Part shown: positions 1 through 64,000 of the stretch, piece after piece
Position numbering within the stretch: position 1 is the stretch's first letter
Layout of the letters: each line of letters begins with the position of its first letter
Source of the DNA: Auanema rhodensis
Taxonomy: Eukaryota; Animalia; Nematoda
Direction of reading: 5' to 3'
Assembly: GCA_964057225.1 (NCBI GenBank)
Contig: OZ059894.1
Coordinates: forward strand, 6,448,001 to 6,512,000
Length of the DNA: 64,000 nt
Made by a program: the position numbers and the translations under genes
The notes under the pieces: model-generated
Database searches by the model: none
Seen by the model: only the letters and a program-made list of their open reading frames with translations
Told to the model about the DNA's origin: nothing

Positions 1-1548
1 TCCAGCTAAGGAATGGGCCACTCTTTATATAGAAATTAAGCCTGGTACGTCGAGATGGAAAGTCAAATTCAAGCTGTTCTCTTTTAATACGGTTAAATTT
101 TAAAAGCTTACTGAAAAAACGAGATGTCACGTCTTTTTTTTTGGAAATACAAAGCATTACAATAGCTAGAACAGGTCATTGGTGGGAACTACTTTGCACT
201 AGTACTGTCGTTTATTAACAACATATCAATTACGATAAGAAAAAATAAAAAAAAAGTAAAAGAAGGAATAAAAAAAGCAGCAATTTGAGAACAAAATGAA
301 GCCACAATATATAACAAAAGCTGAGTTCTAGTTTTTTTTAAAAAGAAAAGAAAAACGCAAAAATAATTAACTTCGATCAATTGTTCTATTTGGCTAAATT
401 GACATTCAGTATAGTAGTAGCAGTCATTGCTGAGTTACAGAGAAGATAACAGCTTCAACTATATTCACTGATACAACATCTGCTTCTATTTTTCTAGAAG
501 TATGTATGTTAAATGGCCAGAAGAGAAGAAATCCCATTATAAACATGTTTAAGGCTTGTATAGAAGTGACTGGATTTATCCAGGCCATTAATTTAATTTC
601 AATTCACATTCATTTTCATTTTCATCCAAAACTTTATTTAGATCCAGATAACGTTGAACATAAAATGTCAAAAGAATAATTATCAAAGAAAAGAAAGTTG
701 ACAATCTTAATTGTCTTGCGAAAATAGAACATCAGTGAAAGTGTATCCAGAAATTCTTTAAGAGTTTCATGATAGTTTCGTAGAATTTGTACAAAAGTAT
801 AAAGATTGGAACAGTTCCGTATTTCATTGAAATAAATTAAAGCAAATTCAAAACGTGGGATTGTAAATATTTATGCAGAAAATGATTGGACTTCATTTTC
901 CTCAAGAATAGCGGTTACATGGTTGCATTTCTTAAATAAGATGAAACTGACCATACATACGACACTACTTCAATTACAGTCAAGAAAAAGTAGCAAAAAG
1001 ATGAAATGATAATGTTACGCCCATACTATTTGAAAATATCGAAACTTTCTCCAAAACTAAAAAGATCATGATCAGTCCCATCATCACCGCAATACTTTTT
1101 AATTAATGGCAAGAGAAATCGCGAAGACAGTGACAAGCTAGATGAAAACTTATAAGTTGATCGCAACTTTTTTTTAGTGTCTTGTAACTAGGTGGTCTAA
1201 TAATATCCGTTTACTGTCTATTTCAAGAAGAACTAAGGTTGCGTCTTCATATGGAGGTGAAACAAACTATTTTCCAAAACGTTCATTTATACAATTTTAA
1301 TACAATAGATCATCATACTTTGATCTTACTCCTTTAATATGTACATCTTCATCAAGCAAAAGGGTGTTAACAGCAAAACACCTCATTTTAAGGACGTTGA
1401 TCGAAGATTGATAATTCAATATTATTTTTTAAAAACAATCGAAAAATATAAAAAATGTAAAACAGCATTATAAATATCAGATTCATAGTATAAATAAAGA
1501 AAGGTTGATTAAAGTTCGATTTACAAAATCATCAATGAGGCGGAGAAA

Positions 1549-4139
1549 TTATCTATGCGCAAATTGATCTCCAAATTTCTTTTGAATTTTGGCTTTTCGG
1601 ATTGAGTCCAAGACGGCAGATACTCTTTTAACAGTTCGCTTATTAAGGAGTTTTTCGGTGAGACGGTCTCGTAATGCCCTCCCACTTGGAACCCGCTTAG
1701 CGCTTTTTTTCCCATTTAAGGTAAATGACTTCCCAGTTCCAGCTTCGAGATCTCTGTGAAATGATGAATTAAACCGTATAAGAATGTTATAAGAAAAACC
1801 TTATATAGTCTTCGTCCTCTTCATAAATGCATTGTGAACCTTTTGGTTCCGCTGCTAGTGCCTGTTGCCTCCACCGCTCCTCACTCCAATAACTATCTTC
1901 AGTTATAGGGAACCCTTCCGTATCTCTGTCTATTATCGGACCATGAATTGGGCATCTATAAAAACAATCATTCAAAGAACAAACTGATCTACAAACTTTG
2001 AAAAATCCATTCGAGGACAAAGTTTCCCACTAGTTAACCTGGCTTTGCATGCCTTTTTTGGGCGTCGTTCTGGACCTACATAGGTGAATACTCTTGTCCT
2101 ATAAACATCCTCTGATTCAGTCCTAGGGCTGAAATAAACAATGATTTTGTAATTAAGAACGGTGCAAACCTATCGGCATCATCAGAAGGTCTCCAAAAAC
2201 GATGACAATCAGAATTATTCATAGGAACCTGAATAGGTTCCCTTTTCTCCTCTCCCCAATATTTCAAATCCAATCCAAATGGTAACACAGGTACATCAAT
2301 ACGATCAGGTAACTTATCTACTTTACTATCATCTTTATCCTAGATATATATAAAAATTCAAATCCTAAAAATGGGATTTAACACTACCATCCTCTGAGGT
2401 GTTAACGATTTACTGCAGCATGGCTCATCACTCGTAATTTTTTTCATTATATACTCTGGGACTTCATAAGGAGCAACAAAATGTTCAACTAAAAATTAAC
2501 TATCAACACGAGTGCGAAGATGTTATCATACTTTCTTTCTCAGGAACATCTTCAAGGTCGGAATCATCATCAGAAGATTCATGAACCATTTTCTACAAAG
2601 CGACATTTGAAATGTTTCCACATGGCTTGTAATACCTTAGTTTTCGTTGGCAAATTCAGTTCGTCAACTTTTTCACAATAGCCATCCATTCTCGATTTAA
2701 GATTAATTAATTCTTTCATCAGTTTTTCTGATTTTTCTGATTTGGTTAAGCCTAGCAGCCATCTATTAACAAAAAAATTAGTGACTGAAATAGTTACAAA
2801 GTAAACTTATTTAGAGTGAGTTTATGATGCTCTAAAGAAAGTTTGCAATCACGCACAGACTGAAACAACCAATCAAGATATTATTCTATGGAACATATAC
2901 CTGGACTATATCTCTATTTTCATCGGATACTTTTACATTTGGCACTACGTCTTTGATTACGATAGAAATAGTTTCATTATAGTTGTAACCGTGCAAATTT
3001 TTCTTGAAATAATTTAATAAAAGCTATATCGAAAAAAACTTACATCAAACTCCTTTAATCCTGAAGTTGTTTCTTTAATCTCAATGGGATCCTCTTCAAA
3101 AACAGGAACAAGAATTTTTAAAGCATTGTCGATTTCAGTAACGCATAGCTCCATATCTTCCTTAGCTTCATTGAATTGAATTCGAATTTGAGCAGCTTTC
3201 TACAAAACATTAAACTTGACGGAGAAAAATTAATGCAACCGTTTCAATGAAACTATAACATTAAATAAAATTCATACACCGAACATTAGACTGACTAGAT
3301 TATTGAACATGTCACAAATCCCCGATAATAAAATTAAGAAGCCTTGGACTAGTAGCAATCTTACCCTTTCAGCCCTTTCGGCTGCACGTCTTTCCTGTTC
3401 TTCACGTTTTTTTCTCTGGATAACCAATTCTGTTGATAGGTTATTGTAATCTACAGACTATAAAGACAAAATTTTTTGTTCAAATAATATACGATTTCAT
3501 ACTGTCGATCTGTTCAGAAATGCATCTACATGATTTAACTGATCATATCCTGGTCCATATTTAGTATGCCACGTCTTAATCGTCTAGAAAAAATTTGATA
3601 CATCTCTAAGTAAATAAGTATCAAAAACTTTCAGTGCGTAAACCCTCAAATCATTTGCTTCAGGGTTAAGACGAGGCATTGTATTATAGATAGGATCAAT
3701 TTTGCAAACAAGGATCAATAAATCCTGAATAAGTTCGAATCGTACAATATCAATCAACGAGTTATGCTTACTTTTATACGTGCGCACATTTCAACTCTAA
3801 AAAGATGAGATCTATTGAAAAAATAATCCATTATTGATAGTGCTTTTTGCTTTCTAACCAAGCTTTTGTCATACTGCAAAATAATGATAATACATTCCTT
3901 TATTGGAAATAGAACATACCTCGAGCTTAAAAAAAAGACGTTCCATAAGTGGTACAACTAAATTATCATTTTTTATAATAATTGTTTTTATAATTTTTAA
4001 TTCATTTGCTTTTGGATCAATATAGACCGTTTCACGCTGAAAGTTTGTATTGATTATTCAGAATTTGTTTTAGCAGTTATACATCTTTGAGTAGTTCTTC
4101 AACTGCTTCCATTATCCTTTGGTCATCAGCATAACTCAT
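1549..4139 (-). CDS. uvs-1: UV-stimulated scaffold protein A (UVSSA), transcription-coupled NER; multi-exon
   Basis: Spliced exons give an N-terminal VHS-like region (DYFFNRSHLFR), LPFGLDLKYWG, CHRFW, the zinc-finger segment CPIHGPIIDRDTEGFP and the C-terminus KKFGDQFAHR*. ATG at 4139, stop at 1549-1551. Confidence 0.9.
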
Positions 4140-4383
4140 ATTGGTTTTATAATATAGTCAAATATATGAACATTAAAACTATAATCACAGTCTAGGGAGA
4201 TAAACACCGGGTCTGGAACCGAACAGTATAGCAAATTACGAACATTCAATAATCAACTATTCGTTACGTACACGTAACTTTACACCTTTCAATACTTGAA
4301 ATTCAATTATAAGACTTGAAATAAGCTTAAAAAATTTTTTTTCAATCAAATTAGTTTAATCAGTCAAATTTTATTTTCAGAGT

Positions 4384-5179
4384 ATGTATTCACTATCAGC
4401 GTCATGTAGATTAGGTCGACTTGTTGGCTGCTCTTTTCAAAATATCAATAGGGTTCGAGCATTATGTTCCAGTAAGAACGCTACTTCTAATAATTCTAAA
4501 CCCTGGGAGGACCCGTGGAAACATGCTCTTCCTCCACAAGGTAAATAAGTTTATTTGCAAGCTAGTGAACGTACTTTTTTTTAGATAATACTTATACTGA
4601 TGTTGAAGAACTTGATGTCGATTGGAAGTATGTTCAACGATTAATGCCTCATGATGTTGTACCAGAATTACCAAAACACTCAAGTTATCCTACTCCTAGT
4701 GGATGGAAGCCACCAGCCTGTAAGTTTCTTTAAAATATATTTTTTATTCATATGAAAACTACTAAATAAGTTTTGTGAAATATCCTTTTAGGTCCACCTC
4801 CATCATTACCTTATTATGTTCGTAGAAAGCGAGATCACACGTTTGCTCTATATTTGGAGAGAAGACGGTAAGCCTCAATTTGAAATAGATTTGTTCTATT
4901 TATTTTAAGGGACCAACTCAATGAGAAAACTCTTGATTTTGAGTATGCAGAATTAGTTGTTGTTAGGGGTATAGATGGGGACGTTTTTGTGAGTATAATT
5001 TAGTTAAACTAGATATAACCATCTTTTTATAGGCTTTCGAGAACGACTTGAGAACATTTTTAGAATCTAACCTTGGAAAGCCAGTAGCCTCACATGTGGA
5101 TGAGCTTAAGGGAAGAGTGAAAGTCAAGGGAGCTGAACGATCTCTTATAGAACAGTTTTTGTTTGAAAAAGGTTTTTAG
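4384..5179 (+). CDS. mrpl-49: Mitochondrial ribosomal protein L49; multi-exon
   Basis: TTTTCAG at 4374-4380 precedes the ATG. N-terminus resembles a mitochondrial targeting peptide. Motifs YPTPSGWKPP, LPYYVRR, RGIDGDVFAFENDL, HVDELKGRVKVKG and FLFEKGF*. Confidence 0.9.
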
Positions 5180-5451
5180 ATTGTTGTATTGAAAAATTTA
5201 AGGCCAAGTAATTGTTTATTGTTGACATCGAGAGTTATAAATAGTAATTTTTATACTGTTTTGTTGTGATTCTATGAGTTTTAGACTATACTATCTAGTG
5301 ATGAGTCATGACTACTACTTTTTTTGCCAACTAGTTCTATCGTTTGTTCATCACGAGAACGTCTAACAAAATCTAAAAATAAGTTATGGTTATTCACTCT
5401 AAGAAAAATATGAAGTCATTGCGGAAGAAAGTTTTATCCCTTTCAGTATTT

Positions 5452-7063
5452 ATGCCAGCAGCAGCTGGATGCACCAATTGTAGAACGAAATACAATTTAT
5501 TAACCAGAGAGGTATTGATTTTGTTTTTAAATGCTATGATTTTATAATAGGTTGGATGTCCAAGCTGTGGTCTCTCCTTTTGCAAAAAATGTTTAGGATA
5601 TAAGACACGCAGTCCAAGACAAGGGAATCAGTTAGTTCCTGTGTGCTATGAATGTTATCAAAGAGGAGAAGAGGCTAAACTAAAAAATCCTGCTTTGCCA
5701 GTACAAGTATTTTTATATCATATAAAACTGTATATCAGGAAATATAGACAGTTTCATCCAATAAAGAGACTACTGGAAACGCTGTTATTTCTAATTGGTG
5801 GGGTGAAGGTTTGCCACCACCATCATTAAGGCAACAGTTAGGTACGTTTATTATACGCTTAAGCTATTTAATATATGTCTATGAATTATTTTCAATCAGC
5901 GGTTATTTTAGGGACCAATCCTGCACCCTCGAAAAAAGTTACTGCTCCAGTTTTACCTCATCAATCGCAGTCAAATCCACCCCAGAATTCTAAGATAAAT
6001 TTTGAAAAAGAGTTAGGTGATCGACTTACAGAACTTAAAGATGAGGGTTAATATATTTCTATGATTTTTTAATTTATTTTCATTATTTTCAGGGCGTTCT
6101 GAACAACTTCCTTCAATATCGAATCTGGAGGAGCGTTTGGCAGCTCTTCGTGGTTGTGATGTCGAACTCGTTAGAAATCCTCGTTTGGTATTCCATTATA
6201 TATTTTTTGTTTCTTGTAATATGGCTTGTTTTAGTGGTTCTCGAACAATGAACCTACTATCAATGCTGAAAGTTCTGATGCATTGATAGAACAAGCACAA
6301 GGTTTAGCTATGATCGAGGAAAAGTATGATGCTTAAGTTTGTAATATTCCTTCCTTTGTTTCAGATACGACTTAGATAAGGCATTGATTGAAAGAGTTAA
6401 TAAACTCCATGAAAAAGATCAAACAATGAAAACAGGTATATTATGATCGAAATTCCAATCGTAAGAATACGCTTCTCAGATGTGTCAAACTGTCCCGATC
6501 CCAGATTTTCAACGGTCTCTGATGCTGATTCTCTTATGATGAATGCTGAAGAACGAACACAGTTTGAAAAGTATACTTTACTTAGTTTTAAGATTAAAAG
6601 TAGTGCTGTTTTGAGAATATTAAATGAAGCTGAAGAAGAGAACAAAAAAATCCTTGCCCGAAAGGAGAATGTGGATGAAGAACTCAAAGATGTGATGAAA
6701 ATAAGTATGTGTTGCATATATGTATATTAAAATAAGTTCTATTGAAGCTAAACAAAGATCAGAAGAGCTGCAAAAAATCCAAACAGAGTTTACTAAATTC
6801 TGGGATAAACAAATACATAAGACGGTAAATCTATTTATATTCATCCTTATATATATATATATGTTCGTTTTTGAAATGATTTCAAACAATTCTTGTAGAT
6901 TGAAGATGATTCTGAAAATGATGAGGATATAGATGATGAGATGCTTAAAAAAATTATGAAAGAAGCTGAAGAAACTCCCGACATTCCAGACGAAAAAGGT
7001 AAAACTCAACAAAATGAGTCGTCTCCGAAAAAGGGGTTTTTGCGAAATTTTTTCAAAAAATGA
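5452..7063 (+). CDS. ZFYVE19: Atypical FYVE zinc-finger protein, ZFYVE19/ANCHR-like; multi-exon
   Basis: TTTCAG at 5441-5446 then ATG. CxxC pairs CTNC, EVGCPSCGLSFCKKC and VCYEC, lacking R(R/K)HHCR as in ZFYVE19. MIM1-like LEERLAALRG, acidic coiled-coil region, ends KKGFLRNFFKK*. Confidence 0.7.
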
Positions 7064-7371
7064 TAAAAACTGGTAAAGTGTATATAAATGATAAGTATTT
7101 ATATAAACATTCGTATATTTCTTTGTATTACTGTAATTTTAAATGTTTAAAAAATAAATTATATTCCATCAAATGTCTTGCCTATGGTTCCCGATGTATT
7201 GAGATTATTATGCTTGATAAGTATCATAATCCTGTCATAATGAACAATCGAATGAAAGCGAATATGGGTGGGATATGAATGAATCAGGTATCCTAAGATA
7301 TTTTGAACAGATAAAAACTATTATTATTATTATCTACCAAAGAAGTCTTTGCTGAAATTAAATTACTGATC

Positions 7372-9651
7372 ATGAAGCTACGTGAATTATTAATTCTCAT
7401 AGTGAGTTTGATAGGTAAGATTTGTCTCGTAGTTTTTTTGTTATGTATAAAATCAGGTTCTGCTGCGTTTCCCATGTGCACCAATGGTGAGCCTCCACTA
7501 ATGGAAAAAAATGATGCATTTCCCTGTAGTCGAGGATGTCCCCGAGGCTTTGAATGTGAATTCCAGGTATTTGTTGTATTATTCTATTGATATTTTATTT
7601 TTTTGACACATAGGACTCAGAAAATAATATGCTAGCAGGAATATGTTGTGCTAATGAAACTGCCCTTATGCAAATTTATGGTAACAATGAAAGAGATGAA
7701 CCTGTTTGGATGGAAACAGAGGTTAGTTTGTTCAAAATTATTTATTCTGGAAGTTTTTTTATTAAAGCTGGAAACAAGCACTGTAAACTCTGTTATCCAT
7801 GTAGCATCTCCTCCAGGGTTAAGACCACCAAAAGGTAAAACTTTTCCTCCTCCAGAAAATGAAGATAGCTCAAACAATTATCAAAACCCAACAGGAATAA
7901 CTGTGACTCCGGATATTGTTCTCAGAGGACCTGTGCCTCCTTCATTACCAAGTTCTCAAAGCGATAAATCTGAAGTTAGTGTGCAAGGTGAGAATGTAAC
8001 GGAAAGTCCTAACGAAAGTACAACCAAATCGGCCGAGTCAGAATCAAGCATTGTTACTGCAGTGGAAAACAATAATAAAGATGAAGAAAGCCATTCAGAA
8101 AATAAGAACAAAAAAACATTCTTCTCTGAACAGTCTGGAGAAAACATTTCTGAGATTGAGCTGAGCAAGGAGTCCGACGACTCTGACGAAACTTCAGTTG
8201 AAGACAGTCAAATACGAACGGAAATTTCTTTGGAAGATGCAAAAATTGAGAAGAATAGTACTTCTAACAGTATTGTGAATGATCTCAGCAATATCAACAT
8301 GAACGAACCTGCACCAGAGCATGTTATTATATTGTCATCAGCAGAAACAGCAGAAAACTCCACTTTGGCAATAGATGAGGAAGATGTAATAAGTTCTGAC
8401 CAAGTAGTGAATTCTGGCTTGCTTAATGATACTATGATGGCTACCGTATTTCCTCCAACTCCTAAGCTTGAAATGAATTCGGAAAAAAATGAACAGGATT
8501 CGTTCGCATTTTCAGAGGGAATCACAAAAGAAGAAGTTCAGAGCAACTACTCATGTGAACGCCAAAAATACAAGTATTTTTTTTACAGCCTTAAAATAAA
8601 TGTTTCGAAGATTTTCATGTCACTCCGGTTCAATAAAAACTCAGCCAACTTTAAGATGGGCTTGGAATGCTGATGTTGGAAACTGCGAGTTTTATCCATG
8701 GGGCTACTGTCCAGGTTTAAAAAACTATGGTTTATAAATCAATAGAATAATTAGGAGATCGAATAGTTCATTCATCTACAATTCGTACAAAAGAAGAATG
8801 CTTACAACACTGTTCAACAAGTACAAATTCAACAGAGAGTGGTATTTTTCATTTATATTGCAGTAGTTCTCCCTCTTTTAGAACACAGCGAGAAGGCTCA
8901 TAGATCTCAGATGAAAACCTTTATTAATAACAGTAATATATATATATTGATATTAAACATTTTAGAACTGTTTTAGGCGAAATAAATACACAGGAGACTG
9001 CTTCTGAGCCCCAGGAGAAATCAAAGATTAAGGAACACGAGGTGAGATGAACAAAGCTATAATTCTAATTTAGTAAATAAAGACAAATATCGATGATGTA
9101 TTGCCCATTCTTGCTGAAGATCCTGCTATTGTTCCTGTAATAGCTGCTACTGATCCGTTATCAGAAAGCAAAAGTCTGGTTGAACCAGAACCCATAAAAA
9201 ATGAAGCAGAAAAAAAAATCTTAACTTCTAGTGAGAAACTAAATTATTGTAAACATCAACATCAATTTTTATCTACAGCAGCTTCGAATAAGGAAGAGAT
9301 TGACGGTATTTTTATAGCGCCTGAGTCTGCTGAAGGTATTTTTCATATCAGAGTATAGTATATGCATTACTTCATTCAGAAGAAAAAGTGTTATGCCAAG
9401 AAACGTCTTATCGATATGTTTGCAAATCCGGAATGCCTTCTCAGTTTGTCTATCGATGGCAATTTATCGATGGAAAATGCAGATCTTTCCCTTATGGCTA
9501 TTGCTGGGTTTGATATATATAAAAACTAAAATTAAAAAAGTCTTTTATGTTATTATAGGGCGAGTACAATCATTCTCATCCTAGAAGCAGAGTCGAATGC
9601 CAAAGCTATTGTAAAACTGACATAAGTACGAACTATGCCAGAGTTCTTTGA
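7372..9651 (+). CDS. Secreted protein with a Lustrin/WR1-type Cys-rich module, a long acidic Ser/Thr/Glu spacer and two atypical Kunitz/BPTI-like domains
   Basis: Signal peptide MKLRELLILIVSLIGSAA. Cys module CTNGEP...CSRGCPRGFECE...GICC. Kunitz-like segments CERQKYRFSC...RWAWNADVGNCEFYPWGYCPG...TKEECLQHC and CQETSYRYVC...YRWQFIDGKCRSFPYGYC...SRVECQSYC. Confidence 0.8.
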
Positions 9652-10310
9652 TAAAATTTATTTTAATTCACTATTTATTCCTTATTTATTGTACCCTTGA
9701 TGTGAAAAAACAGAATAAATTGTTTGGTTTAGCAGGATCATAATGACAAACAATACATAGCTAATGGCAAAAAATACTTTATCAATTATATTAAATGTCA
9801 AGAATGTCAATAATGTCTGCTTTTTTCCTGAAAAAATATAGAATATAATGTACTAATGTAAAACATTAAAAACTACATTACTATTTAATTTATCAAATAT
9901 CAATTACTATCGTTGAACATGTCGCAATTATCACAAGTGGCTAAAAAATATTCAAATTTTGTTTTTCATACAAAAATATCAATTTATAACTAAAGACATA
10001 CATATGGACTTCGATATGTCTAATATACCATCTGTACGTTTCTATAAATAAATAAATGGCTTAGCTATGTTCTCTGCATAAATAATTAAGATTGGAACAA
10101 AAATACGATATTCTTTGCTAACCAAGCTTCCTTCAAGAAATTAGTATTATGATGCCTAATAATAGTTTTCGAAATTAAATGATTTCATTGAACAATTTAT
10201 AGTTTAAAATTGTGAAAAACACTACATTCACAACGTTTTTTTAATTAACTTTCTTTGTAAAGAAAAATATCTTGGTTTGAACGGCGCTCTAGCTCAGTAA
10301 AGGGCTATTA

Positions 10311-10345
10311 ACCCGCGATAGCTAATATTCTATTCGGTTCTCGAA
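10311..10345. promoter_or_regulatory. Candidate cct-7 promoter module: GC-rich CCCGCG plus partial heat-shock element TTCTCGAA
   Basis: CCCGCG at 10312-10317 and TTCnnGAA at 10338-10345, about 110-145 nt upstream of the chaperonin ATG. Confidence 0.35.
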
Positions 10346-10455
10346 ATGCCGGACGTGTTAAACTATTCTCCTCGTCTTTTCCCCTTTATTATAAGGGTTC
10401 TTGTTATTTTTTTATTATTTTAGGGGTATAATATAACTGATTTTCCATAGTAAAG

Positions 10456-12584
10456 ATGATGCGCCCACCAATCATTCTCCTTAAGGACGGAACTGAGAAT
10501 AAGCAAGGAAAGCAACAAATTATCTCTAACATCAATGCTTGCCAGGTTAGTTAGTGTAATTTTGATGGGTATATGAAAATTCCTCAGATTGTTGCTGACA
10601 GCATCAGAACTACTTTGGGACCTCGTGGGTTAGATAAGTTGGTAGTTGATAGTAAAGGTAAAAGAACTCCCAATTTTATTTTAAAAAATTTTTTTAGGTA
10701 ACACTACCATTTCCAACGATGGAGCTACAATTCTTAAACTGTTGGATATTGTATATCCCGCTGCTAGTGTTATGGTTGACATTGCGAAATCGCAAGATGC
10801 TGAAGTAGGAGATGGAACAACTTCTGGTAATTTATTTCTGTAAAATGTTTGATATCATTTGATTTTTAGTTGTTGTTCTTGCTGCTGAAATGTTGAAAAG
10901 AATTAAGCCATTTGTTGAAGATGGAGTTCACCCTCAATTGCTTATCAGAGCCATTTCTAAGGCTAGTGATGAAGTAAGGATCATATATGAAATCATATTG
11001 TTATTGAATCATATTATTCAGGTCTTATCACATCTTGATGAGCTTGCTATTAAAATTAATGGAGAAAAAGAAATGAGAGAAATGTTAGTTAAATGTGCAG
11101 CCACCACTTTAAGTTCAAAATTGGTTAGTAAATATATGGTTATCGTAGTTGAGGAAATATTTTATTGTAGGTCAGTCATGAAAGAGAATTCTTTTCTGAG
11201 ATGGTCGTAGATGCAGTAAATACCTTGGATGAAAATTTGCCTCTCAATATGATCGGAATCAAGAAGATCAATGGAGGAAACCTTTCCGTGAGCTACAAAA
11301 TCGGAGAAAAACACTTATTCTATTTTTTAGGAATCTCGTTTAGTGAACGGAGTTGCTTTCCAAAAGGCTTTCAGTTATGCTGGGTTTGAAATGCAACCTA
11401 AGTATTATGAAAATCCTAAGGTTGCTCTTCTCAATGTAGAACTTGAGTTAAAGGCTGAAAAGGACAATGCTGAGATGAGGCTAGCTTCTGTCGATGATTT
11501 CCAAGCTGTAAGTCATGTAATGATATCTTTTTTCACAATTTTCTCAGGTCGTTGATGCTGAGTGGAATATTCTCTACCAAAAGCTTCAAAAAATTCACGA
11601 AAGTGGTGCTAAGATTGTTCTATCCAAGCTCCCAATTGGAGATGTTGCCACTCAATGGTTCGCTGATCGGTAAGATTTTTGTTTTCTTCCCTACTTGATA
11701 TCATCTTATTTCAGTGATATGTTCTGTGCTGGAAGAATTCCACAAGACGATTTGGATCGCGTAATGGCTGCTTGTGGAGGATCTATCCTAACCACTGTAT
11801 CTCAAATTGACGAATCTGTTCTCGGGCAATGCCAAAAGTTCTATGAACAGCAAGTAGGAAGTGAAAGGTTTTTTTTTTAATGCAGCTAATGCATCATTCT
11901 TTTTCTTTTTTAGATACAACTTCTTCGAGGGGTGTGTTAAAGCTAAATCGTGTACTCTTCTTCTTAGAGGTGGAGCTGAGCAGTTTATTGCTGAGACTGA
12001 AAGATCTCTTCACGATGCTATCATGATTGTTCGCAGAGCAAAGAAGAACGATTCTGTTGTTGCTGGTAAGTAATCAGAGTTTTTAATAAAAATCACCTTT
12101 GGTTTTAGGTGGCGGAGCTATCGAAATGGAGTTATCTAAGCACCTCCGTGCTAAGGCCAAGAGCATTGCTGGGAAGGAACAGTTTTTCTGGAATGCCTTC
12201 GCCCGTAGTTTTGAGGTTTTCGAAGGAGTTTTTTATTTTTTTTATTTAGTATGTTCAGATTATCCCTCAACAACTTTGCTATAATGCTGGACTTGATGCC
12301 ACTGATATTCTCAATAAGTTGCGTCATAAGCACGCACAAGGAGAAAAGTGGGCTGGAATCAATATTCACAAGGAAGAAGTAATGAATAATCTGGATGCTG
12401 GTGTTTGGGAGCCAAGTCTTGTCAAGAAGGTTTGAGTTAATTTTCATAAAGATATGAAGAACATTTTTAGAATGCCATTACTGCTGCTACTGAAGCCGTT
12501 TGCCTAGTTTTGTCTATTGACCAAACAGTGAAGAATGTTCGTACTCCAGCTGGAGGACAAATGCCAGGACTTCCTGGACAGTAA
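10456..12584 (+). CDS. cct-7: T-complex protein 1 subunit eta (CCT7); multi-exon
   Basis: [100 protein letters not shown]. Confidence 0.97.
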
Positions 12585-13756
12585 ACTTTTTTCAATGGAC
12601 TTGAAGCGTTGTTCTTGCTAGCTTGAAACTCCACACAAATCTCATTTTGCTAGGTTTAAGTAATGATCTTTTTTAAAGCTTGAGCGTTTTAACTCCATCA
12701 ATATAATTTTACCCTCGTTCTGTTGTTCGCTTGTTATCTTATTGTTGTGCACTTTGTTTGTTGCATTAACGCTTTTTTTTTTGATTTTTTTATACAACAA
12801 TAAAAACTTCAATTATTTTATAGATGTTTTCGCAGAGAAAAAGAAATTTCAATAATTCGTGTAATTTATGATTACAAACATGCGTAAATAAATTTGAAAA
12901 TGAACTAATATTTGTTTGGAATCTAAAGAACAATTTAGAATATTCCAATTTTGATGTAAATATTTAAATTCAAAATGATTCACTCTATTCATAGATAATT
13001 TTCTTCAAGACCGGTTGTGTTTAACTTCCTAGACAGGCGCATATAGGGTGGGGATCTACAGAAATACGAAATGAATGTGGCCACCAACGGGAAGCTCATA
13101 TTGCACATAATCCAAAGCGGAAAAATTTTTTTTTTTAAATTACCGAAACCCATACTTATAAGAGTTATCTTTTTTTCCTACGGTGGCTCCAATTGACAAG
13201 TTGTCACGTGAGATGGCGCTGAATTCGGTTTTTGAGTAGACGTCATATATTCGAATTCTTTCCTACGTACGTCCCGTGATTTTGTATTTGAAATTTTGTT
13301 TTATTTGTGTCAATTCTTTGGTCTGATAATTTTTGCGGCAATTCTTTTTTTAATTTGTTATTTTAATTAATTCAAGTTTTGTATAATTATTTTTCTGTTG
13401 TATATTTTTTGTAGCTTCTTTAAGTGACGAAATGCAGTGTCATTTGAATTTTTATTGATTTGTGTGGAATGATAGAATCCGTAGACCCTTTTCATTTTTC
13501 GTTTCTCATTTCTTCTATGAGAATGGAAACTTTTTGTTTGTTTATGTATTTGGTTAATTTCAGTACTGGGCGAGCCATCCTAACCTACGTGTTTTGTGAG
13601 AGAGTTTGTGAGAGAGAGTTTTCTTTTTTAATAATAAGTGTTGTGAGCGCGTTTTTCAAACACCATCGTCTCATACCAAATCTACTACATATCCTGTTAG
13701 CATTCAGTATGGTTTTAGAAAGTTGAAGAATTGCATAACAAATTCTTATTTAGAAA

Positions 13757-16700
13757 ATGTCGGCGATGGCGGTGAATTCTTTGCAAGTCATCGAACAGGC
13801 AAAGAAGCAGTTTTATACTGAAGAGAAGCTGGACATTGACCTGTTGGACAAAGTAAGTATTATTGATAGTTTGTCTTATTTTATTCATATTAAGGTTGTC
13901 TTGATGATGAACAAAGGAGTAGGAGAAGAACAACGACAGGCTAATATTGTACTTGTTCAGTTGAAGGAAGATCCAAATGCTTGGACGAAGGTTGGCTTAA
14001 TTTCCTATTCGTAACTGATGATATTCTTAGGTGGATGCTATATTGCAATTTTCCCAAACTGCAGAATCGAAATATTTTGCTCTACAAATTTTGGAATCTG
14101 TGATTCAAACACGGTTTGTCTTATTTTAAGTTGGGCTTGAATTATTGTTGTTCAGGTGGAAAGCTTTACCTCCGGAGCAAAGAGAAGGAATAAAAGGCTT
14201 TGTTGTTCAGCTTATTTTACGTCTTAGCTCAAGCCAAGATGATATGTCTGTCAATGCCCTTTTATTGCATAAATTGAATCTCGTGTTAGTTCAGGTTTGT
14301 AAAAAATTTTTGCTCTGTTCTAACTTTGATTACAGATTGTTAAACAAGATTGGCCTAAGAATTGGTCTTCATTCATTAGTGATATTGTTGAAGCTTCGAA
14401 GTCAAGTGATACTGTTTGTGTTAACAACATGAATATTCTAGCTTTATTGAGGTAAAAAAAGCTGATTTTTTTCTGTTATTTTTCGGATTACAGTGAAGAA
14501 GTTTTTGATTTTGGATCGCAAAATCTCACTCAAGCTAAAGAACAAATGCTCAAACAGCAGTTTTGCGGTCAATTCCAAGAAGTATTTTCGCTTTGTACTG
14601 CTATTTTAGTATGTTTTCGAAAAGGATATTAAGATAACAAAATGATTTAAGGAAAAATGCCCAGCGCATGCAATGGTTCAAGCTACACTTAAAACCCTTC
14701 ACCGATTTCTTTCATGGATTCCAGTTGGATATGTTTTTGAGACTAATATTACTGAGTTACTTAGTGAAAATGTCAGTTTTTCATTTTTGAAGTGGTGATC
14801 ATCTCGTAATTCCAGTTCCTTTCTCTCGATTTGTATCGTGGATTAGCTCTTCAATGTTTAACGGAAATTGCATCCATTCAAGTAGATAATGAATGCGATG
14901 CCTATAAACAAAAGCTCAGTGGCATGTTTTATACAACTGTAGAAAAGGTGGAGTATTTGTAGATAGCTATTGCGGTTTATGTAAATTTTATAGATAGGAC
15001 AGCTTCTTGGTGCTGAAGTGGATTTCGCTTCCGGTTTTAAGCAAGGTACTGATGAAGATCAAAAGTTTATATCCATTCTTGCTCAATTTCTTGTTGCCTT
15101 TTTGAAGGAACATGCCGATCTTGTTGAGGTAATTTCTTTCTCAGATGAGCATGGAATATTTTCTCTTCAGGTGACCAACCCACAGAACGAAGATCAGCAA
15201 ATGATGAGTAAACTACATTCCTATTCTATTGAGCTTTTGCTCTCCATCAGTCAGGTTGACGATGTAGAAATATTCAAGGTTAGTATTAATACTTTTTGTG
15301 TATGTTTTAATTATTTATAGGTATGTCTTGACTTTTGGTGTTTCCTTACCGGAGAATTATATCGTATCTCTCCATTCTCTATCAACTCTTTTCCGTTCGC
15401 TGCACCGAGTGCAAATAAACGTGAACATCCTAGGAGACAGCTTTATAAGTACTTTTAAAATGAAGTAAATGTCTAAATATTTTCTGTTTTAGGGAACATC
15501 TTTCAACTTTGCGTTCCATCATTATTTCACGAATGGCTAAACCAGAAGAAGTTCTTGTTGTGGAGAATGAGCAGGGAGAGGTATCATGAATATCTTAATT
15601 GTAAATGTAAACGCTTGAATACAAGGTTGTACGTGAAATGGTTAAAGATACTGATTCGATCACACTGTATCGTAACATGAGGGAAACGTTGGTGTTTCTC
15701 ACTCATTTAGATTGTAAAGACACAGAACAGAAGATGACTGAAAAACTAAATAGTCAGGTTAGTTTGAAAAGCAGTTACACATCTAAGGTTTTATTACAGG
15801 TGCATGGTAACGAATTTTCATGGAAGAACCTAAATACCTTATGTTGGGCAGTCGGTTCCATTTCAGGAACTATGACCGAGGACGATGAAAAACGTTACTT
15901 AGTTCTGGTTATTAGAGGTATTAACATTATTCCGTTTTCTTAACACGTAATATTTTAGATTTGTTGGGATTATGCGAGCAAAAGCGTGGAAAAGATAACA
16001 AAGCTGTAATTGCTTCAAACATTATGTATGTTGTAGGACAATATCCCCGATTCTTGAGGGCTCATTGGAAGTTCTTGAAAACTGTAAGCATCGTTTTTCT
16101 TACGTTAAAGAATTGTTCTATTAGGTTATCAACAAATTGTTTGAATTTATGCACGAATCTCATGACGGTGTGCAAGATATGGCTTGTGACACTTTCATCA
16201 AAATCGCAATGAAATGTAAACGTCATTTTGTTACAGTATGTTTTTTTCTTTGTAGTTCAAATGGTTATTGATAACATATTTTAGACTCAAGCCGGTGAAA
16301 CCCGACCTTTCATAGAGGAAATGTTGGATAATCTTTCGGGAATTATTTGTGATTTAACCCCGCCTCAGGTAATTTTTTTTATTTTTGAAATTCAATACTA
16401 GAAGAAAATTTTTTTTACAGGTACATGTATTCTATGAGGCTATGGGGCATATTATCAGTGCTCAAAGTGATTCTCAGCAACAGGAGACATTGATCGAGAG
16501 TTTGATGAAGCTCCCTAATTCTGTTTGGGATGAAATTTTGGGTGCTGCTACAGATAAAGTTTCTGTTTTGGAGGACCACGAGGTTTAGAGGCAATAATTA
16601 CAAACTTCTATTATATACTCTTTAGGTCGTTCGAAATTTGTGTAATATTCTTAAAACTAATGTAGCTGCATGTAAGTCTATCGGTGCCCCATTCTTTGTT

Positions 16701-18137
16701 CAGCTCAGCAGAATATATATGGATTTACTTTCTTTATATAGAATTTTATCCGAGAATGTTTCTGTAGCTGTTGAACAGAATGGTGAAGATGTGTTGAAAG
16801 TTAGTTTAGTTTTGATTATTTAGTTCACAGTGTACTATTCAGATTCCACTTATTAAACACATTCGAGCTGTTAAAAAGGAAATTTTAATTCTTATTTCTA
16901 CTTGGGTATCTAAAACGTGTGATCATCAAATGGTAAAGGACAATATTGTTCCACCACTATTTGATGCCGTCCTCTTGGATTATCAAAAAAACGTTCCATC
17001 AGCTCGCGAACCAAAAGTTTTATCTCTTCTTTCAATCATTATTGCCCAACTGAAGGTATAAGGATAAAGTTTAGTATCCATCATGTTATATTTTTAAGGA
17101 AAATATTTCGTCAGAGGTTACTAAAATCTTGGCTGCCGTTTTCGAGTGTACTTTGGAAATGATCAACAAAGATTTTGAGGTATAAAACATAACACATCTT
17201 TTTCTATGTAGTATTTAGGCTTTCCCTGAACATCGTACAAACTTCTTCCAGTTGTTGCTATCCCTAACTCAGGTATCTGTTGCTTTTCCGATTTATGTTT
17301 ATAACTAACTCTTTAGGAATGTTTCCCAGTGTTGCTTGCCTTGCCTCCTGAGCAGTTCAGTTATATTGTTGATGCTGTGGTTTGGGCGTTCCAACATTCG
17401 ATGAGAAATGTTGCGGAAATCGGTAAATATATTTTAACAAATAAATATTTACCATATTTTCATATAGGATTGGATATTCTGAAGGATATGCTCGAGAAAG
17501 TAGCTGATTTACCAGCAGATCAATCACAGCCTTTCTACAAGAGACATTATATGCAAATTCTTCAGCATGTTCTTGCTGTTATTGCTGATAGCAGTCAAGT
17601 TCATGTAGCAGGTCAGTTTAGCAATTATCATGTGTTCACTTCCGTATCTATAGGCTTGACTTACTATGCTGAAGTTCTCGCTGCATTGTTCCGTGCTGCT
17701 GAACATCATATCAAGGTTCCGCTGAATGATGAAAATCCTCAACAGAACAACATGGACTATATTTATCAGCACATTGGAAACATCTATGTTCAACATTTCA
17801 GCAATTTGACACAGTTAGTGTTTAGATAGTCATGTGAATTCAAAATTTCACTATCTTCAGAGACCAAATTCGGGTTTCAATCAAAGGTTTCTTCTCCTTC
17901 AATGCTGATGTTCCAGCAATGAGAAATCATCTTCGCGACTTCCTTGTTCAAATAAAGGTATGACAATAAAATGAAGGTAAAATTTTCATGAATACGTTAT
18001 AGGAATTTACTGGAGAAGATACTTCTGATTTATTCTTGGAAGAGAGAGAAGCTGAAATTGCTGCCGCGCAAGAGAGAAAGAGAGCAATCCCTGGAATGGT
18101 GAATCCAAACGAGGTTGACGAAGAGGAGATGAGGTGA
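13757..18137 (+). CDS. xpo-1: Exportin-1 (CRM1); many short exons; probable 5' UTR exon from about 13564
   Basis: [82 protein letters not shown] (NES-groove Cys retained), [21 protein letters not shown]. Confidence 0.97.
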
Positions 18138-18552
18138 AATGTTTTCGAAAATATACAAAAAGCGGATTTCCCGATTCACATGCCCGTTTGTTCTAGGCCA
18201 ATATCTTAAGTTATAAGCACAATTATGCCATTTTTAACCACTAAGTTTCACCTTCCCAGGTCTTGACATACTTTAACATGTTCGTATCAAATAAGATCAG
18301 CCATTTTCTTTATATTGTTGAAGTTTTTTTGTTATTCCCTTTATACGGTAGCTATATCCCGCTGATAGCGATCTCCCTTTTTGTATTGAAATATTACATG
18401 TGAATGTGTTATAAACTTATTTTATTTCGATAGCAATCTATCTAATCCCTGTGGAAGAGAGGGTCGTTATGATTTAAAATTTTAGTTATATTAAAAAATA
18501 AAGGGTCATTTTAAGAGAGGCTATAAGATATGAATTTTTATTGAGTTATGTG

Positions 18553-18782
18553 TCAGAGAATAGAGCAGCACTTTGAGGGTTGGCTTGGATGTGAGTCAAA
18601 AGAATCAACAGACGGTTGAGGCAGCAAATTTCCAGATGAAGGCTGAGTTATAACGACTTTTGGAACAGTTGGTTTCGTATTCTAGAATAATAATTGTACC
18701 AAAATATAAGTGAGCAGCACAGAAAAAAATTAAAATGGCAAAATTAACTAACATTGGTATCCACTTTTCCGGGCATTCTCAT
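18553..18782 (-). CDS. Putative 52-aa microprotein with a PxIxIT-like motif (PKVVIT) and C-terminal CaaX (CCSIL*); exons 18782-18753 and 18681-18553
   Basis: TCTTCAG acceptor ending at 18850, ATG at 18782, 71-nt GT-AG intron in phase 0. Product MRMPGKVDTNNTKPTVPKVVITQPSSGNLLPQPSVDSFDSHPSQPSKCCSIL*. Confidence 0.65.
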
Positions 18783-21735
18783 TCTAGTGCTTTTGTAGCA
18801 GTGTCTTCTCGCACATCGTCAACGTAGCAGCACGAAGATCAGGAGCTATCTGAAGATTTAAGCATTTCCAAGAAGAAGATGGACACGAGATTGTTCAAAC
18901 GTCAATATTAGCGAATACATTTCACATAATGAGAACATATTTGTTATACATCTTAAAAATGAAATTTAATGAATTTGTGTTCATTTTTTCATTGCAATTC
19001 AAATAAGAAAGATGGAGAAAGCTTAATACTTGTCCCATATTTTAACATAGCTAAGCGAAATTGATTGGAGGCATTCAGCATTTGGAGATAATGGATGCGA
19101 CGAAAGATTAAGATAGTTCATGTCAAGGATATTGGTGAGGCTTTTGATAAATCGAAGCTTTTTGATAAGATTCAATATTACAAGGAAATCTTCTGCACTA
19201 AGCATGCTGGGGGAGATGAAGTAAGAAAGCTATGACCTTTGCGATGATTCGCTTCATTTCTTGAGAAACCTCTGCTTCGTTTAAGGGATCTCTTCACAAT
19301 GTTCTGCTGGCTCTAACGAATCTAATCAGCAGATAAATGCATAAAATGGAGATCCTTCCCCTTCGCAGTATATCGCCATAATTATGATAGTCTGGGAACT
19401 CGGGCGCGATAAATATATCAAACGAAAATGAAGAGTACCACGACTTACAGGCCACACAATGACTTGTACTGCAATGTTGAAACATTTTGTAGCCGTGTAT
19501 GTGCTATGCTGTCTGTCCAAGGCGAAGGAAAACAATTAGATATAGTTAATTCAATCTTTTGTCTAGAGTAGAAACATGTTCAGCTGTTGTCTCGCTCCAT
19601 TGATTCACTGCCAGGATTGCGATTGAGGAAGACAAGGAGAGACGGAGAGAGGGAAAGAGGTAAGAGAACGTCAGAATGAGAAAGAGAGAGAGAGAATAAA
19701 AAATTTGAATATAGACTGCGAATACTATCGTATGTACGAAACATGGGCTCAGATGTTTAGTTATACCACAGCTTTTCAGTATCGACATAGAATGCTAGAT
19801 TTTAGTTGTATAAGTATGAACTCAGGAGTCAATTTCCATCAAAACATGACAACTTCTCTGCGAAAGCAAAATAATGAAGAAATTCACAACTTGAATCTTC
19901 GTTTGTCGTGTGGACATTTTAAAAGGTGTATAAGGGCAACACCTATTCGTGTTCGAGAGTTTTTAAAACTAAAGGCTTTCCAAAATAGCAATAATAGACA
20001 TCGAAAGTCTAGAGCTCTTTCAGCTAAGGTCACATGGTTCAATAAAAATGACGAATTTCGAAAACAGGCGTCGTTTCGAGACAAGATAAAAGTATTAGTT
20101 TTGCCGAGCTAACTAGGATCAGATGCACTGAAAGGATTCATCATGCCTGTGCCAGAGCTGGCCTAGATTCAACAATAAAAAAGCAACAGGAGGAAAGAAT
20201 CGAACAAGCTTTGAAAGCAAAATGAAGGAAATCAGAAGAGAGTAAACGAAAACAAAATATCATAAGACTACTAAATTATAGCTGGAAACGTTTACGGTTC
20301 CTAACTAATTCTAACAACAAATTGAATTTCGTTATTCTTAAAACGTTGGAACAAATGGTTTTCTGAAAATCGATGTCGTGGAACACAGATGGCTGGAAAG
20401 ATGACGAGAGGCCCCTGGGATTATTATAAAAGTACAGAAAACAAATTGAAGCAATATAAGTGTAAATGTTTATAAAACGGTTTACTTTCTGCTATACAGG
20501 TATCACTGATCAGAAAATATTTATAGCGACGTGTGATTTCATGAACGATCAAAATTGGACAATGACAATGAGATACAGTAGGAAAATGATTGTTGTCAAG
20601 TTTCAATAAAGACATATTTCGCACAGTATGTATTCGAAAATTGAAAATTAACTGCATTTTGTGTCTAGTGTGATGGAGAGCAAGACAATATAGGCTTGGG
20701 TTGTTCCTTTTTGTTATTAAACGACAGCTAAAGGTTATAGAGCTCTATTCGAAAATACATCTACGTAATAAGAGACCATAAAGAAGGGAACATTGACGGT
20801 TTTAATCAAGAGCTACATATATTATGTACGTAAAAGATAAGAGGTCAGAATAGGAAAACAAGAATACATTTGAAATAAAATAGATAACCCACAAATAAAG
20901 CAGTGTAATACCGGGTAATTGAAACGAAGTTTAACTTAACAAAACAAAAAATCATTATAAAAGTGTTTGATGACAAAGAATATATCTTTATATGTAGTTT
21001 TTCACTTACATGTACTGATAAGTCTCGCTTGTTGTTCAGGAGACTTGGAGTCAGAGACTCAGGCGGAGCATATTTGTGGTCTTGGGTTTTTTCTCATGAA
21101 TTTCGTATGCGCAATCGCTCCGATTTTTGCCAACTTCGCGACTTCGAATGCATGGGAAAATAAGCAAACTTTCAAGTAAGACGAACAAGTAATTCTTTGA
21201 ATCAGGAACCTGTTCACTACAAAGTCGTCAATCATAAAAGAGTAATATCTCTCATATTCTCTAAGAAGATTTGTTATGCAGTCACCAAAGTGACCAACTC
21301 ATGCAAAGATTGATGAACAAGCCTAAAACAGTGTACTAGCATAATGGTAGATAGGACAAGCAGTGTGCTAAACCAAGAAGGGTTAACAAGATGGTTAGAG
21401 AAATTAGTAAACAGAAGATCTCTCTCGTAATAATTTATAAACAAGACATGACAGTGTTATGAAAGCTTTAGGAAATTTCAAATTTCGTTCAAGGAGGAAA
21501 GTAGGAAACGCAGTGTTGAAAGCCCGGAAGAAAAGAAAGGAATACTTTTTTTATGAGGCTATACAAAGAAAGAACACACAAGCAGACAATTAATCGTCTT
21601 CGAATTACAACCATTGCACATTTATCTTACGGAATTATTGTAATATAATGTCATATTAGGTCTTATTTCAAAAACTACTTGAAAGTGAAAGGCGTTTACA
21701 TATCCAGGAAAATAGTTAAATTATTGTTTTCATTG

Positions 21736-24329
21736 TCAATTATAGGACGAGCCATTTCGCAAAACAAGTAACAGTTGAAGAGCTTGAGTTTTTGAAGTTA
21801 ACAACAAAAATGACAAACAGGAAGAGAAAGAATTCGGAATAATAGAGAAGACGGCCCCACATGGAGTAAAAAAATAATATTGTCGATAAGCGCTTAAGAC
21901 CATACAAAGTTGACGCAGACTGGAAACGAAATTTGAAATAAGGGCATCTCAAATCTACTTATGGTCCAGGAAAACCGAATAGTAGAGGACATATAACGAA
22001 CGACATGTCGAAATAAACTTCTTGACGGACGTGGTATAGCTTGGTGGTAAGTGTCGAAATAGCTTCTCGATCAATGTGCACTTCAACCATCTGGACTTCA
22101 AACGTAAGCGAGAGAATGAGGGATAGAGGAAAAGAGAGAAAGCCGCTTGGGGGGGGGGTTAGAAAAAGACGAAGGGAAAGGAAGAAATGGATAGACAGAG
22201 AAAGAGGAATGAGCACATCTGAGGACCCATATGGAGAGGAATAGTGAGAGGAGAATTAAATACTCGAATGTCGTACCATAATTGGTTCTGCTACTCTTCA
22301 AGTTGACAAGCGCATTTGTTAAATCTTCATGAAAACGATATGTCCACCAAGTATGAATAGAAAAATAAATGAAAAACAAGACTATTCTTTGAAAACTGCA
22401 TGATCAACATTTAAGAGTTAGAACCTTTTCCAGTAACACCATCTTCTCTTCTCTTATAGTAATCCCAATTAAAATGCATTTCTAGTCTATCCTCTTTTTA
22501 TCCATTCTATTCTCAACCAGTAAAGCGATGAGATCAAATAGCATCGTCTATTCTCTGTATATCTACTTTCAACAACAGCTAGATAACGAAAGCTCGAGGA
22601 AGTTGCTCATCCTTGTATATGCATTTTACGCTCAAAAGAATTGAAAAAGAAATGTTAGAGTGCAGTTAGATGTATCTAATAATTCCCTTAGGGTTCAAAC
22701 AAATCAGGTCTGATGTAGACTGACGGATGGTCATATCCAGAGAGAGCATACAAAGTCACATAGTTGACAAGGCAATTTTTCATATCTAGTAGGCTGCTCG
22801 TAAAAGCTATGAAGACCTTAATTGTAAGTCTTAGGAAACTAACAAAAGACAATTCCAACCATGGCGCATAATATATAGCTCATTTCTCTAGTTTGAAAAT
22901 AATTTAACTATAAAAGAGCATTTCAAACATATGAGTAAGAAAAATGTCAAATGGAGTGGAATGAATGGAAACTAGTTCACACAATAAGGTAATCGCAATA
23001 TAATTCAACAAAAAAAATAAAAAGGACATGAATGATTGCAATTTCGCAACAACTGGAAGATTTGAAGCATTAATGACAACATTAAGAGACTAACTTCGTT
23101 TGATAAGATAAAATTGATCTTGAGCTTAACGACTGCAGCAAAACATAACAAGCCATAAAAACAAGAAAAATTAAAACTTCTCAAAAAAAAGTAGCGTTAC
23201 TAGCTTAGGCGATAAAATTGGCACGCATATCCATATGCACAGGAGTAATCTGATACTTCATGCGAGAGCTATATCCATTAACAGCCAAAACAGTGAACCA
23301 AGAAAACAATAAAAAATCGTGGTTCACATTCCATTTAAGACCCACCCAGATAATTCAGAACTTAATCGCAGAGGAAATCAAGCATAATTATAAAATATAC
23401 CATCAAAGATTAACTTTGTAGTTAGATGCATAGGTCTACATATGTATTCTTTTGCACTCAATCAGCATAGAAGATTCTATTCAAGAAACAATTTGATTTC
23501 GGCATGACGATGCTCGCTAATATGCATCCACATAGAAGTATTCAAGGAATAAATAAAAAATGATTTCAATATTAGATTTTGCAGAAGTGGACACTGAGAA
23601 TAACCGACTATAGGACGAGTAAGAACATCGTAGGTTCCCAAGATAATCTATCAAGAATTGATGTAAAAATATGTGTGCACAGCAATCTCATATAACTAAT
23701 TTGATTCTGGCAATGTAACTAAAATATATCTTCATTTTGGACATTGATATATAAGCAAGATTCAGAATAAGGTTATTTTGAATCTAGGATAATAGAATGC
23801 CTCTGTTTTCCATAAGTAAAATATATAATCCACTCAAAAACTACCTCCACCCCTTTTCCTTATCCCAAAGCCAAAGACAGCATAATCCTCGGGAAAACTA
23901 TGATTAAACACGAAAAGAAAGTCAATATAAGGAAAGAAGAAAACGACAATATGTTAAAATACACACCTCGCTTTCTTGTATCCGGAAACGACTTCCTTTT
24001 TCAGATGACGAGGTGGATAAATGCTGAAAGTTAATTTTAAATTGAGAAATCAGTTAAATACTGAATATTTCATTAGTAAGATAAAAATAATTGGATGAAA
24101 TATGAGTGATGTCGTCGAATCAAATGCCTTCAAAATTAACCTACAATACTACGACTAGAATCTGTGCCTGACGAAGATTTCGACAAATATTGGAGCGGAA
24201 TATCACTTGAAAAATTATTGGGGCCGTGTCCTTAAACAAAAAACAGTCGTTCATGATAAATTATTAAGAATAAATGAATTGACAAAAAAACAAACCGCTC
24301 TCGTATTCATCTTTCCTATTTGTTGACAT
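21736..24329 (-). CDS. Unannotated six-exon gene, 181 aa, Ser-rich N-terminus plus putative divergent PH-like domain
   Basis: Exons 24329-24296, 24230-24145, 24023-23967, 23897-23845, 22090-21959 and 21919-21736 join in frame through GT-AG introns of 65, 121, 69, 1754 and 39 nt. Confidence 0.6.
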
Positions 24330-25564
24330 CTTATCTATTACTTTATTAAACATTCCAAAAATTATATCTGAAACGAAACTAATATATGTAACGAGTTTAT
24401 CAACAAGCCTCTAATAGCACTAAATGGGTTATAACTAAATGGCATCTTATGATAGTCTTCTATTTTCGCGCGTCCAATGTGTGAACGCAGACGTGTATGC
24501 TATGCTAATTAGTGAAATCTGAACAATGAACAATCTTAAAATGAATATGAACATGAACAAAAGAAAACAGTTATTAACCAATAAAAAAGTTATTGGTATT
24601 GTAAAATATTTATTTTTATCAGTTTTTCCAATTTCATAATTAATACAGATTCAAGGATAAAATTTGGCGCGACAAAATTGTTTCAATATACAAAATTTAT
24701 CAATTTATGTTGTTGAAAATACTGGTAGCTTTTCGTAATTTGTAAAAATAATTACATGTTATAAGTTCTAGTGAAGTATATTTCAAAGTTAAATTCTTGT
24801 TTTTCTGTCATAATTCATATATATATATATATATATGTACTTGTTTAAATAATACTCGTATCACAATTCACATTTTTTCGTTTCAAGAATTGGAATAGCT
24901 TGCTTGCTAAATAGATCTTTGTACAAGTGGTTTCTTCATAAGACTATGTTTTTTGAATACCAAAGATCGGTATATTCTAGAGATTTAACCATTTATCTTG
25001 GGCCATCGTATAAACACAAACTGACGAAATAATACGTTTTGCTGATATTTTCCAGGGTTGTACCAATTCAGCTTGAACAATTCAGCAATTTCCTGATTGT
25101 AATATCTAGAGCTAGGCAATGTTTGAAAACACGTAAATCAATGTTGGCAATCTGAGTTGTAATAGATACGAAAGAAAATGAAGGACACCAATGCGTTTCT
25201 CATTCTCTGATAGATTCATTTCTTAAACCATCAGACTGCTTCTCAACGGTTTATGTTTGCTTCTTGATTGAAACAAGTATTTGAATATAGCTTTTTTTTA
25301 ACTTTCAAACTCTTGTTTTTCGTCAATATGGTATTCATTAATTTAAAGTTTATTTTTTTATTCTGTACAATATCTGAAGTTGTGAACACCTAGGGATTAA
25401 TTGAGACAGCTGCAATTATTAAAACCAGTAGAAACATTTGGGCAATAGTACCGGTTATATTATGATTGTGCCTTTGGCCTTTTTTCAATCGTGAACAATG
25501 TACAATTACCGATTTTTGCTGATTCTTCTGTCTATTGAACTATACGTAATTGTTAACTTTCAGA

Positions 25565-26095
25565 ATGCGTGTTGCTCTTTGTCTTCTCGGTCTTATTTCG
25601 TTGTCTTTGGCATGTGACATCATCGTTCATGTTAAATCAGATACGGATAAGAAATTCCAGGCACAAGTTACAGCTAGTAATGGCAAGAAAAGTGACAAGT
25701 GAGGCTATGGCAAAAACGTTGTAAGCATATGTGTACATATTTTAGATGGACTTACACCAAGAAATTGAGTAAGAACACTTTCCAAGTCAAGGCTGATGAA
25801 TGTGGAATCAAGGAATGGGAAGTTGCAGTTTTCGATGAATCAGGAAAGCCTACTGGAACAGCTAAGGTTCATATTGATTAGAAATGAAGCGAGAAAACAA
25901 TGAGAAGGAAGTAACGGCTTAAATCTAGTTGCATCTTGAGCTTAAAGTAAATTATATAAAATTATTTACATTACTCAATTTTAGTCTACACTTGATGGCA
26001 TTGGACGTGTCACTTACAAGGTTGGAGATGATTTGATTCCCAAGCAAAAAGATCGCCAGGGAGCCATTTGCAAAGGAGAATGTGCCCCTCTTTGA
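25565..26095 (+). CDS. Small secreted Cys-containing nematode protein (about 121 aa), function unknown; 3 exons
   Basis: TTTCAG immediately before the ATG. Signal peptide [16 protein letters not shown], then [19 protein letters not shown]...[11 protein letters not shown]...[16 protein letters not shown]...[11 protein letters not shown]. Exons 25565-25698, 25746-25866, 25985-26095. AATAAA about 25 nt after the stop. Confidence 0.85.
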
Positions 26096-27004
26096 ATATG
26101 AAATGTTTGAGATTATGTAATAAAACTTACAGAAATATCATAAAATATACCTACTATAATTGTGAAAATTTTCTTACCACTAATTAAGATAAAGATAAAT
26201 GATTTCAATTCCCAGAAGTCTTACAATTTAACAATTACTTTATTCACAACCTCTTAGAACATGTGTGACGAATAAAGTTCATTGATATTGAACTAATGTA
26301 ATTTATACCAAAAAGCTTTTTTTATAGAGATCCTTATTGATTTAGAATGCGTTAAAAAAACAAATCTTACACCAATATGGTTATCTACGCACTTACGTGA
26401 AAAAATACGCCACGTGGTATTCAAATAACAAAATAATTTTTAATTCGATTTTATAAACTAATAGCTCGTATTCACTACAATGCACATTTACGCTGTTTTT
26501 GCTTCGGGCGGATTCTCAGTACTCTTGTTTCTTCTTGAAAATTTGTAATTTCTTCTCAAAGCTAAATAAATATCAGACTGTTTCCTAGAAATTAATTAAA
26601 TTTTCTTGCATTCTAACATTCAAAAACTTTAAAGAACTGACAAAATATCAAATAAGCGGTCTATGCAGTCATTGGTGTACTTTATGTTTTGGATGCAAAT
26701 GCGCCCTGTTGCGAATCATAATGCTGCGTACCAAAGTATTGTGGCTTGTTGGAAAGTATTTATTGCTTCTGATTATGCTAATTTGATTTTCAGTATTTTA
26801 GAACTTTTATTGGAACCCTTGTTTTACAAATAAGGTTAACAACTGTATGAACATCTAAGTTTTTTTGAATGTTCTTCGAGTTATTAACTGATATTAATTT
26901 AATTTGTTGCGCATAATTAAGTTTTTGTAATATGCTAAAGTATACTTTTCGACCTGTTTTTTCTATAAATGAGAACTGTATCGTGGGCATTTTTAGCGAT
27001 ATAA

Positions 27005-30000
27005 ATGGAATCGGATGGTGCTAATAATAATCATGTAAAATTATCTGAAGCTCAACTTGTGCAAAGTGAATTTGGATTACCTTTGGAAGATGCCTACAAA
27101 GCTGCCGTTAAATTCTACAAAGGTTCGTGAGATTAGTACTAATGGTAAATTTGAAAATTTATGTCAGAAAAGGAAAAGTCAGGAGAACTAACGGTGTTGT
27201 ATAATGATCGAGTTCAGTTAATGGCGCTCAGCAAACAGGTGAAGTTTCTGTTCATTTTTTCATATACGTACAGAAATAGGATGAGCTGCCGTTTTTGCTT
27301 AACTAGATTATGTGAGATAAGAATTTAGTTAGCATGTTTCAAATGAATTGAGCAACATTTTTTTTTGAATGTCAGGGCTATTCTATTGCTTTATTCTTAA
27401 TTTTAGAATTTATTCTGGTTTTGTCTCTGGAAATTGAGTTTAGCTTGTACTATTTCCTGCTTCGAAATTCCTTTTGTTCGAAACAAATATTCAATATTGA
27501 GCTTTCCAATAGAAATTGAATGCAAAAAAAGCATAGCATTCTTCTGAAATAATCAATTGTAAATGGGATATGACTAACTTGCTGTTTTGAAGGTTCGTCA
27601 AGGGCCTTACGCAGAAAGCAGTGAATCGGCAGGATGGTTTGACATTGTTGGATCTGATATGACGTATGTTTTCTTTTCTGTTTTCCACTTTGAGATTCGA
27701 TTAGCGGTATGGACCTAAAGACTCATAGATTCTAAATGAAATTTTCTAAAAGACGAATAAGAAGAAATTTCCGTGAATGTCTTGTTCGTCAACATGCCGT
27801 TCCTTTGGGATTAATGTTGTGCGTTCGCGCCCCATCTCTACTCGCTCGGGATTACTTCTAGTTTCACATAAAGCTTTCGAATCCTATTATAATCTTCTTT
27901 TATATTCTCTTTAAGGAATTTTTGGCTTTAGCTGTTTGCTGCTTTTTAAATAGACATTGCTTAGTTCAAATGTTCTGAAACTACAGATCACTTGGACAAA
28001 GAAAATTGCAATTTCCTTCTTAATTCCAGTGAACTCACAGAACATTTTTGATGAAATGTAATGGTGCTCGAATTGAATTAATTCTTTCTTCTTGTTTCTC
28101 ATTCTATATTTCGCGGTATGGTCAAAGTGTACCTAGCCCTGTTGCCTCGTTTAGTTGATTATTTAGCACTTCGTTAAAGCTGTCCACATTTGGTTCATTT
28201 TTATATCCAAACGAACTAAAATGAGGGCCTTCGCAGTAAATGCGATTTGGCCCATTTCTCAATCAAGGCATTTTGCTTAGCTATTCTGTATTTGTTTTTT
28301 TGCTGGGTGTAACCCATGAACGTTATTTAAATACTAGTTTTATGTTTCGATTTTTTACCCTCATTTAAACTTTTTCATGGTTATATCAAGAAGTTTTTTC
28401 CATTGTTGTAAGAAAGATTAGCTATTCAGCCTCAATGCCACTAATAAGCTAAGTGGTGGAGTTGGAAGGGCTTCTGCCTGCTCTTTTGGCGATTTATGCT
28501 CTCGGTCTTCTTGAAGCCTTAAAACATTATACGAACCTGCTCCCTCGTTAGTTTTTCGTTTTTATCAACTTTTTTTTCATTTGGTTCAAAGCTGATATAA
28601 TTTTGAACATTGGTCGTCAATGTAATTTTTTTCCATGAACTTAAACTTAAGCAGATCGTTCTATTTGTTCTTGTTTACGCATATATTCTTTAACTGTGTT
28701 TCATTTCTTCTTATTTTGGTAATTCCTAAGGTGTTAGGAGCAATACGTCATCATAGACAGTCAAATATCGTGTTTCGATATATATATATATATATATATA
28801 TATAACTATTGTTACTATACAGCACATCTTTTGCGTTTACAATTTCACCTCATAAGATATGCAAAATTGGGTTGTCGAAATATGTTACTAAGTATCCGTG
28901 AAAGCATGCTGAGAGCCAAATAGGCTGCGCTGATTGAATTTGGAAGTCTCTTCTTCGTCCTCTATTTGTCATGGCACTTTGTACGTTTTATAAACTTAAT
29001 AGTACACACTAGCTAGACTTCGTTTTTTTCTTCAATATTTTTGATTTTGTTTTTTATTTTTCTCTTTTTGATCTTTGAATATGTTCACAGCCTGCTTAAA
29101 AATTTAAGTTTTTTGATTGCTTACTCATATTCAGCTCCGTATACAAAATCTATGAAAGATTGAAAAAAGCCAATGCTGCAGATACTTCCATCTTATCGAG
29201 TAATAGGCATTGATTAGTCCAAAAGATAAATCTTGATTGACGATAGATACTCGTTGTTCTTTCTTCATTGTGTAGGAATATTCTACATACATCTTGAGCA
29301 TGTAATTGAGCATACATCTTGAGTGATTGAATAGTTCCATTAATTTTTTTTCCATGAATAGTTCAGCTTTTAAAAATGTCTATAAAAGGTATCTCATTGA
29401 ATTTCCATTTTTTTCAGGAAATCGTGGAAGGAATTAGGTAATTTAAATAAAGAGGACGCTATGGCCTCATTCGTCTTCATGATGGACCGGGTATGTCCTC
29501 CATTCAAGAACTTTTTATCGGATTCTCTGGAAGCTGTGTAAGTTTGTAAATTTCAATTTATTTCCCTGTCCAACAAAATTAAAAAAAATAAACGTATTTT
29601 TCTCTTAACGCATTCTTCTTTGGTATTAATTTTTTTGAGTTAGTAATTGTTTTTTTTATAATTAAGCGTTCGATCTAAGTAGCTAATGCCTGACTCAAAA
29701 AGGAGAGATATTACTCCGCATTTCCTCTCGTCGCTTCTACGCCTTCCCATATCGATCTCTTTCGTCTCATTGCCGTGGGTAAGCCACATCGAGCAAGGTT
29801 TCTATATTGTCGAATTCTGCTTCTTTCGAATTATTTTTTATATTGAACTCAATAAGACAAAAGTTTTATTTTACTTTTCTTTCTTCTGATTGCTGAATGC
29901 TATTTAAGAAATTTCACTTCCAATCTTTCCCTTTTTTTCTTTTAACTTTATATATTGATTGCCCAACCATGACAAAATATGGTTGTTATCCTCTGTTTTA

Positions 30001-33000
30001 TTTCCACGCTACTTTTGCTCTTCAATTTACATAAATACTTTGGCATTTGTTGGGAAGGTTTAGGTTTTTTTCTATCTTTTATTTCTTTAGGGGCGAGTCT
30101 TCCGAGCTCCAGCAAATTTCTAGTACTCAACAATCAGCTCAACTTGTGCAACAGCAGCCTAATTGGGAGTTATTTGAAGCACAGAGGTTTGAATTGCCTA
30201 TTTTTTATGCTTATATCTTAATATAATTTTCAGAAAACAAATTCAAGACGCTCTTAACTCTCAAACATTTCATCAATTTAGTGCATACGCTAAACAGCAA
30301 TACCCTGATCAACCAGAGCAGGTATGTTGTTTTCAAAAAAAACATTTATTTGAATCTTCTATACAAACAGTACCTATGTATATATATAGGAGAGGGCTGA
30401 TATATGTTAGTTTAGTTGTGACATGGAGTAAGATATATATATATATATATTTTTTTTTTAACATAGAAGAAAAGCTCTACCAGTTCTATTAGGTCCGTAA
30501 TCAAAATCACAAATTATTAGGGAAAGACTATGTCGATAAGTAAAGGCCTGTCTAGCAAAGTATCAAGAGATCTTCTACTTCTTTTTGCACATTAGATGAG
30601 ATGCTAGTTTCACTTATATACATTATCAATTTCTGAAATAATAATAGTTTATAAGCCTTCAAGAGTTAAACTTTTTTCACTTTTCGATTTATTTGTTGAC
30701 AGTTGCTATCGTCATCAAAAGCTCCTGTTATCTGACCTTCTATGCGTCTATGCGCCATGGTTAGAGCACTGTGAAGGTTTAAAATAACTGAATCATCCAC
30801 GTTCTTATTCCTAGAGACATCGATTTCTCTGAGATCTAGAACGTTACGAAGCCATGCTAATGCTGAGACTCCTTTGCTATAATCTATTCATGAAAAAATT
30901 AAAAATCTTCAAGTCTACCTTGTTATTCCACTGCATCCTTGAAGAGATACATCTTTAATTTCTCTTTGGGTTGAAGCGAGCATATACATCATTTCATCTG
31001 TTACTAAAGAGCAACGATTTATAGTTATCTGAAAAAGTAAACATTGAATAGCGTTGCTATGAAGCACCCTATACCGATTCAAGCTGGCACCTTGTAAGAG
31101 CGCTGTTGACTCCCCTCGTTGAAATATTGAAACAGTTTATGAAGGAGAGTTTCTTTAACTTCCCATACGTACACAATCTGTAGTGATCTTCGTCCGACAA
31201 TGAGATTGTGTCGGCTATTTCAAGTTCAGTCAGCTGATTACAGAACCCCAGAGCTGTGTATTCTCTGATGTTGGTGCATTTTTTTATTGAAAGTGCTTTT
31301 AACTGGGGGAGGCATGAAAGAATTAGGTGCAAACAAGTTTCTGTTAAGCCAGGAAGACTCTGAAAATAGATTTTGCTTTTCACCCTTTCGCGCAAGCTCA
31401 CCATAAGTCGTAACTCTGTTACTTGTGACAGCTTCATCAAGGGATCGTATTCAAATTGAATTTGATCGTGAAACCCGAGATGAAAGCATCTTAAGTTGGG
31501 TAAATTTCCAAGTGATTCCATTATACCTTCTGTTAAAGCGGGTATTGGTGCCAAGTGGAGGATTTGCATTTTTTCTTGCTTCTGAATCAGTCTTTGAAAT
31601 GTGTCTGCCGGTATTCGATGAGCACCACTAATGCTTAACTCTCTAAATAGCAGTGGTCAACTTTCGCAGAGTTCAAAGTTAAATTTCGTACTCTAACTGA
31701 GGTGGAATCTCGTCAAGCCTGTCTAACATAAACATCGCGGATCTCAGATTAAGTCTTTTTAATTTTTTCATCCTCTTGAAGAAAGACTGGATCTGAAATA
31801 TTGATGATGATCTGTTTGTATTACCTACTGATTTATGGATTTTATTTATTTATTCATTCGCTTATGAAGAATATCCAGTACTGAATTGTAGTTAAGGTAG
31901 TAAATTGAACATGAATGTGTTCGTGACAATATTATCTTACCTTTCTTCCATTCTCTATATCCACCCATGATGTTTCTTCCAACGATAATTCTTCTAATTG
32001 ATCAGCAACCCTCTCTAAAAGTGGTTCCAGATCAGCATTCAATATTACTGCTCCAAAGTCGATTACGCGAAGTTTATGACAATTTCTATTAATTGAATAG
32101 TGAAATATTCAATGTCCACGCACTTACTCTGCAATACAATCAATAACAGGTTGTGAAATCTTAAGCCAACGGTGTCCAAATGTTATTTCTCTAACATATT
32201 TCCCACATCTTTCAATAATTCCGAGAACGGTGGGCACAAAGTTTAAGCTTTCCTGAGACACTGCTTTCATTATGGAACTAATTATTGAGAAACCTGCGGA
32301 TAATACTCGGTTGAAGATGTTGTTAAAAATTTGGAAATATCCAAGAGAGTAGTATCGGAAAATGTAGAACGAAGCTAAACATATGCTAACAAAACTATTG
32401 AGTATTCTGCATACCTGAAGAACGGCATACCAAGCTCTACATACTTGCTCGAGTTTAACTCTGTCGGTGAAATCAAGATGAAGAAATATCTGTTGCAAGC
32501 AATCTCTGTTAAGAACATCCATCACGGTGCATTTGTTTCTAAATGTCAAAAACATTAATTCTATGTTAGTGGTAGAAAAAGAAAAGAAAACTAATCATTC
32601 CTTTCATTCCTATTTATGGAATTGAAAATGATTTATAAGAAAAGAACAAAGACACTTTCAAGACAGTAGCAAAAATGACTGTTGTATTTATTCTAGTGTG
32701 AAAGAGAGAAAATCGGTAGTGATATGAAAACATCTCCATTTTTCTTAGACTCCTGGTAAGATCAAAATATTTGAGTGTCCAGCCTCTAGACAGCTTGATG
32801 TTGTACGGTCACAACAAATCTCTTGAAGCTCAAAACATACACAGGATTTTGAGCTGGATACTGTTCAGTCATATGATTTGGTAAGAAAGAGGAAAACGAG
32901 AAGCACTAAAAGATGTAATCGGCAATGGCAAATATATTAATGTGCAGCCGATTGTTAGCTGGTGCATCCTGGGTTGTTGTAAAGTTCTTCCCTCTTGCGA

Positions 33001-35085
33001 TATCTTTGATATTGTGGGGTACTCTGAAGAAACTTAAGCAGCTGATCAGAGCTCGTGGATGAGATAATACTTAATCACGAGCCAAGGTTAGGCCACTTGG
33101 CCAAATGTTATTTTTAATAACCTGAAGATCTAATTAAATGTTGTGAAATAGTTCGATCATCAATAAATAACGCAATTAAAAGCTCAACTGGAAAATTCGA
33201 TATATATATAATGTATAGGAGAAAAGTAGCCGAGTTATGTTCAATGAGATATAAGATTAAGCTGTGCTGGTGTATAAATATAAAACATTTGAAAGGTTTG
33301 CGCCAAGCGGGTTCAATTTATAAAGAGGGATAGAGAGCTAGGTGAGAGAAGTGGACCGAGTTTTGTGCATTGACTGTGGGGGGAGTGGCACTTGTCTATC
33401 TTAGCTGTCACACTGTATATCCTATGTTAGCCTAATACACAAGCATTCTCTTTTAAGCAGGCAGCCTTAATTCGTCAGCTTCAAGACCAGCATTACCAAC
33501 AATACATGGCTCAAGTGAGGAAAATAATAATATGATCAATAGAAGTTATCGTTTTTACAGGTTTACGCACAACAAGCAGAGGCAGCTAAGCCTGAATCAG
33601 AGAAGAAAGCAGCTGAGTCTGAAGAAGAACAGCGACGACGTGATGATGACAGTGATGTGACTGACGAGGAACCTGGTGATGATCTGCCTTGTGAGTTTGT
33701 CCATTTGTTTTTTCCACTTCTGACTATTATGAAACCGGGATCGTGGATCATATCTGATGCTGAGCACTATCTAGAATTAGTTTTCTAAAACATACAAGTG
33801 CGTCGTCACCTGACCTCTAATGATCTATTTTCCGCTTATACTAGCACGCTGATTTATTTTGGCTACTCAATGTTATTTCATTATTTAAGTGGAATATGCC
33901 ATTTAAAAGCTTCATCCTTTCTCACATCTTTTATTTTTTTAAAGTATCGTCAATACATGCTCAAATGGGACTCTTCTGTCATTGTAGGTTTAAAAGCTTA
34001 TAATGCTTTAACTTTTTGGATAATTGTTGGCAATGCATCTCCGTATTGCTGTCGTGTTGTGATTTCCCACTTTGGGACTGTATGTCTCATTGACCGAAAC
34101 TCTTTCAAAATTTGAAGCTTGTTATGTAAGTTGTGCTATCTATGAGAAGTTATGAGAAGTAAGGTTAGGAACTTGCCTGGCTTCCTGCGCCGCCTTTTGT
34201 ATTGTTTATATTATTAATGTTTTGTAATGTTATCATGTGTGCGTAGAAATCGCTATAACAGCTTTTTATTTCCAATTGGATAATTTTTATATTTTCTAAT
34301 TACCAGGTTAATGCAAGATAGCAAGTTATAACAAAAGTTATGCTCGCATGTTCATTGTTTTTTTACTTGCACATTTGATATGATGTTTGAAACCTATTAT
34401 TTCAGCAAATCCCGCAATCGCTCCAGCTTCTTTGTGGAACCGCTCAGACATAATTGAGTTCAAAAACCAAATCAAAAAAGAAGACAGCCAGGGTATCTTG
34501 AAAGTTGGACATGGGGAAACTGTCACGGTAAACTTTGTTTCATTATCTCACTGTAATTCTTCATGATTCAAGATAAGAGTACCTACACATGAGGATGGGA
34601 CTTGTTTATTCTGGGAATTCGCCACTGATCATTATGATATAGGGTTTGGAGTTTACTTTGAATGGACTATAGCCGATAGTAATCAGGTATATACTAACAA
34701 ATAGAAACCTCTATGCTAAGTTCTTATTTTAACAGGTATCAATTCATGTTAGTGAATCTGACGAGGAAGAGGATTATGAAGAAGGGATTCCCGAAGAAGG
34801 ACAGCAGAACACTGTTCCAGGTGATGTAGAGTCTGGAACCCCCTCTAGACGAGCACGTGACCCAAGCAAGCCGCGGTTAGACGAAATCATTCCTGTATAC
34901 AGAAGAGATTGCCACGAGGAGGTTCGTTTATTTTATAAGAAACAAAACTTGATATTTATGGTTATCAGGTTTATGCCGGAAGTCATGTTTATCCAGGACG
35001 AGGTGTCTACCTTTTAAAGTTCGATAATTCTTTCTCTTTATGGAGATCAAAAACTTTATATTATCGTGTGTACTACAGTAAGTAA
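27005..35085 (+). CDS. ACBD3: Golgi resident protein GCP60 / ACBD3 (ACB domain, Gln-rich region, GOLD domain)
   Basis: ACB domain [17 protein letters not shown]...GWFDIVGSD...WKELG. Q region [19 protein letters not shown]...[20 protein letters not shown] domain [39 protein letters not shown]...[25 protein letters not shown]. Confidence 0.95.
28778..28804. repeat. (AT)n microsatellite; similar runs near 24817-24836, 30433-30450 and 37958-37976
   Basis: Directly visible. Confidence 0.9.
30666..32522 (-). CDS. F-box/leucine-rich repeat protein nested antisense in an ACBD3 intron
   Basis: F-box [31 protein letters not shown] and LRR-CC repeats ([32 protein letters not shown]). Last exon ends KVKKV* at 30666. 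Confidence 0.88.
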
Positions 35086-36043
35086 GATTTATCAATTCCT
35101 AACTTTTTTGCCCTATCTAATTTATTACTTCTAAAAACACCAGTTTGTATATTCGACTGAATTGCATTCTGTTGTCATCAAGATGGTTGCTACCATATCC
35201 ATCTTTTTTAAAACATTGCATGGTTTTAATAATATTAAATTATTATGGGATTTATACGATGAAGTAGGCGAAACCACTTGGTTGACGCGATTTTATTAAA
35301 CTTTTAAAATATATTCCTGGGTAATTATTGTCCGAACTATACGAATTTTAATGTTTATTAAGTATTATTTTCCCCCCTTTTTAAAATTATACCGTGATCT
35401 ATTTTTCATTGTGATTTATACTAATATGTTATATAAAACGTTTTATTCTAATAGTATATTTATATATTTATACCAACAGTGAGCAAGAATAATTCGTGAA
35501 TACTTTCATATAATGCTTTTATGACTATTTAAATGTTGAGGCGCCGAATCATTTTGGTCCAATTAGGATTGACAAATATAAGTGCCAAAAACAAGGCAAA
35601 TATGGATAACTTGCTGTTTTTATAGAGAAAATACGTTTTACAAAGTGACTTTGACATTTAAATCCATTCTTGGAATATTTTGAATCTGGACTAGATAGAA
35701 CATCTCCTTAGAAAGTATTGGTTTGTGACAAATGAAGGACCAGAGATATTATTGAGGACGTGACTATGATTTAGAAATATAAATAATTAACATTTTTTGC
35801 TGTAAAAAATGCCTAATATAAGGCCACAGAGCACCATGAACGGTAAGAACAACACAGTCATTTAATGATTGATAGAAATCCTGCATTTGAAATTTTGCTA
35901 TTAACAACCTGGAGACGTAAATACATCGTTTAAAAGGAGCAATATTGACAGTCCGTATAGTGAAATTGGGTAATGTGTTGTGAAAATGTTGATTTCCCAG
36001 AGATGGAAAAATGAAAAGAATTACAGAACGAAGACTTGTTTGA

Positions 36044-39615
<3,572 letters not shown>

Positions 39616-42600
39616 TATCGGCGCATATCTTGAAATATTTGTATTGTATTACATAGAGAAACAAATTAGATTGAAAATAATATGAATAGAAGCATAATTA
39701 TAATAAAAGATGTATAAAAATATGAAGTAGAATATACTGTCATAAATTTGTCAATAATATAAATACATATATACGGAAACAAATAAGTTGGAAAAAAATA
39801 AAATTGAGATATAGAATGCGTAACAAACTGTGGCAGGAATTTATCAATATAATGGTAAATTAATGTACATTTAGTTAGAATAATCTTATAATAATAAATA
39901 AAAAACAAAAAAAAAGTGAAATAAAAAACGCCCAACCGTTTTCTGCTTATGCTTGCGATTAAATGAGATTTTGGTCTAATGCAACGTGATTTTACGTCAA
40001 AAGCATGCAAATTTAGCTCATTGTGACATGTAACAATGGGTTAGTAGTCATAGTGTTTACCTATATGTTGTCGAAAAATAAACATTGAATTGATTTTTTT
40101 TGATAGGTATTATTACATTACTCTCGTTGAGATTTATTCTTTCACTATTCTTAAAATTTTAGTTCAAGCCCCAGGGGAAAGCCTGAGGGCGCGAAGGAGA
40201 ATAGGCTGAATAGATTCAATTGGTTAGCCGCTCTTACTACTAGCCGTCATCTAATCGACCAAAAGAAAAGGAACTACATTTCGCGTATTTGGCTCATCTG
40301 TTAAGCGATAGAATAGAAAAAGCTGGAGAATGCAAAGAAATGATCACCACATGAATCTTGCAAGTTTAATTCATAAGCTATCTTCGAGAGAAGAAGGAAG
40401 TGTGCCGTATTTACCATATGAAACTTTTCTCAAGCACTGAAAGTTCCGAAAGAGTTCAAGAAAATATAAGAAAAGGAAACATGTTTTGAACCAACATCAA
40501 TTCTTATAGGGAAACGTTCCAGAAAGTTTGTTGATGGAAAACTATTCATGAAATTGATGGAAATGAAGAGTTTTTGATGTTTATGAATACAAAAAAGTTC
40601 GGAACGCTAGATGATTTTATGAAAGTTTGGATGCAAGTTGATGAGGATGAACATTCATCTGCTTAACTTCGGATGATACAACTTTAGAGGGTCACAGCCA
40701 AGATGGCACAAGGAAGTAACAAACACAACATTTTTTCAAATATATACAAATGTATGTGTTTGGTTTATATTTTATTTAAAAATAGTAATGGTTTACTAAT
40801 GAAAATAACCAAATTAGATGCTTCATTGAATTAAAAAAAAGGATTGGGCCTCATCAGCTAAAAACATTGAGATTTGATAATTTGATTTCAATTAGTAGAT
40901 GATCAAGCTAACTTACCGTTAATGTAACACTGTTTTGCTGACGTTTTATCTACACCTGATTGAAGACATTACTGAGAAAAAATATGATATAGAAAGGAAA
41001 ATAAAGCATAATAAATGGAGATCATATGAATATGTGGGAACAATTTGAACCAGTAGAGAATATTTCGAATAATCTGAACGTAGATAAGGCTTGGATAAAA
41101 TGGCCAAATGGGAATTAACAGAGCAAGAAGAACAATGTGTGGTACCAAAGCATGTAGTAGCAAAGGCGAGTGAAGAGAAGAGAAAGACGAAACAGAGAAC
41201 CAAGGACAAGCCATAATATGGGAAAGGTTTGAGCTGCCAGACGATAGAAAGTCAAAACGGAATTTTGGAAAAGAGAAAGAGAGACGAAAAGATTGAAAAG
41301 AAATAAAAGAAGAAGAAAGAAGAAGAAAGAAAGAGCCGGACGGCGACCAATGATGTTGAGCTAAGGCTACTGAAAATCGTCTCTTGGGATCAGCAGACTG
41401 AAAGCAGCCTAGACTTGCTATTGAAACATTAACTCAAGATTGAGGTAGCTGAGATTGGAGGTGAAATAACAAGACTCAATAAAAATGATGATACGAGGTA
41501 GTGATTGAGTAGTAAAAAAGATATACTGAAAATGAACAAGAAAAAACATGAAAGATGGATATATAATTTTTCATGCTATTTTTATATTTGAAGGGTATTC
41601 CTCTTTTTTGGTTAATAAAAGAAACAAAAAAACTTTGATTATTCTCTTCAGATAATAAAAAAAAATATTAATTGAAGCAATGTTGATATAACCAAAATTT
41701 CTTTAAAGGCAATAAAACTTGGGTTTGGTTGGTTGCAATTGAGATTTAGAGAACAAAACAAGCTGGATTAACATCTTCAACTTGAATCAGAAACTAAAAA
41801 AAATAAAAATAAGTGTAACAAAGCAAAGTTTTAATGCATGCCTGATTACAACTTTAGTGGAAAAGCTATGTATAAGTTCCCTTGTCCTCTAGTTGTCAGT
41901 ATTGAGATGTCAAAATTTGTAAAATAATAGAAAGGTCTAATTACTTTTGCATTTTGCTAAGATAGCAGAATCAAACGGATTGCCAGGAAGAAAAAAACTT
42001 TTGATCGGCTTTTTCAATCTTTTCTTCTATTTCACATTCTTAGAATAGGATTGATAGGGAAGACGTAAGTAGAAGTAGACTAAAAGTACGTTTTTGGGAA
42101 AAAGTAAGATTGTTCTCTATTCCATTTATAGAAATCCAATTCGTTTTCATATAAATTAGAGCATTTTTTGAAATATAAAGTTAACAAAGCTTTTTTTCTC
42201 TGTTTCTTGAACAACTTTTCTGGATAAATTCAGTTATCATAACAAAAAAAGAGGGAATTAAACAGAAAAGCGATAACATTAACATGAAAATCAAGACACT
42301 GAGCTAATTGAAAGAGCAAAGCTAATAAACTGCTGTGAAATGAGTCAGAGTATACGAGTCTGAGGATGTGAGAGAATCGGTTGTTCCGAATAGCACAATG
42401 GGTGAACAAGTCAGATCAGGAAGACGAAGTGGACTTATTCAAGTGGACCTACATCTCCGTTTTCTATATACATCTCTCTTCCTCCATCTATTCTCTTTAG
42501 CTTTATCGTGTTCTGCCTTTATCTTTATCGTTTACTCTTTGACCCGTTCCCTCGGGCTATATATGGCTCATAAATAAAGGATTGTGTCTTATGTACAAAG

Positions 42601-45600
42601 AATAGTATTCAAATATAGCCGGTTTGCATAGTCACTTAACTTATTTTTATAGCTTTAGATAGCTTAATATCTGATTGAAACTTATTTTCTTCTTTTCTAC
42701 GAAAATTTCTTTTTCATTCTGGTCTGTCACCTCCACGTTTTTCTTCAACTCTCTTTCTCACACTTTTACTTTTATATTTTTTCAGCTTTATTTCTTATCA
42801 AAAATCGAGAAGATGTGAAGGAGCAACACAATGAATCAGAAGCATAGGAATTGAAGTAAAAGGCACTAGCCCAAACCAGATTTATTGGTACCATATTTGG
42901 CGAAAACAGGCTTTCTAAATATTGCGCTGCTTTTGGACCATCCGTCATTGGCTGCGCTCAATAAAACTGCTGGCAGACAATTTGCAGACATTTGATGCTG
43001 CCATATGACAATACTGTTTTTCTTCTATTTTCGGCATAGTAGCCAAGAGAAACAATGAAGGTTTCTTGGGAAGCATAGCTTTATTCTTTTACTACACTTT
43101 GGCAAAGTTGCATGGCAGTAATCGTGCGCCGACGGCGATAGATTCACAAGTATAATCCGGCGTCGGGCACGGAATGTAGTCCAGACATCATTCTCTTCTG
43201 GTCGAAAAACGTTTCGCTCTAGCCAAAATCATGTTATCGGCTCATTTGGGTTTCCTAAAAGGAGAATGTTCGCACCTCTTCTGAACAATATAATCAAGAC
43301 CTAATTTGAAATGCGAACTTGAAATCTTATTATCTGAAATACGTTATGCACTAGACCATTAATAGTGCTATTTTTGTTCAATATTTGAGTAAAAACTTTT
43401 CTTCTGATGCCTGATTGGAGCGTCTAATTTTTTTTTGAAATGGAACGGAAAACAATAGGAAAAATCGTGGGCTCGTTATAGGAGAAAGCTGAGATTTAAA
43501 CACCGGCAGTCAGAAGAAGGTAAGAAGACGCTTTGTCACTGTTTTCACCAAACTATATAAACCAGGTAAGTTAACTTCAAAAAAATTAAAAAACCGAATG
43601 GAAAGGTTTTTGTTATCCGAATGACGGATGAGTTGGTGCAGATAAGTTGACAGACGACGAAAAGAGAGTCAACATTCAGAAAGTGAGAGAAAAGAAAAAA
43701 GAGGGTAAATGTGAGAGGGGTACGAACCAATGAAAAAACATTACAATGGTCCCTTTAAGTAGCAAAAGGACTTGTATGTCAGACTGGAGCTTGAAACCGA
43801 AAAAACAAACTTCTATTCCGAAAGTGGATTCTCGTTGACGAAACGTTAAGAGCTTAAACAGCGGTAAATCAACAATAAACAATCAGAAATGAATGTTAGA
43901 ATTTACGATAATATTCTATTTAAAGACAGAGAAAAGAAACCAATATGTAAGCTGATACTAATGTGATAGAACATGAAAGGAGTTGTATCATCTGAGCCAG
44001 ATTGTGTCAAGCTCAATGCGGAGCATGTGAATTGTGAAAACCTGAAGTTCATCGAGGCCAACTTCCGTTATCACCAAATGGCATACGGAGGTAAAAGCTG
44101 AGACGACGCCGAATGAAAGTTCATGCATCGAATTTTCGAGAACAAAAAGTTCAACGATTGAATTAGGAACAATAAGGACAAATCAAAATAAATTATACAA
44201 TAGAAAACAAAAGTCTTCTTCGTTTTTTTCTCTTTTAAATATTATGGGATTCAATATTGTAGCTCAATGAGCATTTTTTCAGTTTTCAGGCTCAACTATT
44301 CAAAGTTGAAGGTGTTTGAGGGAAGAAGAAAAGGAACTAACTTTGCTTTTTTTTTCGAAGAAAAACAACAAAAATACTGATTTTAGCTCAATGGATTTTC
44401 GATTTAGATAAGCGTTTTATAAAAGTAGCAAATGCTGATAAATGCTATTGAGAATAAGAAGTTTGTGATGTTTAAAGTATAATAATATCAATAAAAATGT
44501 ATTGAACTCCATGGAACCAATAAAATTTGTAGAGGAACTTTCTTCGGATGTGTGTATATGCTCAATCTCACATATAATGCTCAACTTGACCAGACTAGTA
44601 AACATGAAACCATGTAACGCTAGAGTAGACTGCTTGAGGAGATTGGAGACCAGTAAGAGGAATAGAATAGACGGCTTGATGGGCAGAGGGAAATGCTCAA
44701 AGGCTAGTTCGAAAGAAGGATTAAACATGCATATACGGAGAAGTTTGATGATGATAGTTTGATCACAAGATGTCAAACAAACCAGAAGCTAGATACATAG
44801 CTGTTCAAAATTGAAGATTTCAATGTTTATGTATCCAGATAATCATTAGATGAAAAACAATTTGAATCAGAGTTCAAAATTGAAAAATATTCTGAGAAAA
44901 ATTGATGCATCTTCCTATGTAATATCACACATAAATTCTCTAGTTTTATACATATAAATATGTCAGCCTAATGATGGAACATAATGAAAGAAATTGAAAA
45001 AAAATGAAGTAAACGAGTTGAATCATAAATGAAAACACCTGAAATAATTTTTTTTCAATAATAGATGGATTTTTGAAAGAATACATACTTTTTTCAAAAA
45101 TATTCAGTCGATGTTTTCAGATTTAAACAATTTTGCAAATTTTTTTTCTCTCTTGGAATAAAGTAAGTTGGAAAAAATACAAAAAAAAACAGCCCAAAAT
45201 GTTAAAGGAAATGCTGATTATCTCCCTATCTAAACGAGAGAAAAAACATTTTAAAGATGTGTAGAAGGTTTTTTATGTTTACTGCAGCTTTAAGCTGAAT
45301 AAAACGGCCGGTAAAGTTTTTTTCGTCTTTGGTTTAGGCACAATGAAAGGAATTTCAAGTTTCATCACAGTTGTACCTTTAGCTTCATTTTACTGAAATA
45401 CACTAGTTAGCAGGAACTATCGAAATATGATGTGACAAAGTCAGAAAAACGATGATTCATTTTATACAAGCGAGAATGATTGAGAAGAAAATCAAAAATC
45501 AGGCTAAGCTTGCCAGTGTTGTGTGCTGTGACTGCAGTAATAAGCTATAACAACTTTCCGATAATATTATATCAGTACTATTTACAGATTCAGAGAAATA

Positions 45601-45815
45601 ATAATCCCTTGTATTCTGCTAGACAAGACTTCAATTTGACATCACGGGTATGAATTGGATACGCATGGAGAAAGAAACAACAAAAGACGAAGAACAGATA
45701 CTAAGTGATGAGGAAAGAAATCAGAAAAAAGCAAAGAGAAAGAGTTTCAAAGAAAGGCAGATAGAAAGACGGAAATGGAAAAAAGAAGGAATTGGTAAGA
45801 AAAGAAAAGATATGA

Positions 45816-45883
45816 AGAGAGAGAGAGATAGAGAGACATAGAGAGAGAGAGAGAGAGAGAGAGAGTAAGAGAAAGAGAGAGAG
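45816..45883. repeat. Interrupted (GA)n microsatellite
   Basis: Directly visible GA dinucleotide runs. Confidence 0.9.
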
Positions 45884-48800
45884 TCTGATCAGGTAACTGT
45901 GATTTCGCAATCTCAGTAATGGCTATCTCAGATCTAAACCAAACAAGGTTTCCAATAATCCTTGGGATTGACTGAGAACAGCTGAAAACGGAACTGGAAT
46001 GATAGATGGTGAGTGATGAAAGATATATGTTTAGACGTATTAAGAATAGTGCCAGCTTAGTCATTGAGGGTTGCTTGTTGTGTCGGCTAGTAGCTAATGG
46101 AGCCTAGTATAAGAGAATCGATAGCCGAAAGATGGACAAGAGGGACAGCCATGGGAGACAAGCTAAAAATTGGAGGGCTTTGTACATTCTTTAAAGAGAA
46201 TAAGAGGGAAAGAGATGGGGAGGGTGTTCGAAAAAGTGAAGGAAATGGAAACAATAGAAAAATAAGAAAGAAACCTGTAAATGAAAATAAAAAAAAAGAA
46301 TAACAAAGAAAAAAGGTTGAAGCTAGTAGAAATAGATTTAAAAACAGTTCAGCCTGGAAGTTGGTCTTCCAACGTGTAACAGATGTACGGAATAGCTAAC
46401 TAATGAATTGCATGTATTCTCTTTAAAACTTCGCACAAGCTGGAAAATCATCTGACCATGAGGTTTAAATCTCGAAAATTGATGGATGACGGAGGGAAGT
46501 AAGGAGAGCCTAAGTGTTACTTCGAGAAAAATGAAGCAGTTCCATGATAAACGTGCAAGATGAAAATTTTTAAACAAAAAATGTTGCAATGTGTGAAAGT
46601 TGTAGGGAGAAAGAAATAAGTTTCAAAGGAGCTAAAGAAGGGAAAGAATAAACTTTGGTATAAATTTTGGTGGTTGAAGTAATAGCTGTCGCTTAGTATG
46701 TTTCATTGAGGGAATGAGCTGCTCGTATAGGCTTTGGCTTGTCATCAATCGGCTTGTCGCATATAAGATATGATATGACGTCACACTAGGAGAAGACCAA
46801 GAAATAGTTGATGTGGATATTGCAAGATATGACTGATAAGATATTGGTGAAGATGAACGCTTATATGAAAAAGTAAAGTTTGTCAGTTTTAGTTAAGTAT
46901 ATGTACAAAAATGAACTAATTTCATACAAGAATAATATGTAACTGAGTTACAAGTTATGAACGGCATATCGATCTATGATCGCAAGAATTTTGTCGTAAA
47001 ATTTTACACCAGCTTAGGTTATTAATCGACTGAAGATGAAACTTTGAATTTATCTGCTGAGAGTCATAGTGGATGCTCTAGGAGGAGTAGTCATTGGAAA
47101 ATTGACTGTTTAGACTGATGTAACAGATTAACTTGAACTATGTGAATGAAACTTTTAACGGAAACAAAGTAGATTAACATCATTAAACTCAATGTAATTT
47201 GATGCTGTAGTAAACTATAAGTTCAGACTTAGATGGAGGAGCTGGAATGCAACTTAACTATATCCGTATTTAGTAAAATATTTTGATTGTTGATGGATGA
47301 GGAATGTTGGGGAGGATGAAGAATGAACGAAAGGGCAACATCTGACGTCAAAATAGCTCGAACAGAAAAAAAGAAAGAGAATGAACGAAATTAGATATAA
47401 AATACTTTAGCCTGAAACTGAGCAGTTCAATTTTCATAAAATTATAAAAAAGAAATCAATTTTTTTTTTCAGAAAATGAGAAAAGCAGCTTAATTTGAAC
47501 ACCATTAATTATATTCAGGATATGGAATATAGCAGAAAGAGCAGAAAGGTAGTAAATAAGTAAAAATTACTATTTTTTTGCTTCACAGGAGCACGAGTAC
47601 TTAGTTTAAAGGCTTGTTAGAAGCTCATTAACGCAAAAGAATGGATATACAGTTATATTTTAATAGGAAATAAAAAATTATGAGTATTTTAAAAATATTT
47701 TTTTGATGAAAAATTAGTTAGCTACGCAACAATTTTCATAATTAGACTTTATAATAGTGTATACTGTATCAAAAGTATACTTAAATTTTTTGAAAATGTC
47801 TTTAATTTTCAAAAATATTTCATTATATGTAGTAATGCAGTAGTGAGAATAGATAGCGGGTTAAAAGGGTTATGTGGTCTACATAGAGAGGACACGGCTG
47901 GTGCTGTGACACTTTGGGGTTTAAACTGCGAAGAAGAACGCTCAAAGTCTTGAACTTGGAAACTATTCATGTAATCCTTCGCCCTTTGTGACCAACCAAA
48001 AAATGAATGAGGAACTGAGATTATTTCATGGAAAATTTGAACAAGAACGTTATAAGTAGTTGGGTAGATAGACAAAAAAGAAAATGATGAGCTTAGAAAG
48101 GAAAAAAATTGAAAAAATGGGGATGAATTATGTGTCAAAGTTGTGACATTCTGAACTCAAAAGCTGTCTGTCTGCAATGCACAGAAGAACTAAAAATGTC
48201 AGAAAGAACTATTTGACATAAGACAGAATATATGTCATTTTCATGAATATACATATTGATTGAGTTAACTATTCGCATGTTATTTAGCAATATACATATA
48301 CATATATTTCTTTAAACAATTTACAGCAAACATTATAAGTTAGATGAGAAAAATGAAAAATATTGCTCACAGTTATGAAGACATGTCAGGAATAGCTTTG
48401 GAGACTGCTGCTCTAGACAATACTCCTCCTTAACACGACATTACGTGGAACATATGGACAGATGTTGTAAACATGATTGGATTGTACATGCTTTACATGG
48501 TAATGCTAGGGGATATGATGATCAGAGCAGCAAGTACATGGATAATATGGGCTAATCCAACCTGCCCGCTGATTATTATCCCTAATTGGACATGTTTTGC
48601 CAGCAGTTATCCACAAAACGGATCAAGATTTGCCGGCACACGGGTCGGAGAATCTTAAAGTGCCATCTTATAATACAAAAATAGTGGATGGAAAGGTTAT
48701 ATTACTAATAGTATACTGCAATATGACAGCAATTGAGACATATTATGCATATGCTTTCTTACGAATACATCTTAGCATATCCCTGAACCTTTCTAAGACT

Positions 48801-51800
48801 TTCTATTCACAGATATTTCTATGGTAACTAGATTGATTGAGAGATAGATGATTCAGAATTTGACGTAAAGGATGAGGCTTGTTATGCAGATAAGGTTATA
48901 AACGAGAGGAACGGCAGAGCGAAAATGCATAATATTAGTTTTGAAGGTGCCAGTGTATACATATGGTAAAATTGAAAGTAAAATATTCGGAAGGCTAGAC
49001 AAAAATTTTGAATTCAAAAAGAAAATATAAAACTTAATTGATTTTTTAATATATTTTGTTTATTTCATTTTCTTATTAAATAAAATATACATAGTTTAAC
49101 TGATTCTTCGTTGGATCTGTCCTTTTGTATATCATAGAAAGTGCTTGAGAATGCAGCGAAATTCTGAATGCATTCCTAATATACGATGTGAATGAAAGCC
49201 AAGTAAAGAAGACTCCAAATGATATTTCTCCTAATAATAGAATTTTGATATTTAACAATATTTTTTTTTGTTTTTATTTCGATACAAATGAATGAAAACG
49301 GGAGTTAAACATGTAATTCTAAACTAGATAAATTGATCGTTCCGATAGTTTAAATTTTGCTTTAATCAGGAAACAGCTAGCGTAGAAAAAAGACAAAAAA
49401 AAGACAAAATAATTACAGTTGATGGATAAATATCCTGAATTTTGAAAGAAGAAAGGCACAAGAAATTAATGTAAATAGTCTACTGACTAGTTCCGAAATT
49501 GCATAAAACAGAGTGTTAAAGAAAAACATGACAGAGGTGAGAAAGATGCAAGTGATGCAAGTTGTTGAAGCTGTTCGCAATACTGAAGAGCTTCGATTTG
49601 AGATTATAAAGCTATGATAAGTTTGAATTTCTTCATTGATATGCATATACGAAAGATGGGTTGAGATAGAAAAGAAAAACGAGATATTTTAGCAACGGAT
49701 TAGAAGCAATATCCATGGGAATTAGTCTGAATTTTAAAGGCAATTGCGTAAAAATTTGATAAATTGGAATAGGATGGAGTAGAAATCCGAAAGAGGCGAG
49801 TTAGCTGTGTGGTGACCGAAGGAACGGAAAGATTGTGGCCGACGGGCAATATTTTAAAGTGAGAGCCCAACGGATAGATATTAGATATCCTTAGTTATAG
49901 CAATCTTGGATGGAGTGCGGATACTTTTTGCTTTCAGGTGAAGAGACAGCAGAAGCAATAAGTATGACTGAATGTAAGAATACAGATATGTAAGAGAAAT
50001 AGACAATGTGGATAAAGAGAGAAGTATATGATGAAGAATGGAGAAAGAGGCAGGGAATTGGGGCGATGTAGTGTAATGAGGAGAACAGTAGAGGCGAATG
50101 AAGCAAAAAGGAGAGAGGAGAAAGAGAATAGAGTGTTATGAAGGCAAAAGCAGAATGAACAGAATAGTGACTATGAGAGTTACTCCCGCTTCAATTCAAT
50201 TAAAATAGTAATATAAGCATATTAAGAAATAGATCAATTCTGGTTAATAGTTATGAGCTGGAACAGATTAAGGTAGTTGCTTGGGTTTAACACAGGTGCT
50301 TTCACATAACAAGGTTTGTAGAGTCTTATCTATGCCGTTTCTGATCAAGATTCAATTTGGGTAATCCAATTTGACCTGAGAATAAGAAAGAATAAAAATA
50401 AAATTACTTCAATAGTTTTTGGAGGGTTTTTGCCTTTTTCAGGATAAAGTGTGATAACTAACAATATCGTTTTAACCAGATAAATGATGTATAAACATGA
50501 TATATTATATGAAGATAGAAAAATCATCAAAAAAAATTCAAAATTCTAAGAAATTTAAAAGTAAAAACGAAATTGAAATGAAATGTATGCGTTCAGTAAT
50601 ACGGAGTAATATAACTCACAACTCTGATTTGAAAAGCTAACAAACAAGGCAATATCAGGACAAAAGCTTGGCAGAAAGCGTAAATGAAATGCAGTAGCTT
50701 ACTATATTGACTATACATATACTTTTTTCTCTTAAATTGTTAGAATTGAATTGTTAGAATCAATGGATGATACGAAATGAAAGCCGATGATGGATTCTTA
50801 CAAGTGGATTGGATTACAGAATGGCAGTGAGTTGAGGACAAGAAAGGAAAATATTCAGAAGCTTTTAAATCTATAAATATGTATTTAAATAGCTAACATA
50901 TCCTTAACGAGACAGATTTTGAGAACCAATGTACAAAATACTTAGCTAGAAATTTCATAATCTTGCTGAGATATATCAGACAAGCAATATACCCATAACT
51001 TGGCGATCAAAACGATAAGTCACTGTTAAAAATTTGAGAAGCAAAAATAAGTGTATGAATTGGAGATTTTGTTGAAAAAATTGATATTTCAATTTAAATT
51101 CAGATTCATTGTTCTTGACAATAACAATTGATTTAGTTCTGTCTTCCTCACAATAAAACAAGACGGAAAACAGCTTAAAGCAATAGCATGAGTTTGTCAG
51201 CTGCTTGAAAATACCTGATAGATAAGTAAAAACGGAGAAGTATTGAAGTGATAGTTTAATTCAAGAAGAGATTGGTCATCAGCTTATAGACAATATCTCA
51301 ATTCAAATAACAAAATAATGAAAATTCTATATTTCTATTTGAAAAACAAAAGAATTCTAAGCATTTCGAGTACAACCAAAGAAGTTGTAAAAGAAGATAT
51401 CACATCATAGAATACACTGTGTTTATCATGAACGTTTGGAATCATCTGAAAGTTCTTTTGAAAGCAAGCTTTTACGTTCTTCAATGAAAGTTCAGCAGAA
51501 ATTATTGAAGAAGAAACTTGAAAATACAAAAGCAGTGAATGTCAAAAGTTTGAAACATGAAAATATTGTTTGAGCAAGGGATATGTACAGAAAAAGAAAA
51601 GAAATATAACGTGAGAAGAAGAAGAACGCAGAGAAAGATTTGGAGAGAGATGAGGAGGTTGAATGGATGATTATCGGAATGAATGTATATATATTGAAAA
51701 CATACATACATATGTATATTATGTTAAGTTGTGATAATATATCTAATTTAAAAAGCATAAAGAGAAGCTGTGAGATGGTTGATCGAGCTAGTCAAGTGTT

Positions 51801-53989
51801 TTCATGATTGACCAAGATGAGCTAACTAAAGAGTGATGAGAGATGAGAGATGATAGGACATCGATTAACAGAAGAAAAATTGAAATGCTTATATACATAT
51901 ATACATAAAGGAAAAGAAAAATATGAAATAGAAGCTGATGAAATCGTTAGTAAGTGATAAACGTTAGGCGTTCGTGATATTGAATAACTGAAAGAACTTG
52001 ACGATAAATAGCAAAAAATTGAAATCATCTAGTGAAAACGATTACAATCAATTTGTTCATGTAATGGACTTGTATTTATTACTTTGTTTTCCTAACGAAT
52101 CGTCTCTTCAGCTAACCATTCAAAAAGAAAAATCGAAGACAACAATATGTGATAATAGTAAATAGGTAAATAGATGTAAGTATGTCATATTGAATTAATT
52201 CAGATTAAATGGCAATGAGCGTGATTAAGAGAGAGAGGGAATAAATGTAAAAGAGATTTAATGTAGACATTTATAAGACAGTTAGAGATAAGGTAAACGA
52301 AGGAGATAATAAAAGAGAATGCAATTGAAAGAGGATATAGATTTATAAAGAGGTGTCGAGATCGAGATACAAATGAGAGGACTGGATGAGATGATGAAAG
52401 AAAAGAGCGCAATTCCAATTTCTAGCAAATTTGTCAAGAGAGAAGATCAAAGAGAGACTGACCGAGAGATTCAGAGAAAGTGAAGAAAACGATTTGAACA
52501 GAGGAAATCAAATTGGTGATGAAGGGATCTATGGCAGCTGCTGCTCACTGCCATTTTCTTTCCATCTATTCTTCTTTCCGCTAGTATCTCAGTTTCGGTC
52601 CGTTGGTTGTCCGTTTGTCTCAAGCTCAATGCCGGAATGTTTGACCGGAAACGAGATTTCGGATCTGGACAGCTTTCGTCTTGCACGTTCTAATAGACAC
52701 ACTCTAGCTCAGACAGAGAAATGTAAAGAACTTGAGTTTTAGCGGAAGGGAGGACAAGCAGTCTAGCGTGAATCTGCCATCCGATTCTTACGCTGTTTGC
52801 CCTTGAACCAGATATTCTTGCAGAAAGTGAATTCAGTTAAATGAAAACCAATATGCTCTTCGAAATTAAAAAGTCAAAGAGTTGAATGGTATGTGGGCTA
52901 TCCTATGAAGTTTCAAGTTCAACAACCATGTGCATTACAATCGTCTTGATTTCAATTTACATTACATTCGAACAAAAAGATTTAAGAAAATGGAAAAGGA
53001 CTTCTAAGATCTTTATTAAATCTAAATCATATTGTAAACAAGAGAAAAAGAAGAAAACTATGATGATGAAGAACTGTGTTTACAATTGGATGGACTAGCA
53101 TCAGGATTGAACAATGGACAACAGCAGCAGATATACCAGAGCAGTTGTGTTAGATTTGGCGTTCTATAGCCATTGGCAATATCTTATGATAGTGAAAGAA
53201 TAACAAAAATAAAAAAATTGATAAATTAAAAAAAAGAAAAGAAGAAAGAATACTTCTGATGAAAATAATTATTAAAAAGAAACTCGGAATGAAGAATTAG
53301 GAAACAAAAAAATTATTTTCTTAACTACAAGAACACAAATATTCTTTTTTTTGTATTTTATAATGAAAATAATTGTTGTAATAATATAAATAGTACAAAT
53401 ATTTTTATAATATTCTTACATGTTCTAATAATATATTATAAGAGAGTATTGATATAGAGAGTTCGTGTATGACTATTACTTCCTCAATGTGCTGGTAACA
53501 AATTTATTCAGTTTAAAATCTTTTTTTCACGGTCAAGTTGGAAATATAATATTCTTAAGAATAAGATGATTTAGAATCATAAATTACTGTAAAACAAACA
53601 TCAATTTAAATTTTTTTTGTAATTGAAAAAGGTTTGAATGAACGACATATGTTCATATTCAAGCATAATCATCATCATTGTTTTTGTAAATTTGTATTTT
53701 TCATCTTTAAAAAAAAGTTTTGAAACAGATGTTTGTTTAAAATAAAGATATATATTTTTTTGTTTTTTAATAAGTAAGTATGAGAAATATATTAATTAAC
53801 TATTATTATATTGTAAAGAAAATTAGCAACCATTACGAAATCATTTTTTATAAACATGTTTTTGATTAATTTGTATATATCCTCAGGCTATGTGATGGTA
53901 ATTATTATTTCAAAACAATTTCAAAACAATAATACTATATATAAGCTCAGGATATTATTCATTTCTATTCTGAAGTGTTGGTGTTCGTT

Positions 53990-55252
53990 ATGGAGTTCAC
54001 CTTGAGCCACACCTTTAGGAACGTCAAGGATACTGATGGTCCTCATTACTCTGATCGTTTCATAAATAATTTTATTACATGGTAATTATCGAATTTTAAA
54101 ACAAATACTTCTGTTTTATAGGTTTATCGAAATTGAAACTTGGAATGAGGAAGACGAAACAAAAAAAATTGCTGTAAATCTATGTGCAGATATAGATGAC
54201 ACGAAAGTCCTCATCTCCGCGGATTGGAAGATAGATGGAGTATTAAAATGTTCTTTGGGAATCGAAAATTTTGATCAAAATGTAAGCTACTTTCCTTTTT
54301 TTTTTATTTACGTTTAATAAACAGTTGTCTTTATCTTCTGCGAATGGACAGAATACAGGTAAAACTCCGCTTTTTTCAACAAGCGTTGACCAATTTTCCC
54401 AATATTATGATGATGAGGACTTAAAGGTTAAAGTCATAATATTCGATAGAAAGTCCTCTAATCTGATGTAATCATAATGTTTTTCTTTATCGAATGTTTA
54501 ATTCTTAGGAATTTACCTACTTATAATTTTTTTCGTCCATTTTGTGGAACTGATTTCATTTTAATCGTCAAAGAAAGTAAATTATACTGCCATAGTCAGG
54601 TAAGGAATTTCAGAACCACTTCTCTAAGCTAATTTAGATCCTAAAAATTCACTCCAAGTTATTTTGTGGTTTGATTGGTGATCAATCATACGAAGAACTT
54701 GAAAGTATCAACACAGAAACTGATTTTGATTCAAAAGGTATACTTATATCAGATTGTAAAATAAAAATTATTATTTGAGACAACGTTTTTAACGTTACAA
54801 ACTTTGCCCCGGACGCGGATATATCCGCAAGCAATGTTTCAAATTTTCTCAACGAGTTATATTGTCCGACCATTAGTTTGACTGGTAAGATTTTATAAAA
54901 AAACAGTAACAAATTGTATTGTAGAGTCTAATGTTATGAAAGTTCTTGAACTTTCCTGGATGTTTGATGCTAAACTGGTAAAATACAATTGCGGAAAGTT
55001 CTTGAAAAACTACGATGGAAGCAGGTTATCAAAACATTCGATCATGTTTGCAGCATGGCTGTACGATATCGAGGATTTTAAGGTTTGAGTGTAGAAATTA
55101 AATAAAACAAATTTTCTTAACAGATGGAAACATTAGATTATGTGACATCACAAGAAACATTTTGTAATTATTTATTGGACCATAGATATAAAAATATTCC
55201 AATCAACAAGCAGTTAATGATTTGTGAATATTTTTTGAGAAAATTTCAATAG
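53990..55252 (+). CDS. MATH-BTB (bath-family-like) protein, divergent; multi-exon
   Basis: MATH-like start MEFTLSHTFRNVKD...HYSDRFINNFITWFIEI. BTB domain TDFILIVKESKLYCHSQILKIHSKLF...FLNELYC...NVMKVLELSWMFDAKLVKYNCGKFL. Ends FLRKFQ*. Confidence 0.8.
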
Positions 55253-56456
55253 AAGTAATATAATTGTGTAAGATTCGTGGAGTTTTTGCTTTTCTTTACT
55301 ATTATGTTTTTTTCTTCTATAGTATATGTTCATGCTCTATGAACCAGAGCTTTCATCAGAAACTAATTGAAGTTGTTTTGTTTTATTTTGAATTGTTAAA
55401 ATAAATGTTTTTTATCTTGGATTTAAACAGTAATATAATAAAAAATATTTAATATTCAAATCTAAAACAAACAAATATGAATTAATACTAAATACAACCG
55501 TTCACATAGTTAAAAATATAAAAAATAACAAATACTTTACGTTTTACGTGTTTGAAAAAATTGTTTTGTTACTGCAGCAATAAGGAATCGGTTGATAAGG
55601 ATATAGATTTATCTGTCCTATTGTTTTTATAAATACTGCTACAATTTGCTTAATATGGAAAGATCTTATTTCTATTTTGGGATTTTAACAAAATCGGATT
55701 TTATAAATTACATAGTGACGTATAAAACGTGCCTTTCTTTACAGATTATGTTTCAGTATACTGCATTCGAACAGTTTCTTTGTTTATTATTAGAACAAAA
55801 ATAATATTTTCTTTTTTTAACAAGTATATCACAGTTATATAAACAAATATAAGAAACTTGGATTGACAATTGCAAGCATTCAATCTTCATAATCAATATT
55901 TCTTGCAGAAAATACCCTTAGGAAGTTTAAGACACCTACAGTAATCCAGAAAAGAATTAATAAAACAATCTATTGTTTTATGTAAATGAAATAATTCAAT
56001 TTCAAAAGTTATATTTCCCTAATTAGGTTAAAAACATTTATAAGTTTCAAATTGAAAGTGGTAAGTTAAGGAAAGCAGCAACTTCTATATGTTACATTTA
56101 ATTGAACAAATTCGAGTTTTCAACCATTTTTCAAAATTTAGAACTGCAGACTAATACAAAACAAAACTAATAAATATTCCATTGAATTCTACCATTTGAA
56201 TAAAGTAACTGAAATACATATTGGTGATTGGTGATATCTTGTTGAGTCCGATTAGAAACGGCTAATAACTAGGATTTTCCGATTGCGTCATCATTCATCC
56301 TAAAACAGAGTTAAATCTTCTTTTCTTCTATAAAAACATGACATGAAGATTGAAATATCTTCATTTTTCCGTTAATTTTCATTCGAGTATATTCTCGCTT
56401 TCAATTTACTCTCGATATTTCATATACCTTTTTAGTTTAACCTATATCATATAGTT

Positions 56457-56555
56457 ATGGGACCAAATTTTATTCGTGACTTATATAGTAATAATGCTCC
56501 AAGAAGTGATGAACACCAAATTTCATCAAATCTTCCATATCAACAATCGCCTACA
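56457..56555 (+). CDS. Candidate first coding exon of an unidentified gene
   Basis: Acceptor-like TAG, then ATG, 33 open codons (MGPNFIRDLYSNNAPRSDEHQISSNLPYQQSPT) and a perfect GTAAGT donor. Downstream exons not established. Confidence 0.3.
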
Positions 56556-59500
56556 GTAAGTCAAATCATTAATTAGATAAAAGTTGATATAACAATTTCA
56601 TTTTTTAAAACAAAACATAATAAAATTGTTTAAATATATTTAATTATATTTAAATTGTAAAGTATATGCATAATTTAGTTTATTTATAAAATGTATTCAT
56701 AAATTAATAAAAGAAATGTGAATGAATGTCCCTAGTAAGGATAATGCTCAATGGAGAAGCCATTATTATACGGTCGACCATTTGACTTTTCGTGACTTAA
56801 TTCCTTTTCTTGGCTTTTCCTTGCCAGTAATCTCACGCTAGTCATCCTTTTCCTATCTTCATAATGTCCTTCTTCAATCCTTTCGAACCTACCATTACGG
56901 GTTTATCCACTGTCGGTCTTGGTGCTAATCATACCTCAGCCTTGTGCCATCTCTAATGTAGCATGAAGAGCTGATCTACCTTCTTCATATACTATACTTA
57001 CATCTCATATATGTCCGAATATCTAATATCAGGAAGTAAAATAAGAAAGAAATACAGTACTAATCCATCAAATCAAGCGAATGTCACCACCTTAATCTTT
57101 TGAATCTTAATTAATTGCATACAAAATGCATCAAATATATTAATACCAAACATAACTAATAATATAAGAAATGATTAAAAAAAACATTTGTCTATTAACA
57201 TTGGTATATTCTGTATAATTTTCATTGTTAATCATTTGTATAAATAGAATGATAACAAGTCTTCATGTTTATTTAAATATTAAGATATAATTATAAATTG
57301 TTTTATAACAAATTCAAATAATTCCAATGTATATTCGATGAGAAATCAAATAAAATTTGTTTAAATTACTATAACTCAATCCCTTATATCAGTTATTTTT
57401 TTATATAGTATAATATATCGTTTGATACATTATAAATTAGTATTGTGTTCTACTTCTATCCGTCTGTTCTTCTTCACCTATATTTAATCCTATTTGATTG
57501 ACCCCTTTTAACAAACAAGTTCACTCGGGACCTAGCAAATCCTTTGCCTCGCTGACTCTGGGTTCATTCTCCGTATGCTTAACAGTCTATTTCCTTATCC
57601 ATATTTGAACAGAAGACATCGTCTCGTGTAAGAAATACGTGCTGACATCTAGACGAAGCTATTATCGCAGAACTCATTCTACGTACGAACAGCAATGGTT
57701 TTTTTCTTTCGATCTTTTGCCCTCCCATCTCTTGGCCATATGATTCAAAGAAAAATGAAAAGTAATGCGACGTTTTGATTATATAAATGATCACATCAGC
57801 AGGTTTTTAGTATTAAAGTTGAAACATCCGAAGTGATTATATTGAAAATAATGTAAACATTTATATTCTTGTTTCACAAATTGTTCTCTAAATGAACTTC
57901 TTTTTTCCGATAAGCCAATGAAAAACCGTTCTAGATGAGGTGTAACATACCATCCATCTATCAAGCTTGTTAACGTTAAAAAAAATAAAACAAGCATTAC
58001 AAAAAAATAATTAAAAGCTTCATCAAACTTTATTATTATTTACTTTAAGAACAAACTGTCCTATGTTACTATTTGAATAGAAAAGAGTATCAAAGTTATA
58101 TTGACACATCGAGAAGATGTAGACCTTATTCACACATCCTGTTATCCTAGCCCTAATCTTAGTATCCGTATATTTTTTTACTAGAAATAAAAGAATTATT
58201 TTTTGTTTATAAAGAGACACAAAACAATTTTGAGAGAAAAAATGTATAAAAGAAGATTATTTCTTATTTGATATGAAAAAATCTCAGTTATGACGACAAT
58301 TGAAATTATAAAATTTGATCTTGGAGATATTGATTTTATAATTACAAGTTAAGCTCATGAAATCTGAATTAAAGAATGTCTGATTGTATACGTCATGAAT
58401 CCGTACGTAAATTGAAAGAATAGAAGCTGAAAAACAGATTGTAAAATTGATCTAAATCATAGATGATACTTGGATGTTGTAGAATATATAATATTAAAGA
58501 TATTCAGAAGATGTTTCATTTCTCTCATTATCTTTAAACTATTTTGACCATGTATAGTGCATAAGAATTTAACCCCTTTTAGAGATTACTTTCGATTCAA
58601 CTTATAGTCAAATACAGTATCATTCTCTTTTCAATCTCAGCTGAATTCTAATCTAACCCTCTGATTATAGGATATACAAACGATGATCATTGTGATAGTA
58701 CCTTGATACATGTACATCTGACGTCATTCAATAAAAGACAATGCAATTTTTCCCAAGCTATGTGCTACAGATGAGCTAAATAGGCATGTGCAGCCTTGGC
58801 TGTCCTTAACTGTGACTCGATATATAATGACGTCATCGTTATCGCTCCTCATCATCACACTTTATTGTGACATGAACATGTTGAGCTAATTGTCGGTTTT
58901 GTTGATGAGCAATACTGTATTATATAGTTAATAATATTATTCATATATATTAAGAGTTATATCATATAAGATCATCTAACGAACGAGTCATTCATTCAGG
59001 ATACGGTCAATTTATCAGTCCCTTTCCAACCTTTAGATTAAACCTTCTCCCCTATCTGGTTGACTTAAGTACCTGGAAATAAATCCATATTCCTATCCTG
59101 TACTTGCCACACAGTTCAAGAACGTTAATTACAAATCGTAAACTTTCTCATTTTATTGTGGATTCTATGGATAAATATATAAGATTTACGATGTAGTAGT
59201 TGTGTTGATTAGTGCGCGAAAATGAATGGCAACTGGCACCAGATAATCGGATGAATGTTGTAAAACTTCGACCACAATAATGACTTTCATGAGTATGAAG
59301 ACGATTAACTTATTTCTAACTGTCTCTCACTCGTTCTTTCACATTAGGTCATTTAGCTGTTATATTTCTTAATTCCTTCATAGTTGTAACCTATCCAAAT
59401 GTTATACGGAAGTTGGTTCATCAACTTACTTATGAACTAAGACGATTAAACTTCTAAATCAAGATTATTATTCTAGCTTTATTACTATTTTCCTATTATA

Positions 59501-62500
59501 ATCTTTGTCCATATGAGGTAGTCAATGAAATCAAAAGAATTCTTCAAGTATTTCATGAGTTTAACTCAAGTTCATATCCATAAATAACCAAGAGTAAGCA
59601 ATCAAGAGGCTTTATTCATTCTTTTTATGGTTTAAAGTTTTTTTCTTCATTAATTGATCCCAATTTATTGCAAAGCATCCAGAATAAAAAATTAGATTTT
59701 AACTCAATATTGTCTCGTAATTATCTAATAATTGAGCAAATAGAAATGGATACTTGCTAACTGTCTGCACTGTGTTACCCAGATATGTGGCCTAATGTCG
59801 TAACATTTACCCAATAAGGAGTCAGAAAATCTGTTCCTAATCTCACTATTTACCGAAAACAACAGGATCTAATAGATAAAACAAACAAATGACAGATTTC
59901 CTAACAGCGTCATCATCGTCATCGTTTTCGTTAATTTTATTGTGTACTAGTAGCGTCTGCCGGCTTGTTATTATCATTCCTGAAAGTCTGCCCATGAAAA
60001 CTTGGCTAGTTGGCTGGAATACCATGATAGCAATGTTATGAGGTTGTTGTGCACAATTGTATCAAACAGAATATGTTCCTGATTTCAATAACAACCAGAT
60101 TTCAAAATAAACGTTTTCATCTGCTAACTATTATGTAGTTAAACTATTGCTATATATGAATAATGACGTCACATGGTATGGACATGTACACGTACTGTCG
60201 TGCAGGTTCCGCACCTGCCTCTGAATATTGATGATGATACAGAAGTAGAAAGAAAAGAAGAAATGAGAGATAATGCAAGTGAGCGAGATGTAGAGCAAAG
60301 GTAAAGAAAAATACTCTGATTCCATTCGAATAGTTGTGTAATGATCGTCTACAGTAATTGAGATGAGCAGCAAGCAACCATTTAAGGATTAGAAACACAT
60401 TGCCTACCAGCAATTTTCACCGGCCTCGTTCTTCTAGGCCACATCGAGCCATGTGACAGAGATGATCTGAAGATGGGCCACGAGACAACCTCATTTGGCT
60501 TTTCGTCGGAAATGCATTTGTGTTCTTTCATAAACGACTATGACTATGTTTTACGTTGAAACATGAACGGCCCCCACGCTGTTTCAGACTGTAAACTTGA
60601 AGACTATGTCATTTAAACTGATTTTATTGGTTTCTGAGTAAGATATTAAAATATTAACACATTACAAGAAACATTTCAATTAATAATTTCTGATTTAATC
60701 ATACCTGTAACAAAGAAAATAATCAGTTCATTCCCTATCCGGTCATTGTATATGTTTTATAAATGTTCCTTTTAATCTAATTAATGGTTTATATTGAGCA
60801 ATTTGTCAATTCAATATTCCCACCCAGTTACATGATGTTAAAATGATTTAAATCCTTTCCTTAGGGTGTTTTCTTTTGGCAACTTGTACTATACTTTCAG
60901 TCCCCAGGCTTCTTCACCAAGCAAATTACTAACAGGACAGGATTACGAAAACCCTTCAAATGGGCGAAGAAGCTAGGGATATATGGAACACTGAAGAGTA
61001 CGATAGAGGGTGAAAGAAATAAAGAAAAAGAGAGATATACGCACATACATACATATAGCCTCAGGCTCGCAGGCAGTATGTAAATTATGGAGACCCCCCT
61101 AGGCAAAGTCGGATTACGGTAATCGTCAGTAGACAGAAAGCCAATTTTCCCACGACGAAGAATACTAACATTTGCATAAGGATAGAAAGAAAGCCGGCTG
61201 CTGCTTCTGCTTTTCCATGGATGAATCAGTCAGCTTCAGCTTCTTCTTTCATTTAAGAAAATCGAAAACTAACTAGTTATCTCTAAGTAGCTTGATGAAA
61301 TACCCTAACGACAGATGGAGATAAATTATCTCATTAACGTTTATGGTAAAGAGATATTTCTACTTTTCATTTTTTTCAGCTAAATTTTCAAATTAAGAAA
61401 GTACTTCCGTTCAGACCATAAAGAAGTTTAAACAGTATAAAAATTTTGATGAAAACAAATCTTGAAAATCCGCCAAAAATAAAAAAAGTGTTCTTCTCAT
61501 ACAGAAAAAAAATAAAATGGTTAGCTGTCTGAATAGAACATCAATTGACCTTAACTGTTTTTTTTTTCGAATAATGTTCTAATTTTGATTAAAATGAAAT
61601 AAAATTAATAAAATAGAAACAAAAACCAACAAATGAAAATAAAAAAACCAATCACGTTTTATTTAACATAATCTGTAGCGTTTCGCTTTCATACAAATTC
61701 AAATATTGGTTTCTGATCGAAAAGTTGATCTTTTTTACATTTCATTTTCGTTTTCTTTTTTTTTTGAACCCGTTTATCTTATGTAGTTTTTACTATTTAA
61801 AATATACAAACATTGTTTTAATTGTTTTACTTCTGACTATACATCAAAGTGTAAAAATCATTTGAGTATGTCGATAAAATCTGTCTTTAAGTATTTATAA
61901 AACGTTAACTATTATAATGAAGAAGAAGATGAAGAAATAAATACTATTGTCAGTGTATGTACTAAGATCCTAGAGTTTCCAATAGTCTCTGAAACAATGG
62001 GAATATGATTATAGGTATTCTCGTTTATATTCAAAGCGCGGTAAACGGTGGCGGAAATAAGTAAATGATTCCATTTATTGACGATTCATTTGGCATGAAT
62101 GATCGTGTTCAATCCCAAAGCCAAAAAACCGTTTATTTCTCTCATTTGCTCATATTATATTCCTTTGATTCTATTCTCTTCCTATCTATATCCTTCCAAA
62201 GTTTTTAATCTTTCCTTCTATTCCTTATGCGATATCCACTCTTCAAAGGCTATGATCTGTATTCAATACCGTATCTAGAGCGAAGAGATGATGTGGAGAA
62301 CCTGACCACTTGACCAGGTTAAACACGGATTGACACCCTACTGCCTCACCTGATGACTGATTTTAGAGAACATAAGAGGTAGCCAAGTATATGAGAAGTG
62401 ATTCGGTTTCAATGAAGCCGCTCGCCATCGGAAACCCTATAGACTTTTTTGGGTTTGTCTCATACACGTACGTATGTATATCATATGTGTATATATGATT

Positions 62501-63851
62501 CATTGAAATCTTTATGAATTTATCAGTGTCATGTAGGGTTAAACAACTGACTATTTCAAAGAAAATCATTAGAAAGAGCATATTAGTATAGCTTCATAAA
62601 GAAAACATCATAAAGCACTGAAGAGATGGAGAAAAAGGGGGGGGGGAAGAGAAGCAGTAGTACTACTAGTAAGAGATGGTGAAAGATCATTATGTACATT
62701 TTGGTCCCTGCTCCTCCTTCTTTTCATTTTCAAGCTTAAGAATTCCTCTTATGCCATTTACATGGTTAATTTTCAAAACGATGAATTGTGTCCCTAACTC
62801 TTTTGATTCTCTATCTTTTATTTGTCCGTCAAACTGTATGTTTGATCGATTTCAATATTCATTTTCTCGTTTTGCGTCTCGTCTGCCCTGTTTCCTCTCT
62901 CACGTTCACTCTGTCAATTTTATCTTTTTCCTCTCCATCTTCTCAATATCTTTCATATTTTCGTTTGTTCATTCTCTGTTATGCTCTATCATTTTCCCCG
63001 ATTCCTCCAATGTCTATCATTTACTAACGACGAAATTTTCTGCCCCCCCGACCGAAAATACAACAGCAAGGGATTACTGTAGTCGAGTCTGACTATCCCC
63101 CCCCCTCCCCATCAACCAACAATAATACGAAATTTCGTTGCAATAAAGTCTAGATGATGTATCAACAACTTGTTAACCAATCAATATTCTGAAATAAAAA
63201 ATAGAAACTGAAGTTGATTGACTTGTTCATAAAGTTTTTTTTTTGCTTTGCAACATAAAAACTTGACGCTTGTACTGTTGGAACATACAGTACTTCAACA
63301 ACAAAACAACTTTTCGTTTTATAAACTATTTTCCTCAATAACTATGAATATAGGAATTGAAAAGGAAACTAAAAACTATTGAAGGTGAAAATATTACATA
63401 TTTTCAGTCATAAGAAAAATTCTTATTTTCATTTACCTCTTAACAATAATGTGAGAAACTATTCAAGGCCTTGGTTTTATTGCGCAATTTTGGATAGGCA
63501 TAGTTAACATATAGTTTGATTGACATGAAAGATTAAGTGAGACCACAGATGGAACCGGAAAAAGCAACTAGTTGTCTCCGGATTTAGAATTTCCGGCTTT
63601 TAGTTGTCCTAATACACTAATCATACCATTCGGTTCTGAAACCATGAGATTCTACCCTTCCTTAGGTATCTCCTGTTAGATATCCATATGTATGAAATGG
63701 TAGAAAACTAGGTAGTGAATCATGAAATAGATTTTAGATGACAACACAAAACCCTTTTCTGTCTCAATGATCATTGTTTTAGTATAGATAGTGAATTTTG
63801 GTTCTACACATACATGATAATGGAGAAAATAATTATAATTACAGTAACCTG

Positions 63852-63867
63852 CCCCCCCCCCCCCCCC
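63852..63867 (-). repeat. C16/G16 homopolymer tract, G-quadruplex-capable
   Basis: 16 consecutive C on the + strand. Confidence 0.9.
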
Positions 63868-64000
63868 TACTCTATCAAGTGCATAACTGATCCGTCCAGT
63901 TGTGTAACGAATGCTTAGTTGAGCTGAAAATAGGACTCGAACTGTAGTATCTATACGTATTTCTCTCTTTATTTTTCAACTTTCTCTCATCCTCTCTGAT

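Follow-up and report, generated by a model that had tools for sequence, protein, structure and literature searches.

The minus strand of the window (the whole analysed stretch of 64,000 nt of Auanema rhodensis contig OZ059894.1) carries a small two-exon gene that is transcribed, spliced as predicted and protein-coding under strong purifying selection. By frame translation, its product is a Pro/Ser-rich microprotein of 52 aa that ends in KCCSIL (50 aa if translation starts at the second Met, the one matching the start of the relatives in the alignment). Judged by sequence comparison, this is the local orthologue of Caenorhabditis elegans ZK742.6 (NP_001123081.1, UniProt A3FPJ7). From its two conserved motifs, the microprotein could plausibly be a C-terminally prenylated tether or regulator of calcineurin at the membrane, of the calcimembrin type, a proposal that we consider about evenly balanced.

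Table 1. Features of the microprotein locus and of its convergent neighbour (positions in the window)
Feature	Position	Strand	Basis
xpo-1 (exportin-1/CRM1), last five exons, convergent neighbour	17315..18137	+	Pfam CRM1_C, four RNA-spliced introns, spliced translation
AATAAA polyadenylation signal, 10 nt past the stop	18542-18537	-	sequence only
Coding exon 2, 42 codons plus TGA stop (18555-18553)	18681-18553	-	translation; homology to ZK742.6 and relatives
C-terminal CCSIL, CaaX-type (C-S-I-L) with upstream Cys	18556..18570	-	terminal in every family member; lipidation role inferred from CaaX rules
Invariant block PKVVITQPSS, residues 17-26	18634..18663	-	alignment of 11 relatives
Intron in the microprotein CDS, 71 nt, phase 0, GTTAGT...TCTAG	18752-18682	-	skipped in RNA contigs of 4/4 runs
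Coding exon 1 (MRMPGKVDTN)	18753..18782	-	translation; ATG 18782-18780, second in-frame ATG 18776
Non-coding 5' part of the first coding exon	18783..18849	-	covered by RNA contigs X1 and X2
Leader intron, 5.1 kb, boundaries GAG/gtgtgt and ttcag/ATAG	18850..23966	-	RNA contigs X1 and X2
Leader exon E3	23967..24023	-	3' end and last 32 nt from RNA; 5' boundary (acceptor tttcag) inferred
Leader exons E2 (24230-24145, or to 24141) and E1 (24367-24296)	24145..24367	-	inferred from splice-site reading

An earlier note, made from the letters of the sequence, had proposed a two-exon ORF of 52 aa that ends in KCCSIL and contains VPKVVITQPS, and this gene model is confirmed by sequence, RNA and homology (Table 1). 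The predicted junction is seen in assembled RNA contigs of four runs (X1 to X4), all from one study, in which exactly positions 18682-18752 are absent (CT..AC on the plus strand, equivalent to GT..AG on the minus strand). Four introns of the adjoining xpo-1-like gene are also removed in the same contigs, which thus derive from spliced RNA. Upstream of the junction, the contigs span 18753-18851 in X1 and X2 and reach only to 18826 in X3 and X4. Exon 2 translates as NTKPTVPKVVITQPSSGNLLPQPSVDSFDSHPSQPSKCCSIL, followed by the stop. The contigs continue beyond the AATAAA signal into the 3' UTR of the convergent gene, an exportin-1/CRM1 gene as judged by two Pfam CRM1_C matches (E 3.5e-9 and 1.7e-6), and no poly(A) site is visible in them.

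Relatives of the microprotein were detected in 11 clade V nematodes, namely, C. elegans, C. briggsae, C. remanei, Diploscapter and seven strongylids, the latter including the parasites Haemonchus, Necator, Ancylostoma and Teladorsagia; their identity to the window microprotein is 49-63%. When exon 2 was used as the query of an exhaustive phmmer search, ZK742.6 was matched end to end at the C-terminus (E 9e-5), and profile searches, in which E for the orthologue group spans 1e-14 to 1e-31, added ten further members with E of 1e-14 to 1e-24: CBG20575, CRE_18621, WR25_23784, NECAME_00346, TELCIR_00550, Y032_0003g1158 and DICVIV_02286, as well as the orthologues in Cylicocyclus and Haemonchus, which are unnamed products, being among them. 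The top phmmer match, an 816-aa tandem-repeat protein (P0001), was dismissed as a low-complexity artefact, and the best of the ESM Atlas look-alikes of ZK742.6 scored 0.78, within noise. All 11 relatives are labelled hypothetical or uncharacterized, they match no Pfam family above threshold, and the gene or locus names of the family are not mentioned in searchable paper text. The description of the system as undescribed in the earlier note does not hold for the gene itself, which is annotated as ZK742.6 in C. elegans and also in ten other species, though uncharacterized. For the window's copy, an exact look-up of protein records returned no entry, and the protein collection for the A. rhodensis genome does not contain it.

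Within searches limited by a word index and a length window, the family was not found outside clade V nematodes. A word-index search with the 52-aa protein alone gave no match, although the proteins found by profile share at least six 5-residue words with it, so that the blank result stems from a limit of the method and not from an absence of relatives.

Gene architecture and genomic context are conserved together with the sequence. The relatives and the window gene have a two-exon CDS in common. In C. elegans, C. remanei, C. briggsae and Cylicocyclus, an intron at a similar position precedes the PKVV motif by 5-7 codons, and a tail-to-tail arrangement with xpo-1/CRM1 is found in these four species, in Necator and Teladorsagia, and in the window. 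The exception is Diploscapter, where the synteny with xpo-1 is lost and the downstream neighbour is a different one. In pairwise comparisons of the three Caenorhabditis species, 2 nonsynonymous vs 23, 2 vs 28 and 2 vs 16 synonymous changes were counted, corresponding to dN/dS of 0.01-0.03 (binomial P 1e-8 to 1e-15) with synonymous sites saturated. Homology and selection together make this ORF more than a chance occurrence. An accidental ORF in a non-coding or UTR region would be compatible with the shortness of the frame, given that, at this base composition, a 42-codon open exon has a probability of ~0.04 per frame, but it is refuted by the Caenorhabditis dN/dS values and runs against the 11 homologues with their conserved synteny and exon structure; we regard its probability as negligible.

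A longer spliced transcript carries the microprotein CDS in its last two exons. The contigs X1 and X2 depart from the window sequence at 18851 and run on for at least 303 and 328 nt, respectively, and the first 30 of these loose letters have a unique match at 23969-23998. The acceptor that the earlier note had rated as good, ttcag/ATAG at 18850/18849 on the minus strand, thus exists, but it is not shown as the 5' end of the transcript: in two runs, it is cis-spliced to the exon at 23967, 5.1 kb upstream. In C. elegans, the acceptor is located 35 nt before the ATG. The length of the two contigs requires exons beyond E3, for which E1 and E2 are candidates read from their splice sites. Such extra upstream exons across a 5.1-kb intron distinguish the window transcript from those of the other family members. 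The microprotein is not the C-terminus of a larger protein, because all three frames entering 18849-18753 stop before the ATG, and the stand-alone CDSs of the relatives contradict such a reading as well.

As a consequence of the splicing of 18849 to 23967, the microprotein ORF lies on that isoform behind a leader of at least ~395 nt. This leader, in the only isoform seen here, contains several upstream AUGs, which argues against efficient translation of the microprotein from it. A short upstream ORF, MCEKTLLQKH, lies within 18783-18849 and terminates at a TAG (18786-18784), 1 nt before the microprotein ATG. Ribosomes might reach the microprotein AUG either on a short, SL-trans-spliced isoform or by reinitiation after the upstream ORFs.

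When joined, exons E1 to E3 and the exon starting at 18849 can be read as a Ser-rich ORF of 88 codons (ORF1, ~24367-23967 plus 18849-18784; P ~0.001 per frame), and ORF1 itself could be the coding gene, with the KCCSIL frame located in its 3' UTR or the transcript being bicistronic, with reinitiation. Both the splicing of exon 23967 to 18849 in X1 and X2, which opens the 88 codons once the inferred exons are added, and the termination of ORF1 at the TAG 1 nt before the microprotein ATG are compatible with this arrangement. However, it is the KCCSIL frame that is under strong purifying selection and forms a stand-alone CDS in the relatives, whereas no homologue of ORF1 was detected by tblastn or tblastx in the 6-10 kb upstream of seven orthologues. 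Furthermore, the 88 codons depend on a single donor that was selected for its open frame (56 codons result from the alternative donor), with E1 and E2 derived from splice-site reading. We consider ORF1 an improbable candidate for the coding gene. A Pfam search of the ORFs in the big intron and upstream of it gave no match. Because the microprotein AUG follows the stop of a long upstream ORF by 1 nt, its synthesis could be translation-coupled.

Conservation of PKVVIT and of a C-terminal CCxx had been suggested as a check on the microprotein, and the alignment of the 11 relatives contains both PKVV[IV]TQPSS and CC-x-I-L as invariant blocks; the refutation test set in the earlier note, a lack of motif conservation in orthologues, thus turns out in favour of its proposal. 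Against a mean column identity of 54%, the only invariant columns are those of PKVV[I/V]TQPSS, one Leu and the terminal CC-x-I-L. The sole variation within the 10-mer is at position 5 (I/V, with Val in Haemonchus and Dictyocaulus), and the distance from the motif to the CaaX Cys is 23-27 residues across the family. AlphaFold2 predicted no secondary structure (pTM 0.17, mean pLDDT 63.5), as expected for a disordered chain that presents linear motifs.

Residues 17-22 of the window protein, PKVVIT, match the docking pattern P-[^PG]-[IVLF]-[^PG]-[IVLF]-[TSHEDQNKR], as does PKVV[IV]T in 11/11 relatives, and are flanked by Val, Leu or Pro at position -1 (Val in the window), with Lys at position 2, Pro at 8 and Ser at 9. 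The motif peptide including the Ser at position 9 reads RRPPKVVITQPSSND. As far as sequence can tell, the 10-mer fits the published rules for high-affinity, extended PxIxIT sites (PMC6728138, PMC12612047). Calcineurin binding is raised by Lys or Arg at position 2, with PKIVIT and the PKIIIT of A238L among the strongest sites; V, L or I is preferred at position -1, and PPKIIIT is enhanced; the I5V change has little effect; and phospho-Ser/Thr at position 9 increases the affinity of PVIVIT ~50-fold (PMC6728138). The PDIIITPP(p)T of calcimembrin and the EITVTPP(p)T of CABIN1 share a register (PMC12612047), and in both, as in PVIVIT, the phospho-residue at position 9 raises affinity (PMC12612047, PMC6728138). 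In C. elegans, RCAN-1 docks calcineurin A (TAX-6) through a PxIxIT motif (PMC5125939).

By analogy, PKVVIT would form a beta-strand that occupies the PxIxIT groove of TAX-6, and the microprotein would recruit, sequester or locally regulate calcineurin at the membrane to which it is anchored; the affinity may be adjusted by phosphorylation at motif position 9, an invariant Ser, as in vertebrate calcimembrin. Counting against calcineurin docking are the degeneracy of PxIxIT and the Val at position 3 in place of the preferred Ile. A real, conserved, lipid-anchored microprotein in which PKVVITQPSS binds some other partner, such as a beta-strand-capturing domain, a kinase or a membrane protein, and only coincidentally resembles PxIxIT, would fit the reality of the gene and the conservation of the CaaX box equally well. 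Indeed, PxIxIT-like strings are common in Pro/Val/Ile-rich chains (the loose pattern turns up in 11% of shuffles of the window protein, and P-x-[IVL]-x-[IVL]-T, the strict form, in 2%), the invariance of ten residues exceeds the usual PxIxIT footprint, which makes different or several partners possible, and TQ and SS could be kinase sites. The block, however, combines the core with four independent determinants of calcineurin affinity (positions -1 and 2, Pro 8 and Ser 9), the extended pattern P-x-[IVL]-x-[IVL]-T-x-P-[ST] appears in just 0.07% of the shuffles of the window protein, and the sole natural variation, I5V, is a tolerated one. To our knowledge, no other named motif fits the block: an RVxF motif would lack its F/W, in an LC8 TQT anchor, position +1 would be taken by Pro, and the register of an SH3 ligand is inconsistent across species. 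A partner other than calcineurin is, in our view, a serious, if doubtful, alternative.

A further candidate came from a PDB profile search that yielded weak matches to NAD+ synthetase and PPP1R11, which were judged to be chance or to fail the motif rules. The microprotein could be a distant relative or analogue of PP1 inhibitor-3 (PPP1R11/Ypi1), with KVVI as an RVxF-like dock and D-T-x-D...SKCC-x-I corresponding to SDTVDNEHMGRRSSKCCCI, the part of inhibitor-3 that extends to the active site of PP1. The family profile matches chain 8dwk_C over 19 residues, including DT[VI]D and SKCC-I, and both proteins are small, disordered and phosphatase-related. Nevertheless, the match is not significant (E = 0.16), there is no Pfam match to the Ypi1 family at E up to 10, and the Phe/Trp position of RVxF is Ile or Val in all family members. 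The spacing from DTxD to CC varies between 10 and 14 residues, whereas CC always occupies exactly positions -5/-4 from the end, as required for CaaX and not for an internal, metal-binding CCC. A relationship with PPP1R11 appears quite improbable to us.

The C-terminus of the family is as uniform as the motif block. The last five residues of every member are CC-x-I-L, with C-[STVC]-I-L ending them all, and in the window protein, C-S-I-L conforms to the CaaX rules, with Cys four residues from the end, an aliphatic a2 residue and X = Leu. A Leu in the X position directs geranylgeranyl transferase I, and an upstream Cys is a typical S-acylation site. Judging by the motif, CCSIL would be geranylgeranylated at the CaaX Cys and S-acylated, presumably palmitoylated, at the adjacent Cys, pinning the C-terminus to the membrane. 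The terminal C-C-a-a-L pattern is shared with the CCaaX ends of the RhoB/Ral type and the CaaL boxes of G-gamma subunits, but those anchors are attached to folded domains, whereas in the nematode family the predicted anchor would carry only a disordered chain of 45 residues. The very small size, the conserved C-terminal CaaX and the lack of a signal peptide would also suit the precursor of a lipopeptide signal that is prenylated, processed and exported, like the fungal a-factor pheromones. The conserved block, however, is located 23-27 residues from the Cys and not adjacent to it, the Leu in the X position and the second Cys point to a stable double membrane anchor, and nothing in the present data calls for such a system; we know of no a-factor-like lipopeptide export system in animals. 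This scenario strikes us as far-fetched.

Among the known calcineurin tethers, calcimembrin (CLMB, C16orf74), to which the earlier note had likened the microprotein, offers the closest comparison at the level of the motif. Like the nematode proteins, it is a disordered microprotein of similar size that is bound to the membrane by two kinds of lipid, as predicted also for the family, and its PDIIITPP(p)T has the same extended register as PKVVITQPS(S), with a phosphorylatable position 9 in both (PMC12612047). The analogy thus stands for the motif and for the Ser at the phospho-enhancing position, but extends neither to the anchor nor to the LxVP site. The anchor of calcimembrin is N-terminal (Gly2 myristate, acylation of Cys7 and Cys14), whereas the one predicted for the nematode family is a C-terminal CCaaX; no family member has Gly2 or an N-terminal Cys, the starts being MRMPGK (window), MQDMTK, MPEK and MPPS. 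Calcimembrin is a calcineurin substrate with a composite LxVPxIxIT motif, whereas no LxVP motif was found in the nematode family, in which the residues preceding the motif Pro are P-T-V, R-R-P, P-V-P, T-P-L and P-V-L, none of them L-x-V. Lacking LxVP, the nematode protein would be a tether or an inhibitor rather than a substrate like calcimembrin. No sequence homology to calcimembrin is shown, and thus convergence appears more likely. More specifically, and more tentatively than the tether proposal itself, we suggest that clade V nematodes have a convergent, geranylgeranylated and palmitoylated counterpart of calcimembrin of ~50 residues, which would hold TAX-6 through an unusually high-affinity site of the PPKVVIT type, switched by pSer9, and the synthesis of which could be coupled to the upstream ORF.

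SPATA33, likewise a small, Ser-rich, disordered protein, docks and localises calcineurin through a conserved PQIIIT (PMC8536318); unlike the nematode family, it is a mammalian protein without a CaaX box that is anchored to mitochondria in sperm via VDAC2. When the window protein was compared with 24,736 Pfam models, DUF4609, the SPATA33 family (PMC3699523), was alone in giving any signal. Because its score is below the gathering cut-off (14.3 vs 27 bits, E 0.04, 2/8 members matched), the similarity to SPATA33 is only a lead. The family also resembles AKAP79/AKAP5 (PIAIIIT) and the viral A238L (PKIIIT), in which high-affinity PxIxIT sites serve to scaffold or inhibit calcineurin, and the Lys at position 2 is common to A238L, the optimised PKIVIT and PKVVIT (PMC6728138). 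In contrast to the nematode microproteins, AKAP79/AKAP5 and A238L are much larger, contain other domains and are not prenylated, and A238L also has an LxVP-type site.

A small number of anchoring proteins direct calcineurin, and lipid-anchored microproteins among them are recent, vertebrate-only discoveries (SPATA33 in 2021, calcimembrin in 2025). If the tether proposal is correct, the nematode family follows the same logic from the opposite anchoring end and would be a natural case of evolutionary conservation of the 'extended' PxIxIT as defined in vitro. It would provide a tractable genetic model, comparing ZK742.6 with tax-6, cnb-1 and rcan-1 phenotypes, for membrane sequestration and a position-9 phospho-switch in calcineurin signalling, as well as a candidate function for a gene of strongylid parasites that, within the reach of our searches, was not found outside nematodes. 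Two-exon genes of about 50 residues are overlooked in some nematode annotations.

The two-exon ORF proposed at 18553-18849 in the earlier note is accurate as a sequence observation, its limits coinciding with the stop codon and with the base directly after an acceptor (ttcag/ATAG). All three frames entering the exon 18849-18753 contain stops before the ATG, so the possibility raised there that these are only the 3' exons of a larger protein, with the microprotein as its C-terminal tail, is ruled out. Transcription was assessed on assembled contigs from four runs of one sequencing study covering the stretch. These represent spliced RNA, because in all four runs the contigs lack four GT..AG introns of the plus-strand neighbour; 18682-18752 is likewise removed exactly in 4/4 runs, confirming the predicted junction. 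The upstream exons were not foreseen: contigs of two runs (X1 and X2) pass the acceptor rather than end there, with at least 303 and at least 328 nt, respectively, that are absent from 17300-23200. The initial 30 letters of this extension match uniquely at 23969-23998, beside a GAG/gtgtgt donor, and the first coding exon is thus cis-spliced over a 5.1-kb intron to upstream exons; a spliced leader is ruled out, the extra sequence being far too long. On the isoform seen in the contigs, the ORF follows a leader of at least ~395 nt. Within the leader intron, at 21035-21241, run X3 alone has a single low-depth contig (depth 2.9), to which no ORF or family is assigned.

Features of the microprotein gene and of the upstream frame ORF1 (window positions)
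Feature	Position	Strand	Remarks
Start ATG	18782; second in-frame ATG 18776	minus	opens ten codons, MRMPGKVDTN
Intron	18752-18682	minus	71 nt; donor GTTAGT at 18752, end TCTAG at 18682
Coding exon 2	stop 18555-18553	minus	42 codons, reads NTKPTVPKVVITQPSSGNLLPQPSVDSFDSHPSQPSKCCSIL
AATAAA	18542-18537	minus	10 nt past stop
ORF1 (MFNKVIDKMSTNRKDEYESGHGPNNFSS...)	24367-23967 and 18849-18784; stop TAG 18786-18784	minus	last leader exon alone RNA-backed

Exon 2, used as the query of an exhaustive phmmer search, retrieved a 54-aa protein, the alignment reaching the very C-terminus; by exact look-up this is C. elegans ZK742.6, recorded as 'uncharacterized protein' and sharing a cluster with C. remanei CRE_18621 and C. 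briggsae CBG20575. Profile searches added members from Diploscapter pachys, Cylicocyclus nassatus, Teladorsagia circumcincta, Necator americanus, Haemonchus placei, Ancylostoma ceylanicum, and Dictyocaulus viviparus. All members found, named 'hypothetical', are from clade V nematodes; no Pfam family covers them, and none was found beyond clade V in searches with word-index and length-window limits. Where predictions run longer (86-99 aa), they differ solely in unconserved N-terminal extensions, which look like gene-model errors. The two-exon coding sequence is common to the family (first exon of 3-11 codons, intron a few codons before the motif), and the gene lies tail-to-tail with xpo-1/CRM1 in C. 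elegans, C. remanei, C. briggsae, Cylicocyclus, Necator, and Teladorsagia, and likewise in the window: the plus-strand gene that ends there at 18137 matches Pfam CRM1_C. The gene thus belongs to the ZK742.6 orthologue group by sequence, structure, and synteny, and is not itself new; neither ZK742.6 nor its orthologues appear by name in the searchable paper text. The protein collection lacks the window's own protein, so the gene appears to be unannotated in this genome.

The three Caenorhabditis coding sequences differ at 16-28 synonymous versus 2 nonsynonymous positions. The resulting dN/dS of 0.01-0.03 (binomial P 1e-8 to 1e-15) identifies a protein-coding gene under strong constraint, and a chance ORF is refuted.

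RNA contigs are unbroken across 18137-18553, between the stops of the xpo-1-like gene and the microprotein, and therefore the 3' UTRs of these convergent genes abut or overlap within ~416 nt. At the Diploscapter pachys orthologue (LIAE01010340.1), the xpo-1 neighbourhood is lost, and the gene lying convergent to it downstream encodes a giant Ig-domain (I-set) protein, at least 4755 residues long; this orthologue has a longer second coding exon (63 codons) and the C-terminus CCCIL.

When twelve sequences are aligned, the columns that never vary are P-K-V-V-(I/V)-T-Q-P-S-S, a single Leu three residues on, and the terminal C-C-x-I-L, so that both elements singled out earlier for a conservation check, PKVV(I/V)T and the terminal CC, are kept. 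Every member has 23-27 residues between the motif end and the CaaX Cys, and the remaining positions drift. AlphaFold2, run with the family alignment, predicted no secondary structure (pTM 0.17), which fits a disordered chain presenting linear motifs.

At the C-terminus, the family has a textbook geranylgeranyl transferase I box: Cys at -4, with Ile at a2 and Leu at X. Immediately before the CaaX stands a second Cys, an arrangement shared with RhoB-type and Ral-type ends, in which this Cys is S-acylated. The fixed position at the extreme protein end is what a CaaX box needs, and the putative CCaaX would be lipidated by a prenyl group and an acyl group on the neighbouring Cys, providing a membrane anchor.

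The invariant 10-mer fits the six-residue PxIxIT core as well as calcineurin determinants outside it. Lys or Arg at position 2 improves binding, PKIVIT and viral PKIIIT being among the best binders; Val, Leu, or Ile is preferred at position -1, with PPKIIIT an enhanced variant; and the I5V change has little effect (PMC6728138). In the family, position -1 is Val, Leu, or Pro, and I5V is the sole natural variation of the motif. The affinity of PVIVIT rises ~50-fold with phospho-Ser or phospho-Thr at position 9 (PMC6728138), and PDIIITPP(p)T of calcimembrin/C16orf74 and EITVTPP(p)T of CABIN1 share this register, the phospho-residue giving calcimembrin ~20-fold higher affinity (PMC12612047). In the nematode block PKVVITQPS, position 8 is Pro and position 9 an invariant Ser, phosphorylation of which may tune docking as in calcimembrin. 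Of the shuffles of the window protein, 11% contained the loose motif, 2% the strict core, and 0.07% the extended form; the motif by itself would be weak evidence, whereas invariance and flank fit together are not.

Given the invariant 10-mer, the flank fit, the CaaX end, and the precedent of PxIxIT docking of RCAN-1 with TAX-6 in C. elegans (PMC5125939), we favour, at roughly even confidence, a lipid-anchored tether, sequestrator, or regulator of calcineurin, in which the membrane-anchored chain would present a PxIxIT-type strand to the phosphatase. The main rival, that the anchor is kept and the 10-mer serves another partner, is a possible but less probable reading. A PP1 inhibitor-3-like protein is suggested by a 19-residue resemblance to PPP1R11 (SDTVDNEHMGRRSSKCCCI), but this match scores E = 0.16, neither Phe nor Trp occupies the RVxF position, and the two adjacent Cys are always terminal; PPP1R11 membership was rejected.

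In its way of working, the predicted calcineurin tether comes closest to calcimembrin, a doubly lipidated, disordered microprotein whose extended PxIxIT is phospho-tunable. Because the nematode anchor would lie at the opposite end and use a prenyl group, origin by convergence seems likelier. The microprotein has no LxVP motif and hence, unlike calcimembrin, is probably not an efficient calcineurin substrate by itself; as it also lacks Gly2, membership in the calcimembrin family was rejected. The gene being already known, the novelty, if the function holds, would be a calcimembrin-like tether anchored by a C-terminal prenyl. The one weak signal in an unbiased scan of Pfam was DUF4609; at 14.3 bits against a cut-off of 27, membership was rejected. 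DUF4609 is the SPATA33 family (PMC3699523), and SPATA33, also small and Ser-rich, tethers calcineurin to mitochondria via PQIIIT (PMC8536318); we treat this resemblance as a lead only. The family profile also aligned with NAD+ synthetase (PDB 5kha_A and 3n05_A; VLPKVVITQPSSndLlP...DS versus V(I)P..VIT(R/K)PPSAELRP...DS), a weak resemblance (E 0.02-0.04) judged coincidental.

The upstream exons can alternatively be read as coding, with the 88-codon Ser-rich ORF1 on the same transcript ending 1 nt before the microprotein ATG. The chance of such openness is ~0.001 per frame, but ORF1 is built from inferred exons and one donor picked by us, and the upstream flanks of relatives contain no homologue; it may be an upstream ORF peculiar to this lineage and regulatory in function. 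On the plus strand at 25550-26100, in divergent orientation to the microprotein transcript, lies a small gene of several exons whose product apparently begins with a signal peptide; it matches neither Pfam nor the 145-aa gene upstream of Caenorhabditis ZK742.6.

An acceptor-like TTTCAG precedes the start by 34-67 nt in 6/6 species examined (relatives' loci L001:9966-10003; L004 and L005 upstream of 6001; L002, Diploscapter pachys, and L003 upstream of 10001; window 18849-18783). The short leaders contain a small upstream ORF ending at or beside the main ATG, which could reflect either a conserved control of translation or, the leaders being AT-rich, chance. For C. elegans and C. remanei this reads ATGTTCTGA/ATG, and for C. 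briggsae ATGCTCCTCTGA/ATG; Cylicocyclus has an overlapping ATGCCTGA, and the window TAG-A-ATG.
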